A stretch of 64,000 bases of DNA from Bacillota bacterium (GTDB lineage Bacteria > Bacillota > Limnochordia > Limnochordales > ZCTH02-B6). Every line of letters begins with the position of its first letter. Position 1 is the stretch's first letter. The stretch is from contig PKQR02000002.1 of NCBI GenBank assembly GCA_017578085.2, positions 803-64,802 of the forward strand, given 5' to 3'. The position numbers were made by a program, and so were the translations under genes. The notes under the pieces are model-generated. The model ran no database searches. It was not told where the DNA came from and saw nothing but the letters and a program-made list of their open reading frames with translations. This document shows positions 1 through 64,000 of this stretch, one piece after another.

Positions 1-1603
1 GGGACGCCGTCACCTGGCCGAAGCCGATCCCGGCCAGGACGTCGTCCACGTCGGCGAAGCCGTAGCGCTTGACCACGTCCTGCATGCGCTCCGAGCGCAA
101 GAGCTCCGCCGGGTCCAGCCCCAGGCGCCTGGCCTCCCGCTCCAGAATCTCGCGACCGCGGGCGAGGCTCTCCTCCCGCCGCACTTCCTTGAGCCAGCTG
201 CGAATCTTGGTGCGGGCCTTGGACGTCTTGACCAGGCCCAGCCAGTCCTGGGACGGCGTCGCGTGCTTGGACGTCAGGATCTCCACGATATCGCCGTTCT
301 GCAGCCGGTAGTCCAGGGAGACCATCTTGCCGTTGACCTTGGCGCCCACGCAGTGCATGCCGATATCGGTGTGCACCGAGAAGGCGAAGTCAATCGGCGT
401 GCTGCCCGCGGGCAGGCTCTTCACGTCGCCCTTGGGTGTAAACACGAAGACCTCGTCCTCAAAGAGGTCGATCTTGAGGGTCTCCATGAACTCCTGCGGG
501 TCCTTCATCTCCCGCAGCCATTCCATCACTTGCCGCAGCCACGCGACCTTTTCCTCAAACTCGCTGGTGGTCTTGCCTTCCTTGTACAGCCAGTGGGCGG
601 CGATGCCCATCTCGGCGATCCGGTGCATCTCGTGGGTCCGGATCTGGATCTCCAGCGGCTCGCCCCGGGGCCCGATGACCGTCGTGTGCAGCGACTGGTA
701 CAGGTTGGACTTGGGCATCGCGATGTAGTCCTTGAACCGCCCCGGCACCGGCTTCCACAAGGTGTGCACGAGCCCCAGCACCCCGTAGCAGTCCTTGACC
801 GTGTCGACGATGACCCGTACGGCCATCAGATCGTAGATCTCGCTCAGATCCTTGTTCTGGCGCTGGATCTTCTGCCAGATGCTGTAGAGGTGCTTGGGCC
901 GCCCCTGGAGGACGCCCCGGATGCCCACTTCCTCCAGGCGCTTTTGCAAGGTGTCGATGACTTGCTGGAGCTCCTTTTCCCGCTCCTCCCGGCGACGGGC
1001 GATGCGGCGCGCGAGCTCAGCATACTCCTCGGGATGAAGGGCCCGGAACGCCAGGTCCTCCATCTCCCACTTCATGGACCACATGCCGAGGCGATGGGCC
1101 AAAGGCGCGTAAATCTCCAACGTCTCCGTGGCCACCCGGCGCTGGCGCTCCACCGACAAATGCCGCAGCGTGCGCATGTTGTGCAGCCGGTCGGCCAGCT
1201 TGATCACGATCACCCGCAGGTCCTCGGCCATGGCCAGGAACATCTTGCGCAGCGATTGGGCCTGCTGCTCCTCGCGCGTCTGGAAGGTGAGCTTGTCCAG
1301 CTTGGTGACCCCGTCGACGAGGCGCACCACCTCGGGGCCAAACTCGGCCGTCAGCTGCTCGCGGGTGACGGGCGTGTCCTCCAGCACATCGTGCAGGAGC
1401 CCCGCCACGATGGTGGTCACGTCCATCTGGAGGTCGGCCAGGATGCACGCCACCTCATAGGGGTGCTGGAAGTAGTCCTCGCCCGAATCCCGGTACTGGC
1501 CCTTGTGGGCCTCGCGGGCGCGCGCGATAGCGCGGCGGACCCGTTCGATGTCCGCCTCCGGGTTGTAGGCGAGGATCTTTTCGATCAGCACGTCCCGCTG
1601 CAC
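1..1603 (-). CDS. relA: Bifunctional (p)ppGpp synthetase/hydrolase, RelA/SpoT family; N-terminal ~534 codons only (C-terminus lies beyond the left window edge)
   Basis: Absent from the ORF track because the frame is open at the window edge. Hand translation of the minus strand from GTG at 1603 gives VQRDVLIEKILAYNPEADIERV..HKGQYRDSGEDYFQHPYEVACILADLQMDVTTIVAGLLHDVLEDT (HD domain). It continues with ..RPKHLYSIWQKIQRQNKDLSEIYDLMAVRVIV (RelA/SpoT synthetase) and ..VFVFTPKGDVKSLPAGSTPIDFAFSVHTDIGMHCVGAKVNGKMVSLDYRLQNGDIVEILTS (TGS). Position downstream of apt matches recJ-apt-relA synteny. The start codon is uncertain within a few codons. Confidence 0.9.
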   Translation of the reverse strand, partial: MQRDVLIEKILAYNPEADIERVRRAIARAREAHKGQYRDSGEDYFQHPYEVACILADLQMDVTTIVAGLLHDVLEDTPVTREQLTAEFGPEVVRLVDGVTKLDKLTFQTREEQQAQSLRKMFLAMAEDLRVIVIKLADRLHNMRTLRHLSVERQRRVATETLEIYAPLAHRLGMWSMKWEMEDLAFRALHPEEYAELARRIARRREEREKELQQVIDTLQKRLEEVGIRGVLQGRPKHLYSIWQKIQRQNKDLSEIYDLMAVRVIVDTVKDCYGVLGLVHTLWKPVPGRFKDYIAMPKSNLYQSLHTTVIGPRGEPLEIQIRTHEMHRIAEMGIAAHWLYKEGKTTSEFEEKVAWLRQVMEWLREMKDPQEFMETLKIDLFEDEVFVFTPKGDVKSLPAGSTPIDFAFSVHTDIGMHCVGAKVNGKMVSLDYRLQNGDIVEILTSKHATPSQDWLGLVKTSKARTKIRSWLKEVRREESLARGREILEREARRLGLDPAELLRSERMQDVVKRYGFADVDDVLAGIGFGQVTAS

Positions 1604-1631
1604 TGCATCCCCCGCCGGCCGCCTGTCCCGG

Positions 1632-2159
1632 CTACTCCTCGTACGTCACCAGCGACAAGATCTCGTAGTTCCCCAGCTTGCGGAGCCGCTCCCGGCCCTT
1701 GAGGAACGCGAGCTCGATAAGAAAAGCAAAGCCGACGATCTGCCCCTTGAGCTGCTCCACCAGGCGCGCCGCGGCCTCCATCGTGCCGCCGGTGGCTAAA
1801 AGGTCGTCCACGATCAGGACGCGCTGGCCGGGGCGGATGGCGTCCACATGGATTTCTAGCGCATCCTTGCCGTACTCGAGCTCATACTCGACGCGTATTT
1901 TCTCCGCCGGCAGCTTGTTGGGCTTGCGGATCAGCACAAATCCCACGCCCAGCTCGTAGGCGAGGGGCGCGCCCACAGTAAACCCGCGCGATTCGACGCC
2001 GACCACCAGCTCCGGTTTCCGGTCCCGGTAATGGTCGGCCATGCGCTGCACCGCGTAGCGCAGCGCTTCGCCATTGGTCAAAAGCGGCGTAATGTCCTTG
2101 AAATTGACCCCCGGCTTGGGAAAGTCAGGCACCTCGCGGATCAGCGACCGCAAGTCCAT
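1632..2159 (-). CDS. apt: Adenine phosphoribosyltransferase
   Basis: 175-aa ORF starting MDLRSLIREVPDFPKPGVNFKDITPLL, with a PRPP-binding loop VLIVDDLLATGGT. It is collinear with B. subtilis/E. coli Apt. Confidence 0.95.
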   Translation of the reverse strand: MDLRSLIREVPDFPKPGVNFKDITPLLTNGEALRYAVQRMADHYRDRKPELVVGVESRGFTVGAPLAYELGVGFVLIRKPNKLPAEKIRVEYELEYGKDALEIHVDAIRPGQRVLIVDDLLATGGTMEAAARLVEQLKGQIVGFAFLIELAFLKGRERLRKLGNYEILSLVTYEE

Positions 2160-4740
2160 TCAATTCGCTCCTCTCGGCAGCCAGCGCAATCAAACGGGCC
2201 GGACTGGCCTCCAGTGCCATCCGGCTCACCGCGGCAAACGCCTGTTTCCTCTTGACACCGTCATTATATCGCGCGGAAAGACCGACGTCCACCTTGGCGG
2301 GAGGCCGCGGGGCCAGCCGTACGGGTCCCGGCGGTTCGCCATGCACAAGCCCCAGCTCCGCGAAAACTGCCAGCGCGTACTCCACCCCGGAGACCGAGAC
2401 GAGCCCGGGCCAGCGCTCGTGCATGAGGGCCGCCACGGCCTCGGCCGGAGGAACGACGCCCTGGCTGCGCTCGGCCAAGGCCGCTACCGCCCGGTAGACC
2501 CAGCGCAGGCTCTCTTGGCCCGGGTAGCAGCGCTCCAGGTGAGCCGCGGCCTCTTGCAGCACCGCCTCGTTGTACGCCAGGTGAATGGTCCAGCCCGGCG
2601 CCAGCGCCGCCGCCGCCAACAGCCGCCACAAGGCTTCGTCGTCCACCGGCAGCCCAAACAAGATGAGGTGTCCGCGCCCGGGCCAGGGCACCAGCTGTTC
2701 CCCGTTGACGGCCAACGCCTCTCCGTCCAAAACGGTAATGCGCGCCGCCGGGGCAGGAACGAGGTGAGTGGCCACGGGCGCCTCCTCCCTGACCATCGCG
2801 CCCGCCGCCCAGGCCAAGGCCCGGGGATCGTCGCCAACGCCGGTCAAAGCCACGATGCGGGCGCCAGTGGCCGCGAGGGCAGCCATGTAGGCGGTGCGGG
2901 CCAGCGGGTGCCGCGGCGCCCCTGCCCGGCGATCGGCCACCGGCACCGGCCCTGGGCGCAAGGTCACAATGGGGGCTACCGGGTGCGGCTCGGGTTTCCC
3001 CTCCAGCGCGGCCGCCACCTCGGCGCTCGCCTCAGGGGCCCGCAGCGATCGGAGCAAGAGCTCTACCCGCGCCGGGCCAAAGCCCTCGTTGAGCTGGGGC
3101 GTAAAGGCCACATCGAGCTCGGTTCCCGGCGAAGCGGCGTGCAGCAGGGCCCCTGCACCAAACGCGATGGCCTCAAGAACTTGGCCTGAGTTGGGGCAGC
3201 GCAGGGTGAGCTTGAGGTGGTCGCCTGAGGCCCCTACAGTCCGCGCTCCGAGCACCCGCACCCCGCGGGCGGCCAGGACCGGCGTCGGATTTCCCGGACC
3301 AAAGGGCGCCAGGGCGTCCAGCTCCCGCACCAGCCGCTCGTCGACCTGGTCGAGTCCCACCTCAAGATCGACCTCGACCCTAGGCAGGAGGTCCGCCGGC
3401 CCTAGCACCTGGGCCGCCAGCTTGTTGATGCGTTCGCGAAAGGCGGCCAGCGCCGTACGGGACACGGTGAGCCCGGCCGCCATGGCATGGCCTCCGAAGC
3501 GAATCAGGAGGTCGGCACACCCGCTCAAGGCGGCGAACAAATCAAACCCCGGGATGCTGCGGGCGGACCCTTTGCCCTCCTCTCCCTCCAGGGCCACCAC
3601 CACGGCCGGACGGGCAAACCGCTCTGCCAGGCGCCCCGCCACGATGCCGATCACCCCGGGGTGCCAGCCTTCCCCGGCCACCACCAGCACCCAGTCGGCC
3701 AAGAGATTCTCCCGTTCCACCTGAGCCACGGCGGCGTCGAGGATCTCGGCCTCGACCTGCTGCCGGGCGCGGTTGGCTTCGTCCAGCTGCTCCGCCAGGG
3801 GACTTGCCAGCGCCATGTCCTCGCTCAAAAGCAGCTGGACGCCTAGGCGGGCGTGGCTGATACGCCCCGCGGCGTTGAGCCTGGGGGCCAGGACAAACGC
3901 CACCTGGGTCGCGTTGACACGGCCGAGGTCTAAGCCGGCGACGCGGGCCAGGGCGGCCACGCCCACCGACGGGCGATTCCGCATGCGCTCCAAACCGGCC
4001 CGTACCAGCGCCCGGTTTTCGTCCAGCAATGGACACACGTCCGCGATGGTTCCCAGCGCGACGAGCTCGACAGCGTCCTCGCCGGGCACGGGCCGGGCCA
4101 GGCGCTGGCCCAGCGCCGTCAGGAGCTTATACGTGACGCCGACGCCGGCCAGCTCCCGGAAAGGATACCGGCTGTCGGCCCGCTTGGGGTTTACGACGGC
4201 CACCGCGTCAGGCAGCACGGGCCCGGGCTCGTGGTGATCCGTCACGATCACGTCCATGCCCAGTTCGTTGGCCCGGACCACCTCCGCCAGCGACTGGATC
4301 CCGCAATCGACGGTGATGAGCAGCCGCACGCCCTCTCCGGCCAGCCGCTCCACCGCCTCCATGTTGAGGCCGTAACCTTCCGTCTGGCGCTCCGGGATAT
4401 ACCACCGGGCGGCAACGCCCAGCCGCGCGAGCTCCCGCACCAGGAGGGCGACGCTGGTCTGGCCGTCCACGTCGTAGTCGCCGTACACCGCCACCGGTTC
4501 CCCGGCGGCCAAGGCGCGCGCCAGGCGATCCACGGCCCGGTGCATGTCGGGCAGCAGCCACGGATCGTGAAGGGCCGATGGACCCGGTTTTAGCAAGGCC
4601 CGCACCGCGGCAGGGTCCGTAAACCCGCGCACGGCCAGAAGGCGCGCCAGCACCCGGGAAACGCCCGCTTCCCGCTCAAGCCGTGCCGCCGCCGCCTCGT
4701 CCGGGGGCGGGCTCATCTTCCAGACGGTGTGCAGCTGCAT
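2125..4740 (-). CDS. recJ: Single-stranded-DNA-specific exonuclease RecJ (long Firmicute-type form with C-terminal extension)
   Basis: 871-aa ORF with DHH-family motifs (VAVYGDYDVDG, ITVDCG, VIVTDHHEPG, GGHAMAAG). Its 3' end overlaps the apt start by 35 nt. Confidence 0.9.
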   Translation of the reverse strand: MQLHTVWKMSPPPDEAAAARLEREAGVSRVLARLLAVRGFTDPAAVRALLKPGPSALHDPWLLPDMHRAVDRLARALAAGEPVAVYGDYDVDGQTSVALLVRELARLGVAARWYIPERQTEGYGLNMEAVERLAGEGVRLLITVDCGIQSLAEVVRANELGMDVIVTDHHEPGPVLPDAVAVVNPKRADSRYPFRELAGVGVTYKLLTALGQRLARPVPGEDAVELVALGTIADVCPLLDENRALVRAGLERMRNRPSVGVAALARVAGLDLGRVNATQVAFVLAPRLNAAGRISHARLGVQLLLSEDMALASPLAEQLDEANRARQQVEAEILDAAVAQVERENLLADWVLVVAGEGWHPGVIGIVAGRLAERFARPAVVVALEGEEGKGSARSIPGFDLFAALSGCADLLIRFGGHAMAAGLTVSRTALAAFRERINKLAAQVLGPADLLPRVEVDLEVGLDQVDERLVRELDALAPFGPGNPTPVLAARGVRVLGARTVGASGDHLKLTLRCPNSGQVLEAIAFGAGALLHAASPGTELDVAFTPQLNEGFGPARVELLLRSLRAPEASAEVAAALEGKPEPHPVAPIVTLRPGPVPVADRRAGAPRHPLARTAYMAALAATGARIVALTGVGDDPRALAWAAGAMVREEAPVATHLVPAPAARITVLDGEALAVNGEQLVPWPGRGHLILFGLPVDDEALWRLLAAAALAPGWTIHLAYNEAVLQEAAAHLERCYPGQESLRWVYRAVAALAERSQGVVPPAEAVAALMHERWPGLVSVSGVEYALAVFAELGLVHGEPPGPVRLAPRPPAKVDVGLSARYNDGVKRKQAFAAVSRMALEASPARLIALAAERSELNGLAVADPRGA

Positions 4741-4763
4741 GGGGGCTCACCTGCAAACGAACA

Positions 4764-5096
4764 TCAAAGGGAAGGCGGAGATGAGTGCGGGCGGTCGGCC
4801 GGGCGCCCCTCGTCCTTGAGCGCGGCCCGCTCCTGCTCCAGCTGCTGAAGCTTTTGCTCGAGCCGGTGGACTTGGTTTTGGAGCTGGCGGATCCGCCACG
4901 AGGCCCGGACTTGGCGGATCAACCCGATGAGCCAGGCCACCAGTGCTCCGGCCGCCGCCGAACCGACCACGACGACGACCAGCGACGTCTGGATCTGCCA
5001 GCGGATGAGATTGACGGTGATGGGCTCGGCGTTTTGCACCGCGAAAACGGCCACGCCCAGCGCGAAAAGCAAGGCGACGATGAGCAACAACTGCAC
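4764..5096 (-). CDS. Small membrane protein, LapA/DUF1049-like (two TM segments plus C-terminal coiled-coil)
   Basis: The C-terminal part of ORF 4764..5210 reads VQLLLIVALLFALGVAVFAVQNAEPITVNLIRWQIQTSLVVVVVGSAAAGALVAWLIGL, followed by a QLQNQVHRLEQKLQQLEQER coil. I chose the GTG at 5096, which is preceded by GGGGGGA 7 nt upstream. ATG 5132 or the ORF start at 5210 are alternatives. Confidence 0.5.
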   Translation of the reverse strand: MQLLLIVALLFALGVAVFAVQNAEPITVNLIRWQIQTSLVVVVVGSAAAGALVAWLIGLIRQVRASWRIRQLQNQVHRLEQKLQQLEQERAALKDEGRPADRPHSSPPSL

Positions 5097-5261
5097 CGAT
5101 GGGTCCCCCCGACCGCGCGGCGCTCCTGGCATCAACTGGCACTTCGCTGCCGCCGGGCCCCTTCCCTGCCCATCGGTGCCAAGCTCTGCCTGCGGATTCG
5201 CCGCCAGCACGGCTGTCCCTTGTCTGGAGGAGCTCGCCTGCCCAGCCGCCGGCGCCGGCCT

Positions 5262-6929
5262 TTAGAACCGTCCCGAGCGCAGGATGCCGATGACGAGTCC
5301 CAACCCGATGAAGGCGGCCAGCACGAAACCGATGACCCCCACCGCCGGCACGCCCCACCAGATGGGCCCTTGCGCCTGCAGCACGATCCCGGAACCGATG
5401 ATCAGGGCCGCGAGGACGATGGCCATGGCCACCCGGTTGCTGGTGCGCTCCAGGCGCTGCACCGTCCGATCCAGCCCCTCGTGCAGGAAGCGCACCTGCA
5501 GTTCGCCCCGCAAAAGCCGCGTCAGCGACCGGTCGATTTTCCCCGGCAGGTGGCCGAGGAGCTGCAGGTATTCCATTCCCTCCGCCACCGCCCTGCGGGC
5601 CACCTCGAACGGGTCCAGCTGCCGCCGGATGAGCTCCGTGGCCCACGGTTTGGCGATTTCCAGCGCGTTGAACTCGGGATCGAGGCTCTTGCCCACGCCC
5701 TCGATGGTGACCAGGGCCTTGCCGAGCAAAAGCAGATCGGGAGGCAGCCGCAGCCGGTGGCGATGGGCGATCTGCAGCACTTCCTGCACGAGGGGCCCAA
5801 GCTCCAGCTGCTTCAGCGGCTTGCCGTAATGGCGATCGATCAGGTCCTCCAGGTCCCGGCGGACGGGCCGGAGGTCGACGTCGTCACCCAGCGCGCCCAA
5901 GCGGATGAGCCCGCGCACGACCCGATCCGTGTCCCGCCGGGTGACGCCGACAAACAGATCAACGACGGCGCTCATTGTCTCCTGGTCAAGGCGCCCGACG
6001 ATGCCGAAATCGATGATGGCCAGCGACCCGTCGTCCATGACAAAGAAATTGCCCGGGTGCGGGTCGCCGTGAAAGACGCCGTCCACAAGCACCATGCGGA
6101 GAAACACTTCCGCGCCCAGCCGGGCGACCTCCCGCGGGTCGAGCCCCAGCCGCTCCAGGGCTTCCCGATCGTCCACCTTGACACCCTGGAGGTATTCCAT
6201 GACCAGCACGCGCGAAGTGGTCAGCTCCCAGTACACTTTGGGGATGCGGACGCGCCGCTCATCGGCCCACGCCCGCCGGAAGCGCTCGATATTCCCCGCT
6301 TCCAGGTGGTAATCCATCTCGCGGCGCAAGATCCGGCTAAACTCATCCACAAACTCCCGCGGGCTGAACCGCTCCGGGCGGAGCCGATCCTCGATGAGCT
6401 CGGCCACGCTCGCCAGGATCTCCAGGTCGGTGGCGATCAGCTCCTCGACGCCGGGGCGCCGCACCTTGACGACGACGCGGGAACCGTCCCGCAGCACGGC
6501 CCGGTGGACCTGGCCGATGGAAGCCGCGGCCAACGGCTCTGTCTCAAACAAGGCGAAGGCGTCCTCCAGCGGCCGGCCCAACTCCCGCTCCACTTCCCGG
6601 ATGATGTCCTGCACGTCCACTGGGGGAACGTGATCCTGCAGCAGGGACAATTCCGCGGCGATGTCCTCGGGGACGATGTCAGGGCGGGTGCTCAAGATCT
6701 GGCCAAGCTTGATGAAGGTAGGACCCAGCGTTTCCAGGGCTGAACGCAAGCGCGCGCCCCGGGTTTGCTCAGGCGGGGCTGGCGGCATGAGGCGCCGGCG
6801 GAACGGGATAAGGTGCTGGAGGTCCAGCTGCGCCAGGAAATAGCCGAAGCCGTAGCGCAGCAGGACCTCCACGATCTGCCGGTAGCGGCGCAGGTGCCGA
6901 TAGCGCCGCTGCATAAAGCCGAAAGGCAC
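5262..6929 (-). CDS. ABC1/UbiB (AarF) family atypical kinase with two C-terminal TM helices
   Basis: 555-aa ORF with typical ABC1 kinase-like motifs: GPTFIKLGQILSTRPDIVP, AAASIGQVHRAVL, HGDPHPGNFFV, IIDFGIVG. The C-terminus is hydrophobic. Confidence 0.85.
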   Translation of the reverse strand: MPFGFMQRRYRHLRRYRQIVEVLLRYGFGYFLAQLDLQHLIPFRRRLMPPAPPEQTRGARLRSALETLGPTFIKLGQILSTRPDIVPEDIAAELSLLQDHVPPVDVQDIIREVERELGRPLEDAFALFETEPLAAASIGQVHRAVLRDGSRVVVKVRRPGVEELIATDLEILASVAELIEDRLRPERFSPREFVDEFSRILRREMDYHLEAGNIERFRRAWADERRVRIPKVYWELTTSRVLVMEYLQGVKVDDREALERLGLDPREVARLGAEVFLRMVLVDGVFHGDPHPGNFFVMDDGSLAIIDFGIVGRLDQETMSAVVDLFVGVTRRDTDRVVRGLIRLGALGDDVDLRPVRRDLEDLIDRHYGKPLKQLELGPLVQEVLQIAHRHRLRLPPDLLLLGKALVTIEGVGKSLDPEFNALEIAKPWATELIRRQLDPFEVARRAVAEGMEYLQLLGHLPGKIDRSLTRLLRGELQVRFLHEGLDRTVQRLERTSNRVAMAIVLAALIIGSGIVLQAQGPIWWGVPAVGVIGFVLAAFIGLGLVIGILRSGRF

Positions 6930-6942
6930 CAGCCCTCACCGC

Positions 6943-7857
6943 CTAGCGGACGGGAGCGGGGCTCGCCTCAGCCCGCCTGCGCTCCTCCCGCTCCTTCCAG
7001 AGCCACCACAAGGGGTTGGCCACCATCATGGACGAGTAGGTGCCGACGGTCAAGCCCACCAGAAGCACCAGGATGAAGTCCCGCAAAGTGCTGCCGCCAA
7101 AGATGAACAAGGTGACGAGGGCCAAGAGCGTGGTGGCGCTCGTGTGGATGGTGCGGGCCAGCGTCTCATTAAGACTGCGGTTCAACAAGTCGAAGAGGGA
7201 TTCGCCTTTGCGGATCCGCAGGTTTTCCCGCACCCGGTCAAAGATGACGATGGTGGCGTTGAGCGAGTACCCGATGACCGTGAGGATGGCCGCGATGAAG
7301 GGGCTGTTGACCTCTACCCCCAGCGCCGAAACGACGCCCGTGGCGATGATGGCGTCGTGCAAGAGAGCCGCGATCGCCGCGACGGCGAACTTGAACTCAA
7401 ACCGCAAGGAGACGTAAACCAGAATCCCGAGCGAAGCGAGGGCGACGGCCAAGAGCGCTCGCCGCACCAGCTCCGCACCGACGACGGGTCCCACCAGCTC
7501 CGTGCGCAGGATCTCCACGCTGCCAAAGGCGTCGCCTAAGGCCGCGTCGACCCGCTCAATCTCCTGGCTGCTCAAAGGGCGCGTCCGGATGAGCACGTCG
7601 TGGGGATCGTCCAACGGCTGGATGACGGCTCCCGCCACGTCCAGGTCGGCCAACTGTGGGCTGGCCAAGACTTGCCGGACGTCGTCGGCCGTCACCGGCC
7701 GGCCCAGCTGCCGCTCCAACAAGGTGCCGCCCGTGAAGTCGATGCCCAGGTTGAGGCCCCGGACGCCCAGGCTGATGAGGCTGAGAACGACGAGAACGGC
7801 CGACAAGGTCAGCGTCGCCTTGCCATAGCGCATGAAGTTGATACGCGTCTGTCCCAT
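6943..7857 (-). CDS. secF: Protein translocase subunit SecF
   Basis: The ORF 6943..7977 was trimmed to ATG 7857 (MGQTRINFMRYGKATLTLSAV..), which lies 4 nt after the secD stop. It has the typical SecF membrane topology and GIDFTGGT motif. Confidence 0.85.
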   Translation of the reverse strand: MGQTRINFMRYGKATLTLSAVLVVLSLISLGVRGLNLGIDFTGGTLLERQLGRPVTADDVRQVLASPQLADLDVAGAVIQPLDDPHDVLIRTRPLSSQEIERVDAALGDAFGSVEILRTELVGPVVGAELVRRALLAVALASLGILVYVSLRFEFKFAVAAIAALLHDAIIATGVVSALGVEVNSPFIAAILTVIGYSLNATIVIFDRVRENLRIRKGESLFDLLNRSLNETLARTIHTSATTLLALVTLFIFGGSTLRDFILVLLVGLTVGTYSSMMVANPLWWLWKEREERRRAEASPAPVR

Positions 7858-7861
7858 GGGG

Positions 7862-9070
7862 TCAGGCTGCCTCCCGGACACCAAAGTAGCGGGCCGTACC
7901 CTGCGGGTTGGTGTCCACCGCCGCTTCGAGCAGCCACCGGGTGACGACGATGGCCGTGAACATGCTGGCCGCCACACCCAGGCTCAACGTGACCGCGAAG
8001 CCTTTCACCGGGCCCGTGCCCAAGAAGAACAGGACGGCGGCGGCGATGATGGTCGTCACGTTGGCGTCCAGGATGGCGCTGAAAGCCCGGTGGAAGCCGG
8101 CCCGAATGGCAGCCCGGATCCGCTTGCCTGCCCGGAGCTCATCCTTGATGCGTTCATAAATGATGACGTTTGCGTCCACCGCCATGCCCACCGACAAGAT
8201 GAAACCGGCGATGCCCGGCAGGGTCAAGGTGGCATGCAGGCCGGCCAACAATGCGAGGACCAGCAGGATGTAGACGCCCAGGGCCAGGTCAGCCAAGAGT
8301 CCCGGCAGCCGGTAGAACATGATCATGTAGAGAACGACCAGCACAAGCCCCGCGATGCCGGCCCGCAGGCTGCGGTCGATGGATTCCTTCCCGAGGGTCG
8401 GGCCGACGTTGCGCATCTCCACCACTTCCAGCGGCACCGGCAACGAACCGGCTTTCAATAGGATGGCCAGGTTGCGGGCTTCCTCGTAGGTGAAGTTGCC
8501 GGTGATTTGCCCTTGGCCGGAAGTGATGGGCTCCTGGACAACGGGGGCGACCAGGAGCTCGCCGTCCAAGAGATGCGGGATGGGCTGGCCGACATACAAG
8601 GTGGTGAGCTGGGCGAAGCGGGCGGCGCCTTCGGGGGTGAACTCCACGTCGACGGCCGGCCGCCCGAACCGGTCGACGCCAAGGCGAGCGTCAGCCAAGT
8701 CCGCGCCCGTCAGCACCGTGCGCCCAAGAGGATCCTTGATCTCCAGCTGTGCGGTGCGCCCGATGACGTCCACCGCCTGCTGCTGGTCGGTCACGCCGGG
8801 CAGCTCTACCACGATGCGCCGGGAACCCTCGCGCTGGATGACGGGCTCGGCGACCCCCAGCGCGTTGATCCGGCGATCAATAATGGCCATCGCCCGCTCC
8901 ATGGCCTCGTCGGTGACGGGAGTGCTGGCGGTCTCCCGCGCTTCCAAAACGATGTGGACCCCGCCTTGCAGATCGAGGCCCAATTGCATCGGAAAACGGT
9001 ATAAGACCACGCCCGTGACCGCGAGGATCACGAGGATGACCGCGATGCGCACGATGTTCCCGCGGGGCAA
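7862..9070 (-). CDS. secD: Protein translocase subunit SecD
   Basis: The ORF 7862..9151 was trimmed to TTG 9070, which is preceded by GAGGGAGG 8 nt upstream. SecD motifs are present: LGLDLQGGVHIVLE, VGPTLG, and RND-like TM bundles. Confidence 0.85.
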   Translation of the reverse strand: MPRGNIVRIAVILVILAVTGVVLYRFPMQLGLDLQGGVHIVLEARETASTPVTDEAMERAMAIIDRRINALGVAEPVIQREGSRRIVVELPGVTDQQQAVDVIGRTAQLEIKDPLGRTVLTGADLADARLGVDRFGRPAVDVEFTPEGAARFAQLTTLYVGQPIPHLLDGELLVAPVVQEPITSGQGQITGNFTYEEARNLAILLKAGSLPVPLEVVEMRNVGPTLGKESIDRSLRAGIAGLVLVVLYMIMFYRLPGLLADLALGVYILLVLALLAGLHATLTLPGIAGFILSVGMAVDANVIIYERIKDELRAGKRIRAAIRAGFHRAFSAILDANVTTIIAAAVLFFLGTGPVKGFAVTLSLGVAASMFTAIVVTRWLLEAAVDTNPQGTARYFGVREAA

Positions 9071-9159
9071 CCTCTGTTCCTCCCTCGCTTGCGAATGGAC
9101 GCCGGCGCCGCTTGGGGGCCAAAAAACGGCACCAGGCCGTCCTTGCGGCACACGCAGAC

Positions 9160-9188
9160 ATTATAATGCCGGGCCCAGGGCTTGTCAA
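9160..9188 (-). promoter_or_regulatory. Consensus sigma-A type promoter upstream of secD (TTGACA-N17-TATAAT)
   Basis: The minus strand reads TTGACA (9188..9183), an exactly 17-nt spacer agccctgggcccggcat, then TATAAT (9165..9160). It lies about 90 nt upstream of the secD start. Confidence 0.5.
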
Positions 9189-9235
9189 TTTCGACAACTC
9201 CGCCCCGGCGGCCGCCGCGCCGGCGCCGGCTGCCC

Positions 9236-9697
9236 TCAGGCCCGGTCTCCCTCAGTCCGGGCCCCCACCTGGATCATGGTGGCGAGCATGGTGGCCACCA
9301 CCGTTTCGCCATCGGCGCCGTAAGCCACCACGTCGCCGGCGCAGACCGTGATGGTGCGGCCCGGCCGCACCACCCGGCCGCGGGCCAAAAACGCATCTCC
9401 CTTGGCCGGCGCCAGCAGGTTGATTTTGAACTCTACACTGAGCACTTCGGCTCCGGCAGGCATCAAGGTCAAGGCGGCGTAGCCGCAGGCGCTGTCCGCG
9501 ATGGCGGTCACCGCCGCCGCGTGCAGGTAGCCGTGCTGCTGGGTCAGCTCCGGGCGAAACGGCAGCCGGATCTCGACCAGGCCCGGCTCGACCCGCACCA
9601 GTTCGGCCCCAAACAGCGCCATGATGCGCTGCTTGGCAAAGCTTTCCCGCACCCGCTGGGCGTAGTCGGGCGTTTTCGGCTGCCACGCTGCCGCCAC
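9236..9697 (-). CDS. PaaI/4HBT-family hotdog-fold thioesterase
   Basis: 153-aa ORF with a GTG start preceded by TAGGAGGTG. The sequence ..ELTQQHGYLHAAAVTAIADSACGYAA..EFKINLLAPAKGD..ARGRVVRPGRTITVCAGDV is typical of PaaI-like thioesterases. Confidence 0.7.
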   Translation of the reverse strand: MAAAWQPKTPDYAQRVRESFAKQRIMALFGAELVRVEPGLVEIRLPFRPELTQQHGYLHAAAVTAIADSACGYAALTLMPAGAEVLSVEFKINLLAPAKGDAFLARGRVVRPGRTITVCAGDVVAYGADGETVVATMLATMIQVGARTEGDRA

Positions 9698-9710
9698 CCG
9701 CCTGCACCTC

Positions 9711-10400
9711 CTATGCGAGCCGGGCTCCGTTGATCACCAAGTGGAACCTGCAGTCGAGGAACTCCGCCGCACGCCGGGACATGATCATGCGCTGGAGGAA
9801 GATCTCAAAGTACTCGAGCACGGACGTAACTTCGGTCTCGATGGTGAGCTCCAGCGTGACGGCGCGCGCCGCGGCGTCCACCGATAGGAACGAGCGCACC
9901 ACGGCATAGTTGACGCGGTCGTGGATGTCAAAGGTCGCCGGGTCGCGGTTGCGCACCCGCGTCCGGTGCACGTCGGACTTGTCCGCCAGGATCAGGGCCG
10001 CCGACACCCGGTTGACCGGGTGGCCGTGCTCCTCCTCATGGTTGCCGATGGCGCCAAGAATGGTGGCCGCCTCGTGGGGCGGCATGCCCAGCTCGTCCAA
10101 GATGGGAGCCATCAGCACCGCTCCGGTGAGCGCGTGGCCGGCCCGCCCGATGACGTTGCCGATGTCGTGGGTGTAGCCGGCGATGGCGGCCAGCTCCGCC
10201 TCCCGGGCCGGGTAGCCCAGGCGCGTCATGACGTTGTAGGCGATCTTGGCCACCAGGCTGCAGTGGCGCTCCCCGTGTTCGGTGAAACCGATGGCGGCCA
10301 AGTGGGCGTCGGCCGCCTTGATGAAGGCGCTCACGCGCGGGTGCGCCCGCACCACGTCCAGCGTGACCGGCGCCCCAGCGCTTCCAGTACCGGAGGCCAC
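9711..10400 (-). CDS. HD-domain phosphohydrolase
   Basis: 229-aa ORF with H..HD metal-binding signature (HGERHCSLVA ... GYTHDIGN ... HEEEHGHP). No more specific assignment is possible by eye. Confidence 0.7.
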   Translation of the reverse strand: MASGTGSAGAPVTLDVVRAHPRVSAFIKAADAHLAAIGFTEHGERHCSLVAKIAYNVMTRLGYPAREAELAAIAGYTHDIGNVIGRAGHALTGAVLMAPILDELGMPPHEAATILGAIGNHEEEHGHPVNRVSAALILADKSDVHRTRVRNRDPATFDIHDRVNYAVVRSFLSVDAAARAVTLELTIETEVTSVLEYFEIFLQRMIMSRRAAEFLDCRFHLVINGARLA

Positions 10401-10403
10401 CGA

Positions 10404-10700
10404 TCAGTCACGACCCTTCACGTGTCCGACGCCCTGCCGGCTCAGGCGGATCTCCACCTTGTCGGCGATGCGCAGCTGCACCTCGTCATCTTTCAGGGCC
10501 GTGATTTCCCCGTGAATGCCGCCAACCGTAATAACCTTGTCGCCGACCTTGAGGCTGTCCAGCATTTCCTTGCGCTTCTTCTGCTGCTGCATTTGCGGGC
10601 GGATCAAGAGAAAGTAAAACACCGCAAACATGAGGATAAGGGGCAACAGCGACCCAAACATCCCCGCGGCCGTAGTTGTGTCCGCTTGCAAGAATACCAT
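10404..10700 (-). CDS. yajC: Preprotein translocase subunit YajC
   Basis: 98-aa ORF, LLPLILMFAVFYFLLIRPQMQQQKKRKEMLDSLKVGDKVITVGGIHGEI. An RBS GAGGAGTGA lies upstream. Position matches the queA-tgt-yajC synteny. Confidence 0.9.
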   Translation of the reverse strand: MVFLQADTTTAAGMFGSLLPLILMFAVFYFLLIRPQMQQQKKRKEMLDSLKVGDKVITVGGIHGEITALKDDEVQLRIADKVEIRLSRQGVGHVKGRD

Positions 10701-10736
10701 CCGTCGGTCACTCCTCGCTGGTGGGCATGGAAATTC

Positions 10737-11948
<1,212 letters not shown>

Positions 11949-12971
11949 CTAGAGGATGAGCATCGCGTCACCGAAGCTGTAGAAGCGGTAGCGCTGCCGC
12001 ACCGCCTCTTGGTACGCGGCCAGCGTCCGCTCGCGCCCCAAAAAGGCGCTGACCAGCATCAGCAACGTGGAACGGGGCAGGTGGAAATTGGTGATGAGGG
12101 CGTCCACGATCTTCCACCGGTAGCCTGGATAGATGAAAAGGTCGGTCCACCCGTCCCCGCCTCGAACCTGGCCGTCCGCGGCGCTGGCCTCCAGCGTCCG
12201 CGCGACGGTGGTGCCTACCGCCACCACGCGCCGCCCCTCCCGCTTGGCGGCGTTCACGGCCTCCGCCGTGGCCTCCGGCACGGAAAAGTACTCGGCGTGC
12301 ATGCGATGCTCTTCCACCCGCTCCACCTGGACGGGCCGGAAAGTCCCTAGGCCCACGTGCAAGGTGAGGTGGACGACCTCAACGCCCATCCGTTCAAGTC
12401 TCTCCAAGAGCTCCGTTGTAAAGTGCAGGCCCGCAGTGGGGGCGGCCGCCGAACCGGCGTCCCGGGCGTACACGGTCTGGTAGCGCTCGGGATCGGCAAG
12501 GGGCGCCCGGATGTAGGGCGGCAGGGGCACCTGCCCCAGCTCCCGCAGGCGCTCGTCCAGATCATCCGCGGGCACAAACCGCAGCACGCGGCCGCCGGCT
12601 TCGGTGCGGTCGATGACGTGGGCCGACAGCTGCCCCTCGCCAAACACGATCTGGGTCCCCACCGGCAGCCGCCGGCCCGGGCGCACCAGGGCCTCCCACG
12701 TATCGGGCCCGCGCCGCTGGAGAAGCAGCACCTCCACCCGCCCGCCCGTTGACGCCTTGACACCAAACAGGCGCGCCGGCATGACGCGCGTGTCGTTGAG
12801 GACGAGTACGTCCCCCGCGCGCAAGTATTGGGGCAGATCCCGGAAAACCCGGTGCTCCATGCGGCCGGTGTCCCGGTGCACCACCAGGAGCCGCGCCGCA
12901 TCCCGCGGCTCCACCGGGGTTTGGGCGATCAGTTCCTCAGGCAGTTCGTAATCGAAATCGCTGACGCGCAA
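11949..12971 (-). CDS. queA: S-adenosylmethionine:tRNA ribosyltransferase-isomerase
   Basis: 340-aa ORF, MRVSDFDYELPEELIAQTPVEPRDAARLLV .. GLHFT .. VAVGTTVARTLE .. FYSFGDAMLI. Confidence 0.95.
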   Translation of the reverse strand: MRVSDFDYELPEELIAQTPVEPRDAARLLVVHRDTGRMEHRVFRDLPQYLRAGDVLVLNDTRVMPARLFGVKASTGGRVEVLLLQRRGPDTWEALVRPGRRLPVGTQIVFGEGQLSAHVIDRTEAGGRVLRFVPADDLDERLRELGQVPLPPYIRAPLADPERYQTVYARDAGSAAAPTAGLHFTTELLERLERMGVEVVHLTLHVGLGTFRPVQVERVEEHRMHAEYFSVPEATAEAVNAAKREGRRVVAVGTTVARTLEASAADGQVRGGDGWTDLFIYPGYRWKIVDALITNFHLPRSTLLMLVSAFLGRERTLAAYQEAVRQRYRFYSFGDAMLIL

Positions 12972-13001
12972 CGGTTTCTCTCCTCACGGCCGGGGCACGG
13001 C

Positions 13002-13034
13002 GGAAAGCCAAAGACCCCGGCACCGGCCGGGGTC
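13002..13034 (-). terminator. Putative intrinsic terminator after era
   Basis: The minus strand reads GACCCCGG-ccggtg-CCGGGGTC followed by tttggctttcc, immediately after the era stop and before the queA RBS. Confidence 0.4.
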
Positions 13035-13036
13035 CA

Positions 13037-13927
13037 TTAGCGGTACCCCAACTCCTGCAGGGCGCCGGGACGGTCCCGCCAGCCCGGTTTCGTCTTGACC
13101 CACAGCTGCAGGTTGATCTGGCTGCCCAGAAGCGCCTCGATCTCCATGCGGGCCATGCGGCCGATTTCTTTGAGCATGCGCCCGCCCTGGCCGATGATGA
13201 TGCCCTTCTGGCTGTCCCGCTCCACGATGATGGTGGCGTGGATGTCCACCAGGTCCCGGTCCGGGCGCTTGCGCATCTCCTCCACCACCACCGTCACCGA
13301 GTGGGGCACTTCCTCTTGGGTATGGTGAAACACCTGCTCCCGGATGAGCTCGGCCACCAAGAATTCCTCCGGCCGGTCCGTGACCCACTCGTCGGGGAAG
13401 TACTTGGGCCCTTCGGGCAACTGGGCCACAAGCCAATCCACAAGCTCAGCCGTTCCCTCGCCGGTCAAGGCGGAAACGGGCGCCACATGGGCGAACGTAC
13501 CCAGCTCCGCAAAGGCCTGCACGGCAGCGGCCCGGTCCTTGACGAGATCCATCTTGTTGACGACCAAGGCCGTGGGCGTGTTGACGGTGGCCAGTTCCTT
13601 GGCGATGAGCCGGTCGCCCGAGCGCACCCCGCTCGCGCCGTCGACGACGAACAGGATGACGTCCACTTCATTCCAGGTGGCCCGCGCCACCTTCACCATG
13701 TAGTCGCCCAGCAGGTGCTTGGGCTTGTGCACGCCTGGGGTGTCGATGAACACCACCTGCGCGTCGGGCCGCGTCAGCACCGCCTGGATCCGGTGCCGCG
13801 TCGTCTGCGGCTTGTCCGACACGATGGCCACCTTGGCCCCGACCACCATGTTGAGCAGCGTGGACTTACCTACGTTGGGCCGGCCGATGATGGCCGCAAA
13901 CCCGGAGCGCACCTTCGTCCCTTCCAC
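13037..13927 (-). CDS. era: GTPase Era
   Basis: 296-aa ORF with G1 GRPNVGKST, G3 DTPG, G4 NKMD and a C-terminal KH domain (..IIGQGGRMLKEIG..). Confidence 0.95.
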   Translation of the reverse strand: MEGTKVRSGFAAIIGRPNVGKSTLLNMVVGAKVAIVSDKPQTTRHRIQAVLTRPDAQVVFIDTPGVHKPKHLLGDYMVKVARATWNEVDVILFVVDGASGVRSGDRLIAKELATVNTPTALVVNKMDLVKDRAAAVQAFAELGTFAHVAPVSALTGEGTAELVDWLVAQLPEGPKYFPDEWVTDRPEEFLVAELIREQVFHHTQEEVPHSVTVVVEEMRKRPDRDLVDIHATIIVERDSQKGIIIGQGGRMLKEIGRMARMEIEALLGSQINLQLWVKTKPGWRDRPGALQELGYR

Positions 13928-13930
13928 CGC

Positions 13931-14848
13931 TTACCCTTCCTCCCGCGGCGACAGGTGAAACGCCCCCGGGAAAAGGTCTTTGAGCGTCAGCACCCGCCGC
14001 TCGCCCTTCACGTTGGCCAGTATCACCGGCAGATCCTCGGCAGCGAACTCCGCGATGCTCTGCCGGCAGATGCCGCACGGGGGGGCGGGCGGATCGGCAT
14101 CCGTCACCACCGCGAGGGCCCGGAATTGCCGGTGGCCTGCAGCCACGGCGGTTCCCAGCGCCACCCGCTCGGCGCACATCGTCGCCCCGTAAGAGGCGTT
14201 TTCGACGTTGCAGCCGGTGACGATCTCCCCTGAGGCCGTCAAGAGCGCGGCGCCCACCTGAAACTCGGAATAGGGCGCGTAGGCGCGCTCGCGCGCCGCC
14301 CTGGCCGCAGCCACAAGCCTATCCATCTCAGCTGCCGACAACGCCGCCACCTTCGCCGTTTGCTGCCCGCTCCCCGCCGCACCTGCCTGTCCGCTGGGCG
14401 CGTGCACGGCCATCACCTTCCTTGTGACCGGCGGCGCCAGCAAGAGGGCGGCCACAAGGCCTCCCGCAGGTACGGCCGCCAGCGCCGGCGGCAAATAGGG
14501 TCGAAAGACCAAGTACCCGATGACCACGGCGGCGGCGGCCAGGACCAAGACGCCTCCCGCCGCGACGTTCTTCGCCGCCCCGGCCAGCGGGTGGAAATCG
14601 GGCGTCACGAGATCAACCGCAGCCTCGACGGCCGTGTTGAAGAGCTCGGCGGCCAAGACGGTCCCGATGGCCACCACCAGGAGGGCGAGCCCGGCCCCCG
14701 AGACGCCCACCGCCCAGGCCACCAGCGCCACCAGCGCCGCCGCGGCCACGTGGATGCGCACGTTGCGCTGGGTGCGGAACGCGTAGGCGATGCCCTCAAG
14801 GGCGAACCGGAAACTCTCACCCAACGTACGGGCGCGCATGGGACTCAT
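13931..14848 (-). CDS. Fused diacylglycerol/undecaprenol kinase (DgkA-type membrane kinase) and cytidine deaminase in one uninterrupted frame
   Basis: The N-terminal half is FRFALEGIAYAFRTQRNVRIHVAAA..AAELFNTAVEAAVDLV..AKNVAAGGVLV (DgkA family). The C-terminal half is ..AYAPYSEFQVGAALLTASGEIVTGCNVENASYGATMCAERVAL...PCGICRQ (Cdd zinc motifs CAE and PCG.CRQ). No stop codon separates them. I chose ATG 14848 as the start; GTG 14881, overlapping the ybeY stop as GTGA, is an alternative. An in-frame internal ATG at 14413, preceded by AAGGAaggtg, could also initiate a separate Cdd. Confidence 0.75.
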   Translation of the reverse strand: MSPMRARTLGESFRFALEGIAYAFRTQRNVRIHVAAAALVALVAWAVGVSGAGLALLVVAIGTVLAAELFNTAVEAAVDLVTPDFHPLAGAAKNVAAGGVLVLAAAAVVIGYLVFRPYLPPALAAVPAGGLVAALLLAPPVTRKVMAVHAPSGQAGAAGSGQQTAKVAALSAAEMDRLVAAARAARERAYAPYSEFQVGAALLTASGEIVTGCNVENASYGATMCAERVALGTAVAAGHRQFRALAVVTDADPPAPPCGICRQSIAEFAAEDLPVILANVKGERRVLTLKDLFPGAFHLSPREEG

Positions 14849-14877
14849 CGGCTGATCACCGGCCACTGCGTCCTGTT

Positions 14878-15372
14878 TCACCGCACCAGGCCCGCCTCGG
14901 CCAAAATCGCCTCTTCCCGCTGGCGCATGGCCTGCCGGGCCGCCTCCTCCTCGTGGTCGTAGCCCAAGAGGTGCAGCACGCCGTGGACGCACAAGTACGC
15001 GAGTTCCCGGTCTACCCCGTGCCCGTACTCTTCCGCCTGCCGGATCGCCGTCGGCACCGAGATGACCACATCGCCCAAAAGCAGGGGCCGCTCCGGGTAA
15101 CGCTCCGGGTGGAGGCGCAAGTCGGCAATCTCCTCCGGCTCCCAGATGGGAAAAGAGAGCACATCGGTGGGCGCATCCTTGCCCCGGTAGTCGCGGTTGA
15201 GGGCCTGGATCTCGTCGTCGTCCACCAGCGTCACGGAAACTTCGGCATAAGGAGGCATGCCCTCGGCGGCCAAGGCCGCCGCCGCAACCGCCTCCAGCCG
15301 CTTGAGGATCGCCTCATCGACAGCTACCGCCGAACGGTTAACAAGCACCACATCCACCCGCGACCACCTCAT
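14878..15372 (-). CDS. ybeY: rRNA maturation endoribonuclease YbeY
   Basis: 164-aa ORF with the metalloprotease-like motif [11 protein letters not shown]. Its ATGA overlaps the stop of the upstream gene. Confidence 0.9.
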
Positions 15373-17690
15373 CGGCCTGCGCTGACGCCCTGCGGGCTTG
15401 CGGCTCCCTGGCGCTGCAGTTCCTGGTCTTTGCCAGGCACCTCCGGGTACTCGACCCGCTTGTGGTAAATGCCCGTCAATACCCGCACAAAGGCTTCGGC
15501 GATCTTGTCCAGGTCCCGCAGCGTCAGGTCGCTCTCATCCAGCTCTCCGGCTTCCAGCCGTTCCTTGATGATGCGCCGGACCAGCCCTTCAATGCGCCCG
15601 GGCGTCGGCCGGCCCAGGGAACGCACCGACGCTTCCACCGCGTCGGCAAGCATGACGACCGCGATTTCCTTGGACTGGGGCTTGGGCCCGGGATAGCGGA
15701 AATCCCGCTCGTCCACAGACTCACCCTTGGCGTTTTCCACGGCCTTTTGGTAGAAGTACTTGACCAGATCGGTCCCGTGGTGCTGCCGGATGAAGTCCAC
15801 GATCACCTCAGGCAGCTTGTACTCCCGCGCCAGTTCCACCCCGTCCCGCACATGGGAGATGATGATCAAGGTGCTCAGGCTGGGCGAGATCTTGTCGTGA
15901 GGGTTCTCGCCGACGAACTGGTTTTCCACGAAGAAATAGGGCCGTTTGGTCTTGCCGATGTCGTGGTACAAGGCCCCTACCCGGACCAAGAGCTGGTCCG
16001 CGCCGATAACCTCCGCCGCCGCTTCCGCCAGATTGCCCACGAGGATGCTGTGGTGATACGTGCCCGGCGCCTCCATGAGGAGCTTGCGCAAGAGCGGGTG
16101 GTTGGGGTTGGACAGCTCCAGGAGGCGAATGGACGACGTGATGCCAAACAGCGCCTCCAGGTACGGCAACAGGCCGATGGTGCCCACGGCGGAGACGATC
16201 CCGTTGAGCAGCCCCAAGAACGAGTACTGGATCAGGAACATGTCGCTGCGCATGAGGCCTAATGCGACCATCATCAGGAAACACGCGCCGCCGACGATGA
16301 GGCCGGCCCGCGTCAAGTCCGACCGCTGGCTTACCCGGGAGACGCTGTAGACCCCGGCCACCCCGCCGGCCAACCCGACAAGAAAGTAGCGCCCGTCAAA
16401 CCCAAAGAGGGCCGCCAGCATACCCGACAACACGACGGTCACGACGATGGCCAGCCTCGAGTCCAAAAGGAGCGTGACCAACAGGCCGGCCAACCCGACG
16501 GGCACCAGCAGGGCCGTGCCCTGCCAGTTGATGAAGCTGCCCACCTTGGCCAAGCCCGCGACCAGCAGCACGATGAGCCCCAGCAGCAACAGCTGCCGTT
16601 CGCTCATGAGGATGTCGCGGCGGTTTTGATACAAGTAGACCCCGACGACCGAAAACAGGAGCAACAGCAGCACCGCATGGCCCGCCAGCTGCCCGTAGCT
16701 GTACCGGCCGTCCAGCAGGCCCAGATCCTGCAGCAACATGATGTGCTCAGGGCCTACCGGGTCGCCGCGGCGGATGATGATCTGGCCTTCCCGCACCCGC
16801 ACCTCGGCCACGGCGCGCATGGCCTCCTGGCGAGCCCGCTCCATCCGCTCGGGGCTCGGGATCAGGTTGGGCCGGATGACCGCCTGCACCACGGCGCCGA
16901 CGAATTCCCGCTCCCCGTCTGGCAAGCTGCGGATCTGCGCCAGGGTCGGGACGGCCTCCCGCTCCCGCTCCAGGTCGTCGCTGCCGATCCGGCGGCGGAG
17001 CATGACGTCGCTGGCAATCCGCAGGGTCCGGTCTTCAAGGGCCGCCCGGGCTTCGTCGCTCAGCTGCAGCGCGTATTTTAGGACCTGGGCCCCCACGGCC
17101 ACATCTTGCTCGGACAAGAGTTCCTCGGCTTCTGCCGCCAGCCGGTCCCAGGGCAAGGCAGGGACGACCGGCGGTGCGCTTGCTGCCCCCTCGCCTACTT
17201 CAGGAGACGCAGCGGGCGCCTGGCCGGCGTCGATTTCGGCGGCCGCGTTCAATTCCGCCAAGGCCGCCTGCCGCACCGAGTTGATCACCTGGAAGATGAG
17301 CTTTACCCGTTCCTCGCTGCGCAAAGCTTCCGCCGGGTTGATCTCCCAGTTGACGGGATCGAGTTCCGCCTCGCGCACGGCTTCGCGGGCGGCCTGTTCC
17401 CGCAAGAGCTCGGTCCGGTACCGGTCCACCACGTCCCGGGGAGCGACCACGTCGCGGGTCGCCACGTCCCCCACTTGCCAGTTGAGCGCGTCGGGTGCGG
17501 TGTTGGCCGTCATGAGCGCCAGCAGCACCACATACATTACGCCTGCGAGCGCAGCGCGCCGGGCCGGGCTCGGCCTGGAGAGAAAGCCTCGGACGGGTTC
17601 CCACACCGACGCGCGCAAAGACGCCCACACGGCGTGGGCGCCTCCTTGGCGGCCGGCACCTTGACCGCTGCCGTTAGCTTTCCTGGACAT
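15369..17690 (-). CDS. pgpH: 7TM-receptor HD-domain phosphohydrolase (PgpH/YqfF-like, candidate c-di-AMP phosphodiesterase)
   Basis: The large ORF has an N-terminal extracellular region, a multi-TM block and a C-terminal HD domain ([25 protein letters not shown]). Position between phoH and ybeY matches B. subtilis yqfF. I chose ATG 17690 as the start; 17699 or 17741 are also possible. Confidence 0.8.
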
Positions 17691-18702
17691 GTGCGTCATC
17701 TCCCGCCGCTTTCGCACGCAAGCCCAAGCGGGCTTGGGCACGGCGCTGCTCGTCCCGCTCGTAGGCGCGGATGATCGTCTGCACCAGCTCGTGCCGGACC
17801 ACGTCCGCGTCCGACAGTTCGATGAAGGGGATACCCGTGTCCGCCAAGACGGTGCGGGCGTGGGCCAGCCCCGACACTTGGCCCGGCGGCAGGTCGATCT
17901 GGGTCAGGTCGCCCGTCACCACCATCCGCGAGCGCAGGCCCATGCGGGTGAGGAACATCTTCATCTGCTCGGGCGTCGTGTTCTGCGCCTCATCCAGGAT
18001 GATGAAGGCGTCCTCCAGCGTCCGGCCGCGCATATAAGCCAGCGGGGCCACTTCAATGACGCCCCGCTCCACGTGCCGCTGGTACGTTTCCGCGCCGACA
18101 ATATCGTACAAAGCGTCGTACAGCGGCCGCAAGTACGGATCGACCTTCTCCAGCAGGTCGCCGGGCAAGAAGCCGAGCCGCTCGCCGGCCTCGACCGCCG
18201 GCCGCGTCAGCACGATCCGCGTCACGGAGCGTTCCTTGAGGGCCGCGATGGCGACGGCCACGGCCAAGTACGTCTTGCCCGTCCCCGCGGGCCCGATGGC
18301 AAATACGAGGCTGTGGCGCCGCATGGCGTCCACGTACCGCTTCTGCCCGAGGGTGCGGGGCGTTACCGGACGCCCGCGGGCCGAAAACACCACCACGTCC
18401 CGGTGGATGTCGGCCAGCCGCGTGCCGTTGCCATGGGTTGCCAGGCGCAGGGCGTAGCGAACTTCCTGGGTGGTCAGATAGGGGCGCTGGCGGGAGACCT
18501 CCGCCAGATCGTGCAGCACCCGCAGGGCCATGTCAACCGCTGACGGGTCGCCGGAGATGGCGAGGGTGTTTCCCCGGGGCACGATGGTGACCCGCAGCTC
18601 CCGCTCGATGGTGCGCAGGTGCTCGTCTCGCTCGCCAAAAACGCCTAGGGCCGCCGCATTGTCGTCGACGACGAACTTGGCTTCTGCCACGGCTTTGCTC
18701 AA
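17674..18702 (-). CDS. phoH: PhoH-like ATPase
   Basis: Walker A GPAGTGKTYLAV and a PhoH signature ..LGFLPGDL.EKVDPYLRPLYDAL..RGRTL..FIILDEAQN. The ORF 17674..18840 was trimmed because its 5' part overlaps yqfD. I chose TTG 18702, downstream of GGAGGGG; the start is uncertain. Confidence 0.85.
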   Translation of the reverse strand: MSKAVAEAKFVVDDNAAALGVFGERDEHLRTIERELRVTIVPRGNTLAISGDPSAVDMALRVLHDLAEVSRQRPYLTTQEVRYALRLATHGNGTRLADIHRDVVVFSARGRPVTPRTLGQKRYVDAMRRHSLVFAIGPAGTGKTYLAVAVAIAALKERSVTRIVLTRPAVEAGERLGFLPGDLLEKVDPYLRPLYDALYDIVGAETYQRHVERGVIEVAPLAYMRGRTLEDAFIILDEAQNTTPEQMKMFLTRMGLRSRMVVTGDLTQIDLPPGQVSGLAHARTVLADTGIPFIELSDADVVRHELVQTIIRAYERDEQRRAQARLGLRAKAAGDDAHVQES

Positions 18703-18728
18703 ACTCGCGGGTACCCCTCCTCGATCAA

Positions 18729-19946
18729 TCAGCGTGCACCGGCCGCGACCGGCTCGCCGACGGGGGCAAACCGTCCCAGATCCTGCAGCACTTCCACCGT
18801 TACCGCCGCACGCACGACGCCGGCGGCCGGATCTTCCCACACTGAAACCTGCTCGTCCAGCACGTCTACGCCCGCGGGCAGCTGGCCCAGGGCGTGCTCC
18901 CGCGCCGTGGCCACGGCGGCCGCACGCGCGGTGCCAGCATCCTGCGGCTGCTCAAGACGCCGGATCTCATGCCCCACGTGCCACGTGGCCGAAACGCCGG
19001 GCAGCCAACGGGGCGCCGCCGTTCGCTGCTCCCAGCGCACCAAGGCGAACGGCGCCTCCGGGCGACCGATCCGCCACTCCCGCTCCCCAATCTTGATGCT
19101 CAGGTAGCGGTGTACCCGCCCGGTATCTTCTTCGTAAACGAGCACGAGGGGCGCTTCCCCCAGGCCCCGGTACCACGTCCTGCCCCGCACGACGCCTTCC
19201 GCCCGAACGTAGGGCAATTGACCTTGCCCGATCCGTTCCAGGTAGTCGGCGCTGCCAGGGGCGAGCATGCCGCTGATGAGCGGCTGGCCGGCCCGTACGG
19301 TTTCGCCGGGAGCGACCAGCGCTTGGCCCCGGATGGCCGCTACCCGCTCCACCACGCCGTCCCGCGCCGCCACGATGTGGCCGGGCTGGTGCAGGTCTGC
19401 ATCCAGGACGGCCCGCTCCGCGACGCGCACGGTCGCCACGGCCCCGCGCACCTCCACCGAGGCCCAGGCCAGGCGCGGGATGGCGAGGTACAAGCGCCGC
19501 TCGACGACGTCCCGCTGCACCTCGTCCCGCCGCACCCCAGGCCTTAAACCGGCATGTGCGGCCGCGGCCAGGATTTCCCCGTGCGGCACCGCGTCCGCCC
19601 CGTCCACCCGCACAAACCAGACGAACTGGCCCAGCACGTACAAGAGCGCCGCGAACAGGAACCCGCCGGCGACGAAGGCGTGCCGGCGGCCGGCGCGAAT
19701 GAACAGAAACGGCAGCCCGGCCTTGTGCAGGATGGCCACGTCCACGCCGAGGCGCCGGGCTGTCCGCGCCAGCCGCAAGAAGTCGCCCGCCGCCACCCGG
19801 GCCACGAGCAGCTGGGGCCCCGCCCGCTCCAGTTGCCACAAGGCGATTCCTTGGGCGACGGCGCGGTTAATGAAGGTTTCCAGCGGCCCGCCTCGCGCTC
19901 TGATTATAACATATCCCCTGAATAGCGACGACAAGGCGCGCAGCAA
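18729..19946 (-). CDS. yqfD: Sporulation protein YqfD
   Basis: 405-aa ORF, MLRALSSLFRGYVIIRARGGPLETFINRAVAQGIALW.. with a central TM segment. The TTG start is preceded by TAGGAGG. It lies directly downstream of yqfC as in Bacillus. Confidence 0.8.
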   Translation of the reverse strand: MLRALSSLFRGYVIIRARGGPLETFINRAVAQGIALWQLERAGPQLLVARVAAGDFLRLARTARRLGVDVAILHKAGLPFLFIRAGRRHAFVAGGFLFAALLYVLGQFVWFVRVDGADAVPHGEILAAAAHAGLRPGVRRDEVQRDVVERRLYLAIPRLAWASVEVRGAVATVRVAERAVLDADLHQPGHIVAARDGVVERVAAIRGQALVAPGETVRAGQPLISGMLAPGSADYLERIGQGQLPYVRAEGVVRGRTWYRGLGEAPLVLVYEEDTGRVHRYLSIKIGEREWRIGRPEAPFALVRWEQRTAAPRWLPGVSATWHVGHEIRRLEQPQDAGTARAAAVATAREHALGQLPAGVDVLDEQVSVWEDPAAGVVRAAVTVEVLQDLGRFAPVGEPVAAGAR

Positions 19947-19957
19947 GGACGGGCCTC

Positions 19958-20236
19958 CTAGCGGCGCAGCTCTACCTGCAGGATGCGCCCGTCCACGACC
20001 AGTTCCTGGGGAAGGATGCTGCCGATGCGCAGGCGGGAGCCGGCCACCACCAGCTCCCCGCGGGCGGTGCGGATCCGGATCTCCCGGGGGCTGTATTTGA
20101 TAAGCCCACGGTGGTTTTCCACCAGCACCTGCACATCGCCGATGAGCGTCGTTTTGGGCAGACCGAAGATGATATCTTGAGGCAAGTCCAGGGCGCTGAC
20201 GAGACGCTCCACCACGGTGCCGCGCTTGGGTTCCAC
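19958..20236 (-). CDS. yqfC: Sporulation protein YqfC
   Basis: The C-terminal 92 codons of ORF 19958..20464 read VEPKRGTVVERLVSALDLPQDIIFGLPKTTLIGDVQVLVENHRGLIKYSPREIRIRT..RLRIGSI (YqfC/YabP-like). GTG 20236 is preceded by AGGAGGG 6 nt upstream. Confidence 0.8.
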   Translation of the reverse strand: MEPKRGTVVERLVSALDLPQDIIFGLPKTTLIGDVQVLVENHRGLIKYSPREIRIRTARGELVVAGSRLRIGSILPQELVVDGRILQVELRR

Positions 20237-20277
20237 GGTCGTCCCTCCTGCGACACCGTATGCAGAACCCGGCGCCG

Positions 20278-20883
20278 CTAGACCCGCGGCCACACCCTGT
20301 AAGGACGCAAGGCGCGCGGCGGGTCCAGGATTTCTCTCATCACCACTGCCGCCAGCCACGGCTGGCCCTTGCGGACGAACGCCGCGACGGCAGGCGGCAG
20401 GCCCGCCGCAGGCCGCCGCCGCCGGGCGGCCGGCCGAGGCGCCGGTGCCGCCGGCACACCCCAATCTCCGCCCAAATCGTCATCAAACGGCACGCCCCGG
20501 ACGCTGGGCGCCATGGTCGACGGCCGGACCGTCGGCTTGGCGGGCTGCACGGCGCGCGCCGCCGTCGGCCGCACCGTCCGGGCTGCTGGCGCCACCGGTG
20601 CCTCTAACGGGGACCCCGGCCCCATCGGTCCCTCCAACGGGGATGCGGGCCCCACCGGTCCATCCCAGGAGGAGGCCGGCGGCTGCGGCCGCCCGAGCCG
20701 CTCCTCCCTTGCCCGCCGCAGCCGCCGTTCCAGCTCCTCCATGTCGAGAACGAGTTCGGGATCCTCCTCGGTCCCGTTGGGGGCACCAGGACCCGCCGAC
20801 CGCCGCAGCAGGCCGCTCAAAACGGACCCCAGGACGTAGAGGAAAAACACCAGCAGCAGGCTAAACAGCTCGTCAAGTCCCAC
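20278..20883 (-). CDS. Hypothetical membrane-anchored Pro/Ala/Arg-rich protein (occupies the yqfB slot between floA and yqfC)
   Basis: 201-aa ORF. GTG 20883 is preceded by GGGAGGTGA 6 nt upstream. The protein has an N-terminal TM (LFSLLLVFFLYVLGSVLSGLL), a charged helix, a long low-complexity P/A region, and a C-terminal motif KGQPWLAAVVMREILDPPRAL. I recognise no family. Confidence 0.5.
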   Translation of the reverse strand: MGLDELFSLLLVFFLYVLGSVLSGLLRRSAGPGAPNGTEEDPELVLDMEELERRLRRAREERLGRPQPPASSWDGPVGPASPLEGPMGPGSPLEAPVAPAARTVRPTAARAVQPAKPTVRPSTMAPSVRGVPFDDDLGGDWGVPAAPAPRPAARRRRPAAGLPPAVAAFVRKGQPWLAAVVMREILDPPRALRPYRVWPRV

Positions 20884-20927
20884 AGTCCGTCACCTCCCGT
20901 CCCGGGCCCTCCCATTCCGTCGTTCCG

Positions 20928-21941
20928 TCATTCGCTGCGCTTGGGCGGCTCCCCGCCCTGCCGCGGCTCCGGCGGCTCCCCGCCGCGGCTGATGGCCTGC
21001 CGCATCTCGGTGTCGGCGATCAGGTTGCGCAGGACGTAGTAGTCCAGCACGCCCAGGCGGCCTTCCCGCAAAGCTTGAGCCAGGGCTTTGGGCACCTCGG
21101 CCTCGGCTTCCACAACCCGGGCCCGCATCTCTTCCACCATGGCCCGCATCTCCTGCTCCCGGGCGAGCGCCGCGAAGCGGCGCTCGGCGGCTTTGGCCTG
21201 GGCAATGTTCTTGTCCGCCTCCGCCTGGTCCATCTGCAGCTGCGCCCCGATGTTCCTACCTACGTCCACGTCGGCGATGTCGATGGACAGGATTTCGTAG
21301 GCCGTGCCGGCGTCCAGGCCTTTGGCCAGCACCGTCTTGGAGATGCGGTCCGGGTTCTCGAGCACCTCCTCGTGGCTCAAGGAGGAGCCGACGGTGGTCA
21401 CGATGCCCTCGCCGACGCGGGCGACGATGGTTTCCTCGCCGGCGCCGCCGACGAGCCGCTGGATGTTGGCCCGCACCGTGACGCGCGCCTTCACCTTCAG
21501 CTCGATACCGTTTTTGGCCACCGCCGAGATGACGGGCGTTTCGATCACGCGCGGGTTGACGCTGACCTGCACCGCCTCGAGCACATTCCGCCCGGCCAAG
21601 TCGATGGCGGCGGCCCGCTCAAAGGAGAGATCGATCTGGGCCCGGTGGGCGGCGATCAAGGCGTCCACGACCCGGTCCACATTGCCGCCGGCCAGGTAGT
21701 GGGCTTCCAGCTTGTCGATGGCCACGTCCAGCCCGGCCTTGACCGCCTTGATCAGGGGCAGGACGATCTTGGCCGGCGGCACCCGGCGCAGGCGCATGCC
21801 GATGAGCTGCAGGATTCCGACGTGCACTCCGGATGCCCAGGCGGAAATCCAGAGCCCCACCGGGATGAAGTTGAAGAAGAGGATCACAAGGATAACCGCT
21901 AGCACAAACGTCAACAAGCCCGTAAACGTCGCCAGTTCCAT
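20928..21941 (-). CDS. floA: Flotillin-like protein FloA
   Basis: 337-aa [59 protein letters not shown].., matching the FloA/YqfA family. RBS AAGGAGG. Confidence 0.9.
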
Positions 21942-21981
21942 CCCTTTAGCCTCCTTGGCCCTCAGCGGTACCTGGGCGCTC

Positions 21982-23286
21982 TCATTGGTCCCGGCATTCC
22001 CTAACCGTCACCCGGCCGCCGAGCACCCGCACCACCTGCACCAAGGCGCCGGCCGGGATGAACTCGCCATCCGATGTGGCGTCAATGCGCACGCCTTCGA
22101 TCTCGACGGTCCCAACCGGCCGCAGGGGGGTCAGCGCCCGGCCGTAGGCGCCGACTTTGACCGCCGGGTTATTGGGATCATCCCCTGGAACGCCTACGTC
22201 CTCCAGCCTGGTTTCCAACGCGATCCGCCGCCAGATGCCCGTCTTGGGCACCCGGCGCAGCAGCGCGATGCCGAGCACGACGGTCGCGAGGGTCGAGAGC
22301 CCAATGGCGGTGAACGCCGACGACGCATCGGGAAACGACAGGTATAAGCTCGCGAAGATGGCCACCAGGCCCCCAATCCCCGCTATGCCGAAACCTGGGA
22401 TGACCAGGACTTCCAAGAGGAGCAGGACGAGACCCAGGATAAAGAGCAGCACCACCTCCAGGCCCGCGAGACCCGTGATCAGGCGCGCCCCGAAAAACAG
22501 CGCCAGGCAAATCAGGCCCGCAGTGCCCGGGCCACCCCACCCTGGGCTCGTGACCTCCGCCAGTAAACCCAGCATCCCCAGGGTCAAGAGCAGGGAACTG
22601 ATGGTCGGGTCCGTGAGAAACCGCGCCACCCGCTCGGCCCAGTTGGGCGCGAGCTCCTCGACGACCGCACCGGGGAAGCCGAACGCCGCCAGCACTTCCT
22701 CGCGGCTCGCGGCCAACAGGTCGACAAATCCGATTTCGACCGCCTTGGCCGCCGTAAGGGTCAGGATTTCCCCTTCCCCCGTCAGGCCCTCAATGACGAT
22801 TCGTTTGTCCACCATCGCGGCCGCTACCCGCGGGTCGCGCCCGTGGCGCTCCGCGGTAGCTTCAAACTCGGCCCGCAAGGCCGAGATGGTCTTTTCCTCC
22901 GCCGGCTGCGGTTCGGCGGCCCCGATGCTGGCTCCGGGCGCCATGGCGATCTTTTCCGCCGCCAAGGTGATGAGCGCCCCGGCCGACCACGCCCGCTCGC
23001 GCACAAAGGCCATTACCGGCCGGCCGGCCCTGAGCAGCGCGTCGCGGATGCTGGTGGCCGAGTCCACACGGCCGCCGAAGGTGTTGATCTCGATAAGGAT
23101 CGCGTCGGCGCCGTCGCGCCGCGCCTGCTCCACGGATCGCTCCACGAAGGCGGCGAGCCCCTCGTCGATGGTGCCGACAATGGGGATGACGATGACCCGC
23201 GGCGTTACCCGGGACAGCGCCCCCAAGGCGCCGCCGAAAACCGCGAGCAGCACGAGGATCAGCCCCAGCCAACGGTACCTGCCCAC
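21982..23286 (-). CDS. NfeD-family membrane-bound ClpP-class serine protease (YqeZ-like)
   Basis: Contains ..[47 protein letters not shown].. plus a multi-TM block and a C-terminal OB/NfeD domain. The ORF 21982..23616 was trimmed because its 5' part runs through rpsU. GTG 23286 is preceded by GGGGGAG. Confidence 0.8.
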
Positions 23287-23366
23287 AACGACTCCCCCGT
23301 TTGCGGTCCCGACAAAAAGGGAGGCCCAATCCGGCCTCCCTCCGCCTTCCGTACCCGGCTCTTGGC

Positions 23367-23540
23367 TCACTTCCGGCGCTTGCGCGCCGCGGCCGCTTTT
23401 TTCTTCCGCCTGACGCTGGGCTTGTCGTAGTGTTCCCGCTTGCGCAGCTCCGACTGGATGCCTTCCTGGCGGGTCATCTTCTTGAACCGGCGCAGGGCTT
23501 TGTCCAGGCTCTCGTTCGGGCCGACCCGTACTTCGGCCAT
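23367..23540 (-). CDS. rpsU: 30S ribosomal protein S21
   Basis: Not in the ORF track (57 aa). Hand translation gives [57 protein letters not shown]. Confidence 0.9.
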
Positions 23541-23587
23541 GACTCCGGGCTACCCCCTCTCTGGCGCAAGATGTGCACCGCGGGCTC

Positions 23588-23932
23588 TCACGCAAACCGC
23601 CCAAGGGGTTTGCCACCTACGAGGTGGAAATGCAGGTGAAAGACGACCTGCCCACCGTCACGGCCGCAGTTGGTCACGACGCGATAGCCTGTCTCCCTAA
23701 TGCCCAGCTGCTCGGCCAGCTGCTGCGCCACCCGCAGCATGTGCCCGGCCAGCTCCGTATCGCCGGGTGTGAGATCGGCCAGGGATGCGATGTGCTTCCT
23801 CGGGATGATCAGCACGTGAACCGGGGCTTGGGGGTTGATGTCGCGAAATGCGATCACGCGGTCGTCTTCATAAACTCGGTCGCTGGGCAGTTCTCCCCGC
23901 TCGATCCGGCAGAAGACGCAGGATTCCGTCAC
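23588..23932 (-). CDS. HIT-family (histidine triad) nucleotide hydrolase
   Basis: The C-terminal 114 codons of ORF 23588..24415 read VTESCVFCRIERGELPSDRVYEDDRVIAFRDINPQAPVHVLIIPRKH...VFHLHFHLVGG (HxHxHxx motif). GTG 23932 follows GGGGGTGGAG. Confidence 0.85.
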   Translation of the reverse strand: MTESCVFCRIERGELPSDRVYEDDRVIAFRDINPQAPVHVLIIPRKHIASLADLTPGDTELAGHMLRVAQQLAEQLGIRETGYRVVTNCGRDGGQVVFHLHFHLVGGKPLGRFA

Positions 23933-24000
23933 CCGCGCTCCACCCCCTTCCCGCAGTTCTTTGCCGTAATGCTTCGACGAATCCGGCTCCCTTCCTGCTC

Positions 24001-25155
24001 TCAGTCGCGCCGGGTTTCCGCGGGCACAAGCCCCAGCCGCCGCGCCATGATCTCCTTTTGAATCTCCGACGTGCCGCCGCCGATTGTGTACACCCGGGCG
24101 TCCCGGTAGTACCGCTCGACGGGGTAATCGGTCATGTAGCCGTACCCGCCGTGGATTTGCACCGCCTGGGCCGTCACCCGGTTGACCATCTCGGACGCCA
24201 CCCACTTGGCCATGGAAGCCGCCAGCACCGCATCCCCATCGGTCCAGGCCGCGCACGCCTGGTAAAGCAAGAGGCGCGCCTGCTCCACCTGTGCGTACAT
24301 CTCCACCAGCTGGTGCCGGATCGCCTGGAAACCCGCGATGGGCCGGCCAAACTGCCGCCGGGCCAGGGCGTAGTCGCGGGCCGCCTCGTAGGCCGCCTCG
24401 CCGATCCCGACGCATTGGGCGGCGAGGAACACCCGCTCCAGGTTGAAATCCTCCATTACGTAATAAAAGCCGCGGTTCTCTTCCCCCAGGAGCTGCTCCT
24501 CGGCCACGCGGCAGCCCTCAAAAAGAAGCTCCCCGGTTTCCGACGTATGCCAGCCCATCTTGTCCAGCTTCCGAGCGACGGAGAAACCGGGCGTGCCCTT
24601 GTCGACGAGGAAGAGAGAAATGCCGCGGTGCCCACCGGCCGGCAGCGTCCGGGCAGCCAGCACCACGAAATCTGCCACGGGGCCGTTGGTGATGAACGTC
24701 TTGCGGCCGTCGATCACGTATGACCGGCCGTCGCGCACCGCCCGGGTTTGGATGGAGGCGAAATCGGACCCGGCATCGGGCTCGGTCATGCCGATGGCGC
24801 CGATGATCTCGCCGCGCAGGCCGGGCGGCAGGTAGCGCCGTTTCTGTTCTTCGGTACCGTGGCGCAAGATGGGGTAAAGGGCGAGCACCTGCACGAGAAG
24901 CGTCACGCCGATGCCGGCGTCTACTTTGGAAATCTCCTGCACGGCGAGCGCCTGGGACAAGAGGTCCCCGCCCGCCCCGCCGTACTCGGGCGGGAACATG
25001 ATCCCAATCAGGCCCTGCTGTCCCATGCGGCGCACAATGTCAGGCGGCAGGGCCCGTCGCCGCTGGTACTCATTGACGATGGGGGCGATTTCGTTCCTGG
25101 CAAACTCCCGCGCCATCTCCCGGATCGCCCGCTGGTCGGCCGTCAACCTCATCAT
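24001..25155 (-). CDS. Acyl-CoA dehydrogenase
   Basis: 384-aa ORF with typical ACAD blocks (..[13 protein letters not shown].., ..TFITNGP.., ..[33 protein letters not shown]). Confidence 0.9.
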
Positions 25156-25748
25156 GCCCGCTCCTCCCTTCCTCGGGCCTCCAGTCCCCGCAGCAGGATA
25201 TTCGCAAACGCTTCCGCCAGTTCGTCGGGCCGCTTTTCCCCCGTGTCCCGGTACCAGTGGTAAGGCCAGTTCATGACGGCAAGGACCACAAAGCCCGCGA
25301 GTTTCGGCGACTCCAGCGCGAACACCCCCGCCTCCGCCCCTTCCGCCAGAAGGCGGCGGATGCCGCCCTCGTACTGGTCCCGGAGGGCCACGATGTCCCG
25401 CTGGCGCTCGGGGGATAAGGACTTGAGCTCATGAAGCAGCACGGCCACCGCATCCGTTCGCGCCGACAGGACCTGAAGATGGGTGACCATTGCCCTGCGC
25501 AGCTTGTCCCTGGGATCCAGTGGCGCCGCCAGCACCGGCGCGAGGGCGTCGATGAAGGCGCACATGGCGTCCCGCATCACGCGATAGAGCAAATCTTCTT
25601 TGGTGCGGATGTAGTAGTAGAAGCTCCCCCGGTTCATGCCGACGGCCTCGGCCAGATCCTGCATGGACGTGGCGTGGTAACCCTTTTCCCGGAACAGCCG
25701 CGCGGCGACGGCCAAGATTTCCCCTTCCCGCACGGCCGCATTGCCCAT
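25152..25748 (-). CDS. TetR/AcrR-family transcriptional regulator (FadR-like context, 4-nt overlap with the acyl-CoA dehydrogenase gene)
   Basis: N-terminal [49 protein letters not shown] chose ATG 25748 as the start; the ORF track extends it to 25796. Confidence 0.8.
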
Positions 25749-25793
25749 GCCGCGCACCGCCTCCCTTCCGCTACAGGTTCTAGCCAATTCATT

Positions 25794-25803
25794 CAAACGT
25801 TTG
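25794..25803. promoter_or_regulatory. Perfect 10-bp palindrome CAAACGTTTG in the AT-rich region upstream of tetR (candidate operator)
   Basis: Seen directly at 25794..25803, 46 nt upstream of the tetR ATG. It lies inside the only AT-rich patch of this intergenic region, and TGAATGA is adjacent on the minus strand. Confidence 0.3.
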
Positions 25804-25886
25804 TTGTAATTTCCTGCATTGGATGAGAAGCCGGAAACGGGAATGTGACTGGACAGGGGCGACGGCGGCTGCGGATGGCCTTATGG

Positions 25887-26594
25887 CTAGGACTCAATGG
25901 TTTCAATCAAGACGGGCCGGAAATCGATGGCGTCACAGGCCACCAGGTGATAGCGGATGCCGCCCACCAGGCCCACCAGCGCCTGGCGGCGCGCCGGGCC
26001 GTGCAGGTGCCCGTAGACGCAATGGACGACGGGGTAGGCCTCCAAGAGGCGGGTGAAGCCAGACGGCTCGTGGCGTTCGTTGGTGGGCGGGTAGTGGAGC
26101 ATCACGATGAGGCGCTGGGCGCCGGCTTGCATGGCGCTTTTCAGGGAAAGTTCGAGGCGCTGGAGCTCCCGGAGATAGATCTTCGTGTCCTCTTCGGGCC
26201 GAAAGGCGTGGCTGCCCGGGACGGTCCAGCCGCGAGTGCCGCACACGGCCCACCCGGCGCCAAGGAGCAGGTGGTCATTTTGCAGTGCGGTCACGTTGGG
26301 CGGCAGCGCCCGCCGGACTTTGCTGATGCTGCTCCACCAGTAGTCATGATTGCCGCGGATGAGTACGATGCGGCCCGGCAAGTCGGCCAGGTAGGCGAAA
26401 TCGGCGCTGGCCTGCTCGAGGGTCATCGCCCAGGAAAGATCCCCCGGTATCAGCACCACATCTTCCGCCCCGACCACTTCCTGCCAGGCGCGGCGGATCT
26501 TTTGCGGGTGATCGGTCCATCCGGCGCCGAAGACGTCCATGGGCTTGTCCTGCCCACCGGGAAGGTGCAGATCGCCGATGGCAAATATCCTCAC
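25887..26594 (-). CDS. Metallophosphoesterase (calcineurin-like phosphoesterase family)
   Basis: VRIFAIGDLHLPGG..(GDxH), ..LIPGDLSW..(GD), ..IRGNHDYWW (GNH[DE]), ..MLHYPP.., ..VYGHLHG. GTG 26594 is preceded by GGAGGGG 5 nt upstream. Confidence 0.7.
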   Translation of the reverse strand: MRIFAIGDLHLPGGQDKPMDVFGAGWTDHPQKIRRAWQEVVGAEDVVLIPGDLSWAMTLEQASADFAYLADLPGRIVLIRGNHDYWWSSISKVRRALPPNVTALQNDHLLLGAGWAVCGTRGWTVPGSHAFRPEEDTKIYLRELQRLELSLKSAMQAGAQRLIVMLHYPPTNERHEPSGFTRLLEAYPVVHCVYGHLHGPARRQALVGLVGGIRYHLVACDAIDFRPVLIETIES

Positions 26595-26690
26595 GAAAGC
26601 CCCTCCGGTCACACGAACCTGCCCGGGACCCGGCCGGATGGCTTGCCTCAGGAATGAGCCCTGGCCGGTGCTGCGCACCGGCGGTGAACG

Positions 26691-26912
26691 TCAAGAGGAG
26701 GCTGCGCCGTCCTTCGGAACGTTTTGGCGCTCGGCGGTCGAGGAGGCGGAGGCCGGTTTGGAGTCGTCCTCGTCCAACGAGCTGGTGGCCTTCTTAAACT
26801 CGCGAATGCCTTTGCCAATGGCTTTGCCCACCTCGGGCAGCTTGCCTGGTCCAAAGATGATCAACGCCAGGACCAGGATGATCACCAGCTCCGTCGCGCC
26901 GATCCCGAACAT
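26691..26912 (-). CDS. tatA: Twin-arginine translocase subunit TatA/TatE
   Basis: [42 protein letters not shown].. (73 aa). The ORF 26691..27017 was trimmed to ATG 26912. Confidence 0.85.
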
Positions 26913-27081
26913 GCCAACGCGCCCCCTTTGCCAGGTTGGGTGTGCAGCCCAGGTCTTCCTAAGTATATCGCACTGCCTGACAAAGGTAAAGCGGCACGCC
27001 CCGGAGCCCTTGCCCACGGGGCGCGCCGCCGCCAGCCAGCGTGTTCGTCAGTTTCCTTGCCGCTCGTCCGTGGGTGCAGCG

Positions 27082-27375
27082 CTAGCAGAAGTGGTGATGC
27101 TTCACCGCGATGCGGCGCACGAACACCGGGCGCACCGCGATTCTCCGCACGAACACCGGCGTCACCGCGATGGCGCGCACGAACACCGGGCGCACCGCGA
27201 TTCTCCGCACGAATACCGGCTTCACCGCGATGGCGCGTACGAACACCGGGCGCACCGCGATTCTCCGCACGAACACCGGCTTCACCGCGATGGTACGCAG
27301 GAAGACGGGCCGCACGAAGCTCGGGCAGACGGAGATGGTCCGGACCGCCACCGTACTCAAGCCATTGCAGGACAT
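27082..27375 (-). CDS. Hypothetical 97-aa tandem-repeat protein, entirely basic, built from V-x-x-[VI]-[FA] pentads
   Basis: ATG 27375 lies 6 nt after a strong RBS, GAAGGAGGTG. The product is MSCNGLSTVA VRTISVCPSF VRPVFLRTIA VKPVFVRRIA VRPVFVRAIA VKPVFVRRIA VRPVFVRAIA VTPVFVRRIA VRPVFVRRIA VKHHHFC. It has 16 Arg, 3 Lys, 3 His, 3 Cys and no Asp or Glu. By hand count about 90% of third positions are G/C, with GC1>GC2 as in the real genes here. All three frames on both strands are open because of the repeat, so the strand/frame call rests on the RBS and codon-position pattern only. Confidence 0.55.
   Translation of the reverse strand: MSCNGLSTVAVRTISVCPSFVRPVFLRTIAVKPVFVRRIAVRPVFVRAIAVKPVFVRRIAVRPVFVRAIAVTPVFVRRIAVRPVFVRRIAVKHHHFC
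27091..27300 (-). repeat. Tandem direct repeat, about 3.5 copies of a 60-bp unit, each unit made of two diverged 30-bp halves
   Basis: Units 27121-27180, 27181-27240 and 27241-27300 align column for column (gaacaccgggcgcaccgcgattctccgcacgaaCaccggcKtcaccgcgatggcgcgYac). Units 1 and 2 differ at 3 of 60 positions. 27091-27120 is a half unit. There are no unique spacers between copies, so this is not CRISPR. Confidence 0.95.
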
Positions 27376-27714
27376 GGTCGGCACCTCCTTCGTTTTGGCT
27401 TCGGTGTTACGGTATGTGGGCCCGTCCGCCTCCGCTCTAGGAATCGATTCGCATTTGCAACCGGATCGGCCCGGAGCCCGCTGCCACGCCGTCCGGTCGC
27501 GGCGGCCGCAGCGTCAACCCTCCGCCGGCGGCGCCCGGTTTGTACCACTTTACGCCAGCGGGTCCAGCGGACCAGGCGGGATGGAGACCGTTACCGTCTG
27601 CGCTAAACCTGCCATTCATTCCCATTGTACCTCCGGCAGGGTTTGGCCGCTTGCGTCCAGGATTCCTTGACCACCGGAGAGACCGATTGACTGTCGAGGA
27701 GGAATCCACCGCTC

Positions 27715-29781
27715 GTGAAATCACTTCCCAGTGCTACGACTCGCCGGCACCGGTGGTTTCATTCCATCGCCTGGCTGCTCTTGGCCACCCTGGTGACCGG
27801 CTGCTTCGGTTCGCCCTTGGGAGGCGACCCCGGCAGAGGTACCGACACCTTTGCCCTGCAGGGCATCGTCGTGACGCCCGATGGGACGCCGGTCCCCGGC
27901 GCTGTTGTGCGGGTCGGCGACCGGGAAACGACCTCCAACGAAGATGGCACCTTCGCTTTCAAGGACCTGCCCGTCCAGGGAGATAGGATGGAGATCGTCG
28001 TCTCGGCTCCCGGGTATGAACCCGCGACCGAGGTCATCTACCCGTCCGGGAGCAATCTCTCGGTCACCATTGTCCTGACGCCCATCGGCGATACAGGCGG
28101 GGATGGGAGCGACGGCGGCCAGGGCGGCGACGGCGGCACTGGCCCAGGTGGCGGCGACGGCGGGGGCAGCGGGCCCGAACCCGAGCCTGAACCCGAACCG
28201 GAACCGGTCTACCGGGGGACCGTCGAGGCCAGCGTACGCCTGGTCAACGCCGGGAACGCCCAAGTCGCCGCCGCAGCGGCCGTGCCCCGGGAGCTTTTGT
28301 CCAGCTCCGCGGGCCGGTCAGTGACCCGCACGACGGCCGACGTCGTTCCCGGGGAGTGGATTGTGCAGCTCGACAGCGACTACCCGGTCCAGGCCATCAA
28401 TACCATGTGGGCCGACGCGGGTGTGCGCGTCATCGAGCGGCTGGCCGACAACTTCTACCTCGTGGCCGCAGAGGAGGCTAACGCGTCCCTAGAGACGGAA
28501 CTGCGCCTCGCCCAGTTGCCCAACGTGGTTTCCGTGGAGCCCAACAAGCGGGTCCGGCCGGTCGCGGTTCCGTACGCGCCGAATGACACGTACTTCGACC
28601 GCCAGTGGAGCTTGCCGCTGGTGAGCATCCCCTACGCGTGGAACGTCACCACCGGCAGCCGCGATGTCGTGGTGGCCGTGCTGGACACGGGGATCTTGCC
28701 CAACCACCCCGACCTGCAAGGCGTGAGGATCGTCAGCGGGCGCAATTTTGCCAGCGACCAATCGGCCACCAACTACACCGACGACGCCACTTCCTTGAGC
28801 CACGGCACCATGGTGGCCGGCATCATCGGCGCCATGACCAACAACGGGCAAGGAATCGCGGGCATCAACTGGTCCGTGTCCATCATGCCCGTACGGGTCA
28901 TGAGCTCCCGGTACGGCGGGACCGTGGCCGCCGTCGGGCAAGGGATCCGTTGGGCGGTCGACAACGGCGCCCACGTCATCAACATGAGCCTGGCCTGGGA
29001 CGCGACGTACAACGACACCTTCGTCAACCAGCAGATCGAGTACGCGGTCAGCAAAGGCGTCGTGCTCGTGGCGGGCGCCGGCAACGACAGCGGGCGGGTG
29101 ACCATGCCTGCCGCCCACCCGGACGTCATCGCCGTCGGGGCGGTGGACCGCAGCAAGCGGCTGACGTGGTATTCCAACTACGGGCCGCAGGTGGACGTGG
29201 TCGCACCGGGCGGCGACACCCGCTACAGCCAAGCCAACGGCATCCTGAGCACAGACATCGTCAGCGGGCGCTACACCTACTCCTATCAGCAGGGTACTTC
29301 CTTCGCCGCTCCCCACGTGACAGGCATCGTGGCCCTGATGTATAGTGCAGGTATCACCGACCCCAACGAGATCCGGGAGCTCCTGCGCTATACCGCCGAG
29401 GACCTGGGCGCGCCCGGTTTCGACAACTACTACGGCTACGGCCTCGTGAACGCCTACGCGGCCGTGACCGGATCCGACCCGGTGAAAGCCCGGGTCGGTG
29501 TAGCCAGTGCGGACGGCACCCGGGTCTGGGGCCCCGTGAACCCGGTGCGGATCGGCCAGCGGGCCGTGGCCCGGGTCGAGGGCGTCGCACCCGGTCGGCA
29601 GACGGTGTTCGCCTGGATCGACTCCGTTCCCGACGGCGTTTTGGGCCAAGGGGACTTCGCCGGCATGGCCGAGGTGCAGGTGCCGGAGGACGGCACCGTC
29701 TCCGCCGATCTGGTCCTGGCTATCTGGGAGACGCTCCCCGCTCAGGACCGGGCACGGCTCGCCGCCTGGGCCAACCGCTGA
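27715..29781 (+). CDS. Subtilisin-like serine protease (peptidase S8), predicted lipoprotein with an N-terminal CarboxypepD_reg-like domain and I9-type propeptide
   Basis: 688-aa ORF with signal plus lipobox ..WLLLATLVTGC. A beta-sandwich region reads LQGIVVTPDGTPVPGAVVRVGDRETTSNEDGTFAFKDLP, followed by a G-rich/PEPEPEPEP linker. The catalytic triad motifs are VVVAVLDTGI (Asp), HGTMVAGIIGA (His) and GTSFAAPHVTGIVALM (Ser). Confidence 0.9.
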   Translation: MKSLPSATTRRHRWFHSIAWLLLATLVTGCFGSPLGGDPGRGTDTFALQGIVVTPDGTPVPGAVVRVGDRETTSNEDGTFAFKDLPVQGDRMEIVVSAPGYEPATEVIYPSGSNLSVTIVLTPIGDTGGDGSDGGQGGDGGTGPGGGDGGGSGPEPEPEPEPEPVYRGTVEASVRLVNAGNAQVAAAAAVPRELLSSSAGRSVTRTTADVVPGEWIVQLDSDYPVQAINTMWADAGVRVIERLADNFYLVAAEEANASLETELRLAQLPNVVSVEPNKRVRPVAVPYAPNDTYFDRQWSLPLVSIPYAWNVTTGSRDVVVAVLDTGILPNHPDLQGVRIVSGRNFASDQSATNYTDDATSLSHGTMVAGIIGAMTNNGQGIAGINWSVSIMPVRVMSSRYGGTVAAVGQGIRWAVDNGAHVINMSLAWDATYNDTFVNQQIEYAVSKGVVLVAGAGNDSGRVTMPAAHPDVIAVGAVDRSKRLTWYSNYGPQVDVVAPGGDTRYSQANGILSTDIVSGRYTYSYQQGTSFAAPHVTGIVALMYSAGITDPNEIRELLRYTAEDLGAPGFDNYYGYGLVNAYAAVTGSDPVKARVGVASADGTRVWGPVNPVRIGQRAVARVEGVAPGRQTVFAWIDSVPDGVLGQGDFAGMAEVQVPEDGTVSADLVLAIWETLPAQDRARLAAWANR

Positions 29782-29802
29782 CGAGCAGAGGGGTGTGACC
29801 GC

Positions 29803-30354
29803 ATGATGACGCGAGCAAGCGCGGCCAGCAGTGCCCGTAACGCTTCCCGCAAGCGGCGGGCAGCCTTGGCCGATTGGCGGTGGCTATTGCTTCTGGGAGG
29901 GATCGGCGCCTTGACGGTATTCGCCGGGCTGGGGGCGACGGGAACCCCGTCCACCGGTACGGGCGCGAGCCCAGCGGCGGGTGCGGGGCCGGCGGTCGCG
30001 GTGGACTTGGCCGTGGAGCCGGTGGATGTGGGCGGTCAAGCTGCCTACGTCCTGGCGCTTGGGGTCATGGCTTCAGGAAACGAGGAGGCGGTGCTCACCT
30101 TCCGCACCGGGCAGACCTACGATTTCGCGGCGTTCCAGGACGGCCGCGAGGTGTGGCGCTGGTCGGCCGGCCGGGCGTTTCATCAAGCCGTGACCGAGCG
30201 CCGGTTCCGCCCGGGAGAGCTGGTCGTGTTCACGCACGTGTGGGACGGTCGCGACGCTCTGGGGAACCCCCTGACGGGTCCGGTGGAAATCAGGGCCTGG
30301 CTTTCCTCTGACCCACCCATCGCGGCGGAACCGGCCATCCTCCAGCTGCCTTAG
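29803..30354 (+). CDS. Membrane-anchored BsuPI-like (intracellular proteinase inhibitor family) protein
   Basis: 183-aa ORF, 21 nt after the protease stop, with RBS AGAGGGGTG. It has an N-terminal TM (WRWLLLLGGIGALTVFAGL). It then reads ..AVLTFRTGQTYDFAAFQDGREVWRWSAGRAFHQAVTERRFRPGELVVFTHVW.., matching the F.F.sGQ.yDF....G.EVWRWS....F.Q......PGE...F...W pattern I recall for BsuPI (PF12690). Confidence 0.65.
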   Translation: MMTRASAASSARNASRKRRAALADWRWLLLLGGIGALTVFAGLGATGTPSTGTGASPAAGAGPAVAVDLAVEPVDVGGQAAYVLALGVMASGNEEAVLTFRTGQTYDFAAFQDGREVWRWSAGRAFHQAVTERRFRPGELVVFTHVWDGRDALGNPLTGPVEIRAWLSSDPPIAAEPAILQLP

Positions 30355-30389
30355 CCGCCTGGGGCGGGTAGGCCAGGCTCGGCTCCGCC

Positions 30390-31205
30390 TCAGGCCGATG
30401 AACCGGGCGCCAACCCGCCCAGGTCCCCCCATTCGTAAAGGATGATGGTGGCCGCGACGAGCCCGGCGGTTTCGGTGCGCAGTATCCGCGGGCCGAGGGT
30501 GACGATGTGCGCTCCCCGCTCCTCGGCCGCGGCCACCTCCTCCGGCGACAAGCCCCCCTCGGGCCCGATGAGCACGGTGACAGGCCCCGGGGACAGGCCC
30601 CGCAGCACCGCCCGCAACCCCCGTCCCCGGGCCTCCTCCCACGGCACGATGACGTGCCCGAAGTCGTCTTCCTCCTCGCCCCTGGCCGCCAAAAACGCGG
30701 GCAGCGAAACGGGCGGGGCCACCTGGGGGACTCTTCCCCGGTGCGCCTGCTTGGCCGCCTCATAGGCGATGCGCTGCCAGCGACGCCAGCGGGATTCGGA
30801 CTTGGCCTCGTCCCAGACCACGACGGTGCGGGCGGTGAAAACGGGCACGATGCGGCTCGCGCCCGCTTCCACAGCCTTTTGCACCACCAGGTCCATCTTG
30901 TCGCCTTTGGGAATGCCCTGGACAATCGTGAGGAACACGGGCGGCTCGCCGCGAGAAGGCTGGCGCGACAGGACGCGGGCGGCCACTCGTGCGGGGTTGA
31001 CAGTCAACAATTCCGCTTCGTAGTCGGAGCCTTGACCGTCGCAGACGACGATCCGGTCTCCCCGGGCGAGCCGCAACACCCGGGCGATGTGCTCCGCGTC
31101 ACTGCCGGTGAGCTCCACGACGGCCCCTGGGTCCAGCGCAGACGGGTCATCGCCGGCCGCCGGCGGCGGGAAGCCAGCGGCACTATCCAGAAAGAAGCGG
31201 TGCAT
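30390..31205 (-). CDS. rsmE: 16S rRNA (uracil1498-N3)-methyltransferase RsmE
   Basis: The C-terminal 271 codons of ORF 30390..31844 read MHRFFLD..GDRIVVCDGQGSDYEAEL..IVQGIPKGDKMDLVVQKAVEAGASRIVP..LIGPEGGLSPEEV..LGPRILRTETAG. The ATG overlaps the prmA stop as TAATG. Confidence 0.9.
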   Translation of the reverse strand: MHRFFLDSAAGFPPPAAGDDPSALDPGAVVELTGSDAEHIARVLRLARGDRIVVCDGQGSDYEAELLTVNPARVAARVLSRQPSRGEPPVFLTIVQGIPKGDKMDLVVQKAVEAGASRIVPVFTARTVVVWDEAKSESRWRRWQRIAYEAAKQAHRGRVPQVAPPVSLPAFLAARGEEEDDFGHVIVPWEEARGRGLRAVLRGLSPGPVTVLIGPEGGLSPEEVAAAEERGAHIVTLGPRILRTETAGLVAATIILYEWGDLGGLAPGSSA

Positions 31206-32077
31206 TAGGCCGTCCGCTCCGCGATCAGGCAGCGCCACTCGCTCCGGGCCCGCTCGTCCCGGATGGAGAAGCCCGCCCGCTCCAGGCTCCTCCGCACCAG
31301 AGGGCACGCGTCGTCGATGATGCCGCTGGCCACCAACACCCCGCGGGGACGCAGGAGGGCGTACAGGTCCCCCGCCATGTCGGCGATGACGTCGGCCAGG
31401 ATGTTGGCCACCACCAGATGGGCCTGGTGCTCGGCCAAAAGGGCGCGCGCCGCCGCGGTGCTGCCGGCCGCCACCCATACGCGCTCGTGCACCCCGTTGC
31501 GGCGGCAGTTCTCCCGGGCCACCTGCACCGCCTGGGGATCGATGTCGACGGCCACCACCGAGCCGGCGCCCAAGCGCGCCGCCGCGATGGCCAAGATGCC
31601 TGAGCCCGTGCCCACATCCACGACGGTCTCTCCCGCCCGCACCAGCTCCTCCAGGGCCTCCAGGCAGAGGGCCGTCGTGGGATGATAGCCCGTGCCAAAC
31701 GCCATGCCCGGGTCGAGCTCGATGACGATCCGCTCCGAGGGCGGCACCAGGACCCACGCGGGCTTGACCAGCAGCCGGCGGCCGATCGCCAGCGGCTGGT
31801 AATGCCGCTTCCAGCTCTCGGCCCAATCCTCGTCCTGCACCCACTCTACCGACACCCGGGCGGGGCCCGGTTCGAGGCCGTAGCGCTGGAGCCCCAGCAC
31901 CTGCTGCTCGATGTCCACCGCCGAAACCGGGGAATGCTCAGGCAAATAGGCGATGACGGCCCGCCGGCTCCCGTCGCCCTCAAGCACGACACCCTGGGCG
32001 CCGGCCGCCAAGAGGATTTGGGTGACCGCTTCTTCGCACTCGGCGCCGGTGTGCACCGCCACCTTCATCCACCGCAC
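31205..32077 (-). CDS. prmA: Ribosomal protein L11 methyltransferase
   Basis: 290-aa ORF with ..DPGMAFGTGYHPTTALCLEAL.. and the SAM motif VVDVGTGSGILAIAAARLGA. Confidence 0.9.
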   Translation of the reverse strand: MRWMKVAVHTGAECEEAVTQILLAAGAQGVVLEGDGSRRAVIAYLPEHSPVSAVDIEQQVLGLQRYGLEPGPARVSVEWVQDEDWAESWKRHYQPLAIGRRLLVKPAWVLVPPSERIVIELDPGMAFGTGYHPTTALCLEALEELVRAGETVVDVGTGSGILAIAAARLGAGSVVAVDIDPQAVQVARENCRRNGVHERVWVAAGSTAAARALLAEHQAHLVVANILADVIADMAGDLYALLRPRGVLVASGIIDDACPLVRRSLERAGFSIRDERARSEWRCLIAERTA

Positions 32078-32167
32078 ACTGCAGCCCTCCCGGCCCGCCG
32101 GCGCCGCCTGTGCGCCTAGCCGCTGGCGGAGGATTCGCCAGGCCGCGGCGGGCTTGACCGCTCCTTG

Positions 32168-33346
32168 CTATTGGCCGTTGCGCCCGCCGAGCGTGTCCCG
32201 CACGCGCTCGAAAAATCGCTTGCTGCCCGGCGGCGCTTCGCCGCTTTCCCGGGCAAATTCTCTCAACAGCTCTTTTTGCCTCGGCGTGAGGCGCCGGGGT
32301 ATCTCCACCCGAACCCGGACGATCTGATCGCCGCGCCCGTAACCGCCCATGCGGGGGATGCCCTGCCCCCGGATGCGGAACTCAGAACCGGGCTGAGTGC
32401 CCTCGGGGATCTTTAGCTTGTGGGTGCCTTCCAGCGTCGGCACCTCGATCTCGTCCCCCAGGGCCGCCTGGACGAAACTGATGGGCACCTCGCAGATGAC
32501 GTTGTCCCCGTCCCGAACAAACATGGGATGCGGCCGCACCCGCACGTACAGGTACAGGTCGCCCGGCGGCCCGCCGCGCATGCCGGCTTCGCCCTCGCCT
32601 CGCAGACGAATGCGATTGCCGGTGTCGACGCCCGCCGGGATCTTGACACTGATGCGCCGGCGGCGCTGCACTTGGCCGGCGCCGCCGCACTCCCGGCAAG
32701 GGGTCGACGCCCACTTCCCTTCGCCGCGGCACCGGGGGCACACCACAATATTGACGAACTGGCCGAAGGCGGTGGCGCGGACGTGGCGCACCTCACCCGT
32801 GCCCTTGCACTCCGGGCACGTTTGGATGGGTGTGCCCGGCTCGGCGCCGTTGCCCTGGCAGCGGGAGCACGCCTCAACCCGTTCCACGTCGATGGTCTTC
32901 TCGACGCCAAACGCGGCTTCCTTGAAGTCCAAGTCGATCTCCATCTCGACGTCGCGGCCGCGCACCGGCCCGCGTGACCGCTGCCGCCGCCCGCCGGTGA
33001 ACACGTCGAAGAGATCGTCAAAGAGGTCACCGAAGGGGTCGAAACCGCCCGCCCCGAAAGGACCAAAGTCCCCGAAGCCGCCAGGGCCAAAGCCGCCGGG
33101 ACCCGCGCCGTTGGCACCATCAAACGCGGCGTGCCCAAAGCGGTCGTATTGCTCCCGCGTCTTGGGATCGCTCAGGACACGGTACGCCTCGTTGATCTCC
33201 TTGAACTTCTCTTCGGCCTGGGGATCGTCTTTGTTGACGTCGGGATGGTACTGGCGCGCGAGCTTCCGGTACGCCCGTTTAATCTCTTCCTGCGTGGCGT
33301 CGCGGCTGACCCCCAGCACCTCGTAGTAGTCCCGCTTGGTCGCCAA
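32168..33346 (-). CDS. dnaJ: Molecular chaperone DnaJ
   Basis: J domain [39 protein letters not shown], a G/F region, and four CxxCxGxG zinc-finger repeats. Confidence 0.95.
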
Positions 33347-33399
33347 TCACTACACCGCCCTCGAGCCCAAGGGCTCCTCACCGAAAGAGGGGCGGCGGG

Positions 33400-35262
33400 T
33401 CAAACGCCCCGCCGCTCCTCATCGTTCTTCACGGTATATTCACCTTCGACGGTCGTGCCGTCCGCCTTGCCGTTCGCGCCCGGCGTCGTCCCGCCGAAGC
33501 TGGTCTGCCCGGCCTGGTACCCGCTCTGGCCGGCGGCCTGGTAGGCCCGGATCGTCACGTCATGCAGCGCTTTGCTCAGGGCCTCCAGGCCGTCCTTGAT
33601 GGCCTGGGCGTCGTTGCCGTTGACGACCGACTGCAGCCGCTGCTTGGCCTTCTCGATGTTGTCCCGCTCCTGCGGCGACACCTTGTCGCCCAGATCCTTG
33701 AGGGTACGGTCGACAGCGTAAATCAGGCTGTCGGCCTGGTTGCGCAGCTCGGCCAGCTCCTTGCGCTTGCGGTCCTCCTCGGCGTACTTCTCGGCTTCCG
33801 CCACCATCCGCTTGATGTCCTCGGACGTGAGGCCGGTGGACGCGGTCAGCGTCACCTGCTGCGCCCGGCCGGTCGCCAGGTCCTTGGCCGACACCTTGAC
33901 GATGCCGTTGGCGTCGATGTCAAAGCTGACCTCGATCTGCGGAACGCCCCGCGGCGCCGGCGGGATGCCGTCCAGGCGGAACCGGCCCAAGGTCACGTTG
34001 TCCGCCGCCATCGGCCGCTCGCCCTGGAGCACGTGGATCTCCACCGACGTCTGGTTGTCGGCCGCCGTGGTGAAGATCTTCTTGGCCGATGTGGGAATGG
34101 TCGTGTTCCGCTCGATGATCTTCGTGAAGACGCCGCCCAAGGTTTCGATGCCGAGCGAAAGGGGCGTTACGTCCAGCAGGACCAAGTCCTTCATCTCGCC
34201 GGCGAGCACGGCGGCCTGGATGGCCGCGCCGATGGCCACGCACTCATCGGGGTTGATCCCCTTGTAGGGTTCCTTGCCGATGAGGTTCTTGATGGCCTCC
34301 TGGACCGCCGGGATGCGGGTCGAGCCGCCGACGAGGATCACCTTGTCGATCTGGTGCGGCTCCAGCCCCGCGTCCTTAAGCGCCTGCCGCGTCGGCCCCA
34401 GGGTCGCTTCGACCAAGTCCCGGGTCAACTCTTCAAACTTGGCCCGGGTAAGCGTCACGTCGATGTGCAGCGGCCCCTGCGGCCCCATGGCGATGAAGGG
34501 CAGGCTGATGTTGGTGGTGGTCACGCCCGACAGCTCGATCTTCGCCTTCTCGGCCGCCTCCTTGAGGCGCTGCATGGCCTGGCGGTCCCGGGTCAGATCG
34601 ATGCCGTGCTCCATCTTGAACTGTTCCACAAGCCAGCGGATGATGCGCTCATCGAAGTCGTCGCCGCCCAGGTGGTTGTTGCCGCTGGTGGCCTTGACCT
34701 CAAAGACCCCGTCGCCGATCTCAAGGATCGAGACGTCAAACGTACCGCCGCCCAGGTCGAAGACGAGGATGGTCTGGTTGCCTTCCTTGTCAAGGCCGTA
34801 GGCCAGGGACGCGGCCGTCGGCTCGTTGATGATGCGCAGGACTTCCAGGCCCGCTATGGTGCCTGCGTCCTTCGTAGCCTGGCGCTGGGCGTCGGTGAAA
34901 TACGCGGGTACAGTGATGACCGCCTTCGTGACGGGCTGGCCCAGGTAGTTTTCGGCCTCGGCCTTGAGCTTTTGCAGGATCATGGCCGAAATCTCCTGGG
35001 GCGTGTACTCCTTGTCGTCAATGCGGACCTTGTAGTTGGTGCCCATCTTGCGCTTGATGGACACCACGGTCCGGTCGGGATTGAGCACCGCCTGGCGCTT
35101 CGCGGCGTGCCCGACCAAACGCTCGCCGTCCTTGGTGAAGGCCACGACCGACGGCGTGGTGCGGCTGCCTTCGCTGTTGGGGATGACGACCGGCTCGCCG
35201 CCCTCCACGACCGCAACGACCGAGTTGGTTGTACCCAGGTCGATGCCGATGACCTTGCTCAT
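33400..35262 (-). CDS. dnaK: Molecular chaperone DnaK (Hsp70)
   Basis: [18 protein letters not shown].., [12 protein letters not shown], and [15 protein letters not shown]; 620 aa. Confidence 0.97.
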
Positions 35263-35295
35263 CTATAAACTCCTCCCGTCGCTTGCAGGCCGCGG

Positions 35296-36045
35296 TCAGC
35301 GCGCCGCCGCGACCTTGACCAGACTGGGGCGCAGCACCTTATTGTGCAGCCGGTAGCCGCGCCGGTACTCCTCCACCACGTAGCCGGGGGGCGCCCCCTC
35401 GCCGGGTTCGGCTTCGGCCACGGCTTCCATAGTATTGGGATCGAAAGGCCGGCCTACCGCCTCGATGGGCGTGAGGCCGTGGCGCGCCAGCACGTCAGCC
35501 AGCTGCTGCCGGATCAACCTGACGCCCTGGCCCAAAGGGCTTGCAGCGTCCTCGCCGGCCGCGGCCAAGGCCTGATCCAGGCCGTCCATAACCGGCAGCA
35601 TGTCCACAATCAGCCGCTCGGCCGCCGTCAACCGGAGGGCCTCCATTTCCTGCCGGGTGCGGCGCCGGTAATTGTCAAACTCTGCCAGCAGGCGGACGTA
35701 CTGGTCCGCCAGTTCCCGCTCCCGCGCTTCCAGCTGCGCGATCCGGGCTTGCAATTGGTCCAGGTCAGGACTCGCAGGCCCAGCCGCCTCCTGCGGCTCC
35801 GCACCGTCTTGGGCCGGGCCGGTCTCCCCGGCGGGCCGCGGCGACACCTCTTGCTGCACAGCCACCTCGGCACCGGCCGTCTCTTGGGTCGCCGATGCCT
35901 CCGCCTCCCCGGCCGCCCCCGCGTCTGCCGGCGCTTCGGGCTGGATCGGCTTGGTAGTGGGATCGTCCTTCTTGCGCGGCAACGGCGTCGACTCCCCTGA
36001 ACAAAGAAAAGTCCCTCGCGGCGGACACGCCTCAAGGGCCACCAT
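35296..36045 (-). CDS. grpE: Nucleotide exchange factor GrpE (long low-complexity N-terminus; start uncertain)
   Basis: Core ..RERELADQYVRLLAEFDNYRRRTRQEME..VIDMLPVMDGLDQAL..GYRLHNKVLRPSLVKV. ATG 36045 has no RBS. TTG 35982, downstream of GGGGAG, is an alternative start. Confidence 0.85.
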   Translation of the reverse strand: MVALEACPPRGTFLCSGESTPLPRKKDDPTTKPIQPEAPADAGAAGEAEASATQETAGAEVAVQQEVSPRPAGETGPAQDGAEPQEAAGPASPDLDQLQARIAQLEARERELADQYVRLLAEFDNYRRRTRQEMEALRLTAAERLIVDMLPVMDGLDQALAAAGEDAASPLGQGVRLIRQQLADVLARHGLTPIEAVGRPFDPNTMEAVAEAEPGEGAPPGYVVEEYRRGYRLHNKVLRPSLVKVAAAR

Positions 36046-36094
36046 ATTATATCGGACGCGACGCGGCCATGTCCACGCCGGACCTAGCGGCGCT

Positions 36095-37129
36095 TCAACG
36101 GCCGCGCACGAGAGCCATGAGCGCTTCGCTCAGGTGATCGGCCACGTACTGGACCAGACCGACGGCCTTGGAGTAATCCATGCGGGTCGGCCCCAGCACG
36201 CCGATGGCACCAATCACCTCGTCGCCCAGCCGGTAGGTCGCCGAGACGACGCTGCACTCCTGCAGCGCGGGCACCGGGTTTTCCTGGCCAATGATGACGG
36301 TCGTGCCGCTGTGCCGGGACGCGTAATTCAGCACCTGCATGAGGGTGTCCCGGGCCTCCAGGATGGCCAGCAGCGACCGGGCCCGCTCGATGTCGCGGAA
36401 TTCCGGCTGGCTGAGGATATTCAGCGTACCTTCCAGATAGACCTTATCCGAGTCACGCTCACCCAGGCCGCTGGTGAGCAGATCCGCCACCGCATCGTAC
36501 AGCTCCGGGTGACCCACCTCTTCCCTGATACCAGAGAGGAGGTCGCGCCCGATGTCGCCGTAGCGCACACCCAGGAGCCGCCGGTTGAGCCGATCGGCCA
36601 TGGCGTCGCACTGGTCCTGGGTCACCGGCCGCCCCAACTCAACGATGCGGTGCTGCACGAAGCCGGGATCCGCCACCACGATGGCCACGACCCGCGTTTC
36701 ATCCAGCGGAACCAGGTCAAGGCGCCGGAAGACGCTGGCCTCAAGCCGCGGGGCCGCAACCATCGACGCGTACTGGGTATGCCGGGCCAAAAGCCGTGCC
36801 GCCTCGTGGATCATCTCCTCCATCGCGCGGCGTACGGCGAGCACTTCCCGGTAAATAGCGGAGCGCTCGGCCGGACCAGGTTCCCAGCGTGCCATCAGCT
36901 CGTCGACGTAGTACCGGTAGCCCTTGTCCGACGGAATTCGGCCCGCGGACGTGTGGGGCTGGTGCAGATAGCCTTCCTCCTCCAGGTCGGCCATCTCGTT
37001 GCGGATGGTCGCCGGGCTGACCCCCAGGTTGTACTTGCGGGCCAGGTTGCGGGACCCGACGGGTTCCGCCGTCTGGATGTAATCGTCGGTTACAGCCTGC
37101 AGTACCCGTCGCTTGCGCTCGTCCAGCAC
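36095..37129 (-). CDS. hrcA: Heat-inducible transcription repressor HrcA
   Basis: VLDERKRRVLQAVTDDYIQTAEPVGSRNLARKYNLGVSPATIRNEMADLEEEGYL.. GTG 37129 follows GGAAGGAGGTGG. The ORF track start at 37225 would run through the CIRCE/promoter region. Confidence 0.9.
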   Translation of the reverse strand: MLDERKRRVLQAVTDDYIQTAEPVGSRNLARKYNLGVSPATIRNEMADLEEEGYLHQPHTSAGRIPSDKGYRYYVDELMARWEPGPAERSAIYREVLAVRRAMEEMIHEAARLLARHTQYASMVAAPRLEASVFRRLDLVPLDETRVVAIVVADPGFVQHRIVELGRPVTQDQCDAMADRLNRRLLGVRYGDIGRDLLSGIREEVGHPELYDAVADLLTSGLGERDSDKVYLEGTLNILSQPEFRDIERARSLLAILEARDTLMQVLNYASRHSGTTVIIGQENPVPALQECSVVSATYRLGDEVIGAIGVLGPTRMDYSKAVGLVQYVADHLSEALMALVRGR

Positions 37130-37149
37130 GCGCTCCACCTCCTTCCCCT

Positions 37150-37176
37150 TTAGCACTCCTCGCCGGAGAGTGCTAA
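37150..37176. promoter_or_regulatory. CIRCE operator (HrcA binding site), perfect match TTAGCACTC-N9-GAGTGCTAA
   Basis: TTAGCACTC (37150-37158), ctcgccgga, GAGTGCTAA (37168-37176). It lies between the hrcA -10 box and its RBS. Confidence 0.9.
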
Positions 37177-37188
37177 CTCCTCTTTTCC

Positions 37189-37218
37189 AACATAGCACCG
37201 GCCGAAAAGTGTTGTCAA
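37189..37218 (-). promoter_or_regulatory. Sigma-A type promoter of the hrcA-grpE-dnaK-dnaJ operon
   Basis: The minus strand reads TTGACA (37218..37213), an 18-nt spacer ending in TGc, then TATGTT (37194..37189). CIRCE follows immediately downstream. Confidence 0.5.
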
Positions 37219-37272
37219 TCTTCACGGGACGCCCATTGACACGCTTCCCGGCGCCCGGGTAGGCTGTTGCCG

Positions 37273-38385
37273 ATGGACCTGTACACCCTTGCGCGCCCCA
37301 TCCTTTGGACGATGGATCCCGAGCGGGCCCACCGCCTCGCCGTCGGCTTGCTTGCGCACGTAAGCCGCCGCCCGCGGCTTTTGGCCACCTTGCGCAGGCG
37401 CCTGGCGACAGCCCCGGACCGGCTGGCGGTGGAGGCGATGGGACTGCGGTTTCCCAACTGCGTGGGGCTGGCGGCCGGCCTGGACAAAGACGCGGAAGCT
37501 GCGCCCGCCCTGGCGGCCCTCGGGTTTGGCTTTGTGGAAGTGGGCACGGTCACGCCGCGCCCGCAGCCCGGCAACCCCCCGGTGCGTCTCTGGCGGCTGC
37601 CGGCCCACCGAGCTTTGATCAACCGGATGGGGTTTAACAACCAAGGCGCGCCGGCCCTGGCCACGCGGCTTCATGAGGCGCGGGCGCTGGTGCCCGTACC
37701 CATCGGCGTCAACATTGCGAAGAACCGGGACACGCCCGCGGAGGCGGCCGCCGCTGACTACGTGCGCTGCCTCGAAATCGTCTATCCGGTGGCCGATTTT
37801 GTGGTCATCAACGTGAGCTCTCCCAACACCCCCGGACTGCGGGGGCTGCAGGAAGCGCCGCTCTTGGACGAGCTCTTGGCCGCGGTCAACGACGCCCGCG
37901 CCAGGCTCGCCGCGGCGACCGCGGGCACCGAGCGGCCGCTTCTGGTCAAGGTCGCGCCGGACCTCACCGCCCAGCAGCTGGACGAGGTGCTGGACGTCTG
38001 CCTGCGGCGCCAGGTGAGCGGCATCATCGCCACCAACACGACGGTCTCCCGTCCGGGGTTGCGCGGCCGTGCAGCCGAACTGCCCGGCGGGTTAAGTGGC
38101 GCTCCCCTGTTTGAACTCTCCAACCGCGTCGTGGCCGCCATCTACCGGCGCACCCGGGGGCGGCTGCCCATCATCGGCGTGGGCGGGATCATGTCCGCTC
38201 AAGACGCGTACGCCAAGATCAAGGCCGGCGCTTCCCTCGTCCAGGTGTTCACCGGTTTCGTCTACGGCGGGCCCGGGTTTGTGAGAACCGTTTTGGAAGG
38301 ATTGGACCAGCTCCTGGCACGCGACGGCCTCGGGCGCGTCGAGCAGGCCGTGGGCGTCGAAGCGGACCGCTGGCCGGACCCGTAG
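37273..38385 (+). CDS. pyrD: Dihydroorotate dehydrogenase (quinone), class 2
   Basis: MDLYTLARPILWTMDPERAHRL..GLRFPNCVGLAAGLDKD..GFGFVEVGTVTPRPQPGNPPVRLWRL..LINRMGFNN..NVSSPNTPGLR (Ser active-site type). It is collinear with E. coli PyrD, including the N-terminal membrane-association extension. Confidence 0.9.
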   Translation: MDLYTLARPILWTMDPERAHRLAVGLLAHVSRRPRLLATLRRRLATAPDRLAVEAMGLRFPNCVGLAAGLDKDAEAAPALAALGFGFVEVGTVTPRPQPGNPPVRLWRLPAHRALINRMGFNNQGAPALATRLHEARALVPVPIGVNIAKNRDTPAEAAAADYVRCLEIVYPVADFVVINVSSPNTPGLRGLQEAPLLDELLAAVNDARARLAAATAGTERPLLVKVAPDLTAQQLDEVLDVCLRRQVSGIIATNTTVSRPGLRGRAAELPGGLSGAPLFELSNRVVAAIYRRTRGRLPIIGVGGIMSAQDAYAKIKAGASLVQVFTGFVYGGPGFVRTVLEGLDQLLARDGLGRVEQAVGVEADRWPDP

Positions 38386-38431
38386 ACCAAAGGAATAGTC
38401 CTGCGCGGGGCCGCCACCGGGACGGGCCCGT

Positions 38432-39574
38432 TCACACCCGCTCCCGCAGGAACGCCTGGAACGCCTGGTTGGCCACGGGCAAGCCCTTATCGGTCAACCG
38501 CAGGCGCGACCCGCGCCACTCCACCAGGCCCAGCTCCAGCAAGCGAGCAATCTCTCGCGCAAACACCTCATCCAAAGATTTGCCGAACCGGCGGGCGAAG
38601 GCGTCGGCATCCACCCCGTCCCGCAGCCGCAGGCCCAAGATGACCGTGTCCTCTTCCGCGGTGGCTTGGTCGACCGTTTCCCGCCACGCGACGGGCGGCT
38701 GGCCGCCTCTCAGGCGCTCCGCGTAGACTTGCGGCAGGCGCTCGTTGGCGAAACGCTCGCCCCGCCACTGGGAGTGGGCACCGGGTCCAAGCCCCAGCCA
38801 CTCCCCGTTGAGCCAGTAGATGCGGTTATGCTGCGAGGCGTAACCGGGCCGCGCCCAGTTGGAAATCTCGTAGTGGTCGTAGCCGGCCTCGCCCAGGGCG
38901 TCCATGGCGTACCGGAACATGGCCAGCTCCGCCTCCTCGCCGGGCAGCGGCAGGGCGTTTTGCGCGTGCAGCTCGCCGAAGAAGGTGCCTTCCTCAATGA
39001 TGAGGCTGTAGCAAGAGATGTGCTCCGGTCCCCAGGCGATGACTTCCTTGAGGGTGCGCTGCCAGTCGGCCAGGTCCTGGCCGGGGAGGCCGAACATGAG
39101 GTCGACGTTGATATTGGTGAAACCCGCGCGGCGCGCCCTGCGGTAGCAGTCGGCCGCGTGGCGGGCCGTGTGGATGCGCCCGAGGCGGGCCAGCAGCTCG
39201 TCGTTCAAGCTCTGGACGCCCAGGCTGATGCGGTTCACGCCCCATGCCCGCAAAACGGCAAGGCGGGCGTCGGTCAGCGTGCCCGGGTTGGCTTCCACCG
39301 TCACCTCCGCGCCGGGCCGGAGCCGCAGCGGCGCGAGGGCCGCAAAAAGCCGCTCGAGTTGTGCCGGGCCCAGCGCGGTCGGCGTACCCCCGCCGATGTA
39401 GAGGGTGTCGAACTCCACCCCCGCCACGTCGTCCCGGGCGGCATAGAGGGCGGCTTCCTGGGCGAGCGCTTCAAGGTACTGGTCGACACCGCCCTCCCGC
39501 AGCAGGTACGTGTTGAAGTCGCAGTAATGGCACCGCTTTTCGCAAAAGGGAACGTGGACGTACAAGCCCCGCAT
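38432..39574 (-). CDS. hemW: Radical SAM heme chaperone HemW (oxygen-independent coproporphyrinogen-III oxidase-like)
   Basis: MRGLYVHVPFCEKRCHYCDFNT (CxxxCxxC) ..GGGTP.. It lies downstream of lepA as in Bacillus. The ORF was trimmed to ATG 39574, 2 nt after the lepA stop. Confidence 0.85.
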   Translation of the reverse strand: MRGLYVHVPFCEKRCHYCDFNTYLLREGGVDQYLEALAQEAALYAARDDVAGVEFDTLYIGGGTPTALGPAQLERLFAALAPLRLRPGAEVTVEANPGTLTDARLAVLRAWGVNRISLGVQSLNDELLARLGRIHTARHAADCYRRARRAGFTNINVDLMFGLPGQDLADWQRTLKEVIAWGPEHISCYSLIIEEGTFFGELHAQNALPLPGEEAELAMFRYAMDALGEAGYDHYEISNWARPGYASQHNRIYWLNGEWLGLGPGAHSQWRGERFANERLPQVYAERLRGGQPPVAWRETVDQATAEEDTVILGLRLRDGVDADAFARRFGKSLDEVFAREIARLLELGLVEWRGSRLRLTDKGLPVANQAFQAFLRERV

Positions 39575-39576
39575 TC

Positions 39577-41373
39577 CTAATCGATCCGCAGCACGGCCAT
39601 GAAGGCCTCCTGCGGCACCTCCACCCGGCCCAGCTGCTTCATGCGCTTCTTGCCTTCCTTTTGCTTCTCCAGCAGCTTGCGCTTGCGGGTGACGTCGCCG
39701 CCGTAGCATTTGGCCAAGACGTCCTTGCGCAGGGCCTTGATGGTTTCCCGGGCGATGACCTTGCGGCCGATGGCGGCTTGAATGGGCACTTCAAACAGCT
39801 GGCGCGGGATGACTTCCTTGAGCTTTTCCACCAGCTGCCGCCCGCGGGAATACGCCTTGTCCCGGTGCACGATGCAGGAAAGCGCGTCCACGGGTTCGCC
39901 GAGGAGCAAGATGTCCATCTTGACCAGGTCGCTCTCGCGGTAGCCGATTAGTTCGTAATCCAGCGACGCGTAGCCGCGGCTGCGGGTCTTGAGCCGGTCA
40001 AAGAAGTCCAGCAGGATCTCGCTCAAGGGCAGCTCGTAGATGAGCTGCACCCGCTCGGGCGTCGTGTATTCCATGTTGATGAAGACGCCGCGCCGCTCCT
40101 GGCACAGCTCCATGAGCGGGCCGACATACTCGGCGGGCGTCATGATCGTCGCCCGCACAAAGGGCTCTTCCACGTGATCGATGTACTGGGGCTCCGGGAA
40201 CTTGGCCGGGTTGTCCACCTCCACCACATCGCCGTTGGTCAAGACGACCCGGTACACGACGCTGGGGGCGGTGGTGATCAGGTTGAGCCCGAACTCCCGC
40301 TCGAGCCGCTCCTGGACGATCTCCATGTGCAACAGGCCCAAGAAACCGCACCGGAAACCGAAGCCCAACGCGTTGGACGTCTCCGCTTCAAAAGTGAGGG
40401 CCGCGTCGTTGAGCTGCAGCTTCTCCAGGGCGTCCCGCAGGTCGTCGAAATCCTCGTTTTCCACCGGGTACAGCCCGCAAAACACCATCGGCTTTACAGG
40501 ACGGTACCCGGGCAGCGGCTCCGCAGCCGGCCGGTCGGCGTCGGTGATGGTGTCGCCGATGCGCGTGTCCCGCACATTGCGGATGGTGGCCGTAAGGCAG
40601 CCGACCTCGCCGGCGGACAGCTGCGGCACCCGCCGCATCTCCGGTAGAAAGACGCCCACCTCGTCCACTTCGAACGTCTTGCCCGTGCTCATCATCTTGA
40701 TGCGCATGCCGGGCCGCACGGTGCCGTCCACGATGCGCACGTAGGCGACGACCCCGCGGTAGGCGTCGAAATGGGAGTCGAAGATGAGCGCCCGCAAGGG
40801 CGCCTCCGGGTCGCCCTTGGGCGGCGGAATGCGCTGGACGATGGCTTCCAAGATCTCATCGACGCCTTGACCGGTCTTGGCGCTGGCCAAGATGGCGGTG
40901 GACGGGTCAAGCCCGATGGTGTCCCGGATCTCGCGGAGTACCCGCTCGGGATCGGCGTTGGGCAGGTCGATCTTGTTGATCACAGGGATGATCTCCAGGT
41001 CGTGCTCCAGGGCCAGGTAGCAGTTGGCAAGGGTTTGGGCTTCCACTCCCTGGGTGGCGTCCACGACCAGGAGCGCCCCCTCGCAGGCCGCCAGGCTGCG
41101 GGACACCTCGTAAGAAAAGTCCACGTGCCCCGGGGTATCGATTAGGTTGAGGATGTACTCCTCTCCGTCCCGGGCCCGGTACGCCAGGCGGACGGCCGTC
41201 AGCTTGATGGTGATGCCCCGTTCTCGCTCCAGATCCATGGAATCCAGGATCTGTTCCTTCCTCTCCCGCTGCGACAAGGCGCCGGTCCGCTCCAGCAGCC
41301 GGTCCGCCAGCGTCGATTTGCCGTGATCGATGTGGGCGATGATGCAGAAATTACGTATCCGCCGCTGATGCAT
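39577..41373 (-). CDS. lepA: Elongation factor 4 (LepA)
   Basis: [27 protein letters not shown].., [13 protein letters not shown], and a C-terminal LepA domain ..[25 protein letters not shown]. Confidence 0.95.
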
Positions 41374-41466
41374 GGCCCCATTATAGCAAAAATACCGTGG
41401 AGCAGACCAGGACACCCACGCCGCCGGAGCGAAGCTGTCCTCTTTGGTTGCTTTGGAGGAAAGCCC

Positions 41467-43038
41467 ATGTCCAGTTCGCGCACCGTCGCCCGCAACGCCG
41501 GCATCGTCATGCTCCTCATCCTCATCTCGCGCCTCCTCGGTTTCATCCGCGAGCGGGCCATCGCCGACGTCTTCGGCCTCTCGTGGGAAACCGACGCCTT
41601 CAGGGCCGCGTTCAACATCCCGGATTTGATGTACTTCCTCCTGGTGGGCGGCGCCATCAGCTCTGCCTTTATCCCGGTGTTCAGCAGCTACCTGGCCCGG
41701 GGGCAGGAGGACGAAGCGTGGCGCATGGCGGCGACGTTCATCACGTTAATCAGCGGGGGGCTTGTGGTCCTGACCGTGCTGGGCGTCATCTTTTCCCCGT
41801 GGCTCGCGCCCTTGGTGGCGCCCGGTTTCAGCGGCGACCAGCGGGAGCTCCTGGTCGTCCTGATGCGGGTCATGTTCCCGGCGGTCCTCTTCACGGCCCT
41901 CGCCGGCGTCGGCATGGGCGTGCACAACGCCTACCAGCGGTTCGCCGTACCCCTGCTCGGGCCCATTTTCTACAACATCGCCATCACCTTGGGCGCGTAT
42001 CTCCTCGGACCCGTCATGGGCATCATGGGCATGGCCGTGGGGACCGTGGCCGGCGCCGTGGGCAACTTCTTGATCCAAGCGCCCTTCGTCGCCCGCGCCG
42101 CCCGACGGTTTCCGTGGCGCTTGCAGCTGCGGCACCCGGGGCTGCTAAAAGTGGTCCGGCTGATGATCCCCACCATCATCGGTCTGTCCGTCGTGCAGCT
42201 CAACACCATCATCCTGACCGCCCTGGCCTCCACCCTGGCGGAGGGCCACATCACGGCGCTGAACCTCGCCAACCGCCTCATCCAGTTGCCGCTCGGGGTA
42301 TTCGGCATGGGGATGTCCATGGTCATCTTCCCGGTGATGGCGCGCCTCGCGGCCTTGGGGGATCTGCAGGAATTCGGCCGCACCCTGGGTACCGGCCTGC
42401 GCACGGTGCTGTTTGTCACAGTGCCGTCGGCGGCGGGGCTTGTCGCTTTGGGAGAGCCCATCGTGCGCCTCTTGTTTGAGGTAGGGGCGTTCGGGCCCCA
42501 AGACACGGCGACGACCGCGTACGCCCTGTGGTTTTTCGGCGCCGGCGTTTTTGCCCTTTCGTCGGTGCAGGTGCTGACTCGCGCCTTTTATTCCCTGCAG
42601 GATACCGTCACGCCGGTGAAGATCGGCCTGCTGACGGTCGCCACCAACACCGCGCTCAGCCTGGCGCTGCTGCGCTGGACGAATCTTTCCCACGGCGGCC
42701 TGGCGCTGGCCTTCTCGGCCGCCGCCATCGTGCAGATGGCGGCCCAGCTCATGCTCTTGCGGCCAAAGCTGGGGGGCCGGCTGGACATCCGGGCCATCGC
42801 GGGCACGTTTGCGCGGGCCGCCGTCGGTTCAGCCCTCATGTTCCCGGCGGTCCAGGCAGCGGCCCAGCTGGCGGGGGCCTATGTGGATCTCACCCTCACC
42901 AGCGGCCGGCTCGCGCAGGTGCTGGCGGGGATTGCGGCCGGCGTGGCCGTCTACGGTCTTGTGGCTGTCGTGCTCCGCATGGAGGAACTGCAGTTGGTGC
43001 TCTCCACGTTTCGCCGCATGGCCCGCCGCTCGTCCTAG
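41467..43038 (+). CDS. murJ: Lipid II flippase MurJ
   Basis: [37 protein letters not shown].. with about 14 TM segments. ATG 41467 follows GGAGGAAAG. The ORF track 5' extension overlaps lepA. Confidence 0.85.
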
Positions 43039-44474
43039 CGGACCGCACCGGCGCCGGCGCCCCGGCCGCTCTCGACGATTCCCAAGATCATCTCCGCCAG
43101 CACGTCGGCCAAAAGTTCCGCCGCCCGCACCGCCTCGTCCAGGTGGTTGTCGTACGACCCGATTTCCACCAGCACCGCCCGCGGGTGCAGGTCCTGGTTG
43201 AGGCGCGAGTCCGGCCGCTCGATGACCCGGCGGAACATGCCCGGCCAGCGGCTCTGAATGCGCTCGCCCAGCGCCTGGGCAAAGGCGAGGTTGGCGCGCC
43301 AGCCGGGGTGCATGGCGGTGTTGGTCCCTACCACCAGGGCCACCTGGGCGACCTTTTGCCCGGCCACGGTGGCGACCAGGCCCGCCGGCGCGTCCCGGTG
43401 AACGTCCAGCACGATTTCAACATTTGGATTGCGGACCAGGACCTCCTGCACGGTCGCCCGCGCCGCGATGTAGGCGCGGGGGTGTGACGGCCAGTCGTGG
43501 ATCTCCACCGCGTGGCAGGTGGGAATCCCGTAGACCTCCTCCAGGCGCTGGCGCAACGCCCGGCCGACCTCTACGATGCCCGTCTCGGTCGTGTTCCAAA
43601 TGTGGTAGGCATCCTCCCGGGCCGGCGCGAACGTCCCCGTCCGGTACGTCTCTGACGTGTGGGTGTGGTAAATCAGGATCCGGCACCCGTCGCCCCACTG
43701 CACCGCCCGAAGTCGCTGCTTCCAATCGGGCGTGGCGGCGGGCTCCACCCCCGCGCCGGGATCGGCGGGCGGCCCCTCCGGTTGCGGCCCGTCTGGTTCA
43801 GGGACTGCCCCCGGCAGCTGAGGCACCGGCGACGGAGGCACTTGCGGCGCCGCCGGGGGGCGCGGCGCGGCCTCGGGGATCCGCGACCCGGCAGGCGGCT
43901 CTGGGGTATCCTGCGGCGGGCGCGGGACCAAGTCATTCACGGCAGCGACGGTAGCCCGCGGGGCGGCAGGCGCGGGCGCCGGCAAGAGCCCCCGGCGCTG
44001 ATCCTGGCTGTAGGCGGCCAGGCCCGGGATGGCCGCCTCCAGCAGGGTCTGCGGGTTTCCGATATCGTAGCGGGTGACGGCGTACACCAGCGCCCGCGCT
44101 TCGCGACGCCAGTCGGGCGGCGGGGGCGGTTCTGGCCCGGTCTCCCAGACCGCCGTGGGCAGCCCTTCGCGCAGGGCAGCCTCCCCCAGCCGTCCCTGGG
44201 CCTCGGCCCATGAGACAATGCCGGGCAAGAGCTGGCCGGCTCCCGTCGCAGCCCCCTGCCAGGCGCCGGCGATGAAGCCGGCCAACCGCGCGCGGGCTTG
44301 CGGGTAGGCCCGATCCAGCGCGACCAGCCCCGCGCCGGCCACGAGCACAAGCCAGAAGACGAGCAGCTGGCGCACGGGCGGGTACCACGTGCGCCGGCCC
44401 AGCCGCCCCAGTCGAATCCGCAGCACCCGCAGGCGCCACCGCAGCCGCGCCCAGCCGATGCGAACCACAGCCAT
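43035..44474 (-). CDS. spoIIP: Stage II sporulation protein P (SpoIIP) with a Pro-rich linker
   Basis: The C-terminal domain reads ..ILIYHTHTSETY..VLDVHRDA..ALVVG..NLAFAQAL..RPDSRLNQDLHPRAVLVEIG. It has an N-terminal TM (LLVFWLVLVAGAGLVAL). The start is ATG 44474 or GTG 44468, after GGGAGG. Confidence 0.8.
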   Translation of the reverse strand: MAVVRIGWARLRWRLRVLRIRLGRLGRRTWYPPVRQLLVFWLVLVAGAGLVALDRAYPQARARLAGFIAGAWQGAATGAGQLLPGIVSWAEAQGRLGEAALREGLPTAVWETGPEPPPPPDWRREARALVYAVTRYDIGNPQTLLEAAIPGLAAYSQDQRRGLLPAPAPAAPRATVAAVNDLVPRPPQDTPEPPAGSRIPEAAPRPPAAPQVPPSPVPQLPGAVPEPDGPQPEGPPADPGAGVEPAATPDWKQRLRAVQWGDGCRILIYHTHTSETYRTGTFAPAREDAYHIWNTTETGIVEVGRALRQRLEEVYGIPTCHAVEIHDWPSHPRAYIAARATVQEVLVRNPNVEIVLDVHRDAPAGLVATVAGQKVAQVALVVGTNTAMHPGWRANLAFAQALGERIQSRWPGMFRRVIERPDSRLNQDLHPRAVLVEIGSYDNHLDEAVRAAELLADVLAEMILGIVESGRGAGAGAVR

Positions 44475-44583
44475 CCTCCCTTTCACCGCCAGTGTATGGG
44501 ACGAACTGAGGTGGATATGCCTCCCCGCCGCATACCCTGGCGTTTCGGCCCGTATTGTTAGCCAATGGAGGGGGCGGAAGACG

Positions 44584-45966
44584 GTGCCGGGTCGGTTCTG
44601 GCAGCGGCTGCTCATGGGGGTTTTCGGCGCGGCGACCGCAATTGCCGCGGCCTTGGCCGCCTGGCTCCTGTTCTTCGGCCCCCGTTTTGACGCGGCAGGC
44701 ATCACCATCAACCCGCGGGCACGGGTCCACCCGGAGCGCCCGTATGAGCTGGTCGTCTGGGAGGAAACCATCCTCATCCCGTGGGCGCCCAAAACCCACG
44801 GGGAAGTGGTGGCCGAAGCCATCGCGGCCTTCCAGGAGCGGTGGCCCAACGCCCGGGTCAGCTATAGCCTCCTGGAACCCGGCGAGGCCCGCCGGCAGCT
44901 GGCCGCGGCTGTGGCGGCCGGGCGGCCGCCCGACGTGTATGGGACAACGAGAGGGATAGTCCTCCACCCCTCCCACCAGATTCCCGCCGAACCCTACCTC
45001 CCGGCTGCCCGGCGCGGTGAGCCGCCCGTCTTTAACCCGGCGGCCGTGGCCGGGATGGCCCGGGACGGAATTGTCTGGGGCTGGCCCAGGGCATTTTGGT
45101 GGGAAGTGTGGCTCGCCGACGCCGCCTTGCTTGAGCGCGGCGGGGTCTCTGTTGACCGCCTGCTGACCCAGGGCTGGACGTGGGACGAAGTTCTTGACTT
45201 TGCCAAAAGGGCCTCGGCGTTGGTGGAGCGCCCGCTGGCCCTGGACACGCTCTCCATGGCGACGCTGGCGCATCTCATCCTGAACGCCGGGGCCCCAGGC
45301 GACCCCAGCCCACAAAACCCTCTCGGCTGGAGCGAAGAGTCTCTGATGCGGGTGGGGCGCTTCTTGGCGGCCTTGCGCCAGCAGGGAGCCTTCCCTCCCG
45401 ATCCTGCCGACGCGGCCCGCAGCCGCGTGGAGCGGCTTCTCACCGGCCGCACCGCCGTCATTGGGCCGGTCGGACCCCACCTGGCCCACGCCGTGCTGCA
45501 GCGGAAACCCGGGAGTTACCTGCTGGTCCCCGTCCCTCACCACCCGTCGTCCGCCGAAGCCGCCCCCATGGAACCCGGCGGCTATTTTGTGTTCCGCCAG
45601 GACCCTTACCAGGGCGACGACCACACGCGCCTGGCCATGGAGCTCGCGGGGTGGCTGGCGGCCCGCACGGAAAGCTGGCTGGCGGAAACCTTGGGACTGC
45701 TGCCCGCCCGCGCCGACACTTGGCACGCCTGGCAAGGCGCGGCGCCGCTGGACGACCGCAGCCGGGCCTTCCTGGCCGACTACCTCCAGCAGGCGCCCAT
45801 CCGGGACGGCCAAGTGGCGGAAGAGCTTGACGCCCTGGCGGCGCGGGTTGCACCCCACTGGCACGCCTTCTGGGCGCAAAACCCGTCGCCTGAGCAATTT
45901 GCCGCGGGGTTGTGGCGAACACTCCAGCCGGCCCCTCCGGGGGCGCCGGCCGCTCAACGGCAATAA
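44584..45966 (+). CDS. Membrane-anchored protein resembling an extracellular solute-binding protein (family-1 SBP-like); function unknown
   Basis: GTG 44584 follows GGAGGGGG. The protein has an N-terminal TM (LLMGVFGAATAIAAALAAWLLFF). The rest is Trp-rich and alpha/beta-like with the composition of a normal protein. The competing 676-aa minus-strand ORF is R/G/P-rich antisense noise. The family call is from general resemblance only. Confidence 0.45.
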   Translation: MPGRFWQRLLMGVFGAATAIAAALAAWLLFFGPRFDAAGITINPRARVHPERPYELVVWEETILIPWAPKTHGEVVAEAIAAFQERWPNARVSYSLLEPGEARRQLAAAVAAGRPPDVYGTTRGIVLHPSHQIPAEPYLPAARRGEPPVFNPAAVAGMARDGIVWGWPRAFWWEVWLADAALLERGGVSVDRLLTQGWTWDEVLDFAKRASALVERPLALDTLSMATLAHLILNAGAPGDPSPQNPLGWSEESLMRVGRFLAALRQQGAFPPDPADAARSRVERLLTGRTAVIGPVGPHLAHAVLQRKPGSYLLVPVPHHPSSAEAAPMEPGGYFVFRQDPYQGDDHTRLAMELAGWLAARTESWLAETLGLLPARADTWHAWQGAAPLDDRSRAFLADYLQQAPIRDGQVAEELDALAARVAPHWHAFWAQNPSPEQFAAGLWRTLQPAPPGAPAAQRQ

Positions 45967-45972
45967 GGCAGC

Positions 45973-47235
45973 CTATCCTTGGCCTGCACCGGTGGCGGCC
46001 AAGATTAGCCGGTTGAGGTCCAGGTCCGGGTGCAGTCCCTGGTTGAGCCCTTCCGCCAGCATCTCCGCCACGTCCTCCACGAGGACGTCAATCTCCTTGG
46101 GCGTCATGATGAGATCGCCCATGTAAGGGCCGAGCACTTCCTCCAGCACCGCCCGCTGCGCGGCGGCAGCCGGCTGGGCCGCGGCCGGCCCCGGCCCCAT
46201 GGACGCCGCCTGCCGCCCCGCGGGCGACGCCATCGGCGTCACCGCGCCGGGGGGCGGTGCTGTCGGGCCGGTCGAGCCGGCCCCCGACTGCAGGATCCAG
46301 CGGGGATCCGGCAGCGGCATCCCCCCGCCGGTGCCCGAGGGCGCAGGGCCGGTCCCTCCGCCTGCCCCGGGTACTGTCGCGCTGCCGACCGCGGGTCCGG
46401 CGCCGGCGGGTGGCGGACCGATAGAGACATTTTGAGCCGCGCCGCGCTCGTGAGCCGCCATCCGGTCCAAGCCGTCGGCCACCACCGTCAAGGCGTGGAC
46501 GACGGTCGGCACGCCAACTGCCAGCACCGGCACACCCAGGGTCTGGCGGGTGATGCCGAACCGCTTGTTGCCGACCCCGGAACCGGGCTGGATCCCCGCG
46601 TCCGCGATTTGGACGGTCGTTCCCAACCGCTCCACGCTGCGGGCAGCCAAGGCGTCGATGCAGATGACGAGTGCCGGGTGGATCTGGCGCACAACCCCTT
46701 GCACGATCTCTGCGGTTTCCAGACCCGTGATGCCGAGAACACCCGGGGAAATGCCTGCGACGGGGCGCGCTCCGGTGCGGGCCGCGGGCGGGGCCGAGTA
46801 ATAAAAGTGGCGGGTGACGATCAAGTGGTGAATGGTGCGGGGGCCCACCGCGTCGGGCGTCGCGTTCCAATTGCCGAGTCCCACCACCAGCACTTCGCCG
46901 TCCGCCGGGATTTTCCAAAGGTCGAGGAACTTCTCGATCTCCTTTCCGATCATCTGGGCCACCTGATCCAAGGCGTCCTGGTCCCGACGGCGCAGGCCGG
47001 GCGCTTCGATGGTCGTGTAGTTGCCGGGCAGCTTGCCCATGGCCCGGGCGCCTTCCTCGGTGGTGATGGCCACGCGGGAGATGACGGCCACTGGGGTGCG
47101 CTCGGTTTCGACGGCGACGCCGGGGATCTCCGGGGGCCCTTCGTGCTGGATGATCACCTCGCGGGCCTCGAGGGCAAGGTCGGTGCGCGTCCGGTAACGC
47201 TGCATCCATTCGGTGTGAATGGTGCCGAGATCCAT
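45973..47235 (-). CDS. gpr: Germination protease GPR (spore endopeptidase) with a Gly/Pro/Ala-rich insertion
   Basis: ..YRTRTDLALEA..GNYTTIEAPGLR..VVGLGNWNATPDAVGP..ICIDALAARSVERLGTTVQIADAGIQPGSGVGN..LGVPVLAVGVPTVV..LIMTPKEIDVLVEDVA. ATG 47235 follows GGAGGTGG. Confidence 0.85.
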   Translation of the reverse strand: MDLGTIHTEWMQRYRTRTDLALEAREVIIQHEGPPEIPGVAVETERTPVAVISRVAITTEEGARAMGKLPGNYTTIEAPGLRRRDQDALDQVAQMIGKEIEKFLDLWKIPADGEVLVVGLGNWNATPDAVGPRTIHHLIVTRHFYYSAPPAARTGARPVAGISPGVLGITGLETAEIVQGVVRQIHPALVICIDALAARSVERLGTTVQIADAGIQPGSGVGNKRFGITRQTLGVPVLAVGVPTVVHALTVVADGLDRMAAHERGAAQNVSIGPPPAGAGPAVGSATVPGAGGGTGPAPSGTGGGMPLPDPRWILQSGAGSTGPTAPPPGAVTPMASPAGRQAASMGPGPAAAQPAAAAQRAVLEEVLGPYMGDLIMTPKEIDVLVEDVAEMLAEGLNQGLHPDLDLNRLILAATGAGQG

Positions 47236-47303
47236 GGGCCCCACCTCCTGCCGTCACAGTCTCTCTCTGCGCGCAGATCCCTATACCCTGCGCCGGGAAT
47301 GTG

Positions 47304-47312
47304 TGGTACAAT
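47304..47312 (+). promoter_or_regulatory. Extended -10 element TGgTACAAT upstream of rpsT
   Basis: TG at 47304-05 and TACAAT at 47307-12, about 38 nt upstream of the rpsT start. The -35 region is weak (taccct). Confidence 0.35.
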
Positions 47313-47349
47313 GTTTGCGTTCACTTCAGGGCAGAAGGGAGGTCCGGAG

Positions 47350-47622
47350 GTGCCCAACACGCGTTCTGCTGAGAAGCGGGTGCGGGTGATCGCCAAGCGG
47401 ACGCTGCGCAACCGCATGATCCGTTCGCGGATGAAGACGGCCATTCGGCGCTACAACGCGGCTGTGGCCCAAGGCGATGTCAACTTGGCCATGGAGCTGT
47501 TTAAGAAGGCGGTCAGCCAGATCGACCGCGCGGCCGCGAAGGGTGTGATTCATCGCAACCAGGCCTCCCGCCGCAAGGCGCGGCTTGCCGCCCGGCTCAA
47601 TGGGCTGACCAAGGCCAGCTGA
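47350..47622 (+). CDS. rpsT: 30S ribosomal protein S20
   Basis: This is the in-frame tail of track ORF 46030..47622. GTG 47350 follows AAGGGAGG. The product is VPNTRSAEKRVRVIAKRTLRNRMIRSRMKTAIRRYNAAVAQGD..IHRNQASRRKARLAARL. Confidence 0.9.
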   Translation: MPNTRSAEKRVRVIAKRTLRNRMIRSRMKTAIRRYNAAVAQGDVNLAMELFKKAVSQIDRAAAKGVIHRNQASRRKARLAARLNGLTKAS

Positions 47623-47646
47623 TTTCCGGCCGCTTGCGCCGTTGGA

Positions 47647-48705
47647 TTATCCGACCACAGCTTTGCCGACATTCAGATGGGCCAGCGCGACCACCAGCGT
47701 TTCCAGCACGAGGCGGGGGTCCCGGCCCGTTTTTATTTGCATGTCCGCCTCCGCGACGCGGTGCAGCGCGGCCGCCGCTCGCTCCGGGCCGACCCGTACG
47801 GCCTGCCGGGCCGCCTTTTCCACGACGTAGGGATTGAGGCCGAGGCGAGCCGCGAGCTCCTTGGCGCCGGCACCGGCGCCGTGCGCCAAGAGGATGAGCC
47901 GGAACTGGCGCGCGATCATGCTCAAGATGACCAGGGGGGGCTGCCCCACAGCCAGCAGGTCATTGAGGACGGCCAGCGCGTCTTTGGGCCTGCCCTCAGC
48001 CACCGCGTCGGCGAAGCGGAAGATCGCGTACTCCGCCGCATGGGGAATGGCCACGCTGGCCACCGCGTGCACCATCGCCGCGTCCACGGGCTGGCCAGCC
48101 CCGTAAACCGCCAGCTTCTCAAGCTCGGTGTACAAGGCCTGCAGGTCCGAGCCGGCCAACTCCAGCAAGACCTGCACCGCTTCCGGCTGGATGGCGAAGC
48201 CGAGCTCCCGCGCCCTCTGGATGATCCACTGGGGCAGCGCTCCCTGCTGGGGCGGATCACATGCCACCAGCCGCGCCGCCCGGATCAGCGCCTGCATCGC
48301 CTTGCGCTTGCGGTCGAGGGCGGCGCAAATCAGGACCGCGGTGACGCCGGCCGGGAGGTTGGTGAGCAACGGGACGAGCTGGTCCTGTCCGGCTGCCGGC
48401 AGCCGGTCAAATCCCCGGACGACCACCAGGCGCTGATCGCCAAACAGCGATCCGGTGCCGATGGCGGTCATGATCAGCTCAGGCGTGGCCTCGTCGCCGT
48501 AGAGTACGGTGCGCTCGAGCCCTCCCGGCGCCAGGGCGGCAGCCGCTTCCGCGATCATGCGGCACGCCTGCTCCCGTGTGAACACATCCTCCCCCACCAG
48601 CAGGTACAAGCCCGCCACAGGCCCCGCCTTCAGGGCTTTCCCAAGTTGCGCCAGCGCGTCGATGACCGTCCACCCCTTCAACGGCACAGTTTGCCCTGGC
48701 CGCAT
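47647..48705 (-). CDS. holA: DNA polymerase III subunit delta
   Basis: ..GLYLLVGEDVFTREQ.. plus a helical C-terminal domain. Position between comEC and rpsT matches Bacillus. The ORF was trimmed to ATG 48705, downstream of the comEC stop. Confidence 0.8.
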   Translation of the reverse strand: MRPGQTVPLKGWTVIDALAQLGKALKAGPVAGLYLLVGEDVFTREQACRMIAEAAAALAPGGLERTVLYGDEATPELIMTAIGTGSLFGDQRLVVVRGFDRLPAAGQDQLVPLLTNLPAGVTAVLICAALDRKRKAMQALIRAARLVACDPPQQGALPQWIIQRARELGFAIQPEAVQVLLELAGSDLQALYTELEKLAVYGAGQPVDAAMVHAVASVAIPHAAEYAIFRFADAVAEGRPKDALAVLNDLLAVGQPPLVILSMIARQFRLILLAHGAGAGAKELAARLGLNPYVVEKAARQAVRVGPERAAAALHRVAEADMQIKTGRDPRLVLETLVVALAHLNVGKAVVG

Positions 48706-48736
48706 TTCCGCGCCGGTCCCGCCGGTTCCTGCCCCT

Positions 48737-51118
48737 TCAGCAGGCGTATGCCTCCTCCGGATGCACCACCCGGGTCGGGCACAGCCTCCACGCGGTGCCG
48801 TCGCTTTCCCAGCGCAACGCGCCGTGCACATCGGTCCGGTAGACCGGGATGCCCAGCTGCTCCAGGGCCGCCAGGACATCCGGGTGCGGCTGGCCGTAAT
48901 TGTTGGCCCCGACGGAAATGACGGCCGCTGCGGCGCCGGTGGCGGCGTAAAAATCGGAGACGAGCGACAGGCGGCTGCCGTGGTGGGGAACTTTCACCAC
49001 GTCGGCCCGCAGATCCGCGCCGCTTTTGAGCAGGTGCTCTTGCCCCGGGACCTCCAGGTCGCCTGTGAGCAGCACAGCGGTCTGCCCGTGACGCAGCCGC
49101 AGGACGATGGAGTTGTCGTTGAGGCCGTCGCCGGCCCCAGCAACGGGCACGGACGGCGGGTGAAGCACTTCCAGCACCGTTTCGCCGTCGAGCACGATCG
49201 ATTGTCCCGCCTGCACGACCCGGCGCGGCAGCTCCCGTTCCCGGACGACGGCTAGATACTCGTCCCACACGGGGGTGGACCCGCCTTGCCCGTTATCCAC
49301 CACCAGCCCCACGGGGACACTGGACAAGACCGGCAGCAGCCCGGCCAGGTGGTCGTCGTGGGCATGGGTCACCACCACCACATCCACCCGCCGCACACCT
49401 TCCCGCCGGAGCAACGGCAAGATGACGTCCCTCCCGGCATTGAAAACCTCTTTCCCGTCCAGCACTCGGCGGCCGCCGCCGTCCACCAGCGCTGTCGCCC
49501 CCGCCGGGGTGCGGATCAGGATGGCGTCCCCTTGGCCCACATCCAGCACCAGCATCTCCAGGGGTCGCGGCACCAGCGCCGCCGCCGACCACGCGGCGGC
49601 GACTGCCAGCGCGCATGCCCACAGCAGTCCCCGCCTCCACCGCGGGGCCAACTCGGACCAGCGGAGCGCGACAGCGGCCAAAACCCACCAGACCACCATC
49701 GCCCCGCTGGTCGGTCTGGGCACGGGGACAACCGCCCATGGGAGACGGGCAAAGGCGGCCGTCGCGGCCAGCAATGCTTCCAGCCCCCAGCCCACCACAG
49801 CGGCCAACAACTGCGCTCCGCCGGGCCAGAGGTGAAACAGGAGGCCGGATGCGAGACCCAATGGCACCAAAATGCCCGTCAGTGGGGCGCCGATGAGGCT
49901 GGCGGCAAAGCCGACCAGCGAGATCTCTTGGAAATAGTACGCCAAAAGGGGCGTCACGCCCAATTGGGCACCGGCCGTGACCGCCACGGCGCCGGCCAAC
50001 GCCCGGGGCAGCTTGGCCATCGCCTGGGACAGCGGCCCGTAGGCCAAGAGGATCCCGGCTGTGGCGGCGAAGGTCAACTGGAACGATACATCAAACAGCA
50101 CCAGCGGGTTCTGCACCATCAGAACCAGTGCCGCCAAGGCGAGCGCCGTGGCCAGATCCCTATCCCGCCCCACCGCCGCGGCGAGCAGGCCAAGGGTTGT
50201 ACCGACGCCGGCCCGCACGGCCGGCGGCCGCGCCCCGGTGGCCAGCACGTAGAGCCACACCAGCGCCGCCCCAGCCAGTGCGCTCGCCACCCGGGGAACC
50301 CGTAGGGTACGCAAGAGTCGCCAGCCGGCTGTAGCCACAAAGCCCACGTGCAGGCCCGACACGGCCAAGAGGTGCGTCACCCCTGCCCGGCGGAAGGTGT
50401 CCTCGAGCTCGGGCGACAAGTCCTGGCGTTCGCCCAAGACCAGCCCGGTCATCACCCCGGCCTGCTCCGGCGTCAACGAGGCTTGCAGGCCCTCGGCCAC
50501 CCATGCCCGGACCCTGGAGACGAGCCTCAAGAACGGGTTCAGCTGCCCGCGGGCGATGACCGACACGTGGCGCGGATAGGAAACGGTGGCTACGGCCGTG
50601 ATCCCCTGGCGGCGCAGGTGGTCCCGGTAGTCGAACGCGCCGGGATTGCCGGCCGACGCGGGCCGGCGCAGGACGGCCCGCACCCGCACGCGATCGCCGT
50701 AGTCCACCTCCACCGTCGAGGGCATCGTCACCCGCACCCGGCCCGCAGCGGCCACAACCTCTGCCCCGCGCTCGACCCGGTCGACCCGCACCACCACGTG
50801 CCTGCGGGCCCCGTCGGCTTCGGGAAAATCCACCACTTGGCCGGTCAGGACGACGGGCCTGCCGTCGATAAAGGGCGCAAGACCTGCCTCCAGCCTCGCC
50901 TCGTGCTGGGCCAGCCAACCGGCGCCGGTGACGACCACGAGCGCGAGGGCGAGCGGTGCCATGCGGCGCCCGCGCGCCGTCCCAACGGCCACGGGCAGTC
51001 CCAGGGCGGCGGCCAGCGCCGTCCAAACGGCGGGCGCCAAGCCCAGCCGCCCCTGCAGGGCGATGCCGGCCGCCACCAGCGTGCTCCAGGTCACCAAGGG
51101 CCGCATGGCGCTACTCAA
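48737..51118 (-). CDS. comEC: DNA internalization competence protein ComEC/Rec2 (with C-terminal metallo-beta-lactamase domain)
   Basis: 793-aa polytopic ORF with the competence domain (..THLLAVSGLHVG..) and an MBL motif VVVTHAHDDHLAGL. Confidence 0.9.
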   Translation of the reverse strand: MSSAMRPLVTWSTLVAAGIALQGRLGLAPAVWTALAAALGLPVAVGTARGRRMAPLALALVVVTGAGWLAQHEARLEAGLAPFIDGRPVVLTGQVVDFPEADGARRHVVVRVDRVERGAEVVAAAGRVRVTMPSTVEVDYGDRVRVRAVLRRPASAGNPGAFDYRDHLRRQGITAVATVSYPRHVSVIARGQLNPFLRLVSRVRAWVAEGLQASLTPEQAGVMTGLVLGERQDLSPELEDTFRRAGVTHLLAVSGLHVGFVATAGWRLLRTLRVPRVASALAGAALVWLYVLATGARPPAVRAGVGTTLGLLAAAVGRDRDLATALALAALVLMVQNPLVLFDVSFQLTFAATAGILLAYGPLSQAMAKLPRALAGAVAVTAGAQLGVTPLLAYYFQEISLVGFAASLIGAPLTGILVPLGLASGLLFHLWPGGAQLLAAVVGWGLEALLAATAAFARLPWAVVPVPRPTSGAMVVWWVLAAVALRWSELAPRWRRGLLWACALAVAAAWSAAALVPRPLEMLVLDVGQGDAILIRTPAGATALVDGGGRRVLDGKEVFNAGRDVILPLLRREGVRRVDVVVVTHAHDDHLAGLLPVLSSVPVGLVVDNGQGGSTPVWDEYLAVVRERELPRRVVQAGQSIVLDGETVLEVLHPPSVPVAGAGDGLNDNSIVLRLRHGQTAVLLTGDLEVPGQEHLLKSGADLRADVVKVPHHGSRLSLVSDFYAATGAAAAVISVGANNYGQPHPDVLAALEQLGIPVYRTDVHGALRWESDGTAWRLCPTRVVHPEEAYAC

Positions 51119-51644
51119 CCCTGATCAGGTCCTTTATCGCCTGGAACTTGGCGGGACCGATGCCGGGCACCTCGAGGATGTCCGCGATGTCGCTGAACGG
51201 CCCCCACGCCTCGCGATACTCGACGATCCGGCGCGCCAAGGCGGGCCCGATGCCCGGAAGGCGTTCCAGCTCCGACGCCTGAGCGAGATTGATGTTGAGA
51301 CGCTGGTCCGTGCCGGCGGCCGGCGCTGCCGTTGCGTCAGCAGCAGGCGCAGGCGCTGTATCGGCACAACCGTGTCCCACCGTGTCCGCTTTGCCGCTCG
51401 CGTCCGCTTTGCCGGCGCCAGACCCTGCCCCGTCATGCCCGGTGCCGCCCGGCGGTTGTGCAGCCGCCGCGTCGGCCCCCGCTTCTTGGACCGACGGCGC
51501 GGCGGCTTCGATAGTCTCGATAATCACCGGTCCAAGTCCAGCGCCCCGCTGACGGCCCAACAGCGCGTTGCCGACAGCCCCGGTCACCAGCAACACGCTG
51601 ACCACGACCGCGAGCCAGCTTTCCAACCGCGACCACCCGAGCAT
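51111..51644 (-). CDS. comEA: ComEA-family DNA-binding competence protein (TM anchor plus tandem helix-hairpin-helix)
   Basis: ..LNINLAQASELERLPGIGPALARRIVEYREAWGPFSDIADILEVPGIGPAKFQAIKDLI. ATG 51644 follows GGGAGGGG. Confidence 0.8.
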   Translation of the reverse strand: MLGWSRLESWLAVVVSVLLVTGAVGNALLGRQRGAGLGPVIIETIEAAAPSVQEAGADAAAAQPPGGTGHDGAGSGAGKADASGKADTVGHGCADTAPAPAADATAAPAAGTDQRLNINLAQASELERLPGIGPALARRIVEYREAWGPFSDIADILEVPGIGPAKFQAIKDLIRVE

Positions 51645-51759
51645 ATATACCCCTCCCAGCCCCTGCGGGCGCGGCCGGCGGGTGGTAGGCACGGGGTTTC
51701 GCTCGGCACGGCCGTCTTCCTTCAGCTACATTGCAGTATTCAGGCCGCTCGCCCAGCGC

Positions 51760-51816
51760 TTGACATACCCATCTGGGTATACTAATCTTAAGGCGCGACT
51801 ATACCGTACCCGGTAT
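51760..51816 (+). promoter_or_regulatory. Promoter-like region (TTGACA-N17-TAATCT) overlapped by two 16-bp palindromes, ATACCCAtcTGGGTAT and ATACCGtaccCGGTAT
   Basis: TTGACA lies at 51760-65. Palindrome 1 at 51765-80 sits in the spacer. The -10 candidate TAATCT is at 51783-88. Palindrome 2 is at 51801-16, between the -10 and the RBS of the glutaredoxin-like gene. Confidence 0.35.
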
Positions 51817-51842
51817 TCGTATTTAAGGGAGGAATCGGAGCC

Positions 51843-52079
51843 GTGAAGACACCGATCGTGTACACGTCCTCAACCTGCCCCTACTGCACCTTGCTGAAGC
51901 AGTTCCTGGACAGCCAGGGGATTGCCTACGAGGAGCGCAATGTCAGCTTGAATCGCCGGTACATGGCCGAACTGGCGGAACTGGGGACGCTGGGGGTGCC
52001 GACGACGGTCATCGACGGGCAGGTGATCGTGGGCTACCGGCCCCAGGCGATCCTCGACGCCGTGGGGACGGCGGACTGA
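51843..52079 (+). CDS. Glutaredoxin-like protein (NrdH/YruB-type, CPYC active site)
   Basis: 78-aa ORF, MKTPIVYTSSTCPYCTLLKQFLDSQGIAYEERNV..GVPTTVIDGQVIVGY. The GTG start follows GGGAGGA. Confidence 0.8.
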   Translation: MKTPIVYTSSTCPYCTLLKQFLDSQGIAYEERNVSLNRRYMAELAELGTLGVPTTVIDGQVIVGYRPQAILDAVGTAD

Positions 52080-52133
52080 AAAGAATAGGCGGCGGGACAG
52101 GCCTCCGGTTGAGACGGAACCCGTCCCGCCGCC
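52077..52133 (-). terminator. Intrinsic terminator after leuS (possibly bidirectional with the glutaredoxin-like gene)
   Basis: An 11-bp GC stem, GGCGGCGGGAC (52088-98) / GTCCCGCCGCC (52123-33). On the minus strand it is followed by uauucuuuuca. Confidence 0.6.
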
Positions 52134-52210
52134 GTTCTCCCAGGCGCCATCCCGGCGAGGGGCGCCGCTCTTGCCGCCCCGCACCTGGCCGTCGCCACCA
52201 GCGTCCATCC

Positions 52211-54724
52211 TTACTGGGCTACCACGATGTTGACGAGCCGCCCGGGTACCACCACCACCCGCGCCACCTGCCGCCCGGCGATGTGCTCCCGTACCTTAGG
52301 CAGCGCCAGGGCCGCCTCACGCACTTCGGCTTCGGACGCCTCCCGGGCCACCCACAGTCGGTCCCGCACCCGGCCGTTGACCTGCACCACGACCTCGATG
52401 GTATCGGCCTGGACCGCCTCCGGGTCATAGCTCGGCCACGGCTGCAGGTGCACGCTGTCGGTGCGGCCCAGCGTCTGCCACAGCTCCTCGGCCAGGTGCG
52501 GCGCGAAGGGCGCCATCATCAGCACAAGCTTCTCGAGCCCCTCGGCCACGACGGCCTTGTCCTTCTCCGCCGCCGACTCCTTGTACTGGTAGAAGGCGTT
52601 GACCAGCTCCATGACGGCGGCGATGGCGGTGTTGAAGTGGAACCGGTCCTCGATGTCCTGGGTCACCTTCTTTAGCGTGCGGTGCACCATGCGCCGCAGC
52701 TCTTCCGCCGCCGCGTCACGGCCCGCCGGCGCCGGTCCCTGCGGCATCGGGCCGAGCTCATGGACCAGGTCCGTCACCAGGCGCCACACCCGGTTCAAGA
52801 AGCGATAGGCCCCTTCCACGCCGGCGTCGCTCCACTCAAGATCCCGCTCGGGCGGCGAGGCAAACAGGATGAACAGGCGCGCCGTGTCGGCCCCGTACTT
52901 CTCCACGATGTGGTTGGGGTCCACGGTGTTGCCCTTGGACTTGGACATCTTGGCCCCGTCCTTGAGCACCATCCCCTGGGTCAAGAGCCGCTCAAACGGC
53001 CGGGGTGTGCTGACAAGCCCCAGATCCGCCAGCACCATCTGGAAGAAGCGGGCGTACATCAAGTGCAAGATGGCATGCTCGACGCCGCCGATGTACTGGT
53101 CCACGGGCATCCAGTAGTCGACCTTGTCCCTGTCGAATGCGGCGTTCCGGTTATGCGGGTCGCAAAACCGCAAGAAATACCAGGACGAGTCGACGAAGGT
53201 ATCCATCGTGTCCGTCTCCCGGCGGGCCGGGCCGCCGCACTTGGGACACGTGGTGTTGACGAACTCTGGCTTATCGACCAGCGGCGACTGGCCGGTCGGC
53301 TTGAAGGACACGTCTTCGGGCAAGAGCACCGGCAACTGGTCCTCGGGCACCGGCACGGTCCCGCAGTGGTCGCAGTAGACGATGGGGATCGGGCAGCCCC
53401 AGTAACGCTGGCGGGAGATGAGCCAGTCCCGCAGCCGGTACTGCACCCGGCGCCGGCCGATGCCCCGCCGCTCCACCTCATCCGCGATGCGCTCCAGCCC
53501 CTCCCGGTTGGGCAGGCCGGAGTACGGCCCGGAGTTGACCAGCGTGCCGTCTTCCGTGTAGGCGACCGTCATCGTTGCGGCGTCGGGCAGTTCGCCCGAG
53601 GGCGGAGCGACAACGACCCGCACGGGCAGGCCGTAGCGCCGCGCGAAATCCAAGTCCCGCTGGTCATGGGCGGGCACGGCCATGATCGCGCCCGTCCCGT
53701 AGCCCATCAGGACGTAGTTGCCGATCCAGATGGGGATTTCCTCGCCGGTGAACGGGTTCACGCAGTAGCTGCCGGTGAACATGCCCAGCTTCTCGGCGTC
53801 CTCGGCCGCGCGCGCGATCTCGCCCTGCCGGCGCACGTCCTCAATGAAACGCTCGATGGCTTCCCGGTCCGGCGAATTCGCGATCAGCCGCGGCACCAGC
53901 GGGTGTTCAGGTGCGATGACCATGTAGGTGGCGCCGTAGATGGTGTCGGCGCGAGTCGTGAACACGGCTAGGGTCTCGTCCATGCCCTTGATGGGGAACT
54001 GGATCTCGACGCCGGTGCTCTTGCCGATCCAGTTGCGCTGCATGATCTTGACCTTGTCCGGCCAGCCGGTCAACTCGTCCAGCTCGCGCAAGAGCCGTTC
54101 GGCGTACTGGGTGATGCGGAAAAACCACTGCTCGAGGTCCCGCACCGTCACCGGCGTATCGCAGCGCTCGCAGCAGCCGTCGACCACCTGCTCGTTGGCC
54201 AGCACCGTCTGGCACTTGGGACACCAGTTGACCGGCGCCCGCTTCTTCTCCACCAGCCCGGCCTTGTAAAACTGCAAGAAGAGCCACTGGGTCCAGCGGT
54301 AGTAGTCGGGGTGGCACGAAGCAACCTCGCGGCTCCAATCGTAGCTGATGCCCAGCCGCTTCAGCTGCTTGCGCATGTAGTCGATGTTGTCCCACGTCCA
54401 CGCGCTCGGGTGGATGTTGTGCTGGATGGCCGCGTTTTCCGCCGGCAAGCCAAACGCGTCCCAGCCCATCGGGTGCAGCACGTTGAAACCGCGCATGCGC
54501 TTATAACGCGCCACCACGTCGCCGATGGTGTAATTACGCACGTGGCCCATGTGCAGCTTCCCCGAGGGGTATGGAAACATCTCAAGCACGTAGTACTTGG
54601 GCTTGGACGGATCCTCGTACACCCGGTACAGCTGCAGTTCATCCCAAACCCGCTGCCATTTCCGCTCCACTGCCTCGAAATCGTAGGTGGTGGGCCTCAT
54701 GGTCGCCGTGCGTTCCATCTTCAT
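52211..54724 (-). CDS. leuS: Leucine--tRNA ligase
   Basis: 837-aa ORF with HIGH-type motif ([15 protein letters not shown]), KMSKS, and a CP1 editing domain. The start could instead be ATG 54718 (better RBS spacing) or the MRPTTYDF Met. Confidence 0.95.
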
Positions 54725-54736
54725 GCACCTCGCTAC

Positions 54737-55097
54737 AAAAAAGCGCCTTCCGTCCCCTTAGAGACGAAAGGCACAAACCTTCCGCGGTACCACTCTAATT
54801 GGCCGCTGGTGCGGCCCCCTCTGCGGCCCCGGTCTCCCGGTGCCATTCCGCGGTAACGGGCGGAACCCGGTCCCGTCTACTGGCCCCGGCCTCTCGCCTC
54901 ACCGTCCGGTGCGGCTTAGCGAGCCACCCTATGCGGCCCCGTCGGCTGCCGAGACGTTCGGGGAACGACTCCGGGGCGAGTTTCGGTCGCGCTCAGGTGC
55001 CATCTCGCACCAGCCGATGGCTCTCTGCAAACCGAGCCGCGGCCTATTACTCCCCATCATCGCCTTTCATAATTTTACCCATAGTGCGTGGATGGTG
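54737..55097 (-). promoter_or_regulatory. T-box leader (tRNA-Leu responsive) with terminator, upstream of leuS
   Basis: Minus-strand features: a stem I base GCGAUGA, an AG bulge GCAGAGAG, and a distal loop GGUGCGA. The specifier-loop candidate is GAAA-CUC-G (CUC at 54980..54978; CUC is also the B. subtilis leuS specifier). The T-box sequence AAUUAGAGUGGUACCGCGG lies at 54800..54782. A terminator follows at 54772..54737: GCCUUUCGUCUC-UAAG-GGGACGGAAGGC + GCUUUUUU. Confidence 0.8.
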
Positions 55098-55103
55098 CCT
55101 ATG

Positions 55104-55132
55104 ATCCTAGCACACGCCTCCGCCGCTGTCAA
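55104..55132 (-). promoter_or_regulatory. Sigma-A type promoter of the leuS T-box leader (TTGACA-N17-TAGGAT)
   Basis: The minus strand reads TTGACA (55132..55127), a 17-nt spacer, then TAGGAT (55109..55104). Confidence 0.45.
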
Positions 55133-55150
55133 CGGCCGCCCCTGCGGCCT

Positions 55151-55291
55151 TTAGCGGATGGAGAGCACCAGGTACCAGCCGGCCCAGACCACCAGCGCTA
55201 CGCTGAGGCCGACCAGCCATGGCGGTACCGGCGCCTCGCCCGTCTCAGGCAGGACCGGCGTCTCCTCCTCGACCCGTTCCTCCAGCTCCAT
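55151..55291 (-). CDS. Candidate small membrane protein (46 aa), acidic N-terminus plus one TM
   Basis: Not in the ORF track. The product is MELEERVEEETPVLPETGEAPVPPWLVGLSVALVVWAGWYLVLSIR. ATG 55291 follows GGGGGTGA. By hand count 41 of 46 codons end in G/C. Confidence 0.35.
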   Translation of the reverse strand: MELEERVEEETPVLPETGEAPVPPWLVGLSVALVVWAGWYLVLSIR

Positions 55292-55348
55292 CCCGCGTCA
55301 CCCCCAACCCGCGCGCCGCGGCCGGCTCCCAGCGGCGCGGAAAGCGCA

Positions 55349-55498
55349 TCAGAAGAACTCAGTCAGATAATGGTAGTACAGCCCGTCGGCGCCCCAGACG
55401 GACCAGCCGTTCAAGGGCAAAAGCACCGTGGCCAGCAGGACAAACCCGAGCATCACCAGGGCGCCAAAGACGATGGTCGCCACCGAAGGCCGCTGCAC
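55349..55498 (-). CDS. Candidate small membrane protein (49 aa), one TM plus aromatic C-terminal tail
   Basis: Not in the ORF track in this frame. GTG 55498 lies 6 nt after AGGTGA. The product is (M)QRPSVATIVFGALVMLGFVLLATVLLPLNGWSVWGADGLYYHYLTEFF. By hand count 42 of 49 codons end in G/C. The listed 64-aa ORF 55359..55553 in another frame is Arg/Gly-rich and looks non-coding. Confidence 0.4.
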   Translation of the reverse strand: MQRPSVATIVFGALVMLGFVLLATVLLPLNGWSVWGADGLYYHYLTEFF

Positions 55499-55575
55499 AC
55501 ATGTTCACCTCGCGTATCACCTTGCGGCCAAGCCGGCGTGGGAAACCCGGCAACCGGGCCGCTGTCAGGCCGCTG

Positions 55576-56823
55576 TCAGCGGGAAACTCCCTTGGGCAAT
55601 TCCACCGCGATCTTCGAATCCCTTCTCGCCTTGGTGTCGTGCAGTCCAGGGGTAAGTAGTTCCTGGTACGCCCCGACGAGGCGCAGGGCCATCTCGCGGC
55701 TGCTCAAGCTTTCCGCCCGCTGCCGGGCCCGGGCGGCGAAGAGCTGGCGCTTGGCCGGATCCTCCAGCAGCGACAGCACTGCCTGTGCGAATTCCGTTGG
55801 GTCCTCGCGCCGCAACAGCCCCTGCACCCCGTTTTGCACCATGTCGTGGGTACCCGGGGCATCCACGCCGACCACAGGCAACCCAGCCGCCATGGCCTCC
55901 AAGGTGGCCAGCCCTTGGGTTTCCGTGGTGGAAGCGATCACAAACAAATCGGCGCCGTGCAGCGCCTGGACGACTTGCTCCCGCGAGTAGGTGCCGGTGA
56001 AATGGACCCACTGCCCAATCCCCATCTCCCGGGCCAGCCGTTCAAGTCTCGGCCGGTCCGGGCCGTCGCCCACCAGCACCAGGTGGACGTTGTCCATGGT
56101 TGCCCGGACGTGCTGCAGCGCCTCCAGCAGAAACCCCACGTTCTTTTCCCGCGCCAGGCGGCCGACGAAGATGAGCACCGGTGCGTCCGGGCCGATGTTG
56201 AGCTGCTCCCGCAGCCACCGGCGGTCACCTTGCCGGTAGTCGTCCACCGGGATACCTGTGGGGATGACCTGGACCGGTTTGCCCTCAAGGCCGTAAGTTT
56301 CCACGATGAAGTCGCCGATCTGGGGCGTAGGCGCGATCACCAGGTCGCACCGCTTGCAGTATGTGCCCACGTAGCGGAGGATCAACTGGCGCAGCACGGT
56401 CCGCACGCCCGGCACGTAGTGCACGTACTCGTGGTACATGGTGTGATGGGTGAACACGAGCGGGATCCGCCGCCGCCGGGCCAGCACCGCCGCCATGACG
56501 CCCATCATAAACGGCGTATGGGTGTGGATGATGTCGATACCGAGCTCAGCCAGGAGCGCCTCGGCCTGCATCGAGATGGGAACCGGCACCGTAAATCCGC
56601 GGTACGTGGGTAAGGGGATGGACCAGAAGCGAAACACCCGCAGAGCAGGCGGGCGCTCGGGCCTGGCGGCCGGGCCCGACGCCTGATGGTAGTAGCGGGG
56701 TCCGAAGATGTACACCTCATGGCCCAACTCGAGGAGCTCCGCGCCGAAGGTATCGATGGACCGCACGACCCCGCTGACGTAAGGCTGATAGCTGTCGGTA
56801 AATACGGCGATCTTCACCGGCAA
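55576..56823 (-). CDS. Glycosyltransferase family 4 (GT-B, group 1), possibly a glycolipid synthase
   Basis: VKIAVFTDSYQPYVSGVVRSI.. (GT4 N-terminal domain) and the C-terminal E-x7-E region ..ASTTETQGLATLEAMAAGLPVV. The start is TTG 56823 or GTG 56817, after GAGGGAGG. Confidence 0.85.
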   Translation of the reverse strand: MPVKIAVFTDSYQPYVSGVVRSIDTFGAELLELGHEVYIFGPRYYHQASGPAARPERPPALRVFRFWSIPLPTYRGFTVPVPISMQAEALLAELGIDIIHTHTPFMMGVMAAVLARRRRIPLVFTHHTMYHEYVHYVPGVRTVLRQLILRYVGTYCKRCDLVIAPTPQIGDFIVETYGLEGKPVQVIPTGIPVDDYRQGDRRWLREQLNIGPDAPVLIFVGRLAREKNVGFLLEALQHVRATMDNVHLVLVGDGPDRPRLERLAREMGIGQWVHFTGTYSREQVVQALHGADLFVIASTTETQGLATLEAMAAGLPVVGVDAPGTHDMVQNGVQGLLRREDPTEFAQAVLSLLEDPAKRQLFAARARQRAESLSSREMALRLVGAYQELLTPGLHDTKARRDSKIAVELPKGVSR

Positions 56824-56872
56824 AGGGCGCCTCCCTCGTGTTACCCGAATCCATTGTACCAGAAGGCGCCGG

Positions 56873-56901
56873 TTGTGAAACCCCACTCCCGGTGGTATAA
56901 T
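56873..56901 (+). promoter_or_regulatory. Promoter upstream of rnpB: TTGTGA-N17-TATAAT with an extended -10 (TGgTATAAT)
   Basis: TTGTGA lies at 56873-78, TG at 56893-94, and TATAAT at 56896-901. It is in the intergenic region divergent from the glycosyltransferase gene. Confidence 0.5.
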
Positions 56902-56945
56902 GATTGTGCTGGCGGATCCGAGCGGTCCGCCAGCGCCCGGGCGCA

Positions 56946-57300
56946 GCAGGTGTGACGGATGGCCGCTGGCGGCTTATAACAGCCGCTAGAGGAAAGTCCA
57001 GACTCGGCTGCCGGCACTGCCGGCAGAAAGTTGGTGCCTGCCGCAAGGCAGGGCGGCGCGAGCCGACGGATGCGAAACCGGCCCTCGTGGTCGGGATTAG
57101 CTATAAAAGGGCCATAGAGACGAGTCGCCCCGGCGACGGGGCGGGTGGAACGTGGTAACCCCCACCACCGAGCAACCCCAAATAGGCCCCGCAAGGGGCG
57201 GGTAGGGGGCAGCCTCCCTCAGGGAGGCCGTCCGGTGCAACGCCGGGCGAGATAGATGGCCATCGGAAACAGAATCTGGCTTACGGTCACACCTGCTTAC
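56946..57300 (+). ncRNA. rnpB: RNase P RNA (bacterial, type-A-like)
   Basis: P4 5' strand AGAGGAAAGUCCAGACUCGG (~56988) and P4 3' strand AAACAGAAUCUGGCUUACGG (~57268). P1 pairs GCAGGUGUGAC (56946-56) with GUCACACCUGC (57286-96). P2 pairs GAUGGCC with GGCCAUC. The interior segment GGGUGGAACGUGGUAACCCCCACC..GAGCAA..CCAAAUAGG..GGGUAGG aligns with the E. coli M1 RNA as I remember it. Confidence 0.85.
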
Positions 57301-57319
57301 GCGCACGCTTCCGCTGGCA

Positions 57320-57368
57320 CGCTTCCGCAGGGGCCGACGGCCCCTGCGGAAGCGTGAGTTTTTTGTTT
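57320..57368 (+). terminator. Intrinsic terminator after rnpB
   Basis: A perfect 16-bp stem, CGCTTCCGCAGGGGCC-gac-GGCCCCTGCGGAAGCG, followed by tgagTTTTTTgTTT. It is convergent with the NUDIX gene, which ends at 57399. Confidence 0.8.
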
Positions 57369-57398
57369 CTTCTCCTCCTACTCCCCGGGTTTTTGCTA

Positions 57399-57890
57399 CT
57401 ACTCCCCCGGCGCCAGGTAAAGGACGTACCGAGGCACGCCCTCCGGGCGGTAGGCGTGCTGCGGCACGGCTGTCGCGGCCGCGGTCAGCGCCGTGCGGGC
57501 GATTTCCCGGGACAGCCCCATCACCGGCGCCAGTTCATCAAGCTCGTCACGGGAAACGAACCGGGCATCCAGCAGTTCCCGGCGGTCGATGGCCAGCTCG
57601 CCGCCGACGAATTCCAGCAGGAATATAACAACGAGGTCGCCAGCTCGCTCGCGGATTCCCAACAGTCCCCGGACCCGGCCCACCAGCCCGGTTTCCTCCC
57701 GGAGTTCCCGCTCCACCGCCTCCGCCAGCGTCTCCCCGGGTTTGACGTAGCCCCCAGGGACGAACCAGCAGCCGGCCCCCTTGCCGTAGCGGTTGTTGTA
57801 GGCCTGCTGGACCATGAGGACGCGTCCCTCCCGGACCAGCGCGCCGCACACCCCGACAGACACCGCTTCCGCCCCCTGACCATGGCGCAT
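57399..57890 (-). CDS. NUDIX hydrolase
   Basis: [55 protein letters not shown] (NUDIX box GX5EX7REUXEEXGU). The ORF track start at 57998 would add 36 residues encoded by the structured intergenic element. Confidence 0.8.
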
Positions 57891-57891
57891 A

Positions 57892-57996
57892 GCCTGCCCG
57901 CCGGCGGGGAAGCTAACCGGTGCAGCGGTGAGAAATGAACCGCCGTTACTGCACCTGCGGACGCATTCGTAGGCCAGCGTCCACCGGCGGGCAGGC
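57892..57996 (-). promoter_or_regulatory. Unclassified structured RNA candidate (three-way junction) in the apgM-NUDIX intergenic region / NUDIX 5' leader
   Basis: A perfect 13-bp inverted repeat, gcctgcccgccgg (57892-904) / ccggcgggcaggc (57984-96), encloses two hairpins. The first is GGTGCAG(57919-25)/CTGCACC(57949-55) with an inner CGGT/ACCG pair. The second is GGACGC(57959-64)/GCGTCC(57977-82). In the minus-strand RNA the 3' arm ends 1 nt before the NUDIX AUG. I recognise no known riboswitch consensus. Confidence 0.35.
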
Positions 57997-58020
57997 ACCG
58001 TTGCTTTTTTTGCTGCCCGT

Positions 58021-59226
58021 TTAAGCGCCGAATTTCTTCAGCCGCTGGGCGTGGGCCAGGATGAGCCCCATCAGGTCCCGCGATCGCAGCTGGCCCAAGG
58101 TGCCCCGGGCGCAGGCGGTTTCGCCGAAGCCGTCCACCCACGGGTTGGCCCGGGCCGCGCGGGCGGCCAACAGCACCGGCACCGGGTGCCAGCTGTGGCT
58201 CCGCAGGGCAGCCGGCGTCGAGTGGTCCCCCGTCACCACCAGGACATCGGGATTGAGGGCCAGGATCTCCGGCAGTAGCGCGTCGACCGCCTCAATCTCC
58301 CGTACCTTCCGGTCGAAGTCCCCGTCCTCGCCGGCCGCGTCAGTGCCCTTGACGTGGATGAAGAAGAAGTCGAAGTCGTTCCACGCTCGCTTCAGCGCGG
58401 CCACCTGATCGGCGAAGCTCTCGCCCGCCGGCAGCTCCGTCATGCCGACAAGCTTGGCAAGACCCCGGTACATGGGGTAAATGGCCAGCACCGCGGCCCG
58501 CAGCTGGTACAGCTCGGCGAAACTGGGGATCGCCGGCAGCCGGCCGAAGCCCCGCACGAGGATGGTGTTGGCCCGCGGTTCGCCGGCCAGGACGCGGTTG
58601 GCCTCGGCGATGAAGCGGTTCACCAGCTCAGCGGTGACCTCCGCCTCGGGTGCCAGGGCCCTGGCCGGCAGCGGCGGCCGGCCCGTCACCTGCGGGTCGG
58701 TGTCGCTCACATGCTCGGACAATCCTTGGCCGCGCAGGATGGCAACGGCCCGGTACTGCATCTCGGGCTCGATGACGATTTCCACCCCCGGCAGGCGGAT
58801 CTCCCGCAGCTTCTGGCAGAGCCGGGCCGCCTCCTCCGTGGGAATGCGGCCGGCGCGCCGGTCGGTGATGACACCGTTTTCCATGGTGGCGAAGTTGATC
58901 CGAAACGCAACGTCCTCGGGCTTGATGTCAAGCCCGACGCCGACGGCAGACAGCACGCCCCGGCCGATCCGGTACTTGACCGCGTCGTACCCAAACAAGG
59001 CCAGGTGCGCCGGCGCGCTGCCCGGGGTCACCCCCGGCGCGATCGGCGTCAGCAAGCCCAAAGACCCCCGCCGGGCCAGGGCGTCCAAGTTGGGCGTGCG
59101 GGCCGTCTCCAGCTCCGTCAAACCGGTTTCGGGATGGGGCAGACCGCCTAGGCCGTCCATGACCAGCAGCACGATCTTCGTGTCCGCGCCCACGGCTAGC
59201 TCTTTGAGAAGATCGATGGTCTCCAT
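58021..59226 (-). CDS. apgM: Cofactor-independent phosphoglycerate mutase, archaeal-type (ApgM family, alkaline-phosphatase-like metalloenzyme)
   Basis: 401-aa ORF with ..[11 protein letters not shown].., ..[13 protein letters not shown].., ..[17 protein letters not shown].., and ..[10 protein letters not shown]. Confidence 0.85.
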
Positions 59227-59376
59227 GGGAACTCATCCCCCTTTTGGGGTATCATTTCTCCGGCGTCGATGGGAACGCCTGCGGGCCTCTAGACGCTTGC
59301 GACCGTTGCAAAGGACAGTTCTCCGCCTTTGGCGAAATTTTTTTGGTTGGGTTGTCTTGACGAGGAGGACTGGGGA

Positions 59377-62300
59377 TTGCTGCGCTGCCTCTACGTGGTG
59401 GCCGAGGCGCAATTGGTGCACACGTTGCGCCGTGCTGCGGCCCTGCTGGACACCGCGGGCTTCGGTTTGTCCGTGGCCCTTGAAGGGTATACCGTTGAAG
59501 AGCTCACCCACCTGGACAAGGCCACGCTGGAGCGGCAGCTGGCCGCTGCCGACGTTTTCATTGGCTCCATGCTCAACAGCGAGCGGGAGGTGGCCATGCT
59601 GGCGGAGCTGCTGGCCCAGCGGCGGCCGCCGGTGACCGTCGTGTTCACCTCCCAGCCCGAGCTGATGCTGCTCTCACGCTTGGGGGCCTTTGACGCCCAG
59701 GCGTGGGTGCGGGATCCCGGCCGCCTGCACAGCCTGGCGCAGCGCTTGCGCGCAGCCGGTGCGCCGGCGCCCCCTTCCCCTGCGGGTCTCCTGGCCGCGC
59801 TGCCGCGCCTTGTGTCCCGGTTTGGTCCCGATGTGCTGGGGGAGGCTTGGGCGTACGGCCAGGCCGGGGCGTACTGGCTCAACGCGGCGCCGGAAAATTG
59901 GCGCCGGCTGCTCTTGCACTTGGCCAACCACCACCCGGCGTACGCGGGGCGTTTCCAGCCCGAACCGCCCGTTATTTTCCCCGAAGTGGCCCTGTGGCAT
60001 CCCCGGGCCGAGCAGTTTTTTCCCACTTACGAGGCGTACCGGTCGTGGTATGAGCAGTACCGTGGAAGCAAGACGGGCGAGCGCCCGGCGGTGGGCGTCG
60101 TCGTTTTCCGGCAATACGTCACCGGCGGCGCCTGGCGGCACTACGAAGCTGTGATCGCGGCGCTGGAAGCGGAGGGCCTGGACGTGGTGGCGGGCTTTGG
60201 GGGCCTGGACAACCGCCGCCTCATCGACGCCCATTTCCGCCCGGCCGGCATCGAGCTGCTGCTCAACCTGACGGGCTTCAACCTTATCGGGTCCATGGGC
60301 CGGCCGCAGCCGGACCAAGCGGTCGAGCTCCTCAAGGAGCTGGATATCCCGTACCTTGTTCCCTTCCCGCTCCTGTTCCAGACCCGGGCCCAGTGGGAAG
60401 CGGACCCCGTGGGGCTGGCGCCCATGCAGACCGCGTTGCAAGTGGTGCTGCCGGAGCTGGAGGGCGCCACGGAGCCGCGGGTGTTTGCCGCCAAGGGCGA
60501 TGACGGCGACTTTATTCCGGACCCCGAGCGCGTCCAGGCCCTCGCGCGCCGGGTGCGGCGCTGGGTCGATCTGAGGCGCAAATCCCCAGCCGAGCGGCGG
60601 GTGGCGATTACGATTTTCAGCTTCCCGCCCGACAAGGGCAGCGTCGGGAGCGCCGCCTACCTGGACGTCTTCCGCTCCCTTTACAACCTCCTTGCGGCCA
60701 TGGCACAGGAGGGGTACCGCGTCACGGTGCCGCCGGACCCCGAAAGCCTGATGCGCCTTGTGCTCGGGGCCGACGAGGCGCTGCCCGGGGCCCCGACCAT
60801 TGCGGTGGCGGACCGGCTGCCGGTGGACGAGTACCGGCGGCTCGTGCCCCACTGGGAGCGGATCGCGGCCAACTTTGGACCGCCGCCGGGCCTGATCGAC
60901 GCCGATATGCGGGGCCTGCGGATCCGCGGCGCAGCGCTGGGCAACGTCTTCATCGGGGTGCAGCCCGGTTTCGGCTACGAAGGGGATCCCATGCGGCTCC
61001 TGTTCGCGCAGGACGCCACCCCGTCCCACAGCTTCGCCGCCTACTACGCCTACCTCAAGCACGTCTGGCGGGCCGACGTGGTGGTGCACTTCGGCACCCA
61101 TGGGGCGCTAGAGTTTATGCCCGGCAAGCAGTTGGGCCTGACCGCCGCCTGCTGGCCGGACTTCTTGCTTGGGGACATGCCCCACGTGTACTTCTACTCG
61201 ATGAACAATCCCTCCGAGGCCACCATCGCCAAGCGCCGGAGCTATGCGACGACGGTCACGTACCTGTCCCCGCCCTTGCGGGAAGCAGGCCTGTACCGGA
61301 CGCTCTTGTCCCTTGAGGACGCGGTGGCCGCCTGGCGCAGCGCCACAGGGGATGCCCAGCGCCAGCAAGCATGGGAGGCTGTCCGGGCCCTCGCGCGCGA
61401 AGCGCAGCTGGACGCCGACGTGCCCCCGCCGCAAAGCCACGAGTCGGCCGCTGACTATATCAACCGCCTCAGCGCGTACTTGCGCACCCTGGCCGAACGC
61501 CTGATCCCGGTCGGCCTGCACGTGGCGGGCGCGCCCGTATCGGAAACCGAGGCGATGGAGTTCCTGTGGGCGGCGTTGCAACACCCGCGCCCTGAAGACG
61601 GCATGCCCTCGCTCCCGCAGCTTGTGGGCCGGGAGATGGGCCTGGACTGGGACGCGCTCCCGCCCGCCGACCCGCGGCGGGAGGAAATCATCCAGGCAAG
61701 CCGGCGCGTCGCGCAAGACCTCGCGGCGGGCCGCTTCCCACCGCCCGGCGACCCCCGGTCCGAACAACCCGAGTGGCAGGCCCTGGCCCGGTTTGCCGCG
61801 GACTTCCTCGCGCGCCTCGCCGCGAACCGGGAAATCCCCGCGATCTTGGCCGCCATCGCCGGGCGGTACATCCCGCCCGCGCCCGGCGGCGACCCGGCGC
61901 GGGTACCGGCGGCCTTGCCCACCGGCCGCAACCTGCACGCGCTGGACCCGCACCGCATCCCGTCACCGGTGGCGGTCGCCCGGGCGCGGGCCGTGGTGCG
62001 GCAACTGCTCAGCCGCATCAAAGACCGGGACGGCCGCTGGCCGGAAACGATCGCCTGCGTCCTGTGGGGGACGGACAACATCAAGACCCAGGGCGAAGGC
62101 GTCGCGCAGGTGCTGGAGCTCATCGGCGTGCGGGTGCGGCCCGACAGCCTCGGCCGCATGACGCGGCTGGAGCTCATCCCCCTCGAGGAACTTGGCCGGC
62201 CCCGGATCGACGTGGTCATGTCCGTCTCCGGCATTTTCCGGGACATTTTCCCAACCGTCATGGAGCTCCTGGACCGGGCCGTGCAGCTCGCGGCAGCGGC

Positions 62301-63102
62301 CGACGAGGACCCGGACCTAAACTACATCCGCAAGCATGCGCTGGCCATCTCCGCTGAGCGGGGCATCCCGATCCCCCAAGCCGCGCGGCGGGTCTTCAGC
62401 AACGCCCCAGGCCACTACGGCACCGGCGTCAACCACGTGGTGGAGGCGTCCACGTGGGAGAGCAGCGACGATCTAGGGGCCGTGTTCCTGGAGCGCAAGG
62501 CGTATGCCTACGGCGACGGCACGGCCGGGGAGGCCGATCCGGACCTTTTCGCCGCCTGCCTCAAGACATGCACCGCCGTGTTTCAAAACCTGGACTCGAC
62601 GGAGATCGGCCTCGCGGACGTGGACCATTACTACGAATACCTGGGCGGGCTGGCCGCGGCGGCCCGCAAGATCCGGGGCGCGGCGCCGGCGGCGTTCGTG
62701 GCGGATACCGTCACGCCGGACGCCGCGGTGCGAACCCTCGACGAGACCATCCGGCTTGAGGCCCGCACCCGCCTGCTCAACCCGCGTTGGTACGAAGGGA
62801 TGCTGCGCCACGGCTACCAGGGCGTGCACGAAATCGCCACGCGCCTTGACAACACCTTCGGCTGGTCGGCGACGACCGGCGCCGTCGACTCGTGGGTGTA
62901 TACCGCGGCGGCCGACACGTTTCTCCTGGATAACGAGATGCGGGCGCGCCTTTTGCGCTACAACCCCCGGGCCGTGTACCGGATGGCGGCCCGGCTGGCC
63001 GAGGCGCGGGCGCGTGGGTTTTGGCAGGCGGACGACCACCGCTGGGCGAAGTTGCAAGCGATCCTGGCGGACGCGGAAGACCGCGTCGAGGGGGTCGTGT
63101 GA
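59377..63102 (+). CDS. cobN: Cobaltochelatase subunit CobN (CobN/Mg-chelatase H family large subunit)
   Basis: About 1240-aa ORF with CobN-family blocks (..HFGTHGALEFMPGK.., ..PHVYFYSMNNPSEA.., ..LPTGRNLHALDP.., ..WGTDNIKTQGEG.., ..SGIFRD.., ..NLDSTEIGLADVDHYYEYLGG..). I chose TTG 59377, after GAGGAGGA; the ORF track starts at 59329. Confidence 0.9.
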   Translation: MLRCLYVVAEAQLVHTLRRAAALLDTAGFGLSVALEGYTVEELTHLDKATLERQLAAADVFIGSMLNSEREVAMLAELLAQRRPPVTVVFTSQPELMLLSRLGAFDAQAWVRDPGRLHSLAQRLRAAGAPAPPSPAGLLAALPRLVSRFGPDVLGEAWAYGQAGAYWLNAAPENWRRLLLHLANHHPAYAGRFQPEPPVIFPEVALWHPRAEQFFPTYEAYRSWYEQYRGSKTGERPAVGVVVFRQYVTGGAWRHYEAVIAALEAEGLDVVAGFGGLDNRRLIDAHFRPAGIELLLNLTGFNLIGSMGRPQPDQAVELLKELDIPYLVPFPLLFQTRAQWEADPVGLAPMQTALQVVLPELEGATEPRVFAAKGDDGDFIPDPERVQALARRVRRWVDLRRKSPAERRVAITIFSFPPDKGSVGSAAYLDVFRSLYNLLAAMAQEGYRVTVPPDPESLMRLVLGADEALPGAPTIAVADRLPVDEYRRLVPHWERIAANFGPPPGLIDADMRGLRIRGAALGNVFIGVQPGFGYEGDPMRLLFAQDATPSHSFAAYYAYLKHVWRADVVVHFGTHGALEFMPGKQLGLTAACWPDFLLGDMPHVYFYSMNNPSEATIAKRRSYATTVTYLSPPLREAGLYRTLLSLEDAVAAWRSATGDAQRQQAWEAVRALAREAQLDADVPPPQSHESAADYINRLSAYLRTLAERLIPVGLHVAGAPVSETEAMEFLWAALQHPRPEDGMPSLPQLVGREMGLDWDALPPADPRREEIIQASRRVAQDLAAGRFPPPGDPRSEQPEWQALARFAADFLARLAANREIPAILAAIAGRYIPPAPGGDPARVPAALPTGRNLHALDPHRIPSPVAVARARAVVRQLLSRIKDRDGRWPETIACVLWGTDNIKTQGEGVAQVLELIGVRVRPDSLGRMTRLELIPLEELGRPRIDVVMSVSGIFRDIFPTVMELLDRAVQLAAAADEDPDLNYIRKHALAISAERGIPIPQAARRVFSNAPGHYGTGVNHVVEASTWESSDDLGAVFLERKAYAYGDGTAGEADPDLFAACLKTCTAVFQNLDSTEIGLADVDHYYEYLGGLAAAARKIRGAAPAAFVADTVTPDAAVRTLDETIRLEARTRLLNPRWYEGMLRHGYQGVHEIATRLDNTFGWSATTGAVDSWVYTAAADTFLLDNEMRARLLRYNPRAVYRMAARLAEARARGFWQADDHRWAKLQAILADAEDRVEGVV

Positions 63103-64000
63103 ATGCGGCTGCGCACCGCCGCCGCTCTTCAGCCCGTGTATCCCTTCACCGCCATCGTGGGGCAGGACGAGCTGCGCCTAGCCCTGGTGCTAGTGGCCAT
63201 CGACCCGCTCATCGGGGGCGTTTTGGCCATGGGCGACCGGGGCACGGCCAAGTCTACCGCAGTGCGGGGACTGGCGCGCCTTTTGCCGCCGATTCCCGTG
63301 GTGGCGGGCTGTCCTTTCCGCTGCGACCCAGGGCGTCCTGAGGAATGGTGCAGCTTTTGCCGGGAGCGGGCGGCCCAGGGCGGCCTGGAGACCGAATGGC
63401 AGCCGATCCCAGTGGTCGACCTGCCCCTCGGGGCGACGGAGGACCGGGTGACTGGGAGCCTTGACATCGAGGCCGCGCTGACCCGCGGCGAAACCGTCTT
63501 CGCTCCGGGTATTTTGGCCAGGGCTAACCGCGGTTTCCTCTACATCGACGAGGTCAACCTGCTGGACGACCACTTGGTGGATTTGTTGCTGGACGTGGCG
63601 GCCAGCGGCGTCAACGTGGTGGAACGGGAAGGCATCAGCCTCCAGCACCCGGCCCGGTTTGTGCTGGTGGGCTCGGGCAACCCGGAAGAGGGGGACCTGC
63701 GGCCGCAACTGTTGGACCGCTTTGGCCTGTACGTGCAGGTGGCCACCATCACGGACATCGCCCTCCGCGTAGAAATAGTGCGGCGGCGGGATGAGTTTGA
63801 GCGGCGACCGCAGGCCTTCATCGCCCGCTTCTCGACTGCCGAAAGGGATCTGCGGGACCGGATCGCGGCCGCCCGGGAGCGGCTGGACGCGGTGGTGGTT
63901 CCCGACGAAACGGTGGAAGCGGCGGCGCGGCTAGCGGCCGAGCTGGGGCTGTCCGGCCACCGGGGCGAACTGTGCCTGCTGCGCGCGGCCCGCGCCCTGG
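63103..64000 (+). CDS. ChlI/BchI-type AAA+ chelatase ATPase subunit, 5' part (runs off the right window edge)
   Basis: Not in the ORF track (no stop in the window). The ATG at 63103 abuts the cobN stop (TGAATG). The product is [154 protein letters not shown]. It is collinear with Rhodobacter BchI as I recall it. It also contains a CPFRC..(10)..CSFC insert. Confidence 0.9.

Follow-up and report, generated by a model that had tools for sequence, protein, structure and literature searches.

The locus and its product

We have analysed a stretch of 64,000 nucleotides (the window) from a member of ZCTH02-B6, a family of Limnochordales in the GTDB with sources in thermophilic compost and hydrothermal sediments. 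Limnochordia are a deep-branching class of spore-forming Bacillota that stain Gram-negative. The type organism of the class, Limnochorda pilosa, is treated as a spore-former and has a sigmaK gene and dpaAB. The window contains the gene order hrcA-grpE-dnaK-dnaJ-prmA-rsmE and, farther along, rpsU-nfeD-floA-yabP(yqfC)-yqfD-phoH, together with gpr and spoIIP homologues. Four of these (spoIIP, gpr, yabP and yqfD) are sporulation genes of the host lineage. The sole Rfam hit in the window was a class B RNase P RNA (56951–57288), which is typical of Bacillota, and no Rfam match was obtained at the locus described here.

The subject of this analysis is a mini-gene on the minus strand (27082–27375), located from the open reading frame listing and its translation. 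It has 97 codons, from an ATG at 27375–27373 to a TAG at 27084–27082. Inspection of the upstream sequence showed a Shine-Dalgarno element, GAAGGAGGTG (27382–27391, minus strand), separated from the ATG by a 6-nt spacer. An earlier note on the same DNA had claimed a 97-codon minus-strand ORF with a textbook RBS, and we found all these elements as described. The GC content at codon positions 1, 2 and 3 of the ORF was 0.61, 0.47 and 0.91, typical for genes of this 68% GC window. The GC3 of the mini-gene is among the highest in the window.

The predicted product starts with MSCNG LSTVA VRTIS VCPSF, continues with 14 pentads of the VRPVF/VRRIA type and finishes with VKHHHFC. One pentad register runs without a break from residue 1 through the entire chain, i.e., the strict 5-residue period claimed before is real, and Arg/Lys pairs at a spacing of 5 or 10 residues number 25 (6.5 ± 2.1 in shuffled sequences). 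The composition is extreme, with 16 Arg, 3 Lys and no Asp or Glu (pI at least 12; GRAVY +0.84). Cysteines occupy positions 3, 17 and 97, the last one closing a KHHHFC tail. The earlier description of an all-basic product with Cys near both ends was thus accurate down to the residue counts.

Most of the ORF is taken up by a tandem array (27099–27315, minus strand) encoding VKPVFVRRIA-VRPVFVRAIA units, which was delimited with TRF and by comparing the repeats unit by unit. TRF reported a period of 60 bp with 3.6 copies (91% matches) and also a 30-bp sub-period with 7.1 copies (76%). The three full 60-nt units differ pairwise by 2–4 nt (93–97% identity), confirming the figure of about 95% given for them previously.

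Orthologues and change in repeat number

To collect the family, 5.8 billion proteins were queried by a word-indexed search and 1.84 billion representative proteins exhaustively by HMMER, and GTDB genomes and JGI metagenomes were searched as well. The exact 97-aa product was called on nine public contigs, including MAGs GCA_047459395.1 and GCA_003387765.1, and about 12 distinct orthologues of 93–119 aa were found in syntenic positions of Limnochordales genomes. NCBI labels the cluster members “hypothetical protein [Limnochordales bacterium]”. The only real relatives among the matches of the exhaustive HMMER search were P0003 and the fragment P0001, the remaining 14 being simple repeats in translation, (AIRAI)n and (LALRD)n among them. 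Neither the window nor the loci retrieved contain a paralogue. In all the loci examined the neighbours were the same, a divergent S8 subtilase and BsuPI inhibitor gene upstream and tatA downstream, in the arrangement subtilase/BsuPI ← → gene → tatA.

The orthologues can be divided into two subfamilies. Subfamily A (97–109 aa) includes the window protein, L008 (from “Firmicutes bacterium ZCTH02-B6”), L009/L011 and L010, which start with MxCNG..VAVRTISVCPSF. Subfamily B (93–119 aa) includes P0002, P0003 and P0018–P0025 and has a conserved core, MGCVRTISLRPSALRTIVVRNGLRTIAV..HGLRTIVVPR.ISLRPISFSDSFLARVRVTVTPISNGVARAVAVRPVFVRP, with V-R-x-V-x pentads in variable number after it and a Cys at the end. 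All family members have Cys3, a small residue at position 2 (S, G or A) and a Cys as the last or next-to-last residue. They contain 2–4 Cys, 15–21 Arg and at most two acidic residues; half of their residues are V, I, L, F or A, with GRAVY values up to +0.85, and the family-wide form of the repeat, of which the chain almost wholly consists, is [V/L]-R-[P/T/R]-[V/I]-[F/A/S].

Evidence for a protein-coding gene comes from what has been kept among these relatives. The ATG, the RBS core AAGGAGGTG, the frame and the terminal Cys are maintained in seven distinct loci and about 12 distinct proteins, with indels that are multiples of three, and the RBS core shows no variation across eight aligned loci (seven of them distinct). 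The dN/dS of the sense frame ranged between 0.18 and 0.59 across orthologue pairs (0.25 for L010 vs. L014) and was the lowest of all frames in six of the seven pairs for which antisense frames were computed. The three antisense frames gave 0.25–0.59, 0.5–1.4 and 1.5–2.5, and in the comparison of the window with L008 the values were 0.40 for the sense frame and 0.59 for antisense frame 1. A plus-strand ORF (27110–27670) overlaps the mini-gene and, as its wobble positions are shared with the sense frame, dN/dS alone does not dismiss it. It was rejected as a real gene on other grounds: L008, L007, L012 and L014 have stop codons within it, and its 3' part is unconserved and enters the intergenic region, where there are indels of lengths not divisible by three. 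The earlier note had proposed to look for conservation of the frame in related genomes, and it is the minus-strand frame that has been kept while its antisense rival is broken in four loci. Judged by the conservation of frame, start, RBS and terminal Cys and by dN/dS values below 1, we consider the minus-strand gene as established with little room for doubt. On the same comparisons it is conserved and under purifying selection, and in the collections searched it is restricted to Limnochordales.

The pattern of the repeats varies among these loci. The DNA repeat period is 15, 30 and 45 bp in L009, 45 bp in L010 and 15 bp in L012. In L008, TRF detects no tandem repeat in the DNA, yet the 5-residue Arg periodicity is kept (21 pairs against 5.5 ± 2.0 in shuffles). 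Among the proteins, P0003 and P0018 are nearly identical apart from one additional VRPVF pentad, P0034 is shorter than P0024 by 6 residues, and the C-terminal region of subfamily B contains from two to eight pentads. Since the periods in relatives are of 15, 30 or 45 bp and close relatives differ by one pentad or 6 aa, the pentad is, as far as these alignments go, the conserved and selected unit, and the 60-bp unit is not a structural period. Periods and indels together also indicate that length changes in frame, mostly by one-pentad steps, and that a different multiple has been amplified in each lineage. Such changes would arise by in-frame slippage or unequal recombination in the repeat region, each step adding or removing about one pentad (15 bp). 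The array of the window, with its 93–97% identical units, is on this reading a comparatively recent expansion or homogenisation specific to its lineage, in line with the recent expansion or concerted evolution suggested before.

The prediction that copy number could vary in frame was borne out in part. It holds among relatives (P0003/P0018 and P0034/P0024), whereas within the species of the window the 294-nt ORF and the array were identical in seven assemblies and no copy-number polymorphism was seen; a direct comparison of two 13.5-kb contigs of this species showed about 15–22 SNPs in the flanks. The identical array in the seven assemblies means that there is no repeat-number heterogeneity within the species in this sample.

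Transcription unit and promoter-like box

Folding of the minus-strand RNA of 26975–27090 revealed a terminator-like element after the stop codon (26981–27029, minus strand), made up of a GC-rich hairpin (26991–27029) followed by UUUACCUUUG. The hairpin has a 17-bp stem, and the folded region has an energy of −57.7 kcal/mol (z = −2.0). A simple terminator scan missed it because of the weak U-tract. L007 has a similar hairpin after its stop codon. The downstream tatA has a sigma70-like promoter of its own, TTTACC-17-TATACT, which is visible in L007 too. The hairpin and the separate tatA promoter indicate that the mini-gene is monocistronic, and make its co-transcription with tatA, or a role as a leader controlling tatA, unlikely.

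We aligned the DNA upstream of the gene from seven distinct loci, in which the flanking sequence is diverging. Three blocks were invariant, the RBS core already mentioned, a CATAnCGT box and a T-CTA...C block. The box, which in the window corresponds to CATACCGTA (27408–27416, minus strand; 32 nt upstream of the ATG), is a putative −10 element of the sigmaE/sigmaK class, and CATAnCGT ends 31–32 nt from the ATG in all seven loci. Matches to CATANNNTA are rare, only three in both strands of the window, and the other two copies are located one antisense inside a gene and one in the grpE-hrcA spacer, on the wrong strand. For CATACNGT there are only two matches in the window (128 kb of strand), and the second is found directly upstream of the yabP/yqfC homologue. 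The spoIIP homologue is preceded by a textbook GCATA-N17-CATACACT. In B. subtilis both yqfC-yqfD and spoIIP are sigmaE-dependent.

The block farther upstream, TTCCTAGAGC (27434–27443, minus strand), was defined from the invariant columns of the alignment and a table of registers. Its CTA lies 21 nt upstream of CATA and its invariant C at 17 nt. We rejected T-CTA as a sigmaE −35 element on account of this spacing of 21 nt, compared to 16–17 nt in the yabP and spoIIP promoters; being too far upstream for a normal −35, it may be an activator site instead, and either a weak −35 element or an activator site is possible for the block as a whole. The −35 region of the mini-gene is a poor fit to both sigmaE (ATA) and sigmaK (AC), and an AC at the sigmaK spacing is present only in L009. 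The invariant C may correspond to the base that discriminates sigmaK, its register being ambiguous by 1 nt. Given the distance of the T-CTA block, only the −10 box bears on the sigma assignment. The −10 consensus of sigmaG and sigmaF promoters is CATnnTA or GGnnAnAnT, and the box fits neither of them, so that we discarded a promoter of either type.

SigmaE and sigmaK promoters have a common −10 sequence, and a single base of the −35 element sets them apart (PMC517825). Sharing of the −10 has likewise been described in Clostridioides difficile, with ATA for sigmaE and AC for sigmaK at the −35 (PMC3789822). This shared −10, and the resemblance in type and position to the boxes of the yabP and spoIIP homologues, are the reasons for which we take CATAnCGT as a conserved −10 box of mother-cell type in the right place. 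Expression in the mother cell, be it by sigmaE or by sigmaK, appears on this basis somewhat more probable than the opposite.

A possible spore-envelope protein

The earlier note did not recognise any described family in the product, and the searches agree. Scans of Pfam and NCBIfam with the window protein and 11 family members retrieved no family and no homology to known coat proteins, and a profile search of the PDB gave no match at E ≤ 10. From the single sequence, AlphaFold2 (pLDDT 47.6) produced 6-residue strands every 10 residues in a beta-meander-like arrangement, and from an 11-sequence alignment (pLDDT 35.4) no secondary structure. Neither model is confident, and the protein may be disordered as a monomer and fold only on assembly. 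An N-terminal twin-arginine signal is absent, the N-terminus in the window (MSCNGLSTVAVRTIS) having no RR, and internal RR pairs are missing in several orthologues (P0019, P0021 and P0022). Mimicry of a Tat signal by the VRRIAVK motifs beside tatA was therefore rejected, and the lack of conservation of the twin-arginine pairs also means that the adjacent TatA is no obvious exporter.

We propose, with a probability of roughly one in three (0.35), that the mother cell makes the pentad protein as a structural, lineage-specific constituent of the spore envelope, where it would self-associate and be cross-linked through its cysteines. A sigmaE/sigmaK-type promoter would have the mini-gene transcribed in the mother cell during sporulation, and the product would be laid down in the spore envelope in a coat-like, structural role. 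Once the initiator Met is removed, a Cys would be left near the N-terminal end and another at or beside the C-terminus. The subunits would then associate with each other through the beta-prone V/I/F pentads, bind anionic partners with their Arg side chains and be cross-linked at the terminal cysteines. What leads us to the spore envelope is the combination of the RBS and GC3, the promoter box, the presence in a single spore-forming order, the basic and beta-prone composition, the cysteines at the ends and the rapidly evolving repeat number. Which sigma factor acts, when the gene is expressed, where in the spore the protein resides and how it assembles are all inferred, and the strong RBS and high GC3 suggest in addition a high level of expression. 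The loose analogy to spore coat proteins drawn in the earlier note gains some support from the conserved sigmaE/sigmaK-type −10 box. No coat-assembly genes were found near the mini-gene, nor cotH within ±10 kb.

Spore coats are largely made of lineage-specific proteins, and we know of nothing described about those of Limnochordia. The pentad family provides a concrete and easily testable candidate for a spore protein of this class. Its chemistry is unusual (in the window protein no acidic residues, Arg every fifth residue, half of the chain hydrophobic and Cys only at the chain ends), and close relatives differ in repeat number while the frame is kept. Should its members self-assemble, the family could be of interest for research on protein materials, amyloid and repeat proteins; if they do not, it is still a well-defined orphan family, annotated only as “hypothetical protein”.

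Several other explanations have to be weighed against a spore-envelope protein. It is extremely improbable that the ORF is not a functional protein at all, i.e., that the repeat does not code for protein or works as an RNA, that the plus-strand ORF is the gene, or that the region is a leader controlling tatA. Many frames stay open in DNA of 68% GC, the antisense frame that shares the wobble positions has a GC3 of 0.91 as well as a dN/dS of 0.25–0.59, and tatA is always downstream of the gene. Against this stand the interruption of the antisense ORF by stops in four orthologous loci and its run into the intergenic region with frame-breaking indels, the conservation of the start codon, RBS, Cys3 and terminal Cys, the lack of an Rfam match at the locus, and the hairpin and sigma70-like promoter between the ORF and tatA. 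A non-canonical pentapeptide-repeat protein whose right-handed quadrilateral beta-helix would gain one coil per 60-bp unit (20 aa) was the structural idea of the earlier note. The protein has in common with pentapeptide-repeat proteins (PF00805; Qnr, MfpA, Rfr) the strict tandem periodicity of five residues and hydrophobic residues at what would be the two inward-facing positions; chemically, three or four of the five positions would fit [STAV][DN][LF][STR][G] if V/I is placed at i−2, V/L at i and R at i+1. However, the A(D/N)LXX consensus is missing, with F/A rather than D/N at i−1; none of 11 members matched the Pentapeptide HMMs (PF00805, PF13599 and PF13576) at E ≤ 10, and hhalign against a Qnr-type pentapeptide protein gave a probability of 0.03%. 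The AlphaFold2 models (pLDDT 35–48) contain no beta-helix, and in relatives the DNA period (15, 30 or 45 bp, or no repeat detected) and the indels (5 or 6 aa, not multiples of four pentads) argue that no 20-aa coil constrains the length. In addition, the pentad protein is strongly positive, in contrast to the known members, which are acidic mimics of DNA. The equation of the 60-bp unit with one coil is thus not supported, and we judge the beta-helix very improbable.

The extreme charge of the pentad protein raises the question of a small basic binder of polyanions (DNA, RNA, polyphosphate, dipicolinate or teichoic-type polymers) that would act as a condensing or chaperone factor and not as a structural coat component. 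Such a binder would account for a pI of at least 12 with 15–21 Arg and 0–2 acidic residues in every member, for an Arg every 5 residues and for the disorder predicted for the monomer, as is the case with many nucleic-acid binders. On the other hand, a chain that is half V/I/L/F/A with GRAVY up to +0.85 is unusual for soluble nucleic-acid binders, no nucleic-acid-binding domain was matched, and the mother-cell-type promoter speaks against a role on the forespore chromosome; overall we find this explanation unlikely. Rather doubtful, too, is a more elaborate picture in which the family would embody a structural principle not recognised before: the all-basic hydrophobic pentads would form a regular beta-solenoid or cross-beta fibre only upon self-assembly or polyanion binding, polymerise head to tail through their cysteines and build a spore layer specific of Limnochordia (or be the positive-charge equivalent of the pentapeptide-repeat fold that mimics DNA). 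Cationic beta-hairpin antimicrobial peptides such as arenicin and protegrin also combine Arg with V/I/F. A long membrane-active beta-peptide of this kind, closed by a disulfide from N- to C-terminus and released during sporulation as a toxin or cannibalism factor, would agree with the Arg plus V/I/F(/P) composition (found as well in the Pro/Arg-rich peptides Bac5 and PR-39), with Cys3 and the terminal Cys, the latter pair as in arenicin, and with the beta-meander of 6-residue strands every 10 residues in the single-sequence model. Yet the pentad protein, at 93–119 aa, is far longer than the known peptides of this type (about five times), is bacterial and has a sporulation-type promoter; it has no signal peptide or pro-region, its twin-arginine pairs are not conserved, and genes for export, maturation or immunity are absent within ±10 kb. 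We regard this explanation as improbable.

Among proteins of known spore layers, two groups offer a comparison with the proposed spore-envelope protein. CotY/CotZ/ExsY and CdeC likewise have conserved cysteines that could form intermolecular disulfides in an extracytoplasmic layer of the spore, but they are larger and Cys-rich, whereas the pentad family has 2–4 Cys at the chain ends, and no homology to them was found. The repeats of CotG are hydrophilic (Lys/Ser/Arg/His/Tyr) and are phosphorylated by CotH, and its gene adjoins cotH. Those of the pentad protein are in contrast made of V/R/P/F/I/A, half hydrophobic and Arg-based, with almost no Ser in the array, and there is neither a gene for a CotH domain within ±10 kb nor sequence similarity to CotG. 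In spite of these differences, the CotG-like coat proteins of Bacillus are also small, very basic, lineage-restricted and built of short tandem repeats of varying number, and a mother-cell promoter would be common to both, in the case of the pentad protein as suggested by the conserved CATAnCGT box. The family, although uncharacterised, probably belongs with the lineage-specific basic tandem-repeat proteins of sporulation.

Origin of the window and predicted promoters of the mother-cell type

A putative sigmaE-type promoter with the near-consensus arrangement GCATA-N17-CATACACT was found at 44491-44520 on the minus strand, ca. 20 nt ahead of the probable start codon of a spoIIP homologue (about 43035-44474, minus strand). 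The proximity of this predicted promoter to the sigmaE consensus shows, at the level of sequence, that mother-cell promoter rules of the B. subtilis type hold in this high-GC Limnochordales genome. A promoter-like box, CATACGGT (20255-20262, minus strand), was detected upstream of a yabP/yqfC homologue, where it is preceded by GTCTA at 16 nt and lies immediately ahead of the RBS for the yabP-yqfD pair. Apart from the copy at the mini-gene (coding for the Arg-rich pentad-repeat protein), the single instance of CATACNGT in the window is located at this yabP/yqfC homologue. As for the origin of the DNA, the window contains a predicted class B RNase P RNA (56951-57288, plus strand, 153 bits), confirming, as judged from this RNA, that it derives from the Bacillota.

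Surroundings of the mini-gene

In all Limnochordales loci examined the mini-gene is adjoined by a gene pair, i.e., an S8 subtilase gene with a CarboxypepD_reg domain (27715-29781, plus strand) and, directly after it, a gene for a BsuPI-type protease inhibitor (about 29803-30354). The subtilase has a low-complexity GGDG/PEPEPEPE linker (TRF 28112-28205). In the spacer that separates the mini-gene from the subtilase gene, gene callers predicted a 62-aa ORF on several contigs (L002-L005), corresponding to about 27437-27625 on the minus strand. This ORF is probably spurious, since the region has large indels between orthologous loci that are not multiples of three. Beside the subtilase start, a block of ~110 nt within 27560-27715 showed strong conservation between the window and the orthologous locus L009, but not with L008. 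Both GGTGGTCAAGGAATCCTGGACG and GGTACAATGGGAATG fall inside this block, which possibly serves the divergent S8 protease gene as promoter or 5' leader.

On the other side we found a stand-alone tatA (26694-26912, minus strand), with no tatC adjacent to it in the window. It has its own sigma70-like promoter (TTTACC-17-TATACT, 26962-26990, minus strand) that directly abuts the terminator-like hairpin of the mini-gene. At two of the orthologous loci (L012 and L014) a beta-eliminating lyase gene is inserted downstream of tatA.

Annotation and codon use of the mini-gene

Two members of the family's 90% clusters, P0035 (163 aa) and P0027 (121 aa), are mis-called or frame-shifted forms of family proteins, either extended at the N-terminus across the promoter region or read through at the C-terminal end. 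This shows that automatic annotation of the mini-gene is unstable. Within the repeat (27150-27290) AGA is used three times as the Arg codon, each RR pair being encoded by CGG AGA. This codon is expected to be rare in a genome of 68% GC, and its copies in the repeat are spread by the 60-bp duplication.
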